Positions 1 through 64,000 are shown, counted from the first letter of the stretch. The stretch is DNA of 64,000 nt from a candidate division FCPU426 bacterium (GCA_040756875.1 JBFLYH010000001.1:800001-864000); one strand, 5' to 3'. The notes: generated from the letters alone by a model not told the origin. Translations and numbers: made by a program.

Positions 1-876
1 AAACGAAAGTTGCTGCAATTGGTGAAGGAAAATATCGTACGCGGTTGGGATGATCCTCGGATGCCGACCTTGTCGGGCATCCGCCGGCGCGGATACACCC
101 CCGAAGCGATCCGGTCTTTTTGTCACGCCATCGGCATGGATAAAACCAACAGCATCGTGGACATCAGCGTCTTGGAAAATCACGTGCGGGATGATCTGAA
201 CCAGCGCGCCCAAAGAGTCATGGCCGTGCTACGGCCTTTGCGCGTAGTCATCGAAAACTATCCCGAGGGACAAGTGGAGGAATTCGAGGCCGAAAACAAT
301 CCCGAGGATCCGAAAGCCGGAACCCGCCGGCTGCCCTTCTCGCGCGAGATATACATCGAACGCGATGATTTCAGCGAGAACCCTCCCAAAGGCTTTTTCA
401 GGCTCTCGCCGGGCAAGGAAGTGCGACTTAAATTCGCTTACTACATCACTTGCCAGCAGGTCATCAAGGACGAAACGTCCGGAGAAATCGTCGAATTGCG
501 CTGCACATACGATCCCGCCTCCCGGGGCGGTGGCACACCGGACAACCGCAAAGTCCAGGGAACGCTTCACTGGGTATCAGTAAGCCACGCCCTCGAGGCG
601 GAAGTGCGCTTATACGATCACTTGTTCTCTAAACCGAATCCGGACGACGTAGCACCCGGGCAGGATTACAAAAACAATTTGAACCCTAATTCCCTCGTCG
701 TGCGTTCTTCTTGCAAAGTAGAACCCCGTTTGGCTTCCGCTTTACCTGGCGATCATTTTCAATTTCTTAGGTTGGGTTACTTTTGCCTGGATCCCGATTC
801 CGGCAACGGACATTGGGTGTTCAATCGCACCGTCAGCCTCAAGGATACTTGGGCCAAAATCCAGAAAAAGCAATAA
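1..876 (+). CDS. glnS: Glutaminyl-tRNA synthetase, C-terminal part (5' truncated by window)
   Basis: [68 protein letters not shown]; frame open to base 1. Confidence 0.95.
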
Positions 877-926
877 AACACACCAACTGAAAAACAGCGG
901 TTCGGCACCGCTTTCATGTACAACCG

Positions 927-3116
927 TCAAACAGAAGGACGCGATTTAGGCAATTCAAAGATGAAGGTGCTGCCTTTTCCAATTTCGCTCTCGACCCAGA
1001 TGCGTCCGTAGTGAAGTTCAATAATGATTTTTGCGATCGCCAATCCCAGCCCCGTCCCCTCTTCACGATCCTTTGAAAACGTTTCCGGACGCCAAAATTT
1101 CTCGAATATCTTCTCCTTGTTCTCCGGGGCGATCCCTCCGCCCTCATCCCTGACTTGGCAGCGGACCCGGTCGTTTTCGGCCCAAGCCGACACCCATAAT
1201 TTTTTGCCGGCAGTCGAAAACTTGATTGCATTGTGCAGTAAATTGACCACTACTTGTTGCAGACGTTCGCGGTCCGCAGGAATAAAGGGCAGTGTTTCCG
1301 AAAATTCCTCTTGAACAAGTATGTCTTTTCTGGCTAAAAGCGGGCCTACGGTCTCAATGGCGGACCTGAAGACCATCGCCACGGAAAGTGGCTGAAAATC
1401 CATTTTCAATTGTCCGGATTCGAGCCGCGAAAGGTCCAACAGGTCATTGATCAGGTTGACCAGCCGATCGATGTTTCGGCTGCACATTTCCAAATAATTT
1501 CCGAGTCGCGGGCCGATTTCGCCTTTATTATGCAGCTCCACGGCCATGAGTAGAGCGCCTTTAATCGAGGTGGTCGGCGTGCGGAGTTCGTGGGAAGCCG
1601 TGGCGATGAAATCCGATTTTAAATGATCGATGCGCTGCAACTGTTCCAAGGCGCTTTCCAATTCGCTCGTCCGCAACGCCACTCGCAATTCCAGGTTTTC
1701 GCTGGTCTCCTTGACTTCCTGATAGAGCGTATTGATTTTTTGATACAATCGGGAATTGCTTAGCGCCAAACTCAGGTCATGACGAAGGGTGGCCAGAAAA
1801 CGCAGGTCTGCCGGGATGTAATCCCTCCCGCTCGTTTTGGGGCCAAGATGGATGACGCCTATTAGGCGACGGTCGAAAACCAAAGGGATAATGACTGCCG
1901 CACCGACTTCGGCAAAATAAGCTTCAGCGTCTTCACGGACCTCCTGATACACGGGGTTGATCTCGACCTGTCCCAGTTCATGGACTTCATCCGTTTTTTC
2001 CAGCCATTGTAAAAACCGCTGATGTTCGGCCGGGGTGAATGTGGTATCCGCAAACGACCCATTCAGACGACGCAAACCGCGCCCCCCCTCTTGGAGCGCC
2101 AAGATCGACAGGCGCACGGGTTTGTACAGCTCATGTAAATGCCGGTTGATGTCTTCACCGAATTCTTCAAGGGTTCGTAGGTGGCTCATTTCACGATTGA
2201 GGCTCTCCATGACCATCTTGACATCGGTTTGGCCAAAGGGCAACCGGCGTTCCAACCAGGGTTTGATCCAACGATAATAGATCATGACCAATCCGAAAAG
2301 GCCCAAGCCAAAAAGCGAAATGCCTAAATCACTGGTGTGCTCCAGCCACGGGCGGGCCAAGCGCACACCTAAAAAGATGACCGCGACCGTTACCATTCCC
2401 GTTAGTATCGTCATAAAAGTCGTCAATGCCATGCGTGAAATATCCAGCGCCCGATAGCGAATGATCGCATACGCTGTAAATCCAACAAAAATTAGGAATG
2501 CCGGTTGGCCGGCAAAAAACAATTGGGGCACCCCGAAATACGGCAAAATAAACATAAACAAAACAACCGTAGGTATGACGAGGACCAGTCCGAAAAAGAC
2601 ATACCGCACTTTTTGCCTCTCGACGTTGAAACGAAGGCGACGATAGGCAAACGCCAGATTGAGAATGGCGGTTACACCGGCACCAACAGTGTAGCCGGCA
2701 AAAAGAAGGTATAAAGGGCCAAAAGCCCGGACCAAACGACCATCGATCAGTTGGGTCGAACGAATACTGGCTGGTGTGAACGACAAGCCCGCAACAATGA
2801 GGGCCAAGGCAAAACTGAATAAAACCAGGCGGAGGTTGATCCAGGGATGAGGTTGAGGAAAATAGCATGAAAAAACCAGCAAAGAATTTGCGGCAAGACA
2901 AATCATGGACATGGACAGTCTCGGCGTCAAATCCGACAGGATGCCCAGGCGCACTTGCATGTTCCATAAAAATCCGAAAACAACCCAGAGCCCAAGAAAA
3001 ACGGCAAACAGACTGAAACCAAGGCTGGCTGGGTTCTTGGGGGCGCGGACAAATACGCCAATGCCGATGCTCAAACAAATAATGACGGTCAAAACCTGAA
3101 AAACCAAGACCAGCAT
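927..3116 (-). CDS. Membrane sensor histidine kinase (7TM-like N-terminus, GAF, HisKA, HATPase)
   Basis: Multiple N-terminal TM helices; GAF-like IIPLVFDRRLIGVIHLG; H-box ASHELRTP, N-box NLLHNAIKF, DEGGGI, GTGLGLAI; start moved to ATG 3116 behind GGGAGG. Confidence 0.9.
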   Translation of the reverse strand: MLVLVFQVLTVIICLSIGIGVFVRAPKNPASLGFSLFAVFLGLWVVFGFLWNMQVRLGILSDLTPRLSMSMICLAANSLLVFSCYFPQPHPWINLRLVLFSFALALIVAGLSFTPASIRSTQLIDGRLVRAFGPLYLLFAGYTVGAGVTAILNLAFAYRRLRFNVERQKVRYVFFGLVLVIPTVVLFMFILPYFGVPQLFFAGQPAFLIFVGFTAYAIIRYRALDISRMALTTFMTILTGMVTVAVIFLGVRLARPWLEHTSDLGISLFGLGLFGLVMIYYRWIKPWLERRLPFGQTDVKMVMESLNREMSHLRTLEEFGEDINRHLHELYKPVRLSILALQEGGRGLRRLNGSFADTTFTPAEHQRFLQWLEKTDEVHELGQVEINPVYQEVREDAEAYFAEVGAAVIIPLVFDRRLIGVIHLGPKTSGRDYIPADLRFLATLRHDLSLALSNSRLYQKINTLYQEVKETSENLELRVALRTSELESALEQLQRIDHLKSDFIATASHELRTPTTSIKGALLMAVELHNKGEIGPRLGNYLEMCSRNIDRLVNLINDLLDLSRLESGQLKMDFQPLSVAMVFRSAIETVGPLLARKDILVQEEFSETLPFIPADRERLQQVVVNLLHNAIKFSTAGKKLWVSAWAENDRVRCQVRDEGGGIAPENKEKIFEKFWRPETFSKDREEGTGLGLAIAKIIIELHYGRIWVESEIGKGSTFIFELPKSRPSV

Positions 3117-3317
3117 GCCAGCCTCCCGCTGCCAGTCCAGCATCCTTGCCGGCTGTCGCGCAACGGTATTATAGGCCAAATGACGTGCAGCCCCAATAGC
3201 ATTTACGAGATTTCACCCAACCCGGATGCCCGCAACAATGGCCATAGACGCTTAATCTTTATCAAAAATTGGATAAAATCCCAACGGAACAGCACGATGT
3301 ATCTGCGACCGCGCTCG

Positions 3318-4118
3318 TTACTCGCCAGCGCTTTGTTGATTGGACTCAATAATGTCTTTAAGGATGACTTCCGGATGATGATAGCGAGGGTACTGCAGAG
3401 TCTTTTTTCCGTATTGAATGGCAGTTTGTGGACACCATTGAATGCACGCCATGCATTGTTCACAAGTACGGGACCATACCGGGCGTCCATCCGGAATGCG
3501 AATATTGCGTGCCGGACAGACTTGGGCGCATATGCCGCATTGATTGCATTTTTCATCAACCCAAAACGCCCTGTCCATGTGCGGCACGTGCGGAAAAGCC
3601 ATCTTATATACGGGGGTAAATAAAAGTCTGTGCAACCACGGCCCGCGCTCTGCGTGTCGGATGATCTGTTGTTGAATATATGGCGTCATACGCCGTATTT
3701 TTTCTTCCGCTTGAATAAATCGCCGGTTCATTTCAGCAGCCGGTCCGGGTCCACCCCAGGGCAGATAATTGGTGGGCAAAACCACTTCAAACCCGGCGCT
3801 GAGTGACATCCCCTTGACTGCCATAGCCTCCTGCAATTGGATTAACGTCCTTGAAACTTGGCCAGCGTTTACAGCAACTGCAAAATAAAACTGGTCAGGG
3901 TCAGGAACCAGGCGTTGTAAAAACGACAACACCGGCGAGGGCACTCCCCACATATGCACGGGGAAAATCAAACCCACTTTTTCGGTTTGAACATGCAGAG
4001 GATTTTGCTTCATTTGGGGAATAGAGTATAAAGAGCTCTTCCCTAGCTCGATGGCAAGCCGGCGCGCCACCCACAAGGAATTACCTGTGCCGGTATAATA
4101 GAACAGCGTTGCATTCAT
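3318..4118 (-). CDS. EFR1-family flavodoxin/4Fe-4S ferredoxin protein
   Basis: YYTGTGNS flavodoxin motif; CNQCGICAQVCP and CEQCMACIQWCP. Confidence 0.88.
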   Translation of the reverse strand: MNATLFYYTGTGNSLWVARRLAIELGKSSLYSIPQMKQNPLHVQTEKVGLIFPVHMWGVPSPVLSFLQRLVPDPDQFYFAVAVNAGQVSRTLIQLQEAMAVKGMSLSAGFEVVLPTNYLPWGGPGPAAEMNRRFIQAEEKIRRMTPYIQQQIIRHAERGPWLHRLLFTPVYKMAFPHVPHMDRAFWVDEKCNQCGICAQVCPARNIRIPDGRPVWSRTCEQCMACIQWCPQTAIQYGKKTLQYPRYHHPEVILKDIIESNQQSAGE

Positions 4119-4119
4119 T

Positions 4120-4953
4120 TCAGGGTTCCCTTCTCCATACGTTCCAAAATTTCCGGGGCCGGGGATCCGGTTCCAACCCCGCCTCAATTTGCAAAGCGCG
4201 CAATCTCGATTTATCTTCGGGGTGTCCGCCCCATTTCTCGACGAATCGCATTACATCTTTTTCCTGCTGCTCGGAACTGCGCGGCATCTGACCCCTGGTT
4301 ATTTTTCCCGGATGGTACACCGGACTGGGAATGGTATAACGCTCCGCTCCAGAAACCGCCACCTTCCAGGCAAAATCATCCGAAGCGCAAATATTGCGAA
4401 ATCCTTCGTCCCAACCGCCAACGCGTTCGAAAAGTTCCCGTGAACTTAACCAGCACGAACCCGTAGCGCGGTGGGTCTCCAATCTGGCTTTAAAACCGGT
4501 TTTTTCGAGTTTTTTCATCTTGGCCGGGGTTAAATCCGCCGGCGATCGGAAGAAGGTGGTGCCCAATTTTTTTTGAATCCAGGGCCAGTTTGGCGAAACC
4601 AGGCTTCCCGGATGTAGGTGCATCCATTCTATTAAGCAGGAGAGGCTGCGGGGACCGAAAACCACATCGTTGTCCGCTTGCAGGACATATTCGGTTTCTG
4701 CAAGTTTAAATCCCCGATTGACCGCGGCCGCCACCCCACGGTTTTCGGGAAAAGCGAAGTAAATCAAGCCTTTAAAGTTCGGATTGACATCCAAGCGATA
4801 TTTATGCACCAGTTCTCGCGTACTGTCCGTAGAGCCATTATCGATGAATATTAGCTTAAAAGCGAGGTCGGCGCATTCCGGCCGGGCTAAGCTAGCGAGT
4901 AGCATTTCAGTGTATTTGCGTTGATTAAAGGCGATGCTAAGAATTGAGATCAT
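4120..4953 (-). CDS. Glycosyltransferase family 2
   Basis: IDNGSTD, NRGVAAAVNRG, ADND, VGGWDEGF; start overlaps upstream stop. Confidence 0.88.
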   Translation of the reverse strand: MISILSIAFNQRKYTEMLLASLARPECADLAFKLIFIDNGSTDSTRELVHKYRLDVNPNFKGLIYFAFPENRGVAAAVNRGFKLAETEYVLQADNDVVFGPRSLSCLIEWMHLHPGSLVSPNWPWIQKKLGTTFFRSPADLTPAKMKKLEKTGFKARLETHRATGSCWLSSRELFERVGGWDEGFRNICASDDFAWKVAVSGAERYTIPSPVYHPGKITRGQMPRSSEQQEKDVMRFVEKWGGHPEDKSRLRALQIEAGLEPDPRPRKFWNVWRREP

Positions 4954-5579
4954 TGCTTGGCGAGCAGGCAAAACAGGTTTCCCGGCGTTTCAACGGGCGT
5001 GAAAGTTCTTACGATCTTGACACCAGCCGCCCGGATAGCATTTATAAATTTCCGTTTCGAATATCCCGGCCGACCTATTTCCCAGTGATGCCCTGCCACC
5101 ATAGGGGCGGTGACAGGTGGCCAGGAAAAATGCATGGTCCAGCCGCGTTTGCGGCCAAATGGCAATTTGGAAAGAAGATACACCACGCGCGCGGAATAAG
5201 GGACCGAAATAAGGACTCGGGTTCTGGAAACGCGAGCCAATTCAGCAACCGCGGAACCCAGTTCGGCAAACGGCAAATGTTCCAAAACTTGGCAGCAAAG
5301 GGCAAAATCTACTGCGTTGTCCGGAAGCGGGAGACGCCGCACATCAGCGCAGATATCGGCACCTAGTTCGGGATTTACATCGCAGGTGGCAAGTTGCAAA
5401 CCGGCGCGCCGCAGGATATGGGCCACCACACCAGGTCCGGTCCCTATCTCCAATACGCTTTGCGCACTCGCTTCCCTGATGCTTTCGATTTGGAAAAAGT
5501 ATTGAGCCATGCGTTCGGGGGAATAATACTCCAAACGGGTATAACGTTCAGCATCTGAAATGTTTGTAGATCGTCCCAT
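4950..5579 (-). CDS. Class I SAM-dependent methyltransferase
   Basis: VLEIGTGPG, CQVLEHLP; ATG at 5579 overlaps the upstream TGA. Confidence 0.85.
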   Translation of the reverse strand: MGRSTNISDAERYTRLEYYSPERMAQYFFQIESIREASAQSVLEIGTGPGVVAHILRRAGLQLATCDVNPELGADICADVRRLPLPDNAVDFALCCQVLEHLPFAELGSAVAELARVSRTRVLISVPYSARVVYLLSKLPFGRKRGWTMHFSWPPVTAPMVAGHHWEIGRPGYSKRKFINAIRAAGVKIVRTFTPVETPGNLFCLLAKQ

Positions 5580-6370
5580 CAGATCAATCCAACGCCCAGG
5601 CCCAGGGCTACGGCAATGATAAAAATACCCGCAACATACTTCAGCATTCTCACATTGACTTTGAGGGTGAGGTAGTTCCCCAGGGCTATCCCCCCCAGAG
5701 AGGCCCCCAAACCGGTGGCAACCAACAGCCATTGCGAGAATGAATAACAAACAACTTCGTTCGCGAACCAGGCCATGCTAATGGCATAAATCAGAAACCG
5801 AACGGCATCCACGAGGAGGCTGATGACAGCCGTCGAATTTTTGTATACGGACGCCGAAAGGCTCCCCCGGCTTAAAAAAGCCGTGCGGAGCATTCCTTGG
5901 TGTCCGGATAAACCGCCAAAAAAGCCCGATAAAAGACCGCCCAATGGTTGATAGGACTTCGGATAATGCGCCGTCCGCGTTTCCGAACGCATTTCCAAAA
6001 TCCCAAATCCAAGTATCAGGATTGCCAGGATCAGCTTCAATGGCGTGATAACCGCAGTCATTTGGCCTATCGGGAAAATAGCCCATTGCTTCATCTCGGC
6101 CAATATCACAAGCAAAACGGCGCCTGCGACAGCTGCACCCATTGCCGGAAATCCAAATCGAATTATAAGTTCTCTTTCAACCATTGATTTCTTCCAAAAA
6201 ATATGAGGAAGCCGGTTTACCCCGTGAATAACCGCCGTTACGGCAATAGCCACTTCCAAAGGAAAAAACAAAGCAAACATCGGCATTAGCACCGTTCCAA
6301 CCCCAAACCCTGACAAGACAGTCACCCCGGCGGCCACAAAAGCAGTAATGCCGATAATGAAGAATTCCAC
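5579..6370 (-). CDS. TauE/SafE (TSUP) family membrane transporter
   Basis: SGFGVGTVLMP, SGFFGGLSGHQG, about 8 TM segments. Confidence 0.85.
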   Translation of the reverse strand: MEFFIIGITAFVAAGVTVLSGFGVGTVLMPMFALFFPLEVAIAVTAVIHGVNRLPHIFWKKSMVERELIIRFGFPAMGAAVAGAVLLVILAEMKQWAIFPIGQMTAVITPLKLILAILILGFGILEMRSETRTAHYPKSYQPLGGLLSGFFGGLSGHQGMLRTAFLSRGSLSASVYKNSTAVISLLVDAVRFLIYAISMAWFANEVVCYSFSQWLLVATGLGASLGGIALGNYLTLKVNVRMLKYVAGIFIIAVALGLGVGLI

Positions 6371-6572
6371 GCCTTTTCCTCCCGTTCAGGTGGAAGCCCC
6401 TCTATTTCTCATATTTCCCGGCGGAGCTGTTTTGTTTACAAACCGTTCCCAGGTCTTCTTCCCGGCTTTGAATCCAGGATACCTGTGGAGGGATTGAACG
6501 CTCCCCATTGCCGTGTGTTCATTTTAGCTTGCTACGCCAGACTCTGGCAAATACAATTATCCGGCGATAGCT

Positions 6573-7532
6573 TCAACCTTTCCTGCCAGGCTTAAGCTCG
6601 AATGAAAAATCAAGCCCGAAAGGCCATAAACCGGGCAATGATCGCAAATGTCCATACCAAAAACGGAAATCATAATACCATGACGGTCGCGCCCGATGAC
6701 TTGTTTGAGGAATTGCGGTTTGGTTCCTCGGACAGGCCTGGCGGGGCTGATATGCGGTTTTCCAGCCTGGTTTCGGCGGAAGCCATTTTAAGTGGCGCAA
6801 CCCTCTTTTTATTCCGTGGGTGCGCTGGCGCTCCACGCGAAAAAAAGTCCTCTCAAACAAACGGCGCAAACCGCGCGCTGATAAAAAATACAAATGCCCA
6901 TCCTTGCCATACGGAGGGATTCCTTCCGTGCGCCAAAAGTCCAGAATAGGCAGGACATCATTTGAACCATTGGGAACGTTTAACAGCAAACGCCCTTCCG
7001 GTTTAAGAATGCGGTGGATTTCAACCAGGAGGCCGGCCGGATCCAAAACGTGCTCCAGAACGTTATTGACCTGAACGACATCGAAAAACGCGTCGGGATA
7101 TGCGGCATCCGCTAATTGGCCGGTTGCTACTTGAAGCCCCAAAGTATCACGGGCGAAGGCCGAAGCTGCAGGCGAAAACTCGCATCCATAGACTTCCCAC
7201 GAGGAATGCCGCCGGATCCCGTTCAGCATGAAGCCAGTGGCGCAGCCTACATCCAAAAAAGTGCCGGTTGGTTTTTGCCGAGAAAGGCGGGCGGCGAAAC
7301 AACGGCCTTTGCCCTCCTCCTGGTCGCGATCGAAGGAATAATAATCAGCGGCATAAAAATCCGCCAATTGACGGCCGGAAGGAAGCGGATGGAAAAACCA
7401 ACTGGCGCATTCAACACATAACAGCAGATTGAATTGGTCATTTGGCCTCAACTGGACCCGAGCCGATACCGTCTTGGGGCTTGCACTGGCGCAAACCGGG
7501 CATGGTATGTTGTTTTCAGTCATGGTTCCCAC
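6573..7532 (-). CDS. Class I SAM-dependent methyltransferase with N-terminal Zn-ribbon
   Basis: CPVC..CVEC; LDVGCATG; NVLEHVLDP. Confidence 0.85.
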   Translation of the reverse strand: MGTMTENNIPCPVCASASPKTVSARVQLRPNDQFNLLLCVECASWFFHPLPSGRQLADFYAADYYSFDRDQEEGKGRCFAARLSRQKPTGTFLDVGCATGFMLNGIRRHSSWEVYGCEFSPAASAFARDTLGLQVATGQLADAAYPDAFFDVVQVNNVLEHVLDPAGLLVEIHRILKPEGRLLLNVPNGSNDVLPILDFWRTEGIPPYGKDGHLYFLSARGLRRLFERTFFRVERQRTHGIKRGLRHLKWLPPKPGWKTAYQPRQACPRNQTAIPQTSHRARPSWYYDFRFWYGHLRSLPGLWPFGLDFSFELKPGRKG

Positions 7533-7568
7533 GTTCTCTCGGGGGGTGAAAATTCCCCAATCCCGGAG

Positions 7569-8258
7569 CTATTGTTCTTCGATTAAATCAATGGCTTCTT
7601 GAGGGGACAAATTTCCGTATAAAACATTCATGATTCCCGGAAGATAAATATCCAGGGTGATGACGTTGGCATACAGCATATTATTCAGCATATTGAAGGT
7701 CAACTGGCCGCCTTCGACATCGATGGATGTTTTATAACCAAGTTCCCCGTCGGAAAAATCCAGTTCGAAATTTCCCAGCAGCAGACGGCTGTTTGCGCGC
7801 GTGATAAATTCCGCCACTTCAGCCCGTTTGCTCTCGGGAATGGGATTTGACAGCATGGAATAAAACACCAACGCTTCCCGCTCGGGTATCAATTCGGCAT
7901 AGCAGTTCCACGACCCGTTTTTGGCCTTGTATGGAATTTCCACCGTCAATTTATCTTCGTGGGCTTTGAATATCCATTCCTTGTATTCTAAAAAACGCAG
8001 CAACGTTTTGAATAACTCGCGTCTACGACGTTCTAGCATGATAAAGTTCTGATTGTCATCAACCTCAGGGAGGGTAATCGTCTCCAAAGCTTGATCACGC
8101 GAATCACCCGGGGCGCGGGACAATTTTTTAATTATCCAATAAAGAACCGGCCCCAATAAAAATAGCACCGCCAATAGGAATCCCGGAAAAAACCATTGCC
8201 GCCACGCTTCGAAATAGGGGGTTATGAATTGCCTGACCAAGGGCATATTGATTACCAT
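7569..8258 (-). CDS. YbjN-domain protein with N-terminal TM anchor
   Basis: VAEFITRANSRLLLGNFELDFSDGE..YKTSID typical of YbjN family; one N-terminal hydrophobic helix. Confidence 0.75.
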   Translation of the reverse strand: MVINMPLVRQFITPYFEAWRQWFFPGFLLAVLFLLGPVLYWIIKKLSRAPGDSRDQALETITLPEVDDNQNFIMLERRRRELFKTLLRFLEYKEWIFKAHEDKLTVEIPYKAKNGSWNCYAELIPEREALVFYSMLSNPIPESKRAEVAEFITRANSRLLLGNFELDFSDGELGYKTSIDVEGGQLTFNMLNNMLYANVITLDIYLPGIMNVLYGNLSPQEAIDLIEEQ

Positions 8259-8433
8259 CCGATTCGTCTTGATAATATCAGCGATAATAATTTCCGCTCA
8301 TCATTATTAAAATTATAGTACTACGCTATTACAGCACGGTCAACAAGCACAGGCGAAGGTTATCTGTAGCTTTAAGCACCACTTATTATTTATCGTATAA
8401 TTAGAGTTAATTTGCATTCGTAAGATTTCGTGG

Positions 8434-9207
8434 TCACATATTAATGGTTGTTTTACGGCAGACAAAAAATGCATAATTGCACGTTTCCAAGTTTCGACCG
8501 ATTATTTTTTCTTCTTGTTCCAATTCATGCAAAATATCCAAGGCTTCCGCATCCATACGATATTTGCATTTTAATTCCGCCACACGTTTCATTAAAGGGT
8601 GATAATAGTTGTCATACCATGCCGATTCGGATAGCGTGAAATACCCGCAGGGTTCGAACCCATTTTCACGAATATTCTCCAGGCGGGTGGAAACATCGGA
8701 CATTTCAGGATATTCACCTTTCCAAAACAGTTGTACTTCATACGAGGGGTTTTTCTTCAGCCAAACCATTTCACTGACCGCCATGTAGCCCCCATTTTTT
8801 AACAGGGGATTCCAACTCTTCAATCCGTTTTCAAATCCCATTTGATAAATGGCTCCCTCACTCCAAATGAGATCGAAAAATGCCTCCGGAAATTCCAGTT
8901 GGCGCATGTCTCCGATTTGAGCAATCAGTCTTCCCTGGAAGGCTTGGGCTTTCAACGCAAGCCGATGAATGAACGGTTCATGGTTATCAACCGCCCAAAT
9001 TTTAGCCTTGGGTAGCGTACGGGCCAGGTCGATGGTCTGCATCCCGGGACCGCAGCCGATGTCAAGAATCTTGGGTTGGTCAGGCAAAAAAGAGGCCATA
9101 GCGAGCGCTCGTCCGGTAGAAAGAGCATCTCCCGGCCCTCCCCGGGGCAGATTATCATAGACTTCAAAAAATATCTTTCTGACATGGGCGTCCATCAAAT
9201 CAGACAT
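8434..9207 (-). CDS. Class I SAM-dependent methyltransferase
   Basis: PRGGPG, LDIGCGPG, FDLIWSEGAIY. Confidence 0.88.
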   Translation of the reverse strand: MSDLMDAHVRKIFFEVYDNLPRGGPGDALSTGRALAMASFLPDQPKILDIGCGPGMQTIDLARTLPKAKIWAVDNHEPFIHRLALKAQAFQGRLIAQIGDMRQLEFPEAFFDLIWSEGAIYQMGFENGLKSWNPLLKNGGYMAVSEMVWLKKNPSYEVQLFWKGEYPEMSDVSTRLENIRENGFEPCGYFTLSESAWYDNYYHPLMKRVAELKCKYRMDAEALDILHELEQEEKIIGRNLETCNYAFFVCRKTTINM

Positions 9208-9232
9208 CAGCAGCTTTTAACCTCTCGGGGCG

Positions 9233-9272
9233 AAAAAAAAGGGAACCCGCCTTCGTGGCAGGTTCCCTTTTT
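9233..9272 (-). terminator. Intrinsic terminator after the OmpA-family gene
   Basis: A8-GGGAAC..GTTCCC-T5 hairpin. Confidence 0.7.
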
Positions 9273-9303
9273 CAAAATGTGGCTCTTCCTGGGTCTCTGA
9301 GGA

Positions 9304-9969
9304 TTAATTCAGCGTCCCTTTCATCGCTTCCTTTTTCATCTTCTCGTTGGCAAATATCGCGACTTCCACGCGCCGATTTTGCTGGCGGCCCATATCGGTC
9401 TCATTATCCGCCACCGGTTGACTTTCTCCATATCCCATCATGTTGATACGGGCTGGTGTAACTCCCGTGCCAATGAGCTGGTTCCCCACCGATTTTGCGC
9501 GGCGTTCGGACAGTTCCTGATTCAGCGATTCTGTTCCGGTCGAATCCGTATGGCCTTCCACTAGGATATTGGTATCCGGATATTTGTTGAGAATCTTGGC
9601 AAGGTTGGCGATATTTTGCTGCGAAGTCGAATTTAACATGGCTGAACTGGTTTGAAACAGAAGCCCCGATTCAAAAGTGATTTTAATGCCCTCGCCGACC
9701 CTTTCGACTTTGGCGTTCTTCAGGTCTTTGCGCATTTCTTCAGCTTGCCGGTCCATGTTGGCACCAATCAAGGCGCCGGCCGTGCCGCCAACCGCAGCCC
9801 CGATAATAGCGCCCAGGGCGGTATTCCCTGCTTGCTTGCCGATCACCGCTCCGATCAAACCGCCACCGGCTGCGCCGATAACGCCGCCTTTCAAGGCATT
9901 GCTGGCTGCACAACCCGATCCGGCAACAGCCATGATGAGTCCTGCCACAAGCAGTGATTTCATTTGCAT
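9304..9969 (-). CDS. OmpA-family lipoprotein (glycine zipper + OmpA-C)
   Basis: Lipobox-like GSGC; Gly-zipper; VEGHTDSTG, LSERRA, NRRVE. Confidence 0.92.
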   Translation of the reverse strand: MQMKSLLVAGLIMAVAGSGCAASNALKGGVIGAAGGGLIGAVIGKQAGNTALGAIIGAAVGGTAGALIGANMDRQAEEMRKDLKNAKVERVGEGIKITFESGLLFQTSSAMLNSTSQQNIANLAKILNKYPDTNILVEGHTDSTGTESLNQELSERRAKSVGNQLIGTGVTPARINMMGYGESQPVADNETDMGRQQNRRVEVAIFANEKMKKEAMKGTLN

Positions 9970-10112
9970 AAAATTTCCTCCTTGACATTCAAATAATTGG
10001 TGGGATTATCTTAACCGAAAATGATTTAAAGTCAATAACAATTCCTATTTCGGAGCTTTCCAAATCACTTCAACCGGGTATAATGGAACATAATCAAACT
10101 TGGAGGATTGCC

Positions 10113-10736
10113 ATGTTGGTGCGATTCAGCCGTTATGCCATGATTCTCATCTGCATGCCTATGCTTGCATCCTGCTATTTCACCTCCCTACACCCCTTGC
10201 CAGTATCATCAACCATCGATAATGCCCTTCTGGGCTTGTGGCAATCCGCGCCTGCTTCTGATGACAAAGAATCCAAACCGTCTTATCTCCTGATCACAAA
10301 ATACGAAAACAGAGTATGGATTACTATTTTCGAGGATTTTTATCGCGCCAGCGAACTATACCTGGGTTATTGTTCGGTCATAAAAGGAGAAAAATACCTA
10401 AGCGTTCAGCTATCCAAGCCTGTTTCCCAAGGAACCACCATGGCCGCGGACGAGGGATTTCTGCTTGTTCATTATTCCATTTCGCCGACCGGCCAATTGA
10501 AGCTCACTTTGTTGAACGAGGATTTCATTGAAAAAGCGGTATCTCAAAAAAGCCTTTCAGGAACGCTTGATAACAAAGAAGTACAACTGACGGCTTCCTC
10601 AGCGGCATTAGCTGATTTTCTCGGGCGCTCCCAAACCCGTGATTTTTTAGACGCGGACAGCTTGTTGACCGCAATCAAAGTGCCTCTGCCTTCCTTGATC
10701 AAACCGCAGGCCTCACCCACTCACCAAGCGCCCTAG
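10113..10736 (+). CDS. Hypothetical lipoprotein
   Basis: GGAGG RBS, signal peptide ending LASC. Confidence 0.7.
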   Translation: MLVRFSRYAMILICMPMLASCYFTSLHPLPVSSTIDNALLGLWQSAPASDDKESKPSYLLITKYENRVWITIFEDFYRASELYLGYCSVIKGEKYLSVQLSKPVSQGTTMAADEGFLLVHYSISPTGQLKLTLLNEDFIEKAVSQKSLSGTLDNKEVQLTASSAALADFLGRSQTRDFLDADSLLTAIKVPLPSLIKPQASPTHQAP

Positions 10737-10740
10737 GGAA

Positions 10741-11523
10741 TCATTCGTTTTTAAAATAAAAGGAATCCATTGAAATCGAACCATTCTGCAAGCCTTGATG
10801 AATAAAAGCAATGGATTCCCGCTCCTGGAGCGCTAACGTATAGAGCATTGGCAAATAATGATCCAAAGTCGGCATGCCGCGGCGAGCTTCAAGCCCTGAA
10901 TCAGGGAATGTCGTTAAAGCCTGGTGTTGATGCTCCGTGATCATGGTCCGCAGTTGAAATGCCAATTTCCGAGCCCAGGGCATCTCCGGCGAATGCTCCT
11001 CCCAGCTGATATCCCCCAGATTATGAACCATGTTTCCACTGCCTATAATGAGACAAGGTTCTTCCTTCAACGGCTGCAACGCCCGGCCAAGGGCATAATG
11101 ATAGGCAGGCGCCTGTGTCATATCCAGGCTTATCTCAACCACAGGTATATCGGCATGGGGAAATACATGCGTTAGGACCGCCCATGCGGCATGGTCAATG
11201 CCCCATTCCTCGGAGCACTCCACTTTATGGGCCTTGAGCAGTTTGACGATTTTCTTGGCCCATTCAGGCGCGCCAGGGCATGGATACGCAACCTGGTAAA
11301 GTTCCTCCGGAAATCCGTAGAAATCATAAACTTGACGCGGCTGGTTTTGGCAGGAAACGAAAGTTCCGCGGGTCTGCCAATGCGCCGAGATGACGATGAC
11401 CGCTTCGGGCCGGGGCAATCCCCGCGACCATGCTCTTAGATCCTGCGTATATTTATTGTTCGCGAGGATATTTAAGGGCGAACCATGGCCGATAAATGCG
11501 ATGGTCGCTTTCGTTCGTTTCAT
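10741..11523 (-). CDS. ygiD: 4,5-DOPA extradiol dioxygenase-like (LigB family)
   Basis: FIGHGSP, ISAHW, YDFYGFP, GIDHAAW, GSGNMVHNL, PTLDHYLP. Confidence 0.88.
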   Translation of the reverse strand: MKRTKATIAFIGHGSPLNILANNKYTQDLRAWSRGLPRPEAVIVISAHWQTRGTFVSCQNQPRQVYDFYGFPEELYQVAYPCPGAPEWAKKIVKLLKAHKVECSEEWGIDHAAWAVLTHVFPHADIPVVEISLDMTQAPAYHYALGRALQPLKEEPCLIIGSGNMVHNLGDISWEEHSPEMPWARKLAFQLRTMITEHQHQALTTFPDSGLEARRGMPTLDHYLPMLYTLALQERESIAFIHQGLQNGSISMDSFYFKNE

Positions 11524-11548
11524 TGGGGCCGGTTCCAAAGCGGCAACA

Positions 11549-13438
11549 TCATTTAATGATTTCCAATACTTGTTGCTTTTTCTGGGCGTGTTCGAGATGT
11601 TGAAGGGCTTTTTCGTTTCCCGGATCTAAAATCAGAACCGTTCGCCAATTGTCAATCGCCGCTTCCAGATTGTTTCGAATATACATTTCCACACCCTTGC
11701 GGTCATAGTCTTCCGCCAGTAGCACGATGGACTCCCGGTACTTCGCTAACGCAGCCATAGCATCGGCCTGATTTGCATCCATATCCAGAATATAGCGCCA
11801 TTTCTTGACCGCGTCGACCTGTTGCCCTCCCTCCCAATCCTTTTGGGCCAATTCCAACAACTCTTGGGTTAAATCCTCCATCTTGCTCTTGGTAATCTTG
11901 AGATACTGAGCCACGCGCTGGTTTCCCGGATCCAGGCCGAGTATTTTTTTCCACATGTTCAGCGCTTCTTGATACCGGTTTTTCTGCAGGCTTTGAAGCC
12001 CCTTTTGGAAATAATCCTCGATCAATTTTTGGTTTTTACTGTTGGCGACAGATAGCTTTTCCTCCGAAAGCCGCCGGTTGGCCGTTGCCAGCAACTGGCG
12101 AATGGTCGAATCGCGGGGGATCAATTCCAAAGCCTTGCTCCATTCAACCAATGCGGTCAAATAATCCTGGGCTTTAAAAGCTTTGTGGCCTTTGGAAACA
12201 AATACATCTGCTTGCTGCCTTTTTTGGTTTTCTTCAGTGAGCTTCAATTTTCGATTCAATTCCTTGTCTTGATTGTTGAGGCTGAACGCCTTGGCATAGA
12301 AGGTTGTGGCTTTAGCATAGTCGCCGGCTGCAAACGCCTGATCGCCTTCATGGATTAGACTGTCGAATATTTTTTTCTGTTTGGCTTTTACCTGATTTTC
12401 CAATTTTTCCAATATTTTCTGCTCTTCCCACATACTGCGGCCGAATGGAAGGGTGATGCCGATTTTATGAACATCTCCCAGGCCGGGAAAAGGGGTGTAG
12501 GCATAATCAAGGGAGTATTCAGAAATCTGCAGGCCGATTCCCAACGTCAATCCGGACAATGGCCCCAGGTCATTACCGTACTGATAATAACGATATCCGG
12601 CGCGCAACCAAAGCAAGTCCTCCAATACCATTCCCTCCATGCCGAATTTGAAAAGCATTTCCTGATAAACCGGTTTGTATATATCGAACGACAATTGCAT
12701 GCGTTTTCGCCAAAGAGAATAAGCCGCTCCTGCCTCCGCGCCCAGGTTGAGGGCATAGCTTTCTTCCAGCAGTTTCATAGGCATGCCGATGTTCCGTATC
12801 ACCAGCCCCAGTTGCAAATCAGGCAGAAGGTCGGCAATCATCAGCCCAAGGTCCGCAGCCAGGCTCCAGCCGCTGTAGACATCGATCATTTGGTAAACGT
12901 TCTTCAGTGCAATTCCGGCGGAGTAGCGAGCGTCAAAAGCATGGCTATAAGCCAGACTCAAGTAGAGGTCGTAATCCATAAAATCGCCAATGGCATCGCC
13001 CTCGGCATTGTATTTCTCTATGGGTTCGCTGTAGCCGGCAAAGACGTTGACCCCAAACGTATCGCTGGCGGACCAAGGCAGGCAAAAGGCCAGGTATTCG
13101 TGGCGAAAGCCTTGCAGATATTGGGCGTGAGAAACTGCCAATTCCACCCGCGAGGCGCGCGATAATCCCCCGGGATTCCAAAAAACCGCCTGACTATTGT
13201 CCGCCCGTGCCACATAGGCCCCGGCCAAGGCTGCGGGGCGCGCACCCACTGGTTCGTCCAGAAAAACGGCTCCAACGGACTCTTCCGCCGCCAGAACCGG
13301 TTCCAGGCTCCCCATGAATCCCGCCATGAAGGCAAGGCCGATAACGAACAGCAATCCCCTTCCCTTTTCCCACAAAAGCGGTGCCGTTCTGGCAAGGAAA
13401 GACACGTCAATCATCAGGCCGGGTTCCGGAATTCTCAT
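11549..13438 (-). CDS. PorV/PorQ-like outer-membrane barrel fused to C-terminal TPR repeats
   Basis: GARPAALAGAYVA..AVFWNPGGL start motif; DYAYTPFPGLG..HKIGI barrel end; several TPR units (ALELIP, LGLDPGN, LILDPGN). Confidence 0.8.
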   Translation of the reverse strand: MRIPEPGLMIDVSFLARTAPLLWEKGRGLLFVIGLAFMAGFMGSLEPVLAAEESVGAVFLDEPVGARPAALAGAYVARADNSQAVFWNPGGLSRASRVELAVSHAQYLQGFRHEYLAFCLPWSASDTFGVNVFAGYSEPIEKYNAEGDAIGDFMDYDLYLSLAYSHAFDARYSAGIALKNVYQMIDVYSGWSLAADLGLMIADLLPDLQLGLVIRNIGMPMKLLEESYALNLGAEAGAAYSLWRKRMQLSFDIYKPVYQEMLFKFGMEGMVLEDLLWLRAGYRYYQYGNDLGPLSGLTLGIGLQISEYSLDYAYTPFPGLGDVHKIGITLPFGRSMWEEQKILEKLENQVKAKQKKIFDSLIHEGDQAFAAGDYAKATTFYAKAFSLNNQDKELNRKLKLTEENQKRQQADVFVSKGHKAFKAQDYLTALVEWSKALELIPRDSTIRQLLATANRRLSEEKLSVANSKNQKLIEDYFQKGLQSLQKNRYQEALNMWKKILGLDPGNQRVAQYLKITKSKMEDLTQELLELAQKDWEGGQQVDAVKKWRYILDMDANQADAMAALAKYRESIVLLAEDYDRKGVEMYIRNNLEAAIDNWRTVLILDPGNEKALQHLEHAQKKQQVLEIIK

Positions 13439-15984
13439 TTGACAATCGACAACCGCTTGACCACTTGGCGGGTTCCCAGAATCGATTTTGCCTCAATGTG
13501 GCAGAAATAGGTTCCGCTGGCAAATGTGCTGACATCCAGCGTAAATTGAGCGGGTTCCGACCCGCCGCGGACGGCAAAATGATACTTTTTCAACTCCTTC
13601 CCAAGAATGTTGAAGAGGCTGAGCGTGATCTCGGCGTCAACGCTGAGCATCATTTGTACTTGTACCTCCCGGCTTCGAACAGCCGGATTGGGATAAACCT
13701 TCGCGCTCCTTATTTCCAAGCTATTCGCCAGACTGAAGCTTCTGGTTTCCGACCAGGGACCCCATGAAACTCCATCCTGGGCTTGGACCCTCCAGGCATA
13801 GGAACGTCCCCTTTCCAGGCCCAGCCCGGCCGGCAGGTAATAGACTGCAACTTCTCCCGACGGATATGCGGCGGCCGGGGTCAGCGATATCCAGGTGGTT
13901 ATAAAATCATCCTGGCTTAATTCGCAGCGATAGGTCAGCGTGTTGCCGGATTCGCTGACAGCATAAAACTGCAGTGCCAGATCGGCGTCCGGCGCCGAAT
14001 AATGATCAGGAGGAAAGACCAACTGCGGCAGTAAAGGAGGAGTGATGACTTGATAGGTTGCGCTGGCCGAGGTGTCACTCCAGTTATCATTGGGTTGGTC
14101 ATAAGCAGCTGCCCGCCAGCTGTATGTTTTGCCCGGCACCAGGGAATACGCCACGGGTATTTGCAGGCGCGCGGTTTCGCCGGAGTCATATTGTGTCTTC
14201 GTCCAGCCCGGGCTGCTGGCCGAAAGGAACGTGATGATGGTCTGGTAATTGTCGGAACTCAATTCCAGCCGGTATTGCAGTGGATTTCCGGTTGGACTGG
14301 TTGAAGTTAGATCCAAATTGGGATTCTTGGTGGTCACGATGCCGAGGTCCGGCGGCGAAAGGAGAACTGGAATTGCCGGGGTATCAACCACGGTAAAAGT
14401 GCTGATATCCGAACTGTTGGTTTCCTCCAACTCGTCGGCGGCGATCACCTTCCAAAAGTAAGTCACCCCGGGTTGCAGAGCATCCGGATAGGACGAATTG
14501 TTGAGGATTTGACAGGTGGCGGTAATGCCCGCGTATTGATAGGCTGAACCATATGAACTTTGGTCCCATCCCGGATAACTGGTTTGAAAAAGATCGGGAT
14601 TCAACAAAACGGGATCTTGGGAAAGGACCACGGTAAAGGTGAGTGAATTCCCGTCCGGATCAGCGCATAAAACCTGGAGCGACGGGGTTTTCGAAATAAA
14701 ATCCTGCCCCGAGAGCGGGGCCAGAAGCGAAGGTTTAAGCGGAGGGTGATTGGTCACCGTCGAGGTTTGGAAACTCCTCACCACTGATTCCGGACTCCAG
14801 GTCGCTCCCTGATCATTGGTGACCAGCACCCTCCAATAATAGGTCTGAGCAGGGTTTAAAATGCCCGGCGGCATGTAGTAATAGGCGCCTTCATTAGAAC
14901 GGAAATATTCGCGGCCAGCCCACCCGGTGTCCGGGCTTAACTGGTCATTTTCATGGACCAGCAGTGAAAAGCCGAGATTTTCGCTGATTTGGATTCGATA
15001 TTGCAGGAATTGGGACAGCATGGGATCATAAGATACGAAAGTGAAGGTCGGCGAAAGTCCCACCACCTGGCCTTCATTAGGGGTCAACAATTGCGGCGGA
15101 TTAGGCAAAGGTGCGATCTGGACTTGGCAGACACCATCGCCGCCAGGTAGGGCCGTCCCACCTCCCGAAGCGCCGCCGGCGACGTTGATGCTGCCTCCCT
15201 GATCAACGAAATCTGTATATTTAATTATTTTTATACGCCCGCCCGCCCCCCCTCCGCCACCGGGAGTCGCCGTGGCAGTGGGCAAATAAGTCGGGGTGGA
15301 AGAAGCCACGACATTTTCATGTATCTGGCCGTTTCCACCCCTGGCGGTCAGGGCGTAGTTGGCGGTTAAAAAAGTATGAATCCCGTTTAAAAAAATACCG
15401 CCGCCCGAACCACCGCCGCCTGTTGAACTGGGCAGGTAAGCATTGGTATTCAGGCGGGAAAGCCCACCTAATGTCAATTGCATGGCATCAAGGCGTATGT
15501 TGCCGCCGCCGCCGTTTGGATTCAATATGCCCTTGGACCCGTTGGTTTCCCGGTATGACTGATCATAGGCCAACCCGCCACTATTCGGATAATTATGACC
15601 GTCGCCGCCTTTATTGCCGTGCCCGCTTCCACCCGGACCGGTAGAGCCGGACCCCGGCAAGCCGACTCCTTGAGTGTTATAGCTCACGCCATTGCCCTGG
15701 ATGACCCCTTCAATTGTGATTTCAGGCGCGATAAGCTGCAAACGCCATTTTTCCGAATCCACCAGATCACCTGGCACGATGATAGAAGCGCCGGCTTTGA
15801 CGTGTATGGAAACACTTTTATAGACCGTTCCAAACAAACTCCGACTCTCCCCCGGTTCAAGAATTAACGCTTCGTACGTATCCACCAGCGCTACTCCTGA
15901 ACCTGGGAGCATGGTTATAAAAGCCAAACCTAGCATCAACGCTTTCTTCAAGTGATACTCCCCATGGGAAACGACCGATTTCAT
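13435..15984 (-). CDS. Secreted protein: Gly-rich N-terminal region, repeated FN3/Ig-like modules, T9SS type-A-like CTD
   Basis: GGGGSGG tracts; four PxLLxP..YxWRV modules; C-terminal YPNP..FNILG..ASGTY..KRLSIVK. Confidence 0.8.
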   Translation of the reverse strand: MKSVVSHGEYHLKKALMLGLAFITMLPGSGVALVDTYEALILEPGESRSLFGTVYKSVSIHVKAGASIIVPGDLVDSEKWRLQLIAPEITIEGVIQGNGVSYNTQGVGLPGSGSTGPGGSGHGNKGGDGHNYPNSGGLAYDQSYRETNGSKGILNPNGGGGNIRLDAMQLTLGGLSRLNTNAYLPSSTGGGGSGGGIFLNGIHTFLTANYALTARGGNGQIHENVVASSTPTYLPTATATPGGGGGAGGRIKIIKYTDFVDQGGSINVAGGASGGGTALPGGDGVCQVQIAPLPNPPQLLTPNEGQVVGLSPTFTFVSYDPMLSQFLQYRIQISENLGFSLLVHENDQLSPDTGWAGREYFRSNEGAYYYMPPGILNPAQTYYWRVLVTNDQGATWSPESVVRSFQTSTVTNHPPLKPSLLAPLSGQDFISKTPSLQVLCADPDGNSLTFTVVLSQDPVLLNPDLFQTSYPGWDQSSYGSAYQYAGITATCQILNNSSYPDALQPGVTYFWKVIAADELEETNSSDISTFTVVDTPAIPVLLSPPDLGIVTTKNPNLDLTSTSPTGNPLQYRLELSSDNYQTIITFLSASSPGWTKTQYDSGETARLQIPVAYSLVPGKTYSWRAAAYDQPNDNWSDTSASATYQVITPPLLPQLVFPPDHYSAPDADLALQFYAVSESGNTLTYRCELSQDDFITTWISLTPAAAYPSGEVAVYYLPAGLGLERGRSYAWRVQAQDGVSWGPWSETRSFSLANSLEIRSAKVYPNPAVRSREVQVQMMLSVDAEITLSLFNILGKELKKYHFAVRGGSEPAQFTLDVSTFASGTYFCHIEAKSILGTRQVVKRLSIVK

Positions 15985-16169
15985 TTTATTATACCTTTAC
16001 CAACTACCCTCCGAAACTTGAAAATCCCTTAAATTCGCCATTATCCGCTTGCGTCTTTCCGGAAGTTTCACCCTGACAAACCATCTTTTTAACTGGATTT
16101 TTATCGTGCGAATCCATATAGTGTTCCTTTGAATTCTCAGTAACTTTTATTCACACGAGCGAGGTTGCC

Positions 16170-17138
16170 ATGTATCGTAAAGAAATCAAGGTTTTGGACT
16201 GCACCATCCGGGACGGTGGATTGATCAATAATTACCAGTTTACCGAAGAACTTGTCAAAGCCGTGTATCGTGCCATATGCGAAGCTGGCGTGGATATCAT
16301 CGAGCTCGGGAAAAAATTGGCGGTCAGCGAACAGTATCCGACATCCAAATACGGTCCCTGGAACTTCTGCGATGACGATGTTGTCAAACGGATCGTTGAA
16401 AGTTACCAGGGAAACTACAAGCCTTTGATCGCAGTCATGTTTGACATCGGCCGGATTGATCTGGCGGCCCTGCGGCATAAAAAAGACACGCCTTTTGACA
16501 TGATCCGGACCGCTTGCTATGTTCCGCAGGTTGACAAAGGGTTGGATGCCGTAAAGCGGTGCAAAGATTTGGGTTATATCACCACTTTGAATCTCATGGC
16601 CGTGTCAGCTGCCATCGAAACAGAAATCAATGAAGCCCTGGAAGCGGTTGCCAAGGTGTCCGAACTGGATTATCTTTACGTCGTGGATAGCTACGGCGCT
16701 TATTATTCAGAGCAAGTCACTCATATGATCAAATGGTACAGCCAATACGTCCCCCTCGAGAAGCTTGGGTTTCACGGTCACAACAACCAGCAGTTGGGTT
16801 TCTCCAACACTCAGCAGGCCATCATCGACGGCGTCAACCTGCTCGATGCCACTGTGAACGGCATCGGCCGGGGCGCCGGAAATTGCTGCCTGGAGCTTTT
16901 GCTGGGCTTCCTAAAAAATCCTAAGTTCGATGTGCGGCCCATCTACAAAGTCATTCAGGAATATTTCCTGCCCCTGCGCAAGGAAATCGAATGGGGATAC
17001 AATGACATCTATGGCATTTCCGGGATTTTAAACCAGCATCCCCGTGAGGCGATGGAATTCCGCTCACATAAAGACAAACAGGACAATTGCCTGGAATTTT
17101 ATGATTTGGTCACACGGCAGGATGTGAATATCGAGTAA
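16170..17138 (+). CDS. DRE-TIM (HMGL-like) aldolase, 4-hydroxy-2-oxovalerate aldolase-like
   Basis: LDCTIRDGG, VDSYG, GFHGHNN, GIGRGAGN. Confidence 0.85.
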   Translation: MYRKEIKVLDCTIRDGGLINNYQFTEELVKAVYRAICEAGVDIIELGKKLAVSEQYPTSKYGPWNFCDDDVVKRIVESYQGNYKPLIAVMFDIGRIDLAALRHKKDTPFDMIRTACYVPQVDKGLDAVKRCKDLGYITTLNLMAVSAAIETEINEALEAVAKVSELDYLYVVDSYGAYYSEQVTHMIKWYSQYVPLEKLGFHGHNNQQLGFSNTQQAIIDGVNLLDATVNGIGRGAGNCCLELLLGFLKNPKFDVRPIYKVIQEYFLPLRKEIEWGYNDIYGISGILNQHPREAMEFRSHKDKQDNCLEFYDLVTRQDVNIE

Positions 17139-17150
17139 TTCATTCCGTCG

Positions 17151-17195
17151 AAAATAAAAAGCCGGCCGGATTTTCTGGCCGGCTTTTTATTTTTT
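17151..17195. terminator. Bidirectional intrinsic terminator
   Basis: AAAATAAAAAGCCGGCC..GGCCGGCTTTTTATTTT between convergent genes. Confidence 0.85.
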
Positions 17196-17206
17196 CCATT
17201 CTTATC

Positions 17207-17842
17207 CTATTTTTGATGCTGCAAATGGCGGGTCCTGGCTGGTGGTAGGTTGATCCAGGCATAGTCGCAATGCGTTTGGTGGCGGCGGGTATATGTTTCA
17301 AGCTGATGTAACAGGCGGCGCATCTGTTCGCGGCGGTGGGGCTTTAAAAGCATCATTCGCAGCCGGTGAGGAAGCAGGTACTCAAAATAGGATATCACGC
17401 CCTTCGGCGCCAAATGGTCAAGATAAAGGTCAATAATCTCGCGCACGCATTCGGCATCGAAATTGGCGAAGGGTAAACCCGATATAATGTAATCGTATTT
17501 TATCCGGCCCTGCAAATGACGGATATCCCGATGATACAGCCCGACTTCCACACCCGGCCGTTTGGCACAATGCGAAGGCAACCGCTGATGCAAATGCTTG
17601 AAAAACCGTTGGTTTAACTCGTAAATATCCAGTACATCGCCCGGCCGGAGATGGCGGAGGATGGAAAAGGTTATGGCACCGGTTCCCGGACCCACTTCCA
17701 GGACTTTAACAGGATGCGCCGGACGCTTACGCAGCGGTCCAAGCATGGATCGAACCAAAGCCGGCGAACTGGGGGCAATGGCACCGGTAGAAAAGAAATT
17801 TTTTCGGAATTCGTCGAAAAAAAGGCCTAGGTCTTTTAGCAA
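17207..17842 (-). CDS. Phospholipid/ornithine-lipid N-methyltransferase-like (PmtA/OlsG type)
   Basis: TGAIAPSS, VLEVGPGTG, ISGLPFANF. Confidence 0.8.
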   Translation of the reverse strand: MLKDLGLFFDEFRKNFFSTGAIAPSSPALVRSMLGPLRKRPAHPVKVLEVGPGTGAITFSILRHLRPGDVLDIYELNQRFFKHLHQRLPSHCAKRPGVEVGLYHRDIRHLQGRIKYDYIISGLPFANFDAECVREIIDLYLDHLAPKGVISYFEYLLPHRLRMMLLKPHRREQMRRLLHQLETYTRRHQTHCDYAWINLPPARTRHLQHQK

Positions 17843-17867
17843 AGCAGTTATCGACTCCTATTCGCCA

Positions 17868-18677
17868 TCATTGGGCAGGCGACGACTGTGGTTTGCTTCC
17901 CACTCGTTCCGCAATATCCAAAATCAGGCTGGCTGCAAGTCTGGCCCGGCTGACAACCCCCTTGAATTGGCCCTCGCGGTCAACAACCGGCAAGACGTCA
18001 CGGTTTTGTTTTTCCATCTCTTCCAAAACGGTTTTTTTATCTTGGGTATCCCGAACCGCGTCTTTGGCCTCCAAGTAACCGGGCAATTGCGAAAGCGAAG
18101 CCTGGTCATTGTTTTTTATCCAATCGGCAAACTGGTCTGCTGTAATCGAACGTGCCGAAGGATATTCAAACATTTTGCCGAGCGTCCGGGCATCAGCCAA
18201 GGCAATAAATTTCCCTTGTAAATCGTTGAAAATCAAGTGTTTAAGGTAGGGGCCTTGGGAAAGCGCCAGATATTCCCGGATGGCACCTCCTTCATACCCC
18301 TTCGCTCCCAATTGAAAGCTGATAGCTTCCGAGCGGTTGTGCATGAGCTCCGGAATTTTTTCAATCGGACCCTTCGTACTGATACGTAAAGATTTCACTG
18401 GTAATGATTCGACTTTGGTCACCTGGCCGGCGACCTCCGCTCCTGCGGCTTGGGCGAAAATCGTCTCGAAACTCAGGTCCCCCATTTTAAATTTCGTTAT
18501 TTTTCCCGTCAACAGCAGCCACAAGGCGACAATGACCATGGCCGCGGCCAAATCCGTACTTTTTACCTCCCACTTGGGAAATTTCGCCCGAAGCCAGATA
18601 ATTCCGGCCAGGGCGACAATGAAAAGGACAACGCCAAGTATGGTTTCAAGTATGCCGATCATTATTTCCTCCTTCAT
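17868..18677 (-). CDS. Membrane-anchored CBS-domain protein
   Basis: Two N-terminal TM helices; LPVVDREGQFKGVVSR CBS motif. Confidence 0.7.
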   Translation of the reverse strand: MKEEIMIGILETILGVVLFIVALAGIIWLRAKFPKWEVKSTDLAAAMVIVALWLLLTGKITKFKMGDLSFETIFAQAAGAEVAGQVTKVESLPVKSLRISTKGPIEKIPELMHNRSEAISFQLGAKGYEGGAIREYLALSQGPYLKHLIFNDLQGKFIALADARTLGKMFEYPSARSITADQFADWIKNNDQASLSQLPGYLEAKDAVRDTQDKKTVLEEMEKQNRDVLPVVDREGQFKGVVSRARLAASLILDIAERVGSKPQSSPAQ

Positions 18678-18710
18678 CCATATATTTCACTATTGATCTG
18701 CCCCTTCGCT

Positions 18711-19172
18711 TTAACCAACATCGTCCATCCCCGCATGCGGATATTTCAACAATCCTGTGTGATAAATGAGCAACCACTTGCCATTCACTTTCGAATAGCC
18801 TTTACCCGCACGCCCTTGCCAGGCCGATACGACCCCGGTGTTTCGATTTTTCCATTGCGTATCCACATCAACAACGGCGAACGCCCCATCCCCCTGTTCG
18901 GAAACAATAATGCGAACGGTTCGGCGGGCGTTATGAATCATATCATGAGTGCGAAAAAGCTCTTCCCAACTTTCCTGCCAGCGTCGCCGGTCGTAGCGGC
19001 CCATGGGAAAGATCCAGGACGCGGGATCGTGGGCCAAAGGATTCGGCGGCCAGGGCCAAACCATGTCCGGATGAAAAATGGAAACCAAGGTTGCGGCATC
19101 CCGCGCATTCCAAGCGGCCGTTTCCTTGTCTATTATCGTTTGGATTTCTCTTTCGATTTCACGAGGATTCAT
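18711..19172 (-). CDS. NTF2/SnoaL-like protein
   Basis: AAWNARDAATLVSIFHPD, C-terminal GKWLLIYHT. Confidence 0.75.
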   Translation of the reverse strand: MNPREIEREIQTIIDKETAAWNARDAATLVSIFHPDMVWPWPPNPLAHDPASWIFPMGRYDRRRWQESWEELFRTHDMIHNARRTVRIIVSEQGDGAFAVVDVDTQWKNRNTGVVSAWQGRAGKGYSKVNGKWLLIYHTGLLKYPHAGMDDVG

Positions 19173-19323
19173 GGCGGCCTGACCGCCTCCAAGGTTGCGC
19201 CCGGGTTTCCCACCAGGCCGCGTTCTTGTCTTTAATTATATAACCGACGCAATGTGCCGCCAACCTGCCATGGCATTATTCCAAATCGCTTATATTATAT
19301 CCTTCAAATATGAATTTGCATCT

Positions 19324-20550
19324 TTAAACTGACGGCCGCGTTTCCCCAAGATCAATCGTTGTCTTTGTTCTGGCGGGAATGACGATTCTCAGCGCCGATA
19401 AAAGGTTTATTAAAGCGATGATCGCCCCCAGTAAAAATACTGCCTGAAATCCATACAATTTCCACAAAACGCCGCCGGCCACGGCCATGGAGATGGAAAA
19501 AACGTGGTCAATGCTGGTGGCTGCCGTCAAGGTTTGAGAAATATGTTCGGGGTCAAGGGCGATTTTTTTAAGGTAGGTAGCGCGAGCCATGCTGACGGAC
19601 ATCAGCAACTGATCCGCGACAAAACAGGCGCAAACCACCACCAAGGCTAGTGAATGCGGAAACCATGACCCCGAAAAGCCGTATAACAGGCACACCCCTA
19701 TAAGCAACAACGCCTCTCCTGACAGCACGAACTTTTCGCCGCGGGTGTCCACCCACTTCCCCAGCAACGGCTGGAAAAAGATTCCCGCCACCCCGCCCAA
19801 GGTCAATAATAAAGCGATCATTTGGGTCGGCTGGTGATAAACCGTCACCAAGACCCAGGGCGCAAAGGTGATGAATATTTGTTTTCGCGTTCCATATAGA
19901 ATGTTCAACCAATAAAAAAGCCGGTATTCCTTGTATAGCTTCAAATGCATGGCTGCTGGCTGAGGTTTGTTGGGGCGCATGCGAAAAATCGACCAGGCTG
20001 CCAGGGCGAATCCCAACGCAGCCAGCGTAAATGTCAACGGAAACGTAAAATGCAGATATTTAAACCCGATGAGAACAAACAGACTGCCAAGTACGATCAC
20101 CAGGTTTTTGACAGCGTTTAATTGCCCTAATCGCTGCCCCGACCGGTCCACATTCGCCAATTCCATGCCAATGGCGGAGTTCAACGGCAGAAAAAGATGC
20201 TGGCCGACACTGGTGATAAAGAGCCAGACCAACATGACCGGATACGTCCAAGCCGCCCAGCCGAGCAGTCCGACGCCTGCGGCCATTGCGAACATCGCAA
20301 ATACCGCCCGACGCCGATTGCAAAGAAACCCAAGCGCCGCCGAAACGAAAACCACCAGCAAACCGGGCAGTTCTCTCGGAACTTCCAACAGGCTGCGCTG
20401 CAAATCCGTCAGGCGGAAAGTATCGTTCAGGAAGTTGTTAAACGTGGAATCCACCAGGCTCTGGGAAAACCCGAATAATGCCACTCCCACCAGAAAAAAC
20501 TGCAAATCAGGATGGGTACGGGAAAACCGTTGGATCCAATGACGAACCAT
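19324..20550 (-). CDS. MFS transporter
   Basis: About 12 TM segments; RELPG, GTRKQIF, GKWVDTRGE. Confidence 0.85.
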   Translation of the reverse strand: MVRHWIQRFSRTHPDLQFFLVGVALFGFSQSLVDSTFNNFLNDTFRLTDLQRSLLEVPRELPGLLVVFVSAALGFLCNRRRAVFAMFAMAAGVGLLGWAAWTYPVMLVWLFITSVGQHLFLPLNSAIGMELANVDRSGQRLGQLNAVKNLVIVLGSLFVLIGFKYLHFTFPLTFTLAALGFALAAWSIFRMRPNKPQPAAMHLKLYKEYRLFYWLNILYGTRKQIFITFAPWVLVTVYHQPTQMIALLLTLGGVAGIFFQPLLGKWVDTRGEKFVLSGEALLLIGVCLLYGFSGSWFPHSLALVVVCACFVADQLLMSVSMARATYLKKIALDPEHISQTLTAATSIDHVFSISMAVAGGVLWKLYGFQAVFLLGAIIALINLLSALRIVIPARTKTTIDLGETRPSV

Positions 20551-20624
20551 GGCGGGGACTCCGGGCCAAAAGAATTCCGGTCATTTTAGGGAGAGGCCGT
20601 GGATTTGTCCACGAAAAAGGCTTG

Positions 20625-21017
20625 TCAGGTTTTGCAATTCCGCTGCTTTGGGGCAGTTTCTTCACACTCTTCACGCTCCGCCCTTTTGCCGCCAAATGCA
20701 TGGATGGTCCGGGTGCCTGCGCAACAGCGCCCTCCGTGCCGCAGGCCTGCCGGTATGTGCAATTCATCTCCCGGTTTAAGGATTACTGTCTTTTCCGGCA
20801 AAATCACGGAATATTCCCCCTGCACGCACACGAGGTACTCGTCATATTCATGGGCATGAGCATTCGATTCACGGTCCTGATAACAGGTCCAGAAAGCCAT
20901 TTGGCTGCCGTCGACTCCGTCATAGACATAACCTTCAATGTCCCGGGTATATTGGGAGCTGCTTTTGATACGGTTGGCTGCTTTGCGCATGAATTCGGGA
21001 AAATGTTCCATAATCAC
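20625..21017 (-). CDS. Cupin domain protein
   Basis: HAHEYDEY..G; PGDELHIPAGLRHG. Confidence 0.85.
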   Translation of the reverse strand: MIMEHFPEFMRKAANRIKSSSQYTRDIEGYVYDGVDGSQMAFWTCYQDRESNAHAHEYDEYLVCVQGEYSVILPEKTVILKPGDELHIPAGLRHGGRCCAGTRTIHAFGGKRAEREECEETAPKQRNCKT

Positions 21018-21189
21018 CTCTCATTTTTTTAAAATCCTTCATATGTATAAATCCGCAGCACGAAAATCCACGGGTTTTGCTTAAGTTTTACAGATATCAG
21101 CGGATACTACCAAATGGGATAGTCGAATGGCAGCTCGCGGCCCGGTAAAAAGCAAGGGGCGGCCGCCCCTATTAAGAGGTACACCCGTC

Positions 21190-21594
21190 ATGAAACCCGT
21201 GACAATCATTGACGACGATTATATGACCGTTTGGTATCACATCGAAGATAAAATCCTGCATCACAAATTTAAAAAGTTTACTTCAGGCAGTCATCTCCGG
21301 GACAACATGCTCAAAGCAGCTGAAATCTTCCGTGACCGCGGTGCCTGTAAATGGCTGTCGGATGACCGCGAAAACTCCGCCATCCCCTCGGAAGACCGCG
21401 CCTGGGGCGATCAATACTGGCTGCCGATCGTCTTGAAAGCCGGTTGGAAGTACTGGGCGATGGTCCTGCCCCGCAAGATCGTGGGCCAAATGAACATGAA
21501 ACGGATCATTGACGCGTATGCCAAGCTCGGATTAACCACACAAATCTTTTCGGACCCCGAAACGGCCATGGGGTGGCTGAAAAATCAATCCTGA
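21190..21594 (+). CDS. STAS/SEC14-like hypothetical protein
   Basis: KWLSDDR, GWKYWAMVLP, FSDPETAMGWL pattern; AGAGG RBS before ATG 21190. Confidence 0.65.
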   Translation: MKPVTIIDDDYMTVWYHIEDKILHHKFKKFTSGSHLRDNMLKAAEIFRDRGACKWLSDDRENSAIPSEDRAWGDQYWLPIVLKAGWKYWAMVLPRKIVGQMNMKRIIDAYAKLGLTTQIFSDPETAMGWLKNQS

Positions 21595-21671
21595 CCAACT
21601 CAGCGTCCTATAGCGAGGCATTTTGTATAGGGAATGATTTCACATGGACTTCCAGCACTATTTACTGCGCA

Positions 21672-23435
21672 TCATTTGATTACTGCAAACTTAACGGAAG
21701 CTTTCAATACGCCATTCATTCGCACCCTAGCCAGATAAATGCCGCTTGCCACAGAATGGCAATCCCATAATAAATCCAGCTCCGGCCCCTGGGAGGCAGA
21801 ACCTCGCATTCCTGCGATCCGCTCTCCGGCCGGATTGAAAATATCTATGGTCACTTCGGCAGCTTGGGCTGTTTCTATGACAAAACGCACATGTTCCCGC
21901 GCGGGGTTGGGATAAACCAATATGCCATGAGCCCGCAGGAGATCGTCCGCCCGCGGATCGCGAGGCCAAACGGTACAGGTCTGTGTGACGGTTGGGCTGG
22001 CCGTGCTCAGAACGGTTGCGAAGGCCGAAGGACTTGCCGTTTGGGTTGGGGTTGAAGTAACAGTAGTGGTATCTGGCGGAGTTCCAGTCTCGGAAGCCGT
22101 GGCAGTGGACGTTACGGTGGAAGTGACGCTGGCAGTCCAGGTTGGAGTCGTCGTTGGAGTGGGTGTTGGGGTGGAGGTCATGGTCGGCGTCGAGGTGCTC
22201 GTGCCCGTTGCAGTTGTGGTAGCAGTCGGCGAAACGGTTGTTGTAGGCGTGGGCGTTGGAAAGGCATGGTGTTTGATATAAAGCCGAGCCGGAGCGCCTT
22301 CGCTCCAACCTGCGAAAAGGTAGTAATTGCCCTGGGCGAGACTGGGGTTCACGGCGGAAGCGTTGACATCGTAATTTAAATACGTCCCGTCCAGGGCCCA
22401 GCTGGAACCGTTATAATATTTGACGTAAATGAAGTTCTGGCCTGACCCGCTTTCTTGCCAGGCAACATATTGGGTGCCAGCATAGAAAACGGAGCTTGGA
22501 TTCGCCGCACTGCGGTTCACGTCTGCATTGAGATACGTCCCCCTGGAATACCAGGCGCCGCCGCTGTAGTATTTAACATAGACAGAGGTAGGACCGGCAA
22601 CCGTCTCCTCCTGCCAGGCCACAGCCGGGATTCCGCTGTCCGCGCAGATGCTCGGATTGGTCGCATTGCGGTTCGCATCCACATTGAGGAAGCTTCCGCA
22701 TGGTTGCCAGGAGGCGCCGTCATAGTACTTAACCCAGACGTGCTGGCGCAAACCATCGCTCTCCTGCCAGGCTACATAAGGCGTGCTGCCGCTGAATGCC
22801 AAGCTGGGATTGAGTGCGCTATAATTTGCATCGTAATTGAGGTAGCTTCCGCACAACTGCCATAAACCGCCTGAGTAGCGTTTCACATACAACCGGCTCG
22901 CGCCCGCAGTGGTCTCATTCCAAGCGACATAGGGCACGCCGCCGTTTACCGCCAGGCTGGGATTGGTCGCGGAACGGTTTGCATCCACATTGAGTTGAGC
23001 GCCCTGCGGTTGCCAGTTGAATCCATCGTAATACCTGACCCAGATTTTGTTGTTAATCCCATCGGTTTCCTGCCAGGCTATATACGGCGTACTGCCGTTA
23101 AACGCTAGGCTGGGATTGGCCGCACTGCGGTTAACGTCCTGGTTGAGCGAGCCCCCGCACGGCTGCCAACCGAAACCGTTGTAAAATCGCACATAGATTT
23201 GTTCGGCTGTGCCGTTGTTCTCTTGCCAAGCGACAAATGGGGTGGAGCTGTCAATAGATACGCTTGGTGCCAAAGCACTACGATTGACATCAATATTAAG
23301 GCTGCCATTGTCCGGAACCCAGGAAGCGCGAAGCAAACCAGGTGGAATCAGGAGTAAAAGGAAGGTAAAAATAAAAAAAAACCGCTTAAATCGGGGTTCC
23401 GTGCTACCATTTACACCATAATATCGAGATTGCAT
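21672..23435 (-). CDS. Secreted seven-repeat (beta-propeller-like) protein with Thr/Pro linker and T9SS type-A-like CTD
   Basis: Signal peptide; 7 repeats of about 51 aa (W..G..LN.D.NRSA.NPS..PYVAWQE..YVKYY); TPT tract; YPNP..FNPAG..ASGIY..KFAVIK. Confidence 0.85.
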   Translation of the reverse strand: MQSRYYGVNGSTEPRFKRFFFIFTFLLLLIPPGLLRASWVPDNGSLNIDVNRSALAPSVSIDSSTPFVAWQENNGTAEQIYVRFYNGFGWQPCGGSLNQDVNRSAANPSLAFNGSTPYIAWQETDGINNKIWVRYYDGFNWQPQGAQLNVDANRSATNPSLAVNGGVPYVAWNETTAGASRLYVKRYSGGLWQLCGSYLNYDANYSALNPSLAFSGSTPYVAWQESDGLRQHVWVKYYDGASWQPCGSFLNVDANRNATNPSICADSGIPAVAWQEETVAGPTSVYVKYYSGGAWYSRGTYLNADVNRSAANPSSVFYAGTQYVAWQESGSGQNFIYVKYYNGSSWALDGTYLNYDVNASAVNPSLAQGNYYLFAGWSEGAPARLYIKHHAFPTPTPTTTVSPTATTTATGTSTSTPTMTSTPTPTPTTTPTWTASVTSTVTSTATASETGTPPDTTTVTSTPTQTASPSAFATVLSTASPTVTQTCTVWPRDPRADDLLRAHGILVYPNPAREHVRFVIETAQAAEVTIDIFNPAGERIAGMRGSASQGPELDLLWDCHSVASGIYLARVRMNGVLKASVKFAVIK

Positions 23436-23530
23436 TGGAATTCCTTTCCAGAGGATTCCATTTAATACCCATTTATATCGGCTGGCAACAGATTTCTGAA
23501 CACTTCTATGGCAGCGGGCGGTAAAGCAGC

Positions 23531-25516
23531 ATGGAAGCACCATCAAATAGCCTCCTCAAAACCAATCCTTTCCTAACCGTGGTCTATGTCACTACTGCGG
23601 CACTCCTGCTCTTCGGATTATTTCTGCAGCCCATTCAGGATCCGGACGTTTATATCCATTTGCGGGACGGAAAAGAATGGGTGGATTCCGGGTTTACGCC
23701 GGGAGCAGATCCTTTCACTTTTACCCTAGGCGAGCACCATTCCGCTGAAAAAGTCGAATGGCTGTTCCGGATACTGCTGTACTCCGTGTGGCAGGCCGGA
23801 GGCCTGACCGCGCTCATCCTGCTTAAAGCACTGATCATGACCCTTTCGGTCCTGGGCCTAGGGGCATTACTCTGGCGCCAATGGCCGAATTTATTCGTGG
23901 TCAGTATCCTGCTGGGTTTGGGTTTGCTTGCTCCCGGTCTGCCGGTTTTTGATCCCCGACCCTGGCTGGTGACTTATCCCTGTTTGATTCTCAGCCTATG
24001 GCTCCTGGAAAACGTCCGGGAAGAGTTTATCCAAACTCCATTTCGCAAATGGCGATATATACTGTTTTTTCCCGCACTGACGGTTTTTTGGGTTAATTGC
24101 CACCCGGGCTTTGTCCTACTGCCGGTCGTATTGGGCGCAGAATGTGCCGAAGCACTCTGGCACTATGCGGTCAAACGGTCCAAAACCGCCCGCCGCCACA
24201 TGCTTTTCGCAAGCGGATTATTGCTGGCGGTTATCCTCGCAGGCGCCGCGAATCCCCTCGGATTTAATATTTACACCTGGGTGCTCAGTATTCCTTTTAA
24301 TCCCCTCTTGACCACGACCATCGTCGAATGGCTGCCGCCGGAGCTTGTGCGCAAACCATTTTTCTTCCTGATTTTGGCTTCATTTTGGATAGGGGCGCTC
24401 GTCGCGTGGCGCCGCGTGCGCTTGCGCGACGTGTTGTTGTTGGCACTTTTCTCATTTCTGGCCGTGAAATCACGCCGCCAAATAGGCGTGTTCATCATCC
24501 TGGTGCTTCCGCCACTGACGGCTCTGCTGCATCTGATTTCCAAACGTTTTCATCCGCTTTTTTCTCGCCCAGATTCGTGGCGCCGTATCAGCTTAAGTGC
24601 TTCTGCTGCCGGGCTGCTTTTGGCAGCCATTCTAGGCGCGGTTCAGGGCTGGGCCTTCAGAACGGGCGAGAACTTCGAAGCCTACCCATCGGCAGCCCTG
24701 GCCTGGCTGCAACAGGAAAATAAAACCGGCCGCCTTTTTTGCCCCTTGCACTGGGGCGGATTTGTCGGCTGGAAGGCAAAAGGATGTTTTACGATTTTTC
24801 TCGACGGCCGGCTGCCCGAATACCCGCAACCCCTTTACCAGGATTACCTAGATATATACTACGGCAAACCCGGACGCGCACTCAATTTGCTGCAGGATTG
24901 GCGCGTGCAAATCCTCTTGCTCTCCCCTCACGACGATCCTGCTCTCTTTCGGGAACTTGCTCTTTCTCGCCATTGGAATTTGGTTTATTGGGACCACACA
25001 GCCGAAGTTTTCCTGCCAACCGAGGGATCACACGAGGAGTGGATGCAAGCGCACGCCTATCGTTACCTTGATCCCAACAGCCAGCCGTTTTTCGATCCCA
25101 ACCACCCAGACCTGGCTTATGCCGAAGCGCGACGTGCCATCCATGCGGCACCAGAATCTTATCTCCCCTACTATTTTGCCGGAAATCTCCTGGTGCGCGC
25201 CGCCGAATTGTCCGCAGCGCAAAAGCCGTTGCAGACTGCCATTGCCCTGGAACCTACATACGCCTACGCGCTGTTTGATTTGGCCTTTATTGCCTGGCGG
25301 CAATCCCGTTCTCCAGAGGCCGAAACCTACGCCCGCCGTGTCCTCCAACACAGCCAAAATCGGATGTTGAGCGCAAAAACCCACATGCTACTGGCGGAGA
25401 TTCTCGAGTCTCAGCCGCGACGGCGCTCTGAAGCCAGACGCCAAGCCCGTCTGGCCAAGCAAAAAGATCCAGCTTTAAACGGAATCGACGAACTCATTGA
25501 AAGGCTGTCGCACTGA
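23531..25516 (+). CDS. Polytopic membrane protein, GT-C glycosyltransferase-like, with C-terminal TPR
   Basis: DPDVYIHLRDG, DPFTFT, EWLF, WVNCHPG, IVEWLP, WGGFVGW, FLDGR motifs; TPR tail. Confidence 0.7.
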   Translation: MEAPSNSLLKTNPFLTVVYVTTAALLLFGLFLQPIQDPDVYIHLRDGKEWVDSGFTPGADPFTFTLGEHHSAEKVEWLFRILLYSVWQAGGLTALILLKALIMTLSVLGLGALLWRQWPNLFVVSILLGLGLLAPGLPVFDPRPWLVTYPCLILSLWLLENVREEFIQTPFRKWRYILFFPALTVFWVNCHPGFVLLPVVLGAECAEALWHYAVKRSKTARRHMLFASGLLLAVILAGAANPLGFNIYTWVLSIPFNPLLTTTIVEWLPPELVRKPFFFLILASFWIGALVAWRRVRLRDVLLLALFSFLAVKSRRQIGVFIILVLPPLTALLHLISKRFHPLFSRPDSWRRISLSASAAGLLLAAILGAVQGWAFRTGENFEAYPSAALAWLQQENKTGRLFCPLHWGGFVGWKAKGCFTIFLDGRLPEYPQPLYQDYLDIYYGKPGRALNLLQDWRVQILLLSPHDDPALFRELALSRHWNLVYWDHTAEVFLPTEGSHEEWMQAHAYRYLDPNSQPFFDPNHPDLAYAEARRAIHAAPESYLPYYFAGNLLVRAAELSAAQKPLQTAIALEPTYAYALFDLAFIAWRQSRSPEAETYARRVLQHSQNRMLSAKTHMLLAEILESQPRRRSEARRQARLAKQKDPALNGIDELIERLSH

Positions 25517-25615
25517 ACCGGCTTCCGTCCTCCCATTCGAGTGAATAACCCTCATTTCCCCAGGTTGCCTTGCTGGCCCAAGTGAATCAAAACGCATATT
25601 TTGGAGGACAATAAC

Positions 25616-25647
25616 AAAAAACCCCTGCGCCTTTCGACGCAGGGGTT
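25616..25647 (-). terminator. Intrinsic terminator
   Basis: A-run then ACCCCTGCG..CGCAGGGGT hairpin between convergent genes. Confidence 0.7.
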
Positions 25648-25699
25648 GATTATTAATCCTTAATTATGCCGCCCGGTTTTCGGGGGGGCCGAATGCCGT

Positions 25700-26221
25700 T
25701 TACCACCTGTCAAATACCCATATCAATGCAGCCGCAATAATGAAAAAGACCGCCAACCCAAAAGTAAATAAAATGCCGATTATATCGCAGCCCTTGATTA
25801 ATACCGCCTGTCTTGGATAGTCTGGTTGATAATAGACGGTCACCTGATCGCCGGCAGGATATACGGCAATCAGACCGCGGCGGGAGAACACCATGCCGAA
25901 TTGAATCCGTTCCCCTCGATACTCTTGGCCGTCGACCGTATAGGTGTAGGCTATTTTGGGATAAGCCGTCTTCACACTCCCGCCGGTTCTGCCGCCGTAT
26001 GCCAAATTTTGCGATATCACGTTTTTAGCATCCGCGACCATACCGGTCGTGCTCGGCCATTTTTCAGTCCATATACCGCGCACATATTGCGTAACGCCCA
26101 GATAGATTTCATACCCGGCCAGCAGCAAGCAGAGGGTCATCAACATTCTCGAAACAAACGACGACTCTGACATTGCATACTTCTCATTTTGGCTGGTATT
26201 GTTTTCAGGGTTCTCTTTCAT
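25700..26221 (-). CDS. DUF3592-domain membrane protein
   Basis: TM, WPSTTG, YTYTVDGQEY, GDQVTVYYQPDYP, TM. Confidence 0.8.
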   Translation of the reverse strand: MKENPENNTSQNEKYAMSESSFVSRMLMTLCLLLAGYEIYLGVTQYVRGIWTEKWPSTTGMVADAKNVISQNLAYGGRTGGSVKTAYPKIAYTYTVDGQEYRGERIQFGMVFSRRGLIAVYPAGDQVTVYYQPDYPRQAVLIKGCDIIGILFTFGLAVFFIIAAALIWVFDRW

Positions 26222-26344
26222 GACCTTCTCTCCACATAACGAGGCCGGTTGCTTCTAGGTTGTTTGCATTTTACAAATTGTAGTATGGGTTAAAAAGAAT
26301 TGGCAAGGTCATTTTGATTGGAAGACTGTTCGACGATTGATAAA

Positions 26345-26506
26345 AAGCAAAACCCCCGCAGGATTTCTCCCGCAGGGGCTTTGGTATTATAATTCCGGCG
26401 ACGTCCTAACACGTTCGCCGCGCAGCGGCAGTAAATGTGTCACTATTTCATCTCGTGTCATGACGCCGCGTATTCCAGCGGCGGAATTCTTCCCACGCAG
26501 TTGCCC
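26345..26506 (-). repeat. Terminator-like hairpin plus two degenerate 5S rRNA 3'-end fragments
   Basis: AATTCCGGCGACGTCCTA (26391) and ATTCCAGCGGCG..TTCCCACGCAGTTGCCC (26472) match 5S end AATTCCGGCGGCGTCCTACTTTCCCACACAGTTACCC at 31217. Confidence 0.8.
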
Positions 26507-26525
26507 AAATTTCGACTTTGTTAAC

Positions 26526-26843
26526 AAGTTGACTCCGGCCCCATTCATGATACCGCGTCTTCTGAATATAGTTTTACATCATTCCACGTCCGGTTCGGCA
26601 ATTGGCCTGATATCACTCTCCCCTTTCAACTTTCAAATGATGACAGGTTGTATAGACCAGGGATCAAGGGGAGTTGCGAAGTTGTTAATTCAATTCCAGC
26701 GGCGGAATTCGTTCCATGCAGTTGTCCGAATTTCGACTTAAGTTAATAAGTTAACTCCGGCCCCGTTCAAATATTTCCGGAGGTTAACTAGTTATTTTAA
26801 TTACGTCCCCTACCCACACATAAGTTAACTCCGGCCCCGTTCA
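26526..26843. repeat. Three copies of the 22-bp motif AAGTTRACTCCGGCCCCRTTCA
   Basis: Copies at 26526, 26748 and 26822. Confidence 0.85.
26615..26704. repeat. About 90-bp degenerate direct repeat, copy 1 (copy 2 at 28891-28981), ending in a 5S-end fragment
   Basis: ACTCTCC..ACTTTCAAA.GATG.CAGG.TGTATAGA..GGGATCAAGGGG..AGTTGCGAAGTTG..ATTCAATTCC in both copies. Confidence 0.8.
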
Positions 26844-26948
26844 TGTGGCAGTTTGGGACGCAATTAAAATAACCATTTAATTATCTAATGACCACGTTAG
26901 TATAATTATGCGGAGGCTAACTAGTTATTTTAATTACGTCCCCTACCC
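26844..26948. repeat. 105-bp MITE/REPIN-like element, copy 1
   Basis: Identical to 28718-28822; internal 19-bp inverted repeat GGGACGCAATTAAAATAAC / GTTATTTTAATTACGTCCC; partial third copy at 26778-26817. Confidence 0.88.
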
Positions 26949-27025
26949 CCCATTTTCATTTTGCGCCTATCTTTTTTGCGTTTATTTTGAAAGCCTATTA
27001 AATTGCGCGATTTAACCGCCTAATT

Positions 27026-27261
27026 TGAATTCAAATTAAAAAAAGCCCCCGGAAATCACCCTGGGGCTTTTTTTTAATTTAAATTCCGACGGCGTCCTAA
27101 CATGTTAACTGCGAAGCAGTTGCGGAGCAGAATTGTAATGTTATTCTCACCTTCCATGTCATGACGCCGCATTCTTCGGCGGCAGAATTCTTCCCACGGA
27201 GTTGCCCACGCAGTTATCCCCACGCAGAATCATCGGCTCCGAGGGGCTTAACGACCACGTT
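27026..27261 (-). pseudogene. Duplicated rrn terminator plus degenerate 3' portion of 5S rRNA
   Basis: 27026-27099 closely matches 31162-31234; 27174-27261 contains GCAGAATCATCGGCTCCGAGGGGCTTAACGACC versus 5S GCAGTATCATCGGCTCTGAGGGGCTTAACGACC. Confidence 0.85.
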
Positions 27262-27288
27262 AGGGTTGCTTCTCACCTCCAGGTTTCG

Positions 27289-27849
27289 TCATCGCTTGAT
27301 CTTTCGATCTGCGCTACGTCTTTTTGAAGACTTTTTTATTCGCTTTGCTTGTAGATCGTTTTCAAGTAACTTAAGGAGCGCAGTATTAAATTTCCGCTCA
27401 ATTTCATCCGTGTTAATTTTTTCACTAAACCCGATTTGCGCAACTTTTTCTTCCATAAATTGGCCATCCTTCTGAATATGTCGAACAACTAAATCAAGAG
27501 GAGGGCAACGATCACCCTTTTTACCGCCCTCTGAGTGCGCATTAATAATGGCGGCAATAAGATCAATGATGCTTTTCGCAAGAGAGATTCCAGCAGTAGT
27601 TAATGCTAAATAAACAAGAATTTCCGGGCCACTTTCATGCTCTTCAAACTGAAATGTAGTTTGGTCTGGCGTTAACGCGTTTAAGAATTTATCAATTTCG
27701 GCATATGCATAAGGCGCATGTTGCCTATGAAAACATCCTACTTTAACGCGAAGTTTGATCGAGACTGTTATATAATTTTCAGGGACAGAGTAAGCACGCT
27801 CAAAATCAAGCATACGTTTCTTAAATACGCCGTTCCAGGTTGATTCCAT
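27289..27849 (-). CDS. Hypothetical protein (AT-rich cargo)
   Basis: 186-aa ORF from MEST with GAGG RBS; GCFHRQH and EEHESGPE motifs; no family recognised. Confidence 0.7.
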   Translation of the reverse strand: MESTWNGVFKKRMLDFERAYSVPENYITVSIKLRVKVGCFHRQHAPYAYAEIDKFLNALTPDQTTFQFEEHESGPEILVYLALTTAGISLAKSIIDLIAAIINAHSEGGKKGDRCPPLDLVVRHIQKDGQFMEEKVAQIGFSEKINTDEIERKFNTALLKLLENDLQAKRIKKSSKRRSADRKIKR

Positions 27850-27949
27850 TTTTTCGCCTCGCTTCGCGTGAAAAAATGATTCAAACACCTGCAAGCATTT
27901 AAAATTATAGGTTTTCTTTCATAATTTGGAAAGGGGATTTCGAATATAA

Positions 27950-28717
27950 TGTAAAGCCAAAGTAAGAATGTCCGGTTTCTACCAAAATAGAAATATCCGG
28001 TTTTAGCCTGCCAATGCCAGCTTGCCTCCGGAGGCGATTCTCAGTTTGTAAGTCGCCTCTTTCCAAGGATGTGAGTCAGCTGCCGGGCGCTTTACTTGGC
28101 GCAATCGTGGGCGTGCTTGAGCCAACGGAACCGCAGTCAACTCGAGACGCTTCGCCAATTTTTTATAGGGAACGATCCGCTCCCCTGACACGATTCGCAT
28201 TTTGCCGTTGCATTGCTCTTGTACCTCTGCTTTTCCGCCCGTGCGGCGGCCCATCAGTTGATACCATTGCCCGCGATGCACGATGGTGCCGTCTTTGCGC
28301 ACTGGATGCTCCGTTCTGACGCTTAAAATCGCATTCAAATCCGTCCCGGCGGCTAGCGGACGATGAAAGTCTTCGGGTTCCATGGCGGCCACACTAAAGC
28401 GCTGGTTGTGATTTTTCCAGTATTCCTCCAAAAAACGGTTGGCTTCCTCAAGCGTGCTGATATTCCTCAGCCTCAGTTCCTTGACTAGCCGGTCTTGATC
28501 GGTTCTAAACGACCGCTCGATTCTTCCCTTGGCCGGCGCCGAGTGTGCATGAATGACCCGGATGCCTAGCCGTTCGGCCGCTTTTTCAAACTCGCTCTGC
28601 GCTTTTTGGTTTTCCAGCTCTTCCCGCACGGTCTCTCGACGCTTGGCCTGGTACGTTCCATGCCGGTCCACATAAATAGAACCCGGTATACCGTTGCGCC
28701 TTATATACCGTTTGAGT
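27950..28717 (-). mobile_element. Truncated IS1202-group (ISNCY / IS481-like) insertion sequence, 3' half
   Basis: YVDRHG, AHSAPAKGRIERSFRTDQDRLVKELRL DDE segment (ORF 28003-28737); end TGT at 27950 with two subterminal AATRTCCGGTTT repeats; N-terminus replaced by the 105-bp element. Confidence 0.85.
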
Positions 28718-28822
28718 TGTGGCAGTTTGGGACGCAATTAAAATAACCATTTAATTATCTAATGACCACGTTAGTATAATTATGCGGAGGCTAACTAGTT
28801 ATTTTAATTACGTCCCCTACCC
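28718..28822. repeat. 105-bp MITE/REPIN-like element, copy 2
   Basis: Identical to 26844-26948; sits where the transposase similarity ends. Confidence 0.88.
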
Positions 28823-29054
28823 ACGCAATGTGGGCAGCAGAGCATTTGAGAGGCGACAGGAGAGAGTGGATAACACCTCAAATGCGGTCTACTCTCCACT
28901 ATCTACTTTCAAAGGATGTCAGGATGTATAGATCGGGGATCAAGGGGGAGTTGCGAAGTTGCAGATTCAATTCCGACGGCGTCCTTACGCGCAACAGCAG
29001 CGAAGTTGACTAGGATTAAGTATGGTGTCCCCGTAATTAAGCGAGAGATCAATT

Positions 29055-29717
29055 TCAAGGTCGCTTAAATAAATTTACTATAATCGTTATTGCAGCGCCA
29101 ATTATCGCGCCAATTATAATTTTAATAATGTCATCTTTTTGCCTGATAACAAAATTTTTACTCTCGTGAGATTTAATTAATTCCAACCTAGAGAAGAAAC
29201 CCATTTGCATGAAAATTGACAATAAAAAGCTTAATGACGAACTTAGAAATAATGGTAAAACAACACACAATCTAACAACGCGATTAGGTATCCAAGCCTT
29301 AATTATATCAACGGGAATTATAATTATTAAGAATAATAATAGGGTATATGAAACCCCTACCACAATAGGATTTAATATGCGGCTAATTAATATCCTTCTC
29401 CTTTTTAATATCGCCATTATTTTCTCAAATGCATAAAATGCATTTTTATCTGAAACCGAACCATACAGCCACACATTAGTTTTGCTCACATCCAAAGATA
29501 TATAATAAGGCGTATATACCCTTATAGCAATTTTAGGTGGCGTTATACCTCTGGTGGATATTAATTCTTCAAGCGAACTATATCTGTTCTCACCATCTTC
29601 TATTATAACTTCAGGTGACATCTCAGACAGAAGGCTAATTATTTCCTCGACGTCATCCTTAAATAACTTTACCGTAAAACAGTGCACACCCTTTGTTTTG
29701 TTGGTTATTTTTTCCAT
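29055..29717 (-). CDS. Hypothetical membrane protein (very AT-rich)
   Basis: 220-aa ORF; soluble N-terminal domain plus about 3 C-terminal hydrophobic segments. Confidence 0.75.
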   Translation of the reverse strand: MEKITNKTKGVHCFTVKLFKDDVEEIISLLSEMSPEVIIEDGENRYSSLEELISTRGITPPKIAIRVYTPYYISLDVSKTNVWLYGSVSDKNAFYAFEKIMAILKRRRILISRILNPIVVGVSYTLLLFLIIIIPVDIIKAWIPNRVVRLCVVLPLFLSSSLSFLLSIFMQMGFFSRLELIKSHESKNFVIRQKDDIIKIIIGAIIGAAITIIVNLFKRP

Positions 29718-29805
29718 TGCATGTTCCCTTGTTTTTATAATATTTGTGCCTAAGTGGAGTTCCTCAAAAGCACTGCACTACCGTTCTTGACCCCAAGATG
29801 CCGTA

Positions 29806-30606
29806 CTACTTCTTTAGTTTCGCACATTCTTTACAATATGGACGTTGCCTACTAGTATCTATTTGTTTATCTCGCGAAAATACCTTATTACATTCTCCAC
29901 AATTGTAAGTATATCGTCCATGAATTAGTTCCTTAATGTGATCCTGGAAATAAAAGGGGGCGATGTCAAACTGAAATTCAGATAGCGAAAAAGATGTTTG
30001 ACGATTTTCAGCCTTCAATTCGTCCGGGTGCGAGGTAGCAACAATAACATTACGTGTATATTCGGGATAGGCAATTTTAATAGCCGGTAAAACATCAGAA
30101 TCACCGGTTACTATTACATGATAATCTTCATGTCTTGTTATTGCATATTTAATTAACAGGGCAACAACGGTTGTATCTACCTGTTTTTCTTGATAGGTAT
30201 GCTCAACCCACCTTTCAAACATATATTTCTTTAATATCGGTCTATAGATCGCCTGATCTGAATATCCCGCATTTATAGCGTGGTGCGTAAATTTTTGTCT
30301 GGCATCTATACCTTTTTTCAGATTTGAAATATTATCCTTGGAATATTTTCCATCAGAAAATAACAACCATTGTTCTATTTCTTTTACCGAAGGCCAAGTA
30401 AATATCGAAGTGCTAATAAACCTATCGCCCAATTCAGCACATCCCGGATCAATGTGATTAATATAATTTAATAAAGTCTGGTCAAATTTCTTAAAATTGA
30501 ATGGGAAGAATATGTCTGGCGTTTCCGTTTTCCTCGCCAAAACTTTATTTGGTGCACAAATCCTAAATAACCAAGAACCATCTACATAGGTATTTATTCT
30601 GCTCAT
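29806..30606 (-). CDS. NYN/LabA (PIN-like) nuclease with C-terminal CxxC-x18-CxxC Zn finger
   Basis: YVDGSW, EKQVDT, VTGDSDVLPAI acidic motifs; CGEC..CKEC. Confidence 0.82.
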   Translation of the reverse strand: MSRINTYVDGSWLFRICAPNKVLARKTETPDIFFPFNFKKFDQTLLNYINHIDPGCAELGDRFISTSIFTWPSVKEIEQWLLFSDGKYSKDNISNLKKGIDARQKFTHHAINAGYSDQAIYRPILKKYMFERWVEHTYQEKQVDTTVVALLIKYAITRHEDYHVIVTGDSDVLPAIKIAYPEYTRNVIVATSHPDELKAENRQTSFSLSEFQFDIAPFYFQDHIKELIHGRYTYNCGECNKVFSRDKQIDTSRQRPYCKECAKLKK

Positions 30607-30798
30607 CTCAACCCCCTTCGGCGCCCGTAGCATTCTTCGTTCAAAACAAGGTACCAGGCACCCGGAAATATTGGAATTATAGGCGTTACTATGCGGCTTG
30701 AAAAGGGAAATTCGGGGATATTCAACAATCTTAAAGGGATTCTCAAAAAACGCGGAGTTTCCTCCGCAGGGGCTTTAATACAGATAAGAATAAAGTAC

Positions 30799-30933
30799 TT
30801 AGGGCAGGGCCCTAGCAAAACACCCTAGAACTACTCGCAGCCAAAGCGTTAGTTGAAGTTCGTTATTAAAACTAACCGCAATAAAACAGGCCCAACCTAA
30901 AGTGATTGTTAGGACACGTATTAGTTTGGCCAA
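30799..30933 (-). CDS. Small hydrophobic peptide, 44 aa (not in ORF track)
   Basis: TTG start 7 nt after AAGGAGGT; MAKLIRVLTITLGWACFIAVSFNNELQLTLWLRVVLGCFARALP. Confidence 0.55.
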   Translation of the reverse strand: MAKLIRVLTITLGWACFIAVSFNNELQLTLWLRVVLGCFARALP

Positions 30934-31035
30934 GGTCAACACCTCCTTCTTTTCAGAAGCTGGTGTTTTACCAGGGTCATCCTGCCACGCATTAGGCCAT
31001 GCCCTAAATACTTTATCCTCCTTGTTGTATCATTA

Positions 31036-31074
31036 GAAAAAGTCCCCGCGGAGTTTCCTCCACGGGGGCTTTTT
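31036..31074 (-). terminator. Second rrn terminator-like hairpin (related copies near 30746-30777 and 26345-26382)
   Basis: AAAAAGTCCCCGCGGAG..CTCCACGGGGGCTTTT. Confidence 0.75.
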
Positions 31075-31162
31075 AACCTTACACATCAAACGAGCAATTG
31101 AGCAATTTGACCGCCCCGAGTGGAATGGGATTGATATGCGCCTTCGGCGACCTTGGGGCTCT

Positions 31163-31221
31163 GAATTTAAATTAAAAAAAGCCCCAGGGGGTTTCCCTGG
31201 GGCTTTTTTTAATTTAAATTC
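31163..31221 (-). terminator. rrn operon terminator
   Basis: Perfect 27-bp inverted repeat GAATTTAAATTAAAAAAAGCCCCAGGG directly after the 5S gene. Confidence 0.9.
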
Positions 31222-31336
31222 CGGCGGCGTCCTACTTTCCCACACAGTTACCCGTGCAGTATCATCGGCTCTGAGGGGCTTAACGACCGTGTTCGGAATG
31301 GGAACGGGTGTGGCCCCCTCGATATGGCCACCGGAA
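31219..31336 (-). rRNA. rrf: 5S ribosomal RNA
   Basis: Sense CACCCGTTCCCATTCCGAACACGG..GTAGGACGCCGCCGG; complementary ends. Confidence 0.97.
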
Positions 31337-31463
31337 AGCGTTGGCTTCGCAAATTGTTCCAATCCCCATACCGGCGGATTGGACTTTCGGACATAATGAG
31401 AGCTGTATTTTCGAGCTGAGAAGGCAGAATGACAAACGACCATATGCTTTACAGCCAAATAAT

Positions 31464-34504
<3,041 letters not shown>

Positions 34505-34705
34505 ATTATATGGCTATCAAGCATTCATTTGGGTTCGCTTGGCATTCTACTTACCCAACTCGAGAAATTGCAGCTCTCATTATGTCAAAGAACGATAGGC
34601 TTTCCAGCCTACGTTAGGAAAAGCGCTACGCACCCATAGGGTGTTTGGCGCTATATGTTCAGCCGATCTTTCCGGCTTTATCCTCTATTTATCACCCATA
34701 AAAGC

Positions 34706-34781
34706 TGGTGGAGATGAGCGGGCTCGAACCGCCGACCCCCTGCTTGCAAAGCAGGTGCTCTCCCAGCTGAGCTACATCCCC
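34706..34781 (-). tRNA. tRNA-Ala (UGC)
   Basis: GGGGATGTAGCTCAGCTGGGAGAGC..TTGCAA..TTCGAG..CCA, 76 nt. Confidence 0.97.
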
Positions 34782-34890
34782 GAATATTACCGAGAATCGA
34801 GCAACTTGAGCACATTGGTCGAAATCGAGCATTGTCTGCTCAACTTCCCTGCTTGCTCGATTTCTCCGCTCCGCGCAGGCGGCGCGGAGC

Positions 34891-34967
34891 TGGTGGGCCT
34901 TTCAGGGATTGAACCTGAGACCTCACGCTTATCAAGCGTGCGCTCTAACCAGCTGAGCTAAAGGCCC
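34891..34967 (-). tRNA. tRNA-Ile (GAU)
   Basis: GGGCCTTTAGCTCAGCTGGTTAGAGC..TGATAA..TTCAAT..CCA, 77 nt. Confidence 0.97.
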
Positions 34968-35106
34968 ACCTCGTTGCCCAACTTGGCAGGCCTTGAACAG
35001 GCCGCATCGGTCTTTCAAAACTAGGCAGCAAAAGCACTTGATGAGTTCGACTTGGGAGACCCGCAGGACGAGCCTGCGGGGTACCAGAGGCCAAAAGCCC
35101 CTGATG

Positions 35107-36684
<1,578 letters not shown>

Positions 36685-36846
36685 AATTCGAAATAGCTCT
36701 TTTTAGTCAAAGAACGACAAGGACCTCACCATGTATCTTTCGCTGCCTAGTTTTCAAAGACCGATCATTTTTCGCGCGGGCGAAAAATATAAACCCCGTA
36801 TCTGCAGGCCCAATCGCAGGATCGGGCAGTAGCAGACAAGGTCTGC

Positions 36847-36874
36847 ATTATACAGATCCGCAGATGAGTGTCAA
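36847..36874 (-). promoter_or_regulatory. rRNA promoter P2 (sigma70)
   Basis: TTGACA-16 bp-TATAAT with an upstream A/T tract (UP-element-like). Confidence 0.88.
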
Positions 36875-36948
36875 GTTTTTTTTAAAAAAATTATTTATTC
36901 CGAAAACACGCGAGGATTGCGGGATTGTCGGGATAAATAGGCAAAGGA

Positions 36949-36977
36949 AGCATATCCTTATTCGGTTTGCTTGTCAA
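36949..36977 (-). promoter_or_regulatory. rRNA promoter P1 (sigma70)
   Basis: TTGACA-17 bp-TATGCT about 100 bp upstream of P2. Confidence 0.7.
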
Positions 36978-36982
36978 GCTTA

Positions 36983-39268
36983 TTATGTCAATAAACGGTC
37001 GAGGTCTTCATCCTGCCAGAACAAAACGGAACGGCTGTCGTCGCCTTTCCAGGGCTCGCTTTTCTCGCCTTTTTCCAAATGCCTCAGAAATGCCTCTACC
37101 AGTTCGGGATCAAATTGAGTCCCGGAAAACTTTTTAAGTTCAGCCACTGCCACGCTGATGGGCAGCGCTTTGCGGTAGGCGCGGTCCGAAGTCATGACGT
37201 CCCAGGCGTCGGCCACGGCCACGATTCTGGCGCCCAGCGGAATGCTGTTCCCGGCTTTGCCTTCGGGATAGCCTCCGCCGGCATAGCGTTCGTGATGATA
37301 CAAAATCGTGGGGATCAGGTCTTTCAAAGACTCGATATTTTGTACGATAGACACGCCGAGAATGGGATGCATGGCAATGGTGTCGAATTCCCTGGGCGTT
37401 AATTTGGAAGGTTTGTTTAAAACCGCCTCGGAAATGCCGATCTTGCCGATATCGTGCAACAGAGCGCCATATCTGATTTTCTCGATTTCCTTCTCTTTCA
37501 AACCCATCTCGCGGGCGATAGCCGTGGCATACACCATGACTTTATGCGAATGGCCATGGGTATAGTGGTCCTTGGCATCCACCGCCGCGGCCAGTGCTTT
37601 AATGGAATTTAAATAATCGCGACGCAAGGCGCTGACGAGATGAACGTTTTCAATGGCAATGGCCGCCTGCGACGCCAGCGAGGAAAGGGTATTCAAGTTG
37701 TCATTGGAAAACTGATGGCCGCGCGCCGGATCCGTCAGGCAGATGATGCCGAACTTTTTATTGCTCAGGCACATCGGCGCCGCCAGCAGGATATGACCCG
37801 TATAGATCTCGTCCGTGCCGGGATCGTACATGGGGCTTTGCGTTACATTGGAAATCAGGACTGCCTGGTCCTTCTGATAAATGTGTCCGGTGATGCCGCG
37901 ATTGACCGGCAGTGGCGCCAGATGGCCCTGGGATTCAAGCCCGAAGGAGGCCCGAACAACCAATTCATCCCGGTCCTGGTCATAAATAAGCAAAAAACCC
38001 CGCCTGGCTTTCATGACTTGCATGGTGCGCTTTAAGATCGTCTCGAACAATTCCCCCAGCCGCTTGATGGAGCCGATGTTTTTTCCCACTTCGAAGAGAA
38101 GGGAGAGGTGGTCGGCTTTGCGGCGCAATTCCTCGTACATCTCGACGTTTTGAAGCACCTCCGAGGCCTGCGAACCCAGAGTGCCGAACAATTCCAGGTC
38201 ATTGCGGGAAAAGGCCTCGGGATTTGAGCTTTCCACGGTGATGGTTCCCACTACGCGGTTTTTAGTGCGCAAGGGAACGCACATTTTGCATCTGGATTCC
38301 GGATGGATCGCTTTGCGCCGGGGAGACGCGTCCAGGTTTGTCAGCAACTCGGCTTTGCCGGAAACAGCCACTTCCCCTTCAATGCCCGACCCAACCTTCA
38401 CTTCGAAGCCGCGAAGCTGTTTGGGATCCAACCCGCGCGAAACCCTCACCTTCATGACGTCCGAACCTGATTCTCTGAGCATCAGCGCGCCGGCCGTAGC
38501 CTTCAGCAGGGACATGGCGGTGTCCATGACAAGATTGAGGAGGCGTCCGGAATTATAGGTGGAACTCATCGCAGTATAAATTTCGTGAAACGCCAGCAGG
38601 GCCAAATTCTTCTTCACCAGCATGATATTGGCTTTTTCCAGCTGCCGCGTGGACGTATGGATCCGCAGTTCCATCTCCGACGTCGACTTACGCGCCTCTT
38701 CCAGGGCGTTTTCCTTTTCCGACAGCTGTGAACGCAGTTCCGTTTGGTCGCGGCGGAAGGCCCGTACTCCGAGAGTGGTCAACAGCGTAAGCCCGCATAC
38801 GACGGCCGCCCGTTCCCATGTAAATGGAGACCAAACTGTGCCAGCAGGCGCAAGGTGGATCAGCAGGACCAAAACGGCCAGGGCGCCCGCCCCGCTCAAT
38901 ATCGTCATATGCGGCTTTAGCTGGAAGGCTTGAACCATGATGAGCAAAGGAAGCAGGAAGACCAGCGGACTGGCGATGATCCCGCCGGTATATTGCACCA
39001 GGGCGCCGGTTAAAATCAGATCCACTCCCAATTCCAAATAAGGCTGGATTTTGGAAATTTTGCTGAAATAGGCCCGCAGGGTTAGAATAAAATTATAAAC
39101 AACGGTCAACCCCAAGATGAATAAAACCGGCCAAAATTCAGCAATAGATTTGTTTTGGTTGATTAAAAGGACGACCGCGATGAGCGCCGATATTATCCAC
39201 CACCTGCGGTGGGCATCAAAACGAGCGCGCTGAGGTTGCAGATGCAATTCCTGAGTGGTCATCGACAC
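36983..39268 (-). CDS. Membrane GAF-GAF-HD-GYP c-di-GMP phosphodiesterase
   Basis: N-terminal TMs, two GAF domains, YTHGHS, LLHDIGKIG, HHERYAGGGYP. Confidence 0.92.
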   Translation of the reverse strand: MSMTTQELHLQPQRARFDAHRRWWIISALIAVVLLINQNKSIAEFWPVLFILGLTVVYNFILTLRAYFSKISKIQPYLELGVDLILTGALVQYTGGIIASPLVFLLPLLIMVQAFQLKPHMTILSGAGALAVLVLLIHLAPAGTVWSPFTWERAAVVCGLTLLTTLGVRAFRRDQTELRSQLSEKENALEEARKSTSEMELRIHTSTRQLEKANIMLVKKNLALLAFHEIYTAMSSTYNSGRLLNLVMDTAMSLLKATAGALMLRESGSDVMKVRVSRGLDPKQLRGFEVKVGSGIEGEVAVSGKAELLTNLDASPRRKAIHPESRCKMCVPLRTKNRVVGTITVESSNPEAFSRNDLELFGTLGSQASEVLQNVEMYEELRRKADHLSLLFEVGKNIGSIKRLGELFETILKRTMQVMKARRGFLLIYDQDRDELVVRASFGLESQGHLAPLPVNRGITGHIYQKDQAVLISNVTQSPMYDPGTDEIYTGHILLAAPMCLSNKKFGIICLTDPARGHQFSNDNLNTLSSLASQAAIAIENVHLVSALRRDYLNSIKALAAAVDAKDHYTHGHSHKVMVYATAIAREMGLKEKEIEKIRYGALLHDIGKIGISEAVLNKPSKLTPREFDTIAMHPILGVSIVQNIESLKDLIPTILYHHERYAGGGYPEGKAGNSIPLGARIVAVADAWDVMTSDRAYRKALPISVAVAELKKFSGTQFDPELVEAFLRHLEKGEKSEPWKGDDSRSVLFWQDEDLDRLLT

Positions 39269-39376
39269 ATCCGGTGTAAAATTTTAGGATGACTGACACT
39301 CATTTTTTCACTGGATATAAGTATATCAGAAGAATCACACGCCAACAAGTTCAGGGGCGCAAATCAACAAACAATT

Positions 39377-40174
39377 TTACGGCTGTTTTTCCTTGATAAA
39401 AACGGGGGTCCCGGGGACCGCGTGCAGTTTTGCGGCAGCTGAAGCGTTAGGTGAGATTATTTCCAAATATCCGTTGCTATTGATGATTAAACTCGCCTGT
39501 TCTGCCGGGGCTTCTGAAAAAGTCCTTACCAGCAGAGTGAGTTCATGGGCAGCCACTTGCAGGCTGGCGCCCGGAATACGCAGCCAGATTTCCCCTGGCA
39601 AATTAGTCGTCAAATTTCCAAACCGGTCTTCATGCACGATCCTTCCCCGCCAGATCCCCGCTTCGAAGACGGGTTCGAGTTCTTTAAGGATAACCATGGT
39701 TTTCAAGGGCAGATACCGCGAGGTTTGGAACCCCGAGGCAGCTATCTCAGCGGCCGCGGGGCTGAAAATATCCCGGCCATGAAAGGTATCGGAAACCTCA
39801 CTGCCCACCAGGGGTATTTCATAGATCCGGTGCCGGGGATCAGCCAAAGCCGGCCGGCTGAAAAGTCCGTTGTCAGGGCCGATAAAGAAGTGATCCTGCG
39901 CCTGCAGGATAATAGGCTTCCGGGCGCTTCCCACGCCGGGGTCGACGACACCCACATGAATGGTCCCGGGTGGGAAGGAAGGAAACGCCTCGCCGAGCAG
40001 CCAAGCTCCCCTTTCAATGTCCCAGGGTGGAACTTCATGCGTGATATCAATCAGAACAGGAGCCGAGGCATTGGGACCGGCCTGGTGTTGAAAGACTCTC
40101 CAGAAAGAGCCTTTCATTTCAGCAACATAACTGTCCTGTGTCCCGAAATCCGTCAACCAGGTGATGATGGTCAC
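39377..40174 (-). CDS. SAM hydroxide adenosyltransferase / chlorinase-fluorinase family (DUF62)
   Basis: LTDFG, VVDPGVG, GPDNG, TFHGRDIF, DRFGN. Confidence 0.9.
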   Translation of the reverse strand: MTIITWLTDFGTQDSYVAEMKGSFWRVFQHQAGPNASAPVLIDITHEVPPWDIERGAWLLGEAFPSFPPGTIHVGVVDPGVGSARKPIILQAQDHFFIGPDNGLFSRPALADPRHRIYEIPLVGSEVSDTFHGRDIFSPAAAEIAASGFQTSRYLPLKTMVILKELEPVFEAGIWRGRIVHEDRFGNLTTNLPGEIWLRIPGASLQVAAHELTLLVRTFSEAPAEQASLIINSNGYLEIISPNASAAAKLHAVPGTPVFIKEKQP

Positions 40175-40262
40175 CAGGCAACCGTCCTGTCAGATGCTTT
40201 ATACGGAAGAGGCCGCCTTCCACCCCGCGCATGACCGGAGGCCGACAGTGCCGCGGCGCCAT

Positions 40263-40646
40263 TCATGTTTTCGGCAGCGGAACCAAGGGACACTCGCCCC
40301 AGAGCTTCTCGAGGGCATAATAACGACGCGCTTCTTCTTGAAAAATGTGAACGATGACATCGCCCAAATCCAAAAGCACCCAGGTGTTCGATTCCAAACC
40401 TTCGCGATGACGGATGATCAGCCGGTGTTCAGCGCACACTCGTTCGATTTCCAGGCGGATGGCGCGGATTTGGGGCGCGGTTCTGGCCGAAACAATGACA
40501 AAGTAATCGGTGATGATTGAACGTTCTTCCATGTCCAGAATAACCGGACGCAGGGCTTTTTTATTGGCCGCGGCGCAAGCCAGGAGCTGGGCTTTGCGTC
40601 GACCGGAGAGACTGGCTGGACGTTTGGAGATGACCTTTTTCCGCAA
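40263..40646 (-). CDS. rsfS: Ribosome silencing factor
   Basis: DYFVIVS, WVLLDLGDVIVHIF, YYALEKLW. Confidence 0.92.
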   Translation of the reverse strand: MRKKVISKRPASLSGRRKAQLLACAAANKKALRPVILDMEERSIITDYFVIVSARTAPQIRAIRLEIERVCAEHRLIIRHREGLESNTWVLLDLGDVIVHIFQEEARRYYALEKLWGECPLVPLPKT

Positions 40647-41310
40647 GACTGATGAACACCCCCTTGCCGATGATGATGTGATCCAACAACCGCAATCCCA
40701 ATAATTCCGCGCCGGCTGCCAAACGTTGCGTCAGCGCAACATCGGATTCGCTGGGCGCAGGATCCCCGCTGGGATGATTATGCGCCACGATGACAGCCGC
40801 TGTCGGATGGGACAGGGCGGCGCGGAACACTTCGCGTGGATGAACCGGGGCCTGATCCAGGCCGCCCAGGCTGATGACCGGCTCTGCCAATAAGCGGTGC
40901 CGGCTGTCGAGCAACAACAGGCAAAAAGCCTCCTGCTCCAGATCGCGCAACCGGGCGGAAATCAATTTGGCCGCCTCTTGGGATGAGCGGACAGGCGGCC
41001 GGGCGGCAACCGCCGGCCGTTCACGCCTGCGGCCCAGCTCACAGGCGGCCACCAGCCGCGACGCTTTGGCTATTCCGATTCCCGAAAGAGCCGCCAAGTC
41101 CGAGACAGCCAGCCTGCCCAGACGCTCCAGGCCTTCACTGCGCTGCAACAAACGCCGTCCCAGATCCACGGCTGTCACTCCCCTGGTTCCCTGGCCCAGA
41201 AGAATGGCGATCAGTTCAGCGTCCGAAAGACTGGCCGGGCCCAGGCGCGCCAGCCGCTCGCGCGGTTTGTCCATCTCCGGCCACTGCGAAAGGGGAACGA
41301 GCCGATCCAT
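40561..41310 (-). CDS. radC: RadC/JAB-domain protein
   Basis: PRERL, LSDAELIAILL, VHPREVF, AHNHPSGDPAPS, LLDHIII. Confidence 0.92.
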   Translation of the reverse strand: MDRLVPLSQWPEMDKPRERLARLGPASLSDAELIAILLGQGTRGVTAVDLGRRLLQRSEGLERLGRLAVSDLAALSGIGIAKASRLVAACELGRRRERPAVAARPPVRSSQEAAKLISARLRDLEQEAFCLLLLDSRHRLLAEPVISLGGLDQAPVHPREVFRAALSHPTAAVIVAHNHPSGDPAPSESDVALTQRLAAGAELLGLRLLDHIIIGKGVFISLAEKGHLQTSSQSLRSTQSPAPGLRRGQ

Positions 41311-41403
41311 AGGTTTCCTCCCAAGGGGGTATACCTCCTTTGACAGGAAACCCGATAATTCCATGCACCCGTTTCCACGGGCGTGGCTTTTCCGCTGAAA
41401 CGC

Positions 41404-42270
41404 CTAGCGCATGTCCTTGGGCAACTCATACCCCGCGTCAAAAGCGTTATCGTCCACTTGATCCAGCGCTTCCCTGCCGATCGGTTTGGCGCCGGATTCC
41501 TCTTTGGCGCTTTCCGCTTCCGACCCCGCGGGTTTGGCCGGCAGAGCGGGCTCCGTACGCACGATGTCCTTGGCTTGTTTCAATTTTTCCTCATCCGCCT
41601 GGTACAAACTGATTTCCACACGGCCGTTCAGCGTGCGGTGATAATCCGTATCATTGGGGACCACCGGCCGGGAGGGGCCGAACCCCGCGGTCATTATTTG
41701 AACCGGATCCAATCCGCCCTCGGCCGCGAGCAATTGGGCCACTGTTGAAGCCCTGGCCGTCGAGAGGTACAGCAAGGAAGGGTACTGTTTTTTCGCCGCA
41801 GCGGTGAGCTCCTGCAGGCTGGTATGGTCGGTCACCCTGATTTCCATGTCCGAATACGGATTGAGCACGCGCGCGATCTTCAGAAGCAGGGAGCGGCCCG
41901 AAGGCAACAGACGGTCCGATTGGCCAGAAAACAATTGCTTGTCTAAAATGACCAACCGCATGTCCTCGTCCCCTTGTTCCACGGCGATTTCCCTGCTCCG
42001 CACTTCCCGGGACAGGCGCCGTTCCATCTGTTCCCGGATTTGATCAAGGCGTTGCAGAGCGGACACGGTCGCGGTGGAAACGGTGGCATCCGGATTTGCC
42101 GCCAGGGATTTCAGGCGCTTGATTTCCTGCGTTAATTGCTCGTTGGCGCTTTGCAAATTTTGGTTTTCCTGTTTGATGGTCTGATACTCCAGTCCGGACC
42201 GGATCATTCCGCTTTGCATGGCCAGCAGAAACAGCACCAAACACACCACCAAAGTGATCAGTTCTCTCAT
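41404..42270 (-). CDS. MotB/OmpA-like membrane-anchored protein (degenerate)
   Basis: N-terminal TM, coiled coil, LSTARA, AGFGPSRP, NGRVEI. Confidence 0.75.
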   Translation of the reverse strand: MRELITLVVCLVLFLLAMQSGMIRSGLEYQTIKQENQNLQSANEQLTQEIKRLKSLAANPDATVSTATVSALQRLDQIREQMERRLSREVRSREIAVEQGDEDMRLVILDKQLFSGQSDRLLPSGRSLLLKIARVLNPYSDMEIRVTDHTSLQELTAAAKKQYPSLLYLSTARASTVAQLLAAEGGLDPVQIMTAGFGPSRPVVPNDTDYHRTLNGRVEISLYQADEEKLKQAKDIVRTEPALPAKPAGSEAESAKEESGAKPIGREALDQVDDNAFDAGYELPKDMR

Positions 42271-44357
42271 TGCCGTGTCTCCTTGCCCTTTTTTCCGTCC
42301 GGAGAGGGCAATTGCACCACATGCTCCGCGGCTTCGGCATATTCGGGGCGGCAGCTGAAGAATAGGATCTGCCGGCTGGCTGAAAGGCTGCGCAGGTAAT
42401 CCAATGCCGCCCGTTCCCGTTCAGGATCGAAAGCGCTCAGCGGTTCGTCCAAGAATAGCGGCGGTTTTCTGCCGCCGCTCAAGGCATCGGTCAGCGCCAG
42501 GCGCAGACTCAGGAAAAACTGGTCGAAAGCCCCCTGCGACAGGACTTCGGGTCCTTCCCACTTGGAGGTTTCAGGTATAAATATCTTACTGGATAAATCC
42601 TCATCGTCAATCGCAATGTTTTTATAGCGGCCTTCGCTCAGCTGTGACCAAAGCTCTCCTGCCTGCTTTTCCAGAACCTGGCGGGCCGGATGCAGGGTAT
42701 CCCGGCGGGCCTGATCCAGCAATTCCAAGGTGGTTTTCAGCACGCGCTCGCGCCGTTCCAAATAAGCGATCCGCCGCCGTATTTCCTCCGCCTGTTCCTC
42801 CGCCTCTGCCAGCCCCTCTTCGAGGCGGGCATCCTGTTCCTGCAAAACCCGCCATCGTTCCGTTTCCGTTTCCAGGGTTTTCAGACGTTCGACAGCCGCT
42901 TCCCGTTCACGCTGCCTAGCGGCCAATTCGGCAGGGGCAAGGCGCAGGGGGTTTAATTCCGGATCAGCCAATACGTCCTCGACCAAACGCAGCTCACGAC
43001 GTACGGCTTGCCAAGGCTCGGGATCCGTCCGGCCCATGGCCGCCAGCGAGCGCGCCAGGGCTTCCCGTTCCGCTCGCAATGCCAGCAGCCGTTCCCAAGA
43101 TTGCAGCAGCGCTTCCGGCGGCAGGGCGCCCGCCGGTTCGCATAGGGCCTTTATCCGGCTCTCCTGAGCGGCCCGCTCGGTTTGCGCTTCCTCGGTTTGC
43201 GTTTGGCGCCGCCTGGTTTGAGCATGCTGGTTCCGTTTTTTTGCCCAACCGGCCGCCGTGGTTCCCAATCCCGCCAACACCAGCAGCCAGCCCGCCCAGG
43301 CACCCCCCTGCCATATCAGCCAGGACCCGGCCAGGGCCAATATGGCTCCGCTCGCGAGAAGAATCCAGGCGCTGCGGTCCGCCGGAAGGGCGGGTTCCAC
43401 GCCGCTAGGCGCTGCCGCTTTTCGCGCCAGCAGATTTTTTAGCTCCTCGATTCCGGCCGCCGGACACCGCGCCGCGGATTCCGCCTCGATTTTCCGGTCA
43501 AGTCGTTCCAGTTCTTCCTGCCATTGGCGGCGGCGCTGGTCCGCCTTTTCGTATTCCGCGTCCCTGAGAATCAACTCCTGTCGCCTCCGGTCGGCTTGGG
43601 ACAGTTTCTCGTTGGCGGCCAGCAATCTGTTTAAGTTGTCCGTGCGTTCGCGCAAGGCGTTCAATTCCAAGGTTGCGGAAGCCCAACGGGTTTCGCGGTC
43701 CTGCCGGTCCCGTTGCTTGCCGGCCATTTCAGCCTGGCGGGCCTGCCAGCGCAGGAGTTGTTCCCTGGCGGCTTTCAACGGACCCGGGTCCTTGGCCGGC
43801 GCCCGTTCGCCTTTGCCCAGCAAACGGAGCGCGTCCTCCAGACGTTTTATCGCGGTCAATGCGTCCTGGCCGGAACTGGCGCCGGTCATCAGACCGGCCA
43901 GCATCTGACCGGTTTGCTTCCGGCTTTCGCGGCTTCCCAAATTGGCCAGGGAACGCACATCCAGCGAGGCGCAAAGGCGGAACAGATCCTCGCTGGGCAG
44001 GCCCAGGGTTTCCAGGACCTGGGACTGGATGGTTTTATACGTGCGGAATTGTTCCTCGCCGCGCAGCAGAAAGATTTTGTTGCCGGCGAAATCCTTGCGT
44101 AATTGGCATAGAACGCCGGCGTCATCGAGGTACTCAAGGCGCACTTCGCAAGGCTCGGTTTGTCCCCAGGTGGTCGCGCTGCGCACGCTGTCGCTGGTCG
44201 TGGTGGGATTGCCGAAAAAAGCCAGCAATAACGCTTCGCGCAGAGTGGTTTTCCCGGATTCATTGGGGCCCCAAATGACGTTGAACCCGGGTTGAAAAGT
44301 GAAACAGGCATGTTTGAATTGTTTGTAGCGGAACAGTTCCAGCTGCTTCAGGACCAT
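42267..44357 (-). CDS. SMC/Rad50-like ATPase, YhaN type (central TM hairpin)
   Basis: Walker A GPNESGKT, coiled coils, signature LSQG, Walker B LFLDEP. Confidence 0.88.
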   Translation of the reverse strand: MVLKQLELFRYKQFKHACFTFQPGFNVIWGPNESGKTTLREALLLAFFGNPTTTSDSVRSATTWGQTEPCEVRLEYLDDAGVLCQLRKDFAGNKIFLLRGEEQFRTYKTIQSQVLETLGLPSEDLFRLCASLDVRSLANLGSRESRKQTGQMLAGLMTGASSGQDALTAIKRLEDALRLLGKGERAPAKDPGPLKAAREQLLRWQARQAEMAGKQRDRQDRETRWASATLELNALRERTDNLNRLLAANEKLSQADRRRQELILRDAEYEKADQRRRQWQEELERLDRKIEAESAARCPAAGIEELKNLLARKAAAPSGVEPALPADRSAWILLASGAILALAGSWLIWQGGAWAGWLLVLAGLGTTAAGWAKKRNQHAQTRRRQTQTEEAQTERAAQESRIKALCEPAGALPPEALLQSWERLLALRAEREALARSLAAMGRTDPEPWQAVRRELRLVEDVLADPELNPLRLAPAELAARQREREAAVERLKTLETETERWRVLQEQDARLEEGLAEAEEQAEEIRRRIAYLERRERVLKTTLELLDQARRDTLHPARQVLEKQAGELWSQLSEGRYKNIAIDDEDLSSKIFIPETSKWEGPEVLSQGAFDQFFLSLRLALTDALSGGRKPPLFLDEPLSAFDPERERAALDYLRSLSASRQILFFSCRPEYAEAAEHVVQLPSPDGKKGKETRQ

Positions 44358-45475
44358 GGCGCGGTTTCCCTGCCCAGAAGCCAGCTTAAGCCCAACTGGA
44401 GGGCCGCTTCCACTTCTTCCGCTTTTTCCGGGTTCGCAGAAGCTTTCCGCTCCTGGGCCAGGCGGATGAAGCGCCCGATCACCGTGCTCTCGGGATAAAC
44501 CGCCATGGCCTCGGGCGTGAATTCCGCGTGCATGGCGTTGTGCAGACGAACAAAGAAAAAGTCGGGTTCGAGGGCTTTGCGCAGCGCGTCCAGGTCCGGT
44601 GCGGACGTGGGCGCGATCAGGCCGGTAAGGGTGAGGTCTAAAATCGCTTCCGGATCACGCTGCGCTCCGGCCAGTTTGAGAATTGCCGCCTGATCCAGGC
44701 CTTCGGCGGCCAGGCGCAGGATGCGCCGCTTGCCCACAGGCAGGGGTTCGACGCTGGTTTTTTTTCCCTCTTCCAAGGTCACCAGGAGGACGCTTCCCGG
44801 CTCCGCTTCATCCAGGGCGATGGTCTCCGGCGAGCCGGAATACCAGGCCGTGGTGGCTCCTGCCGAGCAATCCCTTTGACGGTGCCAGTGGCCCAGGGCC
44901 AGGTAATCAAGCTGGGTGGCTTCCACTTCAGCCGGCGTGAAAACTGCTTCCCTCAGGGGGTTGGAACCAAGTTCCAGGGCGGCATGCGCCAGCCCGAGGT
45001 GCCAGCCTTCGGCCTCGGTGCGACGCAGCAGGGCCACGGGACGCTTGGGTTCGTCCGCCTGGCGGAGTGAAATGCCCTGGATGGTCACCTGCAGTTCGGG
45101 ATCGTTCCACTCGGCTGTCTGCGGGGTAAAGACAATGAGCTGCCCGGGATATTCGGAGGCCAGCCGGTTCAAGGCCGTTCCCCGGTCCCAGGCGTCGTGC
45201 GTGCCTGCAATCATGAGCACGCGTATGCCGGCGGCGGACAGGCGCGACATAGCCTGGCGCAGCGCAGCCAGCGATTCCGGCGACGGCGCCGCGCTGTCGA
45301 AAAGATCCCCGGCCAGCAATACCAGGCGAACTTGATGCCGGACTGCCAGTTCCGCGATTTCCGCCAGCGTGGCGCGCAACCGTTCGCGCTGGGCGCGTCC
45401 TTTCTCGCCCAATTGCACGAATTTGGCGCCCAAATGCAGGTCAGCGGTATGGATGAACTTGAGCGGAGGTTTCAT
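44348..45475 (-). CDS. Mre11/SbcD/YhaO-like metallophosphoesterase nuclease
   Basis: HTADLHLG, AGDLFD, GTHD, LGHWH, YSGSPE. Confidence 0.9.
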   Translation of the reverse strand: MKPPLKFIHTADLHLGAKFVQLGEKGRAQRERLRATLAEIAELAVRHQVRLVLLAGDLFDSAAPSPESLAALRQAMSRLSAAGIRVLMIAGTHDAWDRGTALNRLASEYPGQLIVFTPQTAEWNDPELQVTIQGISLRQADEPKRPVALLRRTEAEGWHLGLAHAALELGSNPLREAVFTPAEVEATQLDYLALGHWHRQRDCSAGATTAWYSGSPETIALDEAEPGSVLLVTLEEGKKTSVEPLPVGKRRILRLAAEGLDQAAILKLAGAQRDPEAILDLTLTGLIAPTSAPDLDALRKALEPDFFFVRLHNAMHAEFTPEAMAVYPESTVIGRFIRLAQERKASANPEKAEEVEAALQLGLSWLLGRETAPWS

Positions 45476-45487
45476 CCTAAACCCCAA

Positions 45488-45601
45488 AAGGGATTTGCCA
45501 CGGATGCACACAGATCCATGGGAATACAACATGATCAAATGACGAACACATTTTTTGCCGGTTTTTATTTAATCCTGTGTCCATCCGTATAAATCTGTGG
45601 T
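45488..45601. repeat. Intergenic palindromic element built from ACRGAT units
   Basis: CCACGGATGCACACAGAT .. ATCCTGTGTCCATCCGTATAAATCTGTGG. Confidence 0.6.
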
Positions 45602-46056
45602 TATTCATTTTTAAACTCTTTCGAATCCAGGAGGATGGTGACCGGGCCGTCGTTGACCAGCATGACCTGCATATGCGCCTGAAAAACGCCGGTTTTGACG
45701 GAAACCCCGCAGGCTTCGAGTTCCCGGCAAAAAAGTTCAAACCCTTTTCGGCCGGATTCCGGTCCGGCTGCACGGGTAAAGTCCGGCCGGCGTCCGCGCC
45801 GGACATCGCCCAAAAGCGTGAATTGGGGCACAGCCAATACCTGTCCCTGAATCTGCCCCAGATCCAGATTCATCTTCCCCTCGCCATCCTCGAAAATCCT
45901 CAGGCCGGCGATTTTTTTAGCCAGCTGGCTGATTTCACCCTCCTGGTCGTCCGCCGCAATGCCCGCCAAAACCAGCATGCCCCGCCCGATTGCGGCCACT
46001 TTTTGCTGCGCCACTGACACCTCGGCGGCCGCCACCCTTTGCACAACCGCTTTCAT
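45601..46056 (-). CDS. dtd: D-aminoacyl-tRNA deacylase
   Basis: MKAVVQRV, LRIFED..GKMN, PQFTL, NDGPVT. Confidence 0.95.
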   Translation of the reverse strand: MKAVVQRVAAAEVSVAQQKVAAIGRGMLVLAGIAADDQEGEISQLAKKIAGLRIFEDGEGKMNLDLGQIQGQVLAVPQFTLLGDVRRGRRPDFTRAAGPESGRKGFELFCRELEACGVSVKTGVFQAHMQVMLVNDGPVTILLDSKEFKNE

Positions 46057-46445
46057 GTTGTCCGCCTCCGTGTCTGCCGTTCCAGACGGCGCAATTGCCG
46101 GTCGTCGAAGCCGAAGTGATGGCCGATCTCGTGCCACAACACGTCGTAGACCTCTTCCTCCAGTTCTTTTTCATCCCGGCAGCGTGCGGCCAGGGGGCGG
46201 CGAAAGAAGGTTATTTTGTCAGGAAGCACCTGGCCGTATTCCAGGCCGCGCTGGGATTGCGGCACGCCCTGGTAGAGGCCAAGCAAATCCTCATCCGCCC
46301 TCAACCGCAGCGATTTCCGCACCTCCGGCCCGGGGTCCTCTTCGAGTACGAATCCGACATTGTTTAAACGGCGGCGAAATACGGCGGGTAAGCGGTCGAG
46401 CGCCTTGCGAATCACGGCGGCCAACTGCTGCCGGGACACTCTCAC
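46053..46445 (-). CDS. Zincin-like metallopeptidase (minimal, DUF1025-like)
   Basis: LLGLYQG, PDKITFFRRP, HEIGHHFG. Confidence 0.88.
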   Translation of the reverse strand: MRVSRQQLAAVIRKALDRLPAVFRRRLNNVGFVLEEDPGPEVRKSLRLRADEDLLGLYQGVPQSQRGLEYGQVLPDKITFFRRPLAARCRDEKELEEEVYDVLWHEIGHHFGFDDRQLRRLERQTRRRTT

Positions 46446-46472
46446 TCCCGGCACTCCGGCAGGCAACCCGGG

Positions 46473-46850
46473 TCAGGAGCGGTCATATTTTTCCAGGACG
46501 CGTTTGACGCGGGTGACCAAATCGCTGGGTTCGAAGGGTTTGATGATGTAGTCATCCGCCCCCAGCGAAAAAGCCCGGGCGATGCTGGCGGCATCCGAAT
46601 GGGCGGAGATGAAAATCACTGGCAGGTTGATGGAAGGCTGGCTTTTAATCGCGCGGCAAACCTCGAACCCGTTCATGTTCGGCATGCCGATGTCCAACAG
46701 CAGCAGGTCGATGCGGAATTTGGTCAGCATGGCAATGCCCTGGGTACCGCTGGTCGCACCGTAAAAATCGAAATTCTCGGCTTCCAGCGTGTACTTGACC
46801 GAGTCCAGGGTGTCTTGGTTGTCTTCGATAAAAATGATTTTCTTTTTCAT
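46473..46850 (-). CDS. Single-domain response regulator
   Basis: IED, LLDIGMP, GADDYIIKPF. Confidence 0.9.
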   Translation of the reverse strand: MKKKIIFIEDNQDTLDSVKYTLEAENFDFYGATSGTQGIAMLTKFRIDLLLLDIGMPNMNGFEVCRAIKSQPSINLPVIFISAHSDAASIARAFSLGADDYIIKPFEPSDLVTRVKRVLEKYDRS

Positions 46851-46866
46851 TTCAGAATGGGCCCTC

Positions 46867-47877
46867 TCACTTTTTCGGCATCATGGCCAGGCGGGCGGCA
46901 CCGAATACACCCGCCCGGTCTCCCAATTTGGCGCTGACAATGCGCGCGCACCGCCCCAGATCGTTCAAAACCCTGCGCTGAGATTCCAGGCGAACGTGGC
47001 GCAACAGCTCCTCACCGGCTTGGGAAACGCCACCGCCGATAATCACCAATTCCGGATTGAGCAGATTGATCACGTTGGCCACGGCAATGCCAAGATATAC
47101 GCCGGTCCGGCGGATGATGTCCCGGGCGCCCGGATCTCCCGACCGGGCCGCTTCGAAGACTTTCTTGGCAGTGACTGATCTTGGATCGCCGCCGCACAGG
47201 CGCGCCAGCTTCGAACCGGGCCGCTTTTTTATCCATAAGCGGCCTTCCCGCGCAATGGCCGTGCCCGACGCCAGGGCTTCCAGGCAACCGCGGTTTCCGC
47301 AACCACAACGGGGTCCATCGGGCAGGATGGTCATATGCCCCAATTCCCCTGCCCCGTCGCAGGCCCCGTGCACCAGTCGGTTGTCCAGGATGATGCCGCC
47401 GCCCACGCCCGTGCCCAGGGTGTACACAACCACATGTCCGTGCTTTTTTCCCGCCCCCAGCCACTGTTCGCCCAAAGCTGCGACATTGGCGTCATTGTCG
47501 ATCCGAATATCGGTTTTCAGCGCAGTGCGCAGTTTTTGGGCCAAAGGGATGTTTTTCCATCCCGGGAGGTTTGGCGAGTATTTCACCAGCCCGCGGCTGC
47601 AATCGATTACTCCGGGCACCCCGAATCCAATTGCCCGGATGCGCGCCTTGGCCCCCCCGGCCCCGCTTTGCAGCTCCCGCACCAAACCGATGATTTTCCC
47701 GATGGTATTTTCAACCCCGGTGTGGGAATCCGTCGTGGTTTTTTTCAGTCGCAGAAGCTTGCCAGCGGAGGTGACCGCCGCGGCGGTCAGATTGCTTCCG
47801 CCCAGATCGACGCCTAAATAGATTTCGCTCACGTGTCTTGGCCTCGTCTCTCCGTGATTCTGGGCATTGGCATTCAT
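46867..47877 (-). CDS. ROK-family sugar kinase (glucokinase-like)
   Basis: GVDLGGS, DNDAN, GTGVGGG, GELGH, CGCGNRGCLE; start may be GTG at 47832. Confidence 0.9.
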   Translation of the reverse strand: MNANAQNHGETRPRHVSEIYLGVDLGGSNLTAAAVTSAGKLLRLKKTTTDSHTGVENTIGKIIGLVRELQSGAGGAKARIRAIGFGVPGVIDCSRGLVKYSPNLPGWKNIPLAQKLRTALKTDIRIDNDANVAALGEQWLGAGKKHGHVVVYTLGTGVGGGIILDNRLVHGACDGAGELGHMTILPDGPRCGCGNRGCLEALASGTAIAREGRLWIKKRPGSKLARLCGGDPRSVTAKKVFEAARSGDPGARDIIRRTGVYLGIAVANVINLLNPELVIIGGGVSQAGEELLRHVRLESQRRVLNDLGRCARIVSAKLGDRAGVFGAARLAMMPKK

Positions 47878-47944
47878 TTTACGACGAAAGAAAAGCGGGC
47901 GCAATATTATTTCGGTCTTGCCGAAAGGACAGACAGCCGGAAGG

Positions 47945-48574
47945 TCACCAATGCAAGCCGTGCGTCAGGGCATATCCCAGGCCGGCAAAATGACGCAGCA
48001 GATCCGCGGACCACTGCGCGTCCCGCCAGGCGTAAAATTCGTTGCGATAGATGAACAACCCCGAGCCCGGCCGTCCAAACAGTTCCCCGGCTGATTGGCA
48101 CAGGGGTTCCAGCCCGGAAAAAGACTGGCGGGCCGCCAGTTCCGGCTGTTCGTTCCAGAGCCAGTTGAACGTCGCGAGAAAATCCATCCCGCCTTGGGAC
48201 AGGCCGCACAGGCAGCCGGCCCATATGCCTTCGGCATCCAAGGCGCCAAATAAAAATACCTGCGGTGAATCGAACCGGGCCGCCGAGGCATGCAACAGCC
48301 CTGCTGGCCAGCCAAAAAACAATGGGTCAGGAAGATGCAGACCCTGGGAATGGGCCGCATTACGCAGGGCTGCGTCTACTTTCCATGCAGGTTGAATACC
48401 GGGAAGACGCAGAGCGTCCAATGCTTGGGTTTGCATGCCCCAATATTGGGAGTCCGGAATTTCCGAGGGTATCATGGCATGCGTCCACCCTGGCGTGGGA
48501 GTCCACGCCAGTGACGCCAATCGGCGTAATTGCTCCGGATCGGGATCTAACCACCTGAATCCTGGGTTTAGCAT
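47945..48574 (-). CDS. Hypothetical protein
   Basis: About 209-aa ORF overlapping the upstream stop within a co-directional run. Confidence 0.6.
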   Translation of the reverse strand: MLNPGFRWLDPDPEQLRRLASLAWTPTPGWTHAMIPSEIPDSQYWGMQTQALDALRLPGIQPAWKVDAALRNAAHSQGLHLPDPLFFGWPAGLLHASAARFDSPQVFLFGALDAEGIWAGCLCGLSQGGMDFLATFNWLWNEQPELAARQSFSGLEPLCQSAGELFGRPGSGLFIYRNEFYAWRDAQWSADLLRHFAGLGYALTHGLHW

Positions 48575-50538
48575 TCGATTAATTCCCACCATTTGATCTG
48601 GCGCGGACCGATGTTTACCTTAATTTCATGGTTCCCGCCCCAATATTTCGATTGATTCCATAAATCGTGCAACACGAATTTTCCTTCCCTCCGGGCCGTG
48701 GTTTCCAAAGGGGAGGCTCCCCCATTCAAGGCGGCGATGAACACCCGGTTTCGATACTTGTGGAAAAATACCCGGTCAGGCGCCGGCTCAAAAACCACGG
48801 GCCGCGGCCCGCCCACCTGCTGCAACGCCCTGAGCAATTTAAGATCCGAAAAATCAGCCAGGTGAATCAACCGGCCTGTTTTGGCGTTTTTACCGCGATT
48901 GGATTTGGAAGGCTTGACGGAAGCCAATTCGGCCAGCGTGGGGCTGCTGGCGCCCTCAGGCGCCTGAGGCAACGGCCCGATCAGGATGACCGGAAGGCCG
49001 GATTGCACCTTTTGCACCAGCCTTTGCTGCTCGTCAGCCTCCATTTTTTCGAAGGAAGCGGCGATGACCACCGTGGTTCGCGTCCAACGGTCAGCGCCTG
49101 CTTCGGCATTCAAGATCCCATAGGGAAATTGCTGGCAACGGAGGAATTCCTCGATTTGCCGCCATCGCTCCAGCCATGCCTGCGCCTCAGGTTCAAGCGC
49201 ATCGCCCGGCGAGGTCCCGGCGGGGCGTGGCGAAAAGTCCAGGCTGTGGCGAGGGTCAGCCGAGAGCGCGCGGAGTCTTTCAAGCCGCGGCCAGGCAACG
49301 AGCATGACTTCGGCATGGAGTTGGCTTGACAGAAACCCATCGGGTTTGGCCGCTTCCTGCAAAGCAGGCCACAAGGGCGCCACGAGGCGCCGCCCATGGC
49401 CCCGGCGGTCGCAAAGAAAACCCGGATAAGCGCCCGAGCCGGCGGCTGAAACAATGTCCCATCCTCTTGCCCCCAGAATCAGGCGTTTGAGCCATTCGAA
49501 TTCAGCCTCGGATTCCGCCTCCAGCGCAGGCAAAACCGCCCGCAAATCAGCGGCAAAACGGTTTTCCGTGCTGATGCGCAGGATGGCTTCATCGCCTTCG
49601 AGCAGTGGCCATTCCGGCCAAAAAGCATCGAATGCCCGCAGTTTCTCCAGCTCAGTCAAGTTAAACGGGGTGGAGACGGTCGGGAGGGTGGCCAGCAAGA
49701 GCGGAATGCGCCCTTGCGCGAGGGGCGCGAACAACCGATGCAGGCGCTCGGCGGCGCGCACGAAGTATTCTTCCCGATATTGAGCCCAATCCAGCCAGTA
49801 TGTTTCCGGTTTGCCTTGCCGGGGATTTTTCCCGGCTGGCGGCTGAACCTCCGCGAACGAAGGATGCGCCTCGCCATACGCCCGGTTAAGCGAATCCACT
49901 TTCCCGTAGCGACGTTTCAGCCAATCCCGGTAGGCCGAGAGCGCTTCAGGATGATAATCCGCTGCATAAGCGCCCAGGGCGTTCCGCCAGCCGGGCGCCT
50001 GGCTCAGGCCCAAACCGATAACCGGACCGTCCGGGTCCAGCCAGGGTTCCAGAATTGGCTGCAGGCTTGAAGCGAAAGGCTGCAAGGCATCCGTTAGAAA
50101 ATGGGAAAGCAGGCAAGGCAGCGCAAATACTTCCCCGCCCTGGCACCGCGAGGACGGAACCAGCCGTCCCTGGGCATCCCGGGCCAGGGCCGATTCGGCC
50201 TCCAATAATTCCGCGGGGTAACCGGCGGCAGGAACTCCAGGAAGATCGCGCGGGCCGAGCCAGAGGAAAGCTTTCATGCCCAGCGATTTGACTTCCGCCA
50301 GAAAAGCGCCGAGGTCCGCATTCGGCCGGTGGGTTCCAAAATCATACTGATCGGATGAAATCCAATGCACGGAAGGAGGCACGGCGGCGGATATGACGTT
50401 TTGTCCGGCAGATGAAACGGCTTTCAGGACATCGCGCCAATGGGAACGTTCAAACTCCCAATAGTTGACTTGAAGGAAAAGCCAGGGATGGGGTTCCCCG
50501 CCCCATTCCCATCCCCCGGCCCGTAGCTTAACGGTCAT
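48568..50538 (-). CDS. GH35/GH42 beta-galactosidase-like protein, divergent
   Basis: GH35-like N-terminus (VNYW, YDFG, DLGAFL, LGP), WLKRRYG..LNRAYG, DWAQY, trimerisation-like C-terminal domain. Confidence 0.7.
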   Translation of the reverse strand: MTVKLRAGGWEWGGEPHPWLFLQVNYWEFERSHWRDVLKAVSSAGQNVISAAVPPSVHWISSDQYDFGTHRPNADLGAFLAEVKSLGMKAFLWLGPRDLPGVPAAGYPAELLEAESALARDAQGRLVPSSRCQGGEVFALPCLLSHFLTDALQPFASSLQPILEPWLDPDGPVIGLGLSQAPGWRNALGAYAADYHPEALSAYRDWLKRRYGKVDSLNRAYGEAHPSFAEVQPPAGKNPRQGKPETYWLDWAQYREEYFVRAAERLHRLFAPLAQGRIPLLLATLPTVSTPFNLTELEKLRAFDAFWPEWPLLEGDEAILRISTENRFAADLRAVLPALEAESEAEFEWLKRLILGARGWDIVSAAGSGAYPGFLCDRRGHGRRLVAPLWPALQEAAKPDGFLSSQLHAEVMLVAWPRLERLRALSADPRHSLDFSPRPAGTSPGDALEPEAQAWLERWRQIEEFLRCQQFPYGILNAEAGADRWTRTTVVIAASFEKMEADEQQRLVQKVQSGLPVILIGPLPQAPEGASSPTLAELASVKPSKSNRGKNAKTGRLIHLADFSDLKLLRALQQVGGPRPVVFEPAPDRVFFHKYRNRVFIAALNGGASPLETTARREGKFVLHDLWNQSKYWGGNHEIKVNIGPRQIKWWELIEC

Positions 50539-50544
50539 GCCAGG

Positions 50545-51465
50545 TTAGGAGCGGAGCGGCGCGGAAACCAAGCGGTTCTTCCCCTGCCGTTTGGCCTCGA
50601 GCAGCGCATCATCGGCCATTTTCAGCAGTTCTTCCTTGGTGCCGGCATTGTCGCTCGCGAACGCGGAAGCTCCCAGGGAAATCGTTATGAGCTGGTCCGG
50701 ATCGTTTCTTATGAAGCGGGTTTCGGCAATGAGCTTGCACAGACGCTCGCCCACGACCTTGGCGCCGCCCAGATCGGTTTGCGGGAGAATCAGCAGAAAT
50801 TCCTCGCCGCCGTAGCGGGCGATAATGTCCACCACGCGGTTGGAATTTTTCATGATGACGGCGATTTGCTGGAGAATCTGGTCTCCCTGCAAATGGCCGT
50901 AGGTGTCGTTGATGAATTTAAAATTGTCGATATCCAGCATCAGGCAGGCCAGCGGGTATTTGTAGCGCCTCGCCCGCTCCACTTCCTCGTGAAAGCGTTC
51001 CATGAGGTAGCGGCGGTTGTACAGCGAGGTGAGCGGATCGGTCATCGACAATTCGGACAAGCGCTGGTTGACTTCGCGCAGGTGGTCGTGCTCGCCCTTG
51101 ATGCGCAAGGCCGCTTCCACCCGGGCGATCAGTTCGTCCAAGTCAAACGGCTTGGTGATGTAATCGTGCCCCCCCATGCGCAGGCCGACCACCTTGCTGT
51201 CGGTCTCGCCCTTGACCGTCAGGAAAATGACCGGAATATGCTGAAGGGTCTCGTTTTCCTTAAGCAGTTTAAGGACTTCGTACCCGTTCAGCTTGGGCAT
51301 CATTACATCCAGCAGGATGAGGTCCGGAAGGTTTTCCTCCGCCATTTTAAGCGCTTCCCGACCGTCCTGCGACCAGAGGGTGGCATATCCCTTGGCTTCC
51401 AGTATGATTTTAACCAATTCGGCGATGTTGGCGTCGTCTTCAGCAATCAGAATTCGTTCTGACAC
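50545..51465 (-). CDS. REC-GGDEF diguanylate cyclase (PleD/WspR-like)
   Basis: LLDVMMP; DPLTSLYNRR, DIDNFK, RVVD I-site, RYGGEEF. Confidence 0.93.
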   Translation of the reverse strand: MSERILIAEDDANIAELVKIILEAKGYATLWSQDGREALKMAEENLPDLILLDVMMPKLNGYEVLKLLKENETLQHIPVIFLTVKGETDSKVVGLRMGGHDYITKPFDLDELIARVEAALRIKGEHDHLREVNQRLSELSMTDPLTSLYNRRYLMERFHEEVERARRYKYPLACLMLDIDNFKFINDTYGHLQGDQILQQIAVIMKNSNRVVDIIARYGGEEFLLILPQTDLGGAKVVGERLCKLIAETRFIRNDPDQLITISLGASAFASDNAGTKEELLKMADDALLEAKRQGKNRLVSAPLRS

Positions 51466-51543
51466 GAGCAGCCTCCCGCATGGATCGTTATAAATCGGCC
51501 TGCACCTATGCCCGTCGAACCTTTGGAGCCGCGTCGGAAAACC

Positions 51544-51617
51544 GAGCAGGAGATCAGTTGAACAGTAGACCGCAGTTGAACTTTCACCTGATCAACTGTT
51601 CCACTGTTCAACTGCTC
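51544..51617. repeat. Palindromic element built from 8-mer CAGTTGAA-like units
   Basis: CAGTTGAACAGTAGA..CAGTTGAA facing TCAACTGTTCCACTGTTCAACTG. Confidence 0.6.
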
Positions 51618-51648
51618 TAAAAATTTTCCCGCCGTACGGGAAAATTTT

Positions 51649-51733
51649 TGGTGCGAGGGGCGGGACTTGAACCCGCACGGATTGCTCCATACGCCCCTCA
51701 AACGTATGTGTCTGCCAGTTCCACCACCCTCGC
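51649..51733 (-). tRNA. tRNA-Leu (GAG)
   Basis: GCGAGGGTGGTGGAACTGGCAGAC..TTGAGG..long variable arm..TTCAAG..CCA, 85 nt. Confidence 0.95.
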
Positions 51734-51784
51734 ACATCCTTGCGAGGCGTCACTATACCGTAACGTCCTGTGGATGTCAAGGCG

Positions 51785-52693
51785 TTAGGCCACAACCACC
51801 TGATTGCCACCGGCCTGCTGGGCCTGCCGCAGGGCTTCAGCCGCGCGGGCGAGCAACGAGTCGGTGGTGGAATCCGCGGCCTGCGGCAGAGCAACGATAC
51901 CCAGGGACACCGTAACCACTTGCTGGGGGGCGGCGGCCACCAGTTTCGTGCGGCGTACCTGCCGGATGATCCGCCGGCCGATATGCTCGGCCCCACCCAG
52001 GTCGGTTTGCACCAGCAGCATGCCGATTTCCGCCTCCTGCCAGCGTCCCAACAAGTCCACCACCCGGTTGGTACGGCGCAACAACCAGGCCAATTTTTGC
52101 AGCACCTGGTCCGCTTGCCAAGGCCCGTACTGTTCAGCCAAGCCAGCCTGGCCGTCCACAGCCGCCAGGGCGCACGCCAGCGGATATTCGTGCTGGCGGG
52201 CCCGCTCGATTTCTTCGGCCATCCGTTCCAGAAAATGACGGGGCGTCAGCAGGCCGGTCAAGGGGTCAGCCAGGGCCCACTCCTTGACGCGGCGGTTGCC
52301 GTGCTGCAACGCGGCACTGCCATTGCGCATACGCAGCGCAGCTTCCACGCGCGCCATCAGTTCATACAGATCGAAGGGTTTGCTGATGAAATCATAACTG
52401 CCGAGCCGCAACCCGGCGACTTTATCCGCCGGGCTGGCTTTGCCGCTCATGAGAATCACCGTGATCGTCCGCAAAGCAGGGTCAGACTGCAGCCAATGCA
52501 GCACTTCATAGCCGTTCAGTTTGGGCAGCAAGACGTCCATAAGGATCAAATCCGGCTGAAGGGTTTTGGCCAATTGCATCGTTTCCTGCCCGTCCCTGGC
52601 CCAATGGATATCATATCCTTTATTGGACAGAATCGTCCGCAGCAATTCCCCTATTTGTGGATCATCTTCGGCGATCAAAATGGCTTCGGCCAT
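51785..52693 (-). CDS. REC plus degenerate GGDEF protein
   Basis: Paralog of 50545-51465; active site reads RWQEAE; RVVD retained. Confidence 0.85.
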   Translation of the reverse strand: MAEAILIAEDDPQIGELLRTILSNKGYDIHWARDGQETMQLAKTLQPDLILMDVLLPKLNGYEVLHWLQSDPALRTITVILMSGKASPADKVAGLRLGSYDFISKPFDLYELMARVEAALRMRNGSAALQHGNRRVKEWALADPLTGLLTPRHFLERMAEEIERARQHEYPLACALAAVDGQAGLAEQYGPWQADQVLQKLAWLLRRTNRVVDLLGRWQEAEIGMLLVQTDLGGAEHIGRRIIRQVRRTKLVAAAPQQVVTVSLGIVALPQAADSTTDSLLARAAEALRQAQQAGGNQVVVA

Positions 52694-53047
52694 GCATTAC
52701 TCCTCACAATGTTTACTCGTCCCTCTACAATTTATTTTCGGCAGGGCCCGGCATTTTCTGACTTGGGTTGTGTTTTATTTTAAGTAAAATTCTTTCGAAA
52801 ATTTGCATTCGCCGTTTTTCTAAGCTATATATAACTCGCATCTCACATGACACACGAGGGCAAACAGCGGTTTTCGATTCTTGATGACCGGTAAATGTCT
52901 CGGATCCAAAAACGCGTTTGACCGCTTTTAACGTTTACCCGCCCTTGGAAAGGAGGCACGTCCAGCCGGTCCCGTTTCCGATAATCACGACCAGCTTATA
53001 CTATTGCCGAGCTTGCACCATTCACACTTCCCCAGGAGGCTATAACC

Positions 53048-53566
53048 GTGAAAAAATTTTGGTACAGTTTGCTGGTTTTGGGCCTGACACTTTCGGTATT
53101 AAGCGGCTGTTCAGGAGTCAATCCCACTGCTCCTCAAGCCGGCGATTCCTCGCAGCTCACCTCACAAGCCATCGCTTCCACCGAGACCTTGACTGCCGTA
53201 GCGGTTTTCCCGTATATCGCCCAGTTCGAAAGCGAAACACTGGAGGCTGTGGTTATTTATGACAGCTCTACCGGCCGCATGACCAGCATTTCCATCAGTA
53301 ACAAATACGGCCCGGCCACCACCCGTCGCATCCAAGCGCAAGTCAGATCGCAGCTGACAAATTATTTCGCCACGCCGCCAGTGCCGCTCGTCAACGCCCT
53401 GGGCCGATGGGGCACCTATACCGCAACCTTGAAAATCGGCTTCCATGCCGATGGAAACATCATTTATCTGCGGCAAGTCAATCAAGGTTACACGAACATT
53501 TTTTGCTATTACATCAATTCACAAACACCGTATTCTTCGCGTATCACCCGTTATCCCATGCCTTGA
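53048..53566 (+). CDS. Hypothetical lipoprotein
   Basis: AGGAGG RBS, MKK..LSGC lipobox. Confidence 0.75.
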   Translation: MKKFWYSLLVLGLTLSVLSGCSGVNPTAPQAGDSSQLTSQAIASTETLTAVAVFPYIAQFESETLEAVVIYDSSTGRMTSISISNKYGPATTRRIQAQVRSQLTNYFATPPVPLVNALGRWGTYTATLKIGFHADGNIIYLRQVNQGYTNIFCYYINSQTPYSSRITRYPMP

Positions 53567-53590
53567 GCGGCTTTGCCCCACGCTAATGCC

Positions 53591-54595
53591 TCAACAGGCC
53601 CCGTTTAACCGCGGGGCCTGTTTTTTTAACTCTTGAAATCTGCGGCAGGCGACTTCATGCCCTTCCGCTTCCTTAAAAGGCTGGTTCTCATACGACCGGC
53701 AGGCTGCTTCCCGGTATTGGCAGCGGCTGTAAAACCGGCATCCTGGCTCCGGGTCGACCGGCGAAGGCAACTCGCCGCTCAGCAATGCCCGCTTGCGTCC
53801 GCGACCCGGTTCGAGCCGGGGCAATGCCTGCAGAAGGGCCCAGGTGTATGGATGCCGGGGGTTTGAAAAAATCGATTCAGCGGCCGCAATCTCCATGATC
53901 CTGCCCAGGTACATGACTGCCACGCGATCTGCCATATGGCTCACAACCCGCAGATCATGTGAAATAAACAATAAAGTCAGGCGCATTTCCTTCCCCAGGG
54001 ACAGGAACAGGTTCAGAATCTGGGCTTGAATGGAAACATCCAGGGAGGAAACCGGCTCATCCGCCACGATGAGTTCCGGGTTCATGGCCAGCGCGCGCGC
54101 CAATCCCAGGCGCTGGCGCTGACCTCCGGAAAGCTGATGCGGGTAACGCGCCAGAACTTCGGCCCCCAACCCGACCCGTTCCAGCATCGACAACACCTCT
54201 GCAGTTCGGTTGGGCCTATGGGCCAGCCATAATGCCTCGGCCACTGCGGCCTGAGCGGATAAACGGGGATTCAAACTGCCCAGCGGATCTTGAAACACCG
54301 GTTGAAACCGCTTCCTGATGTTCCGCGTTTCAGCCGTGCCCAATTCGCTCAGGTCCTGGCCAGCAAACTTGACGGTTCCCCGGCTGGGCTTTTCCAGCCT
54401 GCAGAGCATTCGCCCCAGGGTGCTTTTCCCGCAGCCGGATTCACCTACCAACCCAAGCGTTTCTCCTTGATTCAGTTGCAAGTCCACCCGGTCCACGGCC
54501 ACCAAGCGGCTTGCCGCGGCGGTCAATCCGCTTTTTTTAACGTAAAAGTCCTTGCCCAGACCTGACACTTGCAGCAACGGTTCAGTCATGTTCAT
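53591..54595 (-). CDS. Peptide ABC transporter ATPase (OppF/DppF type)
   Basis: GESGCGKS, LSGGQRQR, ADEP, HPYT, GCRF. Confidence 0.92.
   Translation of the reverse strand: MNMTEPLLQVSGLGKDFYVKKSGLTAAASRLVAVDRVDLQLNQGETLGLVGESGCGKSTLGRMLCRLEKPSRGTVKFAGQDLSELGTAETRNIRKRFQPVFQDPLGSLNPRLSAQAAVAEALWLAHRPNRTAEVLSMLERVGLGAEVLARYPHQLSGGQRQRLGLARALAMNPELIVADEPVSSLDVSIQAQILNLFLSLGKEMRLTLLFISHDLRVVSHMADRVAVMYLGRIMEIAAAESIFSNPRHPYTWALLQALPRLEPGRGRKRALLSGELPSPVDPEPGCRFYSRCQYREAACRSYENQPFKEAEGHEVACRRFQELKKQAPRLNGAC
53593..53627 (+). terminator. Intrinsic terminator overlapping the 3' end of the convergent ABC ATPase gene
   Basis: AACAGGCCCCG..CGGGGCCTGTTTTTTT. Confidence 0.75.
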
Positions 54596-55541
54596 ATGGG
54601 TTCCAACAGGCATAGGTCCGGACTCCTACTGCTTTCAATTCCGGATCATGGGTTCGGCATTGATCGATAGCCCTGGGACAGCGGGGATGAAACGCGCAAC
54701 CTGAAGGCAATTCCGCCGGATTGGGCGGAAACCCGGAGATCGACAACAATGGCTGCTTGCGGCAACCAAGGCGCGGTATTGAATTGAGCAACCCGACAGT
54801 ATAAGGATGACAGGGATATTTCAATAACTCGGCTGTTTTAGCCTTTTCAACAATCCGTCCGGCATACATTATATTAATTTCATCCGATATCTCTGAAACG
54901 ATTCCTATATCGTGTGATATCAATAAAATAGACAGTTTCTTCAAGTTCTGTATCCGTTCCAGCAAATCCAGCATTTGAGCCTGTACTGTAACATCCAAGG
55001 CAGTCGTTGGCTCATCCAGAATCAAACAATCTGGCTCGCAAACCAGCGCCATGGCCAGAAGAACCCGCTGTTTCATACCGCCGGATAATTGATGAGGATA
55101 GTTTTTAAGGCGTTCCTGGGGATCGGAGATATCAAGTTGCCCCAGACTCTCCAAAGCCAAAATATTGGCCTCTTTTATGGGTAAATTCCTATGTATTTGG
55201 ATGGTTTCCAGCAATTGTGCTCCGATAGTCAACACTGGATTTAACGCTTGGGAGGGATCTTGAAAAACGATAGAAATGCCAGCCCCCCGGATTTTTTCAT
55301 ACTCGGTTTCGCTTATATTCACCAGTTCCCGCCCGCCATAACGGATAGAACCTGATACTTTGCCCGGAAACGGCACTAATCCCAAAGCAGCCAGAGCGGT
55401 CATGGTCTTGCCTGAACCCGATTCGCCGACCAATCCGGCTGTACGCCCGTGATAGAGGTGCAGTCCCGCACCCCTGACAACCGGTTGTCCGGAAAAAGAA
55501 ACTTCAACATCCTGCAGGCCGAGGACTGGCGCTTCAGGCAT
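54582..55541 (-). CDS. Peptide ABC transporter ATPase (OppD/DppD type)
   Basis: GESGSGKT, LSGGMKQR, DEPTTALDVT, GCAFHPRC. Confidence 0.92.
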   Translation of the reverse strand: MPEAPVLGLQDVEVSFSGQPVVRGAGLHLYHGRTAGLVGESGSGKTMTALAALGLVPFPGKVSGSIRYGGRELVNISETEYEKIRGAGISIVFQDPSQALNPVLTIGAQLLETIQIHRNLPIKEANILALESLGQLDISDPQERLKNYPHQLSGGMKQRVLLAMALVCEPDCLILDEPTTALDVTVQAQMLDLLERIQNLKKLSILLISHDIGIVSEISDEINIMYAGRIVEKAKTAELLKYPCHPYTVGLLNSIPRLGCRKQPLLSISGFPPNPAELPSGCAFHPRCPRAIDQCRTHDPELKAVGVRTYACWNPYEHD

Positions 55542-56382
55542 GAGGTTCACCTTCGGAAAGCCGGGGATCCAGCAAATCACGTAGCCCGTCTCCCAGGAGA
55601 TTGTAACCCAGCACGGTCAGAAAGATGGCCAGGCCGGGGACAAGGGTAAGCCACCAGGCTTGGGTGATATAATCCTTGCCCGAGGTCAAAATATTCCCCC
55701 AGGAAGGAACCGGGGGTTGGACCCCCAAACCGAGGAAGCTCAGTCCTGATTCGAGCAAAATCGCACCGGCGATGCCGAAGGTGGCGGAAACAAAAACCGG
55801 CGCCAAGGCATTGGGCAAAATATGCAGGAAAATGATCCGGCGATGAGAGGCGCCCAAAGCCGTGGCCGCCGCGACATAATCCCGGTGCCGAAGGGTGAGA
55901 AATTCAGCCCGAACTAGGCGGGACAGCTCTGTCCAACCTGTGAGGCCGATAATGACCATAATATTGACCAGATTCGGCCCTAGAAAAACAATCAGCATCA
56001 GGATCAAAAACAGCGTGGGGATGCAGAGAACAATGTCCACCAGGCGCATGATCACTTGATCCACCCAGCCGCCGAAATAGCCGGCTACCGCGCCCACGCA
56101 AACGCCGATGACCAGGGCGATGCCCACTGCCACCAAGCCCACGGACAATGAAATGCGGCCGCCGTGGAGCATGCGCGAAAGCACGTCGCGCCCGTATTCA
56201 TCCGTGCCCAGCCAGTGGCTGGCGCTGGGAGGTTGCAGTTTCATGTTGAGATCCTGTATTTGCGGATCATAAGGAGACAGCCAGGGCGCAGCCAGGGACA
56301 GCAGGATGAGGGCCATCACCAGGACGGCACCGACGACTGCCAGGCGTTTGCGCAAGAATCTGCCCCAAAAGGACCTTTTCAT
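55534..56382 (-). CDS. Peptide ABC permease (OppC/DppC type)
   Basis: HWLGTDEYGRD, EAA loop, LSFLGLG. Confidence 0.92.
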   Translation of the reverse strand: MKRSFWGRFLRKRLAVVGAVLVMALILLSLAAPWLSPYDPQIQDLNMKLQPPSASHWLGTDEYGRDVLSRMLHGGRISLSVGLVAVGIALVIGVCVGAVAGYFGGWVDQVIMRLVDIVLCIPTLFLILMLIVFLGPNLVNIMVIIGLTGWTELSRLVRAEFLTLRHRDYVAAATALGASHRRIIFLHILPNALAPVFVSATFGIAGAILLESGLSFLGLGVQPPVPSWGNILTSGKDYITQAWWLTLVPGLAIFLTVLGYNLLGDGLRDLLDPRLSEGEPHA

Positions 56383-56400
56383 TTCCTTCCTGCCACCTTC

Positions 56401-57369
56401 CTACACCCGAATGCGAGGATCCGCGGCCGCATAAAGGACATCAGCCAGGATATTGCCCAGCAGCGTAAGCCCTGCCCCGATGACCGCCACCCCCATGATG
56501 GTGGGATAATCGAAATTCATGGCCGACTCGTACGCCAGACGGCCCATGCCCGGCCAGGAAAAAATGGTTTCGAAAATAAAGCTGCCGCCGATCAACCCCG
56601 GCAGGGCCAACCCAATGATGGTGATGACCGGCAATAAAGCGTTCCTCAAGGCATGCAGATAATAAACCCGCGTCCGCGGCAGGCCTTTGGCGCGGGCCGT
56701 GCGGATGTAATCCTGCCGGATCACTTCCAGCATATTGGCGCGCGTATATCTCGAAATGGAAGCCAATCCACCGAAAGCGGAAATAAAAACCGGCAGGATC
56801 AAATGCGCGGCATAGTCGGCGAACTTGCCCCAGGGCGTCAATAAATCATGGTTGACGGAACGTATCCCCGAAACCGGCAGCCATCCCAGCACCACGCCAA
56901 ACAACAGCATGCACAATAAGGCCAGCCAAAAGGTGGGCAAAGAGTAACCCACAAACGTGGCAACAGTGATCAAACGGTCGGCACGCTGATTGTGATGCAT
57001 GGCCGCATAGACGCCCAGGGGAATGGCCAAGCCGAATATAAGCAGCAGCGACAAACCCGAAAGCAGGAGAGTGGCGGGCAGGCGTTCGGTGATCTTTTCC
57101 ATTACCGGGCGCTGGTCCAGAAAGGACCTGCCAAAATCAAGCCGCAGCAGCCGTCCAAACCACTTGGCGTATTGGATGGGCACGGGCTGGTCCAAACCGT
57201 AGAGGGCCTGCAGGCGGGCAACGGAATCCGGCGAGACATTGGGGTTCATGTCCATATGGACCGAAGTGAACCCGCCGGGAGTCAGATGGATAATGCCGAA
57301 GGTGATGATGGTAATCCCCACCAAGATGGGAAGCGAAAGCAGCAGTCTGCGAATGAGGAATCGGAGCAT
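56401..57369 (-). CDS. Peptide ABC permease (OppB/DppB type)
   Basis: GLDQP, DFGRS, DYIRTARAKGL, FSWPGMG, DPRI. Confidence 0.92.
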   Translation of the reverse strand: MLRFLIRRLLLSLPILVGITIITFGIIHLTPGGFTSVHMDMNPNVSPDSVARLQALYGLDQPVPIQYAKWFGRLLRLDFGRSFLDQRPVMEKITERLPATLLLSGLSLLLIFGLAIPLGVYAAMHHNQRADRLITVATFVGYSLPTFWLALLCMLLFGVVLGWLPVSGIRSVNHDLLTPWGKFADYAAHLILPVFISAFGGLASISRYTRANMLEVIRQDYIRTARAKGLPRTRVYYLHALRNALLPVITIIGLALPGLIGGSFIFETIFSWPGMGRLAYESAMNFDYPTIMGVAVIGAGLTLLGNILADVLYAAADPRIRV

Positions 57370-57421
57370 ATCAGGCAGTATAAACGATTTGTTCCTTTAT
57401 GGAAAATTTGTTTTAGAGATT

Positions 57422-59578
57422 TCAACGCCGAATTTTAGTGATGACGATTTTTTTCACCGTCGTAATGGTTTCACTTTTGGCGGTTTTGATTTTCATCCGG
57501 TAAAGGTAAACCCCCGGGGCTACGTTTCGAATATTCCAGCGGGTGCGTTCATAGCCCGTTCCGGCCTTCATTTCCCGCAACGCGATCGCCCGTTCGCCGA
57601 TGGTGTTGAATATCTCGATTTCCACTTCCCCGGGTTCTGCCAGAGGATAATAGAAATAAACCGTCTCGCCGGTGGCCGGCTGCGGGTAAGCCACGATTTC
57701 GGTCGCGATGAAGGCCACGGCGGTCCGGGTCGAGGTCACGGTCAGGGTGGGACTCGGGGTCGAGGTAATGGTGATTGTGGGTGATTTTGTGCGTGTCACG
57801 GTAATGGTCGGCGTGGGGCTGATGGTAAGCGTGGGCGTGACCGTGTACGTCGGGGTCATGGTGCGGGTTTCGGTAAAGGTTGCGCTGTGGGTCAGGGTCG
57901 GGGTCACGGTCCGTGTAGCGCTCATGGTCGAGGTGGAGGTCGGCGTGCCCGTGGAAGTACGCGTGAACGTTTCAGTGAATGTGGCGCTGGGCGTACGGGT
58001 GAATGTGGGCGTACGGGTGGATGTGACCGTCGGGGTGGCGGTCCGCGTGGGCGTGGCCGTCGGTGAAAATACAGGCGTGTCCGTGAAAGTCGGCGAAAGC
58101 GTCGGGGTGGGCGTGAGTGTCGGCGTGCCGGTCCGCGTGGGGGTGAAGGTGCGCGAAAAGACCGGCGACATGGTCGGGGTCGCGGAGCAAGTCGGCGTGA
58201 AAGTGGATGTCGCCCCGCCTATCACTTCGTCCGCGCCGATGTCCCAGGTCCCGGCCCGCGCTTCCTTGTCAATATCGTCCGAAAAAGGCAGATAGGTATC
58301 GGCCGCCAGATTGGTTCCGGAATCCCTGGCCGCGGTATCCGCAGCTGAAAGATGGTAATTATCAGCCGTGGCGTTGAGAAACGCGACGGAGACATTGTTT
58401 TTTGAATTGCTCCCCGGCGCATCGCCGACCAGGTCGGACAGGTTGTAATCCGAATCACCGGTAAATGTCCCGTAGTATCCTTGCGTGGCATTCTGCACGA
58501 TATTGTTTTTAACGGTCAATTCGCCGGCGATCTGCGCAATGGCGTAACTGCAATGGTCCAAGGTATTGTTGTACATATACAAATGCGCGTAGGCATTGTT
58601 GATGTATACGCCGGCCAGGTCTGTATCCCAGTCGAAATCATAAAACACGTTATTCCATATTTTCACCTCGCCGTCTCCCGCGCCATCAGGGTCAATGCCG
58701 ATGGCTGCGTTCCCGGTGATGGTGCCACTGGCCATACCCCGGAAAATACAATGGGATATTCGAATATCCATCGTGCCTGATGAGGGAATCCAGACCAGGG
58801 TCCAATCATCATGCACCGGGTCCGCGAATTGAAATTGTATGCCCTCGATCCGCACATAGGATTGCCAGATATCCACAGCATTGTCATTGGGGACTTCCAT
58901 GGTGTACGCGGTGCTGGTCCATGTCCCGTTATGTCGTTGTGAGGTTCCGACTTCGGTGGAAAGATACGGAGTAAAGACTCTGATATAATTGGAAGCTCCG
59001 GTGCTCCAGTCGTCGAAACTCGTAAATTGCGTGTCTGTGGCGTCCCCGTAGCAAACGATATTCCAGATTTCGTTGTTGGTCACCAGGTCGCGTCCGTCCA
59101 CCCAGGTGTCGAAATTCCGGAGCGCCACCGGAAGGCTGGCGTTTTCCGTGGCTCCTTCCGCGTCAACCAGGGCGGTATAGGCGCGGTAGATGATCCAGGA
59201 CGTGTCGTTTGCCGTGCTGTTAACCGGCATGCTGCCTGAGGCTGTTCTGAGGGTGTACGTGGTGGAACTGCTCCGGCCGTGAATAAACGCCCTGGCATCC
59301 GGATCCATGTCGCCGTTGCTGTCGTAAATGACCACATCTCCCAAACCAACACGGTCAGGCAGGGGGGTACTAAAATAGGCCGTGCCATTTGTCAAACTGA
59401 GATAATTGGGAGTGCCGCCAGAATAAGCCAGCGCCGAGGTGTTATCCGGGCCCACGGAACGGTAAATCATCGTGGCCGCATGCGCTGATCCAGTTCCCAG
59501 GCACAGGGTAAAAACAACGACGATCAATCTTTTACTTATGGGCATTGGAAGCACCATTACAGAGGTTGCACCCAGCAT
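57422..59578 (-). CDS. Secreted beta-helix (pectin-lyase-like) protein with long Thr/Pro linker and T9SS type-A-like CTD
   Basis: Signal peptide; IWNNVFY, YNNT, KNNI beta-helix repeats; DIGADE; about 160-aa TPT tract; YPQP..FNTIG..APGVY..KKIVITK. Confidence 0.82.
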
Positions 59579-59665
59579 CCCTTACAGGGCAAAGTATATC
59601 AGCCTAAATAGACCGCGTCCAAAATAAAAACGTTATTATTCCTCGCGATTTTATGCGGAATTGCG

Positions 59666-60430
59666 TTAGCGAAGGGCATTTTCCAGGGTTCCGATGGTGC
59701 TGCATTCCACGCGCACCTTATCGCCCCGTTGCATGGGACCAACGCCCGGCGGCGTGCCAGTTAAGATGATGTCATGCGGAAAAAGAGTCATGATGTGCGA
59801 AACAAAAGAGACAATCTCACCAATTCCGAAAATAAAATCCGCGGTATTTCCCTTTTGTTTGAGCTGTCCATTGAGATAGGTGATGATTTCCAAGTCCTCG
59901 GGAACCGGGCCCAAAACCAAGCAGGGGCCGATCGGGCAAAACCCGTCAAAACCTTTGGCCCGGGTCCATTGGCCGTCCTGCTTTTGCAGATCCCGGGCCG
60001 TAATATCGTTGGCAAGGGTATAGCCCAAAATGTGTTCCGGGACTTGCTCCTCGGGTATTCCCCTGGCTTCGCGTCCGATGACCACCGCCAGCTCGCCTTC
60101 ATAATCAACTTGGCTGCTCATGGCTGGATAGTGAATGGGCTCGCCCGGACCGGCCAGAGCGGTGGGAGGCTTGAGAAAAACCAGAGGGGTTTTGGGCACG
60201 GGCATTTGCAATTCGCGCGCATGGGAATGATAATTCAAGCCGATGCAGATGATTTTGGAGGGAACGACCGGGGGCAGCAAGCGGAACGGTTTGTCCAGCC
60301 GCCTTCCGCTCGGACGAAACCCGCCTTCTGGCGCAGGTTCCGCGATTTGGAGCCCTTGGGCATCTTCGATGGCCAGCATTGCATGCCCATTCTGCAGGAC
60401 GCGATAGAGGCGGATGGGATACTCCCCCAT
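59666..60430 (-). CDS. Fumarylacetoacetate hydrolase family protein
   Basis: KIICIGLNY, DYEGEL, NDITARD, RAKGFD, LTGTP. Confidence 0.92.
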   Translation of the reverse strand: MGEYPIRLYRVLQNGHAMLAIEDAQGLQIAEPAPEGGFRPSGRRLDKPFRLLPPVVPSKIICIGLNYHSHARELQMPVPKTPLVFLKPPTALAGPGEPIHYPAMSSQVDYEGELAVVIGREARGIPEEQVPEHILGYTLANDITARDLQKQDGQWTRAKGFDGFCPIGPCLVLGPVPEDLEIITYLNGQLKQKGNTADFIFGIGEIVSFVSHIMTLFPHDIILTGTPPGVGPMQRGDKVRVECSTIGTLENALR

Positions 60431-60554
60431 TCCCCTTCGCCGATTCTCCGCAGCTTAGTGCGGAGATATGGCGGCGCTTTGGGCGCGACCCCAAGGTCCC
60501 TGGGGTTTAGGGAGGAATGACATTCGAATTCCGCGCAAGTGGTTGCGCGGAACC

Positions 60555-62192
60555 TTACTTATATTTTTGAAATCCCTCGGGCACGAACCAGCGTATGAAA
60601 TTGTAGCCGATGCCAGCCAGCGCGGGTTCGATGCCCTGAATGCGCCGGTGCACAGCCGGAAGGCTGTCAGGCACGTACAGAAAGACGTAGGGCAGATCAG
60701 CGGCGATCAGTTCGTGCACGCGGTGATAAATCTGCGTGCGCCGGTCGCGGCTGAAAGTGGTGCGGCCGCGCTCCAGGAGCCGGTCCACTTCCGGGTTTTT
60801 ATAGGAAACGAAATTGAACTCATGTTCCCCGGTTTGGGAGGAGTGCCAAATGGAATACAAATCAGGATCGCGCGCCAGGGCCCAGCCCATTAAAACCACG
60901 TCGAATTTGCGCTTGTCAATGAATTCCGACAAGAAAGTGCTCCAGGCAATGATGCGGATGTTGACTTTAATGCCGATGGCTTTCAGCTGGGCCTGGATGA
61001 TGGTGGCGCTCTGTTCGCGGGTGCGGTTGCCTTGGTTGGTCAGCAAGGTGAATTCCACGGGCTTCCCGTTTCGGGTCAGGGTGCCGTCTTTGGCATAACG
61101 GTATCCGGCCGCCACCAACAACTCCCGGGCTTTGAGCGGGTCATAAGGCACGGGTTTGACATCCGGATTATAGGCCCAGGAACTGGGCGTGAACGGCCCT
61201 GTGGCCGCGACGCCCAACCCTTCGAGCACGCCTTTGACCAACGCGTCCTTGTCGATGGCATGGGCGATGGCCTGGCGGAACCGCAGATCGCGGAACATAT
61301 CTTTCTGCAAATTGAACCCTAAATAAGTGTATTGATTTGAGGCATACCGGTACTTATTAAAACGACGGGCAAATTCCGGCTTGCTGCCCTCCCCGGTATA
61401 TTGGTTGGGCGTGAGGTTCATGATGTCGAGGCCGCCGTTTTCCAGTTCCAGCATTTGCACGGCCATGTCGGGGATGACCCTGAAGATCACGCGGTTGAGA
61501 TAGGGGCGGCCCTCGAAATATTCCGGATTGGCCTGCAGCACTACCGTCTCCTCGCGCTTCCAGGAGACGAATTTATACGGCCCGCTTCCAACCGGCCGGA
61601 AATTGAAATCATCGGCTTTATTGATGTCCCGCCCTTCCAGCAGATGCCGCGGCAGAACCGGCATGCCCCCCAGTTTTTCAAGGCTGGGAGCGAACGGCGT
61701 ACGGTACCAGGCGCGAAAAGTATAATCGTCCACAGCCTGCGCCCGTTCGATATACTCGTAATTGCTGCGGTAGGCGGTCATGACTTTCGGGTCCATGAAA
61801 CGCCCCAAGGTAAAGACGACATCCTGGGCGGTGAGCGCGTGCCCATCATGCCACTTGACGCCGCGTTTCAGTTTAAACGTAACGACTTTGCCGTCCGGCG
61901 ATATTTCCCAGCTCTCGGCCAATTCGCCTTCCAGATTGAGGTCCTTGTCATAGCGCAACAAGGAATTGAAGATCAGGCCGGTCACGTCGCTGGAGGCGGA
62001 ATCCGAGGCTAAAACCGGATTGAGAATGGCGGGGTCCGCGATGGTCCCCTGCACCAGAACATCGCCATAGGCCGGAGGGTAGGTGCGCCCGGCTTCAGGC
62101 AGCCTTTCCAACCCGGCCTTGCGGCTGCATCCGGCCAAAATCAGGACCACGCTCACAGCCACTAATGTCGTGCGGCGCAACAATGGCAACAT
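60555..62192 (-). CDS. Peptide ABC substrate-binding lipoprotein (OppA/AppA type)
   Basis: LAGC lipobox, LAESW, VKWHDG, GSGPY, RQAIAHAID. Confidence 0.92.
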   Translation of the reverse strand: MLPLLRRTTLVAVSVVLILAGCSRKAGLERLPEAGRTYPPAYGDVLVQGTIADPAILNPVLASDSASSDVTGLIFNSLLRYDKDLNLEGELAESWEISPDGKVVTFKLKRGVKWHDGHALTAQDVVFTLGRFMDPKVMTAYRSNYEYIERAQAVDDYTFRAWYRTPFAPSLEKLGGMPVLPRHLLEGRDINKADDFNFRPVGSGPYKFVSWKREETVVLQANPEYFEGRPYLNRVIFRVIPDMAVQMLELENGGLDIMNLTPNQYTGEGSKPEFARRFNKYRYASNQYTYLGFNLQKDMFRDLRFRQAIAHAIDKDALVKGVLEGLGVAATGPFTPSSWAYNPDVKPVPYDPLKARELLVAAGYRYAKDGTLTRNGKPVEFTLLTNQGNRTREQSATIIQAQLKAIGIKVNIRIIAWSTFLSEFIDKRKFDVVLMGWALARDPDLYSIWHSSQTGEHEFNFVSYKNPEVDRLLERGRTTFSRDRRTQIYHRVHELIAADLPYVFLYVPDSLPAVHRRIQGIEPALAGIGYNFIRWFVPEGFQKYK

Positions 62193-62202
62193 GCGAATCC
62201 TC

Positions 62203-62697
62203 CTAGGGGGTGCGGTTGAATTTCGCCAGCAGCATTGGAATGATTTCGGGCGGAACCAGATCGGAAACATCGCCGCCCAGGGCCGCCACTTCCTTGACCA
62301 ACGACGAGCTGACGTAAGTATAGCGCTCGTCGGGCATCATATAGATGATCTCGTACGCCGAATAAAGCTTCCGGTTCATTTGGGCCTGCTGAAATTCATA
62401 GTCGAAATCCGAAATGGCCCGCAGACCGCGCAGGGCGATGGTTGCCTTGCGGGAGCGCATGTAATCCACCAGCAGGCCTTCAAAGGTTTCCACTTCGATT
62501 TTCCCGGCCTGCGGCAGTCCACGGACCGCCAGACGGGCCATTTCCACCCGTTCTTCCAGGGTGAACAAGGGCCGTTTGTGGGTGCTGCCCGCCACCGCCA
62601 CCACGATGTGCGGAAAATTCTCGCTGGAACGCCGAATAAGGTCCAAATGGCCGGTGGTCAGAGGGTCGAACGTTCCGGGATAAATCACTGTTTTCAT
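62203..62697 (-). CDS. coaD: Phosphopantetheine adenylyltransferase
   Basis: YPGTFDPLTTGH, RGLRAISDFDYE, SSSLVKE. Confidence 0.96.
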   Translation of the reverse strand: MKTVIYPGTFDPLTTGHLDLIRRSSENFPHIVVAVAGSTHKRPLFTLEERVEMARLAVRGLPQAGKIEVETFEGLLVDYMRSRKATIALRGLRAISDFDYEFQQAQMNRKLYSAYEIIYMMPDERYTYVSSSLVKEVAALGGDVSDLVPPEIIPMLLAKFNRTP

Positions 62698-62773
62698 AGG
62701 CGGTCCTTCCGGGCTGAAACTCGGGAAGAATTATAAAGAAAAACACCAGGGGAAACAACACCTATTCTTGGCG

Positions 62774-63610
62774 TTAGCGCCGGGGCGATGACAGAAAGGC
62801 TTTTTCCTCCGGCGTCAACGCGGATTCAGGCTGCATTTGGGGCCAGCGCCCGTCTTCGCGCCTGGCCAAGGTGATGACATCCACTCCGCTGGCCCCCGCC
62901 CGTTTCAACGCACGGCTGCACTCCTGGACCGTGGCGCCGGTGGTATAAACGTCATCCACCAGCAGCCAGCGGCCCGAACGCGCGCAGTCCAGGGCGGCCA
63001 AACTGCCGCGAAGGTTGCACAAACGTTCCGTGCGCGACAACTCGTGCTGTGGGCGTATGGTTTTGCAGAATCGGAGGCAGGGCGTGAACCGCATGGCCAG
63101 CAAACCGGCCAGCTTTTTAGCCAAAACCCCGGCCGCATGAATGCCTTGACCCGGCCGGCCAGGTACCGGGACCACGCCAGCCCATATGCTTTGCGAATAC
63201 TCTTTTGATACCACCCGGCGGCAAAGGCCGGCTAAGTGCCGAAGCAAATCGCCGCCCGGCGTGCGTTTAAAAGCCAAGACCGCTGAGCGCCAGGTCCCGG
63301 CATAAGGCGCCACGGACCTGGCCCGGTCGAACCTCGGCCTGAGGGGCCTGCAGGCCCGGCATTTCCGGATGGGATGGAGTTTCAACAGAGGGTGCGGCGG
63401 AAGCCAGCGGCCGCACGTTTGACAAACCGGCCAGGAGGGATAAGGAGGCTGGCAAGCCTGGCACAAACCCGCCCAAGCCTGCCTGCCACCCGGCCGCCCA
63501 CAAACCGGGCAGGCCGGCGGCGCCAGCAGGCTGAGTAACTGCCGGGAGGCGCGATGGAATCGGCTGAATACCCGCATGGGAGTTTGGACCGGGGAAACAG
63601 CCGAAACCAT
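62774..63610 (-). CDS. comF: ComF-family double Zn-ribbon phosphoribosyltransferase
   Basis: CPVC, CQAC, CQTC, CRAC; LVDDVYTTGAT. Confidence 0.88.
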   Translation of the reverse strand: MVSAVSPVQTPMRVFSRFHRASRQLLSLLAPPACPVCGRPGGRQAWAGLCQACQPPYPSWPVCQTCGRWLPPHPLLKLHPIRKCRACRPLRPRFDRARSVAPYAGTWRSAVLAFKRTPGGDLLRHLAGLCRRVVSKEYSQSIWAGVVPVPGRPGQGIHAAGVLAKKLAGLLAMRFTPCLRFCKTIRPQHELSRTERLCNLRGSLAALDCARSGRWLLVDDVYTTGATVQECSRALKRAGASGVDVITLARREDGRWPQMQPESALTPEEKAFLSSPRR

Positions 63611-63628
63611 GCGTTGAAAAACAGCAAA

Positions 63629-64000
63629 TCAGAAAATCGCGGTCAGGCCTGCTTTGATTTTAATCGCCCAATAGTCCTTGTTCGCAAGCAGGTGGTCGTA
63701 ATACCACTGATTGGTGACGCTGACTTCCCCTTCCACGTTGCGCCACAGCGAATAATTCAGCGAGGTCTCGTTGGTGTACATATCCGTGTTCTTGGAACTG
63801 CCGGTTTGCTTCACCTCGGAAATCCGGGCCATTTCGATCTTGAACGAATTCAACAGCCGGAAGGATTGCTGGATTTTTAAAATCGTGCCGTTGAAAGGCC
63901 AGAAATCAGGCAATTTGATGGGCGTATTGAGGTTGAGATTGTACGCCAGAGACAACCCGCCGGAATACAAATTATCCATGACTTTGATCTCGAGGTTTTC
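63629..64000 (-). CDS. C-terminus of an outer-membrane beta-barrel protein (5' truncated by window; possibly SprA-like)
   Basis: Frame open to the window edge; amphipathic beta-strands ending IKIKAGLTAIF with a terminal Phe. Confidence 0.55.
   Translation of the reverse strand, partial: ENLEIKVMDNLYSGGLSLAYNLNLNTPIKLPDFWPFNGTILKIQQSFRLLNSFKIEMARISEVKQTGSSKNTDMYTNETSLNYSLWRNVEGEVSVTNQWYYDHLLANKDYWAIKIKAGLTAIF

Follow-up and report, generated by a model that had tools for sequence, protein, structure and literature searches.

Copies of the 5S rRNA gene tail among AT-rich genes in a variable region downstream of the rrn operon of a groundwater bacterium

The rrn operon and the sequence beyond it

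The window, i.e. the whole 64,000-nucleotide stretch of DNA analysed here, belongs to a groundwater bacterium of candidate division FCPU426 (genome G000), whose metagenome-derived assembly comprises 3,220,762 bases in 7 contigs. The genome has a single rrn operon, which lies on the minus strand in the order 16S, tRNA-Ile, tRNA-Ala, 23S and 5S, so that 'downstream' means towards lower coordinates. The Rfam 5S model exceeds its threshold only once genome-wide, and BLAST of the genome returned no second full 5S copy. The end of the operon and its own terminators are laid out as follows.

36683-35117, minus strand: 16S rRNA gene of the rrn operon
34502-31464, minus strand: 23S rRNA gene of the rrn operon
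31219-31335, minus strand: 5S rRNA gene, end of the operon (Rfam RF00001, 102.9 bits)
31163-31221, no strand assigned: terminator T1, a perfect palindrome with 27-nt arms that overlaps the last 5S bases
31040-31072, minus strand: T2a, second terminator hairpin (repeat family D9)
30799-30942, minus strand: 47-aa hydrophobic ORF between T2a and T2b, its status as a real gene uncertain
30746-30776, minus strand: T2b, a truncated T2 hairpin (26 nt shared with T2a at 92% identity)
30643-30706, minus strand: conserved leader with a sigma-70-like promoter (TTTTCA-17-TATAAT, from a promoter scan) and a small palindrome

The arms of the T1 inverted repeat are 100% complementary, with a predicted fold of -41.4 kcal/mol (z -8.9). 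The 47-aa ORF has no match to protein families, and its segment is missing from G001, a genome of the same genus.

Copies of the 5S gene tail

The initial annotation had described six fragments of the 5S 3' end downstream of the gene, and all six are present and oriented as the gene. A 16-base tail pattern (AGGACGNCGNCGGAAT) has four exact matches in the 3,220,762 bases of the genome, every one of them on the minus strand, i.e. that of the operon, at window positions 26392-31233 and thereby no more than 5 kb beyond the only 5S gene. Class A fragments (26391, 27082 and 28969) copy the last 17-18 nt of the 5S gene with one mismatch each, while class B fragments (26472, 26692 and 27174) represent a divergent form of the tail with GAATTC in place of TAGGA (3/3), and the one at 27174 runs on for 63 nt into the 5S body (82.5% identity). 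Smith-Waterman alignment of the real 5S gene against 20600-31160 yielded five matches with scores of 29-69, the best of 30 shuffles reaching 27; the fragment at 26692 scores below 22 alone and is 87% identical over 77 nt to the unit at 26472. The Rfam 5S covariance model scores only the real gene; the fragments are too truncated for it. Together with their surroundings the fragments form four units, all read on the rrn strand.

28966-28985, minus strand: unit W, a class A tail (AGGACGCCGTCGGAATT) abutting a REP-like block (Smith-Waterman score 29)
27026-27270, minus strand: unit X, in order 5S body, B tail, hairpin H and terminator copy T1'
26615-26769, minus strand: unit Z, in order RAYT-type repeat, 5S part, B tail and REP-like block
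26340-26547, minus strand: unit Y, in order RAYT-type repeat, 5S part, B tail, hairpin H and terminator T2c

Unit X begins with 5S positions ∼40-105 (27264-27202), which contain a slippage-type internal triplication, and continues through the B tail (27201-27176) and hairpin H (27172-27082), whose end is an A tail (27099-27082), into T1' (27081-27026). The near copy of the rrn terminator reported earlier is borne out, T1' with its tail (27026-27099) being 87.8% identical over 74 nt to 31162-31234, as is the kinship of three second-terminator hairpins of family D9 at 26345, 30746 and 31036 (81-92% over 26 nt). In unit Y the RAYT-type repeat (26547-26520) is followed by 5S positions ∼87-105 and the B tail (26506-26472), after which come hairpin H (26472-26391), with an A tail at its end (26408-26391), and T2c (26383-26345). 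Over 68 nt this A tail together with T2c matches the native 5S end and terminator of G012, a genome of another family, at 84% identity. Unit Z consists of the RAYT-type repeat (26769-26742), 5S positions ∼87-105, the B tail (26727-26693) and REP-like sequence (26692-26615).

Pairs of units have derived features in common: X and Y the succession of B tail, hairpin and A tail (72% over 146 nt), Y and Z the junction of RAYT-type repeat and 5S position 87 (87% over 77 nt), and Z and W the junction of tail and REP-like block (85% over 91 nt). Because of these features the fragments appear to be four related mosaic copies of one decayed unit, not independent insertion footprints, and the 5S body of unit X, which starts at about position 40 and contains the triplication, fits a decayed gene copy and not an att core. 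Such an anatomy is in essence that of a decayed tandem 5S duplication, a possibility the initial annotation had named against its own reading. Pure decay does not account for hairpin H, whose pairing is kept though the two copies are only ∼72% identical, with G-U-compatible changes and three compensatory inner-stem pairs. Identical 17-mers in W (28985-28969) and X (27098-27082) bracket a 1.87 kb gene-bearing segment. Local duplicates with no copy elsewhere in the genome are T1 (two copies), T2 (three), hairpin H (two), the REP-like block 28891-28968 (two) and the element MITE105 (two); the exceptions, with copies elsewhere, are the RAYT-type repeat and a dispersed repeat at 28825-28911.

Cargo genes, interspersed repeats and comparison with relatives

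Between and within these units lie genes and mobile repeats, listed here in order away from the operon.

29806-30633, minus strand: cargo gene 1, NYN (LabA-like) protein with a C-terminal zinc ribbon, GC 0.36-0.39
29055-29717, minus strand: cargo gene 2, 220 aa, hydrophobic C-terminal half, GC 0.32-0.37
28823-28968, minus strand: REP-like block, its part 28891-28968 paralogous to 26615-26692
28718-28822, no strand assigned: MITE105 copy 2, 105 nt with 25-nt terminal inverted repeats, truncating the transposase gene
28003-28737, minus strand: remnant of an ISNCY-family DDE transposase, C-terminal half (profile positions 178-364 of 368)
27289-27849, minus strand: cargo gene 3, 186 aa (201 aa from an upstream TTG), of no known family
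26778-26948, no strand assigned: MITE105 copy 1 (26844-26948, full) with a 43-nt partial copy (26778-26820)
26816-26843, minus strand: third local copy of the RAYT-type repeat (TGAACGGGGCCGGAGTTAACTTA..., 28-33 nt, family D8)

Units X, Y, Z and W are broken up by the MITE, by RAYT-type and REP-like repeats and by half of an ISNCY transposase gene. The two full MITE105 copies (28718-28822 and 26844-26948) are 100% identical and the only ones in the genome. Besides its three copies in the array the RAYT-type repeat has four elsewhere in the genome, and inverted pairs of its motif flank a RAYT-like gene at C1:1039783-1040787. The first 35 nt of the REP-like block are 97% identical to L011:6716-6750 of G001, and 28825-28911 within it is a dispersed repeat of the family. 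The transposase remnant (NCBIfam NF033594, 1.3e-47, below the cut-off of that model) is unique in the genome and has full-length relatives of 426-447 aa.

As annotated, the ORFs between the fragments (four) are all on the rrn strand; their description as AT-rich holds for three (local GC 0.32-0.44, against ∼0.52-0.56 in the flanks) and fails for the transposase fragment (GC 0.50-0.56), and the third supposed cassette has no gene inside. Cargo gene 1 matches Pfam NYN (5e-4), Zn_ribbon_8 and PADLOC HEC-09 (3e-6), in a family of ∼262 aa; it has 202 homologues, and among 36 NYN loci across many phyla none (0/36) adjoins a 5S gene and none (0/36) has cargo gene 2 beside it. Cargo gene 2 matches no known family. 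Among the 87 homologues of cargo gene 3 one is a fusion with a TIR domain, and the structural match of cargo gene 3 to EACC1 (TM 0.47/0.59) is a lead only. Homologues of the cargo (40-57% identity) occur here and there across many phyla, and this distribution together with the low GC marks the AT-rich genes as patchily distributed imports.

Of the genomes compared, 15 belong to the order and 99 to the phylum; one is a close relative, so that the history of the locus rests on one comparison, and metagenome scans returned nothing useful. In G001 the interval from this leader to this REP-like boundary is occupied by an unrelated 401-aa gene (BLASTP E 2.7), which makes the locus a variable hotspot whose gene content is not that of its relative. 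The leader matches L011:5294-5357 at 86% over 64 nt (93.5% over 46 nt), and the variable stretch extends over 3.1 kb in G001 versus 10.5 kb in G000, where synteny returns only at window position 20617. The swap has its left boundary at the leader, which lies 580 nt beyond the 5S end, and not at the 5S end itself; the conserved flanks of the swapped cargo are 86-97% identical between the two genomes, compared with 76.7% for neighbouring coding DNA. Of the integration hotspot proposed initially, then, the variable, co-oriented and foreign cargo and the lack of a local integrase are supported, and repeated site-specific insertion at the 5S end is not. In no relative was an intact second 5S gene seen (G001, G003, G007 and G012 show one each at the locus), so an extra 5S copy as ancestor of the units is one that we infer; possible 5S bits in G001 (L011 ∼6640-6716) are not significant on their own.

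Origin of the array

The pattern could in principle be an artefact of assembly around an rRNA repeat, given that the genome is metagenome-derived and in 7 contigs and that the identical MITE copies make the order of the middle piece ambiguous in a k-mer graph. The assembly is sound, however. Logan contigs of run X1 (probably the source sample, and so independent as an assembly, not as a sample) cover the region in five pieces with no differences and at an even depth of 43-51, with breaks only where the two identical MITE copies of 105 nt lie and depth is ∼2x; one contig of 2,523 nt extends from within the 5S gene as far as 28795, while another of 1,829 nt crosses unit X. With a single rrn operon there is, moreover, no rRNA repeat to collapse, and we consider an artefact highly improbable. 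The initial annotation had instead invoked repeated site-specific integration at the 5S 3' end or terminator by a recombinase acting in trans, the tail being duplicated each time. This would fit the foreign and variable cargo, the repetition of the last 17-18 nt of the target where two gene-bearing segments end distally and again where the array ends, the identical 17-mer in W and X with the predicted layout around the 1.87 kb segment, and the far-end A tail, whose adjacent terminator looks ancestral and is of G012's native type; a B tail plus the start of H also reads CGCCGC-N8-GCGGCG, which by eye may resemble a core recombination site. Against it, the derived flanks common to the tails indicate that these were copied from each other, 5S body and slippage repeats are present in unit X, the swap has its left boundary at the leader (30643), the real 5S gene is followed by T1 and not by the sequence found after B tails, and the third segment is gene-less. 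No integrase lies in or near the array, and the genome encodes only XerD and a XerC-like protein as tyrosine recombinases; serine recombinases are absent, and no match to an integron integrase exceeds the cut-off. The X1 contigs show no joints, though contigs drop rare forms, and no instance of integration at a 5S gene turned up in the parts of the literature consulted. On this evidence insertion at the 5S end is unlikely, and an integron-like mechanism is not supported.

The tails might alternatively be leftovers of other rrn operon ends, from a lost second operon or a foreign one, recombined through rRNA homology together with foreign neighbours. The tails carry two types of terminator (T1' like the genome's own, T2c like that of G012), the flanks of the swapped cargo are more alike than neighbouring coding DNA, and for SAR11 HVR2, a hypervariable region between rRNA genes, anchored exchange has been described (PMC2217521). 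Yet T2-type hairpins follow the real 5S gene twice (T2a and T2b), so that T2 may simply be ancestral at the locus; BLAST of the region against the genome found no 23S or 16S fragments beside the tails, and the common B tail and hairpin structure argues for local copying, which leaves this an unlikely source too. Very unlikely, in our estimate, is that the hairpin-terminator units (H_X with T1', H_Y with T2c) are functional small RNA genes derived from 5S tails, with the rest as debris: both copies fold alike (15-bp outer helix and two inner hairpins, z -3.5 and -3.2), 9 of 47 predicted pairs are changed on both sides yet still paired, the tail variants are G-U compatible and each unit is followed by an intrinsic terminator, but with only two sequences the covariation is anecdotal, a covariance model found no further copy in 99 phylum genomes (best other E-value 0.45), the hairpin unit is missing from G001, the promoter scan gave no promoter-like site directly upstream of the units, and W has a tail without the fold (z +1.3). 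Scarcely probable at all is a target-site duplication of an ISNCY/IS1202-type insertion sequence as the origin of the identical 17-mers. Their length falls within the 16-28 bp given for duplications by IS1202-group elements (PMC10132070), the transposase fragment sits between them and its full-length relatives are inside the size range of the IS1202-type family; however, the 1.87 kb also contains an unrelated gene, 5S body, a B tail and a hairpin, so that the insertion sequence would need to contain the pseudo-5S, no TGT...ACA ends occur at the junctions, and the placement of NF033594 in the IS1202 group is only presumed.

Several known systems resemble the array in part. Extra or tandem 5S genes occur distally in some rrn operons, such as the second 5S gene of E. 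coli rrnD, likewise a further 5S copy with its own terminator downstream of the first, but the extra copies here are all 5'-truncated, diverged, multiplied and interrupted, and none scores with Rfam. REP/RAYT systems and MITEs gather in intergenic, terminator-rich DNA; the array has its threefold repeat of the kind that flanks the RAYT-like Y1 gene (NCBIfam NF047646) and its twofold 105-nt element with terminal inverted repeats, although the RAYT-type repeat does not obviously form a hairpin and the multiplication of 5S tails has no shown link to these repeats. Genomic islands integrate at the 3' ends of tRNA or tmRNA genes, as Reiter et al. reportedly described in 1989, and also leave direct repeats that copy a stable-RNA gene's last bases in its orientation, with foreign DNA between them; unlike such islands, the array has no integrase in or near it and none suitable in the genome, its repeats have common derived flanks and in one case gene body, and its cargo is swapped away from the RNA gene end. 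Integrons share the conserved promoter segment followed by exchangeable, co-oriented, promoter-less-looking genes, whereas here there is no IntI, no attC-type site at each cassette end (the hairpin is in two units, not in W) and only one documented exchange. HVR2 of SAR11 measures ∼48 kb. It is a hypervariable region (PMC2217521; 10.1101/672428) flanked by rRNA genes, likewise a strain-variable accessory block right beside rRNA genes and with no attC sites, for which conserved rRNA has been proposed as the anchor of homologous exchange (PMC2217521); it lies between 23S and 5S and carries surface-polysaccharide genes, whereas the present block follows the 5S gene, spans 5-10 kb, is littered with 5S tail copies and small repeats, and has conflict-system-like genes as cargo.

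We favour, with a probability of about 0.6, a plasticity zone that holds duplicated remnants of extra 5S tails and has no dedicated tail recombinase. The ancestral unit would have begun with the 3' part of an extra 5S copy and an altered tail, followed by a hairpin of 80-90 nt with a second tail at its end and then by a terminator. It would have multiplied locally via duplication and recombination among short repeats, possibly by unequal crossing-over, slippage or break repair beside the heavily transcribed operon, and the copies were then interrupted by the MITE, the RAYT-type and REP-like repeats and the ISNCY insertion sequence, whose remains lie in the array, with foreign AT-rich accessory genes occupying the gaps between units. 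At least the first cargo gene, behind the conserved promoter leader, has, as the comparison with G001 shows, been exchanged between species, presumably through homologous recombination on the conserved flanks or through illegitimate recombination, and no dedicated recombinase would be acting on the 5S tail (AGGACGCCGYCGGAAT). This scrambled, fast-changing region looks like an ordinary junkyard and gene-swap zone rather than a new cassette-capturing machine.

The rRNA operon and its terminators

The DNA downstream of the 5S rRNA gene is made up of multiplied, mosaic units derived from the 5S tail, into which a MITE, dispersed repeats and an insertion sequence have inserted; its cargo is foreign, and the first cargo gene has been replaced between conserved flanks in two species. 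The window spans C1:800001-864000 of the assembly (7 contigs, 3.22 Mb), which has one rrn operon, which lies on the minus strand, so that 'downstream' of the operon means lower coordinates:

36683-35117, minus strand, 16S rRNA gene
34502-31464, minus strand, 23S rRNA gene, with tRNA-Ile and tRNA-Ala between 16S and 23S
31335-31219, minus strand, 5S rRNA gene

No second 5S gene was found in the whole genome by BLAST or with the Rfam model RF00001, with which the 5S fragments described below do not score genome-wide, and an Rfam search of 24000-32000 at E<=10 recovered only the real 5S gene, the remaining rows being terminator look-alikes. A neighbouring gene carries a type IX secretion sorting domain, which suggests that the host organism has a type IX secretion system.

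A groundwater metagenome run contains 99% of the words sampled from the region. In the Logan contigs of run X1, an independent assembly, the region is tiled by five pieces with 0 differences, broken only at two identical 105-nt repeats (depth 43-51, roughly twice that on the repeat). Since X1 probably represents the source sample, the agreement tests the assembly and not the biology. Among the runs listed as carrying the region none is an RNA run; two others, X2 and X3, contain 5S sequence from other organisms only, and contigs are unable to show rare excision forms.

Directly after the 5S gene stands the terminator T1 (31163-31221), a perfect palindrome whose 27-nt arms include long A and T runs and which could therefore stop transcription from either side; the outer arm and the final bases of the 5S gene overlap. 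The initial annotation had reported a near copy of this terminator and three related hairpins of a second type, and both are real: 27026-27099 matches 31162-31234 at 87.8% over 74 nt including the 5S tail, and the three copies of the second type (T2) share 81-92% over 26 nt. A segment of ~330 nt with a 47-aa hydrophobic ORF (30799-30942) lies between two of the T2 hairpins and is missing from G001, a relative of the same genus.

Fragments of the 5S gene and the units built from them

The last bases of the 5S gene, AGGACGNCGNCGGAAT, have four exact matches genome-wide, all within 26392-31233 and on the rrn strand, and allowing one mismatch adds just two matches elsewhere in the genome. Smith-Waterman alignment of the real 5S gene to 20600-31160 gave five matches with scores of 29-69, the best of 30 shuffles scoring 27. 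The six 3'-end fragments noted initially downstream of the gene are confirmed, as two kinds (class A and class B), from which four units are built:

28985-28969, 27099-27082 and 26408-26391, rrn strand, class A tails: final 17-18 nt of the 5S gene, one mismatch each
27201-27176, 26727-26693 and 26506-26472, rrn strand, class B tails: TAGGA changed to AATTC
27270-27026, rrn strand, unit X: 5S body, B tail, ~90-nt hairpin (H) ending in an A tail, T1 copy (T1')
26547-26340, rrn strand, unit Y: 28-nt dispersed repeat, 5S positions 87-105, B tail, H ending in an A tail, T2-type terminator (T2c)
26769-26615, rrn strand, unit Z: the dispersed repeat of unit Y, 5S positions 87-105, B tail, REP-like block
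28985-28891, rrn strand, unit W: A tail, then the REP-like block of unit Z

The class A tails are direct repeats of the 3' end of the gene that bound inserted DNA. Homology to the 5S gene extends beyond the terminal bases in units X, Y and Z, as expected of decayed 5S copies: B tail 27201-27176 is preceded by 5S body from positions ~40-105 (63 nt, 82.5%), which in unit X includes a 12-nt motif triplicated as if by slippage, and the B tails of Y and Z are preceded by 5S positions ~87-105. Likewise, a terminator of its own directly follows the tail in X (T1') and in Y (T2c). Pairwise identities are 72% over 146 nt (X and Y), 87% over 77 nt (Y and Z) and 85% over 91 nt (Z and W), and the sharing is mosaic, in that the left junction of Y recurs in Z, the right part of Y in X, and the right junction of Z in W. 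From this pattern it follows that a single decayed unit was copied and that its copies recombined among themselves; the derived flanks common to the units and the mosaic junctions rule out four separate duplications of the live 5S end.

Hairpin H (27082-27172 in X, 26391-26472 in Y; 80-90 nt) has an outer helix of 15 bp, formed by the A tail and an inverted partner, and two inner hairpins. It folds alike in X and Y (z -3.5 and -3.2); the end of W does not fold (z +1.3). Between X and Y, nine of the 47 predicted pairs are changed on both sides yet still paired, an anecdotal count from two sequences, and the C/T variants of the tail remain G-U compatible. A covariance model of H found no further copy in the 99 phylum genomes (98 besides the source genome; best other E-value 0.45). 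H may have arisen by palindromic duplication, may be a small structured RNA that ends at a terminator of its own, or may act as a hairpin site at the DNA level. Over 68 nt, the far-end A tail and T2c match the 5S end and terminator native to G012 (a genome from another family of the same order) at 84%, a likeness by which T2 may be the older terminator type.

Our comparison set comprised 15 species genomes of the order and 99 of the phylum. A strict tail pattern matched more than once in the source genome alone among the 15; a looser one did so in several of the 99, where the two clustered cases inspected (G011:C13 and G080:C5) are coding tandem repeats, and a match on another contig (G011:C10) proved not to be a 5S gene. 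BLAST of 26340-27300 against the 99 genomes returned nothing beyond real 5S genes, terminators and dispersed repeats, and the one match in a metagenome scan with the REP-like junction was a chance hit within coding sequence on a GC-rich, unrelated contig. No intact second 5S gene was found in relatives, the loci of G001, G003, G007 and G012 having one each. Just before the REP-like boundary in G001 (L011 ~6640-6716), three features follow one another: the motif GGACGCGGAATT, a stretch resembling the RAYT-type repeat, and 15 nt that resemble the 5S 5' end with its upstream bases; none of the three is significant alone, and their order would fit a tandem 5S gene since lost.

Mobile repeats and exchangeable cargo

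The two 105-nt repeats (MITE105) are 100% identical and, as expected of a MITE, short, non-coding and bounded by terminal inverted repeats (25-nt arms, 88% complementary); apart from these two and a 43-nt piece, also between the units, the genome has no copy. One copy truncates a transposase gene of the ISNCY family; what is left matches profile positions 178-364 of 368 (full-length relatives in the phylum have 426-447 aa). In another relative (G008:C74, locus piece L019, ~1500-2660), sequences like the MITE105 ends bracket 1.1 kb that includes two short ORFs, of 123 and 102 aa, which suggests that MITE105 may derive from a small gene-carrying element.

The repeat that starts units Y and Z is a 28-33 nt RAYT-type repeat with three copies in the array and four elsewhere in the genome. 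As inverted pairs it flanks a RAYT-like Y1 gene (C1:1039783-1040787), the arrangement of a REP/RAYT system, one of two Y1_Tnp genes in the genome (NF047646: 75.6 and 79.8 bits, cut-off 80). The 28-nt motif around this gene is scattered over the source genome and over others of its family. Both RAYT-like genes (the other at C1:1033649-1034659) lie outside the window, encode ~335 aa with a long C-terminal extension, and are each followed by near-identical sequence and by similar secreted-protein genes. A separate repeat of ~85 nt with a hairpin (GCATTTGAGAG...CCTCAAATGC) occurs at 28825-28911 and at C3:260845-260931 and C3:167156-167238; it has many copies dispersed across the genomes of the family (e.g. 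seven matches in G008).

The genes between the fragments had been described as AT-rich and co-oriented with the operon. All four ORFs do lie on the rrn strand, and three are AT-rich (GC 0.32-0.44 vs. 0.52-0.56 around them), the fourth not being counted as such. Three are cargo genes:

30633-29806, rrn strand, cargo gene 1: weak NYN match, zinc ribbon, weak PADLOC HEC-09 match
29717-29055, rrn strand, cargo gene 2: 220 aa, hydrophobic C-terminal half, no family found
27849-27289, rrn strand, cargo gene 3: 186 aa, 87 homologues, one fused to a TIR domain

Cargo gene 1 has 202 homologues (identity up to 57%), and none of 36 loci from many phyla adjoins a 5S gene or a homologue of cargo gene 2. 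The TIR-fused homologue of cargo gene 3, together with a weak structural likeness to EACC1 (TM 0.47/0.59, a lead only), hints at a role in a conflict system. Searches against PHROGs gave transposase matches only, cargo genes 1-3 matching no phage family. The three are typical of accessory genes with a patchy distribution and may have a role in defence.

G001, whose rRNA genes are 94-95.5% identical to those of the source genome and whose neighbouring coding DNA is 76.7% identical, shows this order past its 5S gene and the terminator: a REP element, then a 64-nt leader, a 401-aa gene and a 35-nt block. The leader (30643-30706; L011:5294-5357) is 86% identical over 64 nt (93.5% over 46 nt) and holds the best predicted promoter-like site of the region, a sigma-70-like TTTTCA-17-TATAAT. 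A small palindrome in it reads GGTGCCTGGTACC in the source genome and GTGCCTGGCAC in G001, and homology stops 7 nt past it. Behind the leader stands the NYN protein gene in one genome and, in the other, a gene for an unrelated 401-aa protein (BLASTP E 2.7) with a weak PADLOC PD-T7-5 match; the 35-nt block is 97% identical to 28935-28969. In the two species, then, a conserved leader with its putative promoter on one side and a conserved downstream boundary on the other enclose unrelated genes. Synteny is restored only at 20617, the variable stretch measuring 10.5 kb in the source genome and 3.1 kb in G001. A DUF3592 gene (25700-26221) was not found in five relatives, and the 661-aa gene beside it is matched in G001 at paralogue level only, at other places in that genome. 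Wholly different genes follow the 5S gene in G003, G007 and G012, which have none of the repeats there, and a metagenome scan with a 25-mer of the leader gave no matches.

Cassette capture weighed against local copying

The initial annotation had read the region as a variable integration hotspot without a local integrase, and as an integron-like array built by site-specific insertion at the 5S end, driven in trans. The hotspot reading is supported, the cargo differing between the source genome and G001, and the ORFs of 25700-31000 include no recombinase family except half an ISNCY DDE transposase; nor does any integrase lie inside an element beside an att-like site there. The integron-like reading is not supported: against it stand the derived flanks of the units, the boundary of the swap and the recombinase content of the genome. 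A genome-wide search for tyrosine recombinases yielded only XerD and a XerC-like protein, neither in the window (PF00589: two genes, 341 bits, over the cut-off, and 326 bits, just under it). Integron-integrase models stayed far below their cut-off of 265 bits, at 136 and 125, and no serine recombinase was found in the genome. The three reverse transcriptases are far from the array (C3:160955-162978 and C1:1276041-1276655, two being adjacent); the adjacent pair sits 1.3 kb from a copy of the RAYT-type repeat (C3:164326-164351). Cassettes of integrons end in attC sites with RYYYAAC/GTTRRRY boxes; by eye, we saw no such boxes in the array and no likeness of the 5S tail to the dif consensus, and H precedes the tail in X and Y only instead of at every cassette end.

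Site-specific capture of cassettes at the 5S end nevertheless accounts for some features, and we consider it unlikely. Identical 17-mers of W and X bracket 1.87 kb of gene-bearing DNA, the far-end A tail adjoins a terminator of the possibly older type, and the B tail and the start of H together give CGCCGC-N8-GCGGCG. Against it, the derived flanks common to the tails mark them as of common descent and not as independent copies of a live target, and unit X carries gene body and slippage repeats. The known cargo swap has its left edge at the leader (30643), 580 nt past the 5S end, and not at the gene end; the live 5S gene is followed by T1 and not by the sequence that follows the B tails; the last 'cassette' has no gene; and W closes the only two-gene segment without an att-like hairpin. 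Less probable again, to our minds quite improbable, is a version in which the 5S tail (with or without CGCCGC-N8-GCGGCG and the 15-bp helix that has AGGACGCCGYCGGAAT at its end) functions as a genuine site of recombination, where circular gene cassettes were captured in trans by a host enzyme (XerCD or a RAYT-like Y1) and the footprints later blurred by local copying, i.e. an rRNA-anchored cassette array; if true, capture of this kind would make the locus the first 5S-anchored cassette-capture site. Elements of the IS1202 group have TGT...ACA inverted ends and a flanking 16-28 bp duplication (PMC10132070); such a long target duplication was rejected as the source of the 17-mers, the DNA that they bracket including an unrelated gene and a pseudo-5S and the transposase being truncated.

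Under local copying, an extra 5S copy in an ancestor, with a terminator of its own, would have been multiplied by unequal crossing-over, slippage or break repair beside the heavily transcribed operon, and cargo may have been exchanged by homologous recombination on conserved flanks or by illegitimate recombination. The nearest case that we found described is the SAR11 hypervariable region, also bounded by rRNA genes, which were proposed as anchors for homologous exchange, attC sites not having been found (PMC2217521). In the portions of the literature covered, we found no case of integration at a 5S gene, and nothing relevant to 5S pseudogenes adjoining rrn operons among the matches listed.

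On this reading, the locus is a well-documented case in which the DNA past a highly transcribed rRNA operon gathers repeats and imported conflict-system-like genes. The multiplied 5S tails are an unusual trace, one that could mislead annotation or pass for att sites. Also noteworthy are the retention of the fold by a 5S-tail-derived hairpin unit in two diverged copies, and a leader with a putative promoter that is conserved across species, with a different gene behind it in each.
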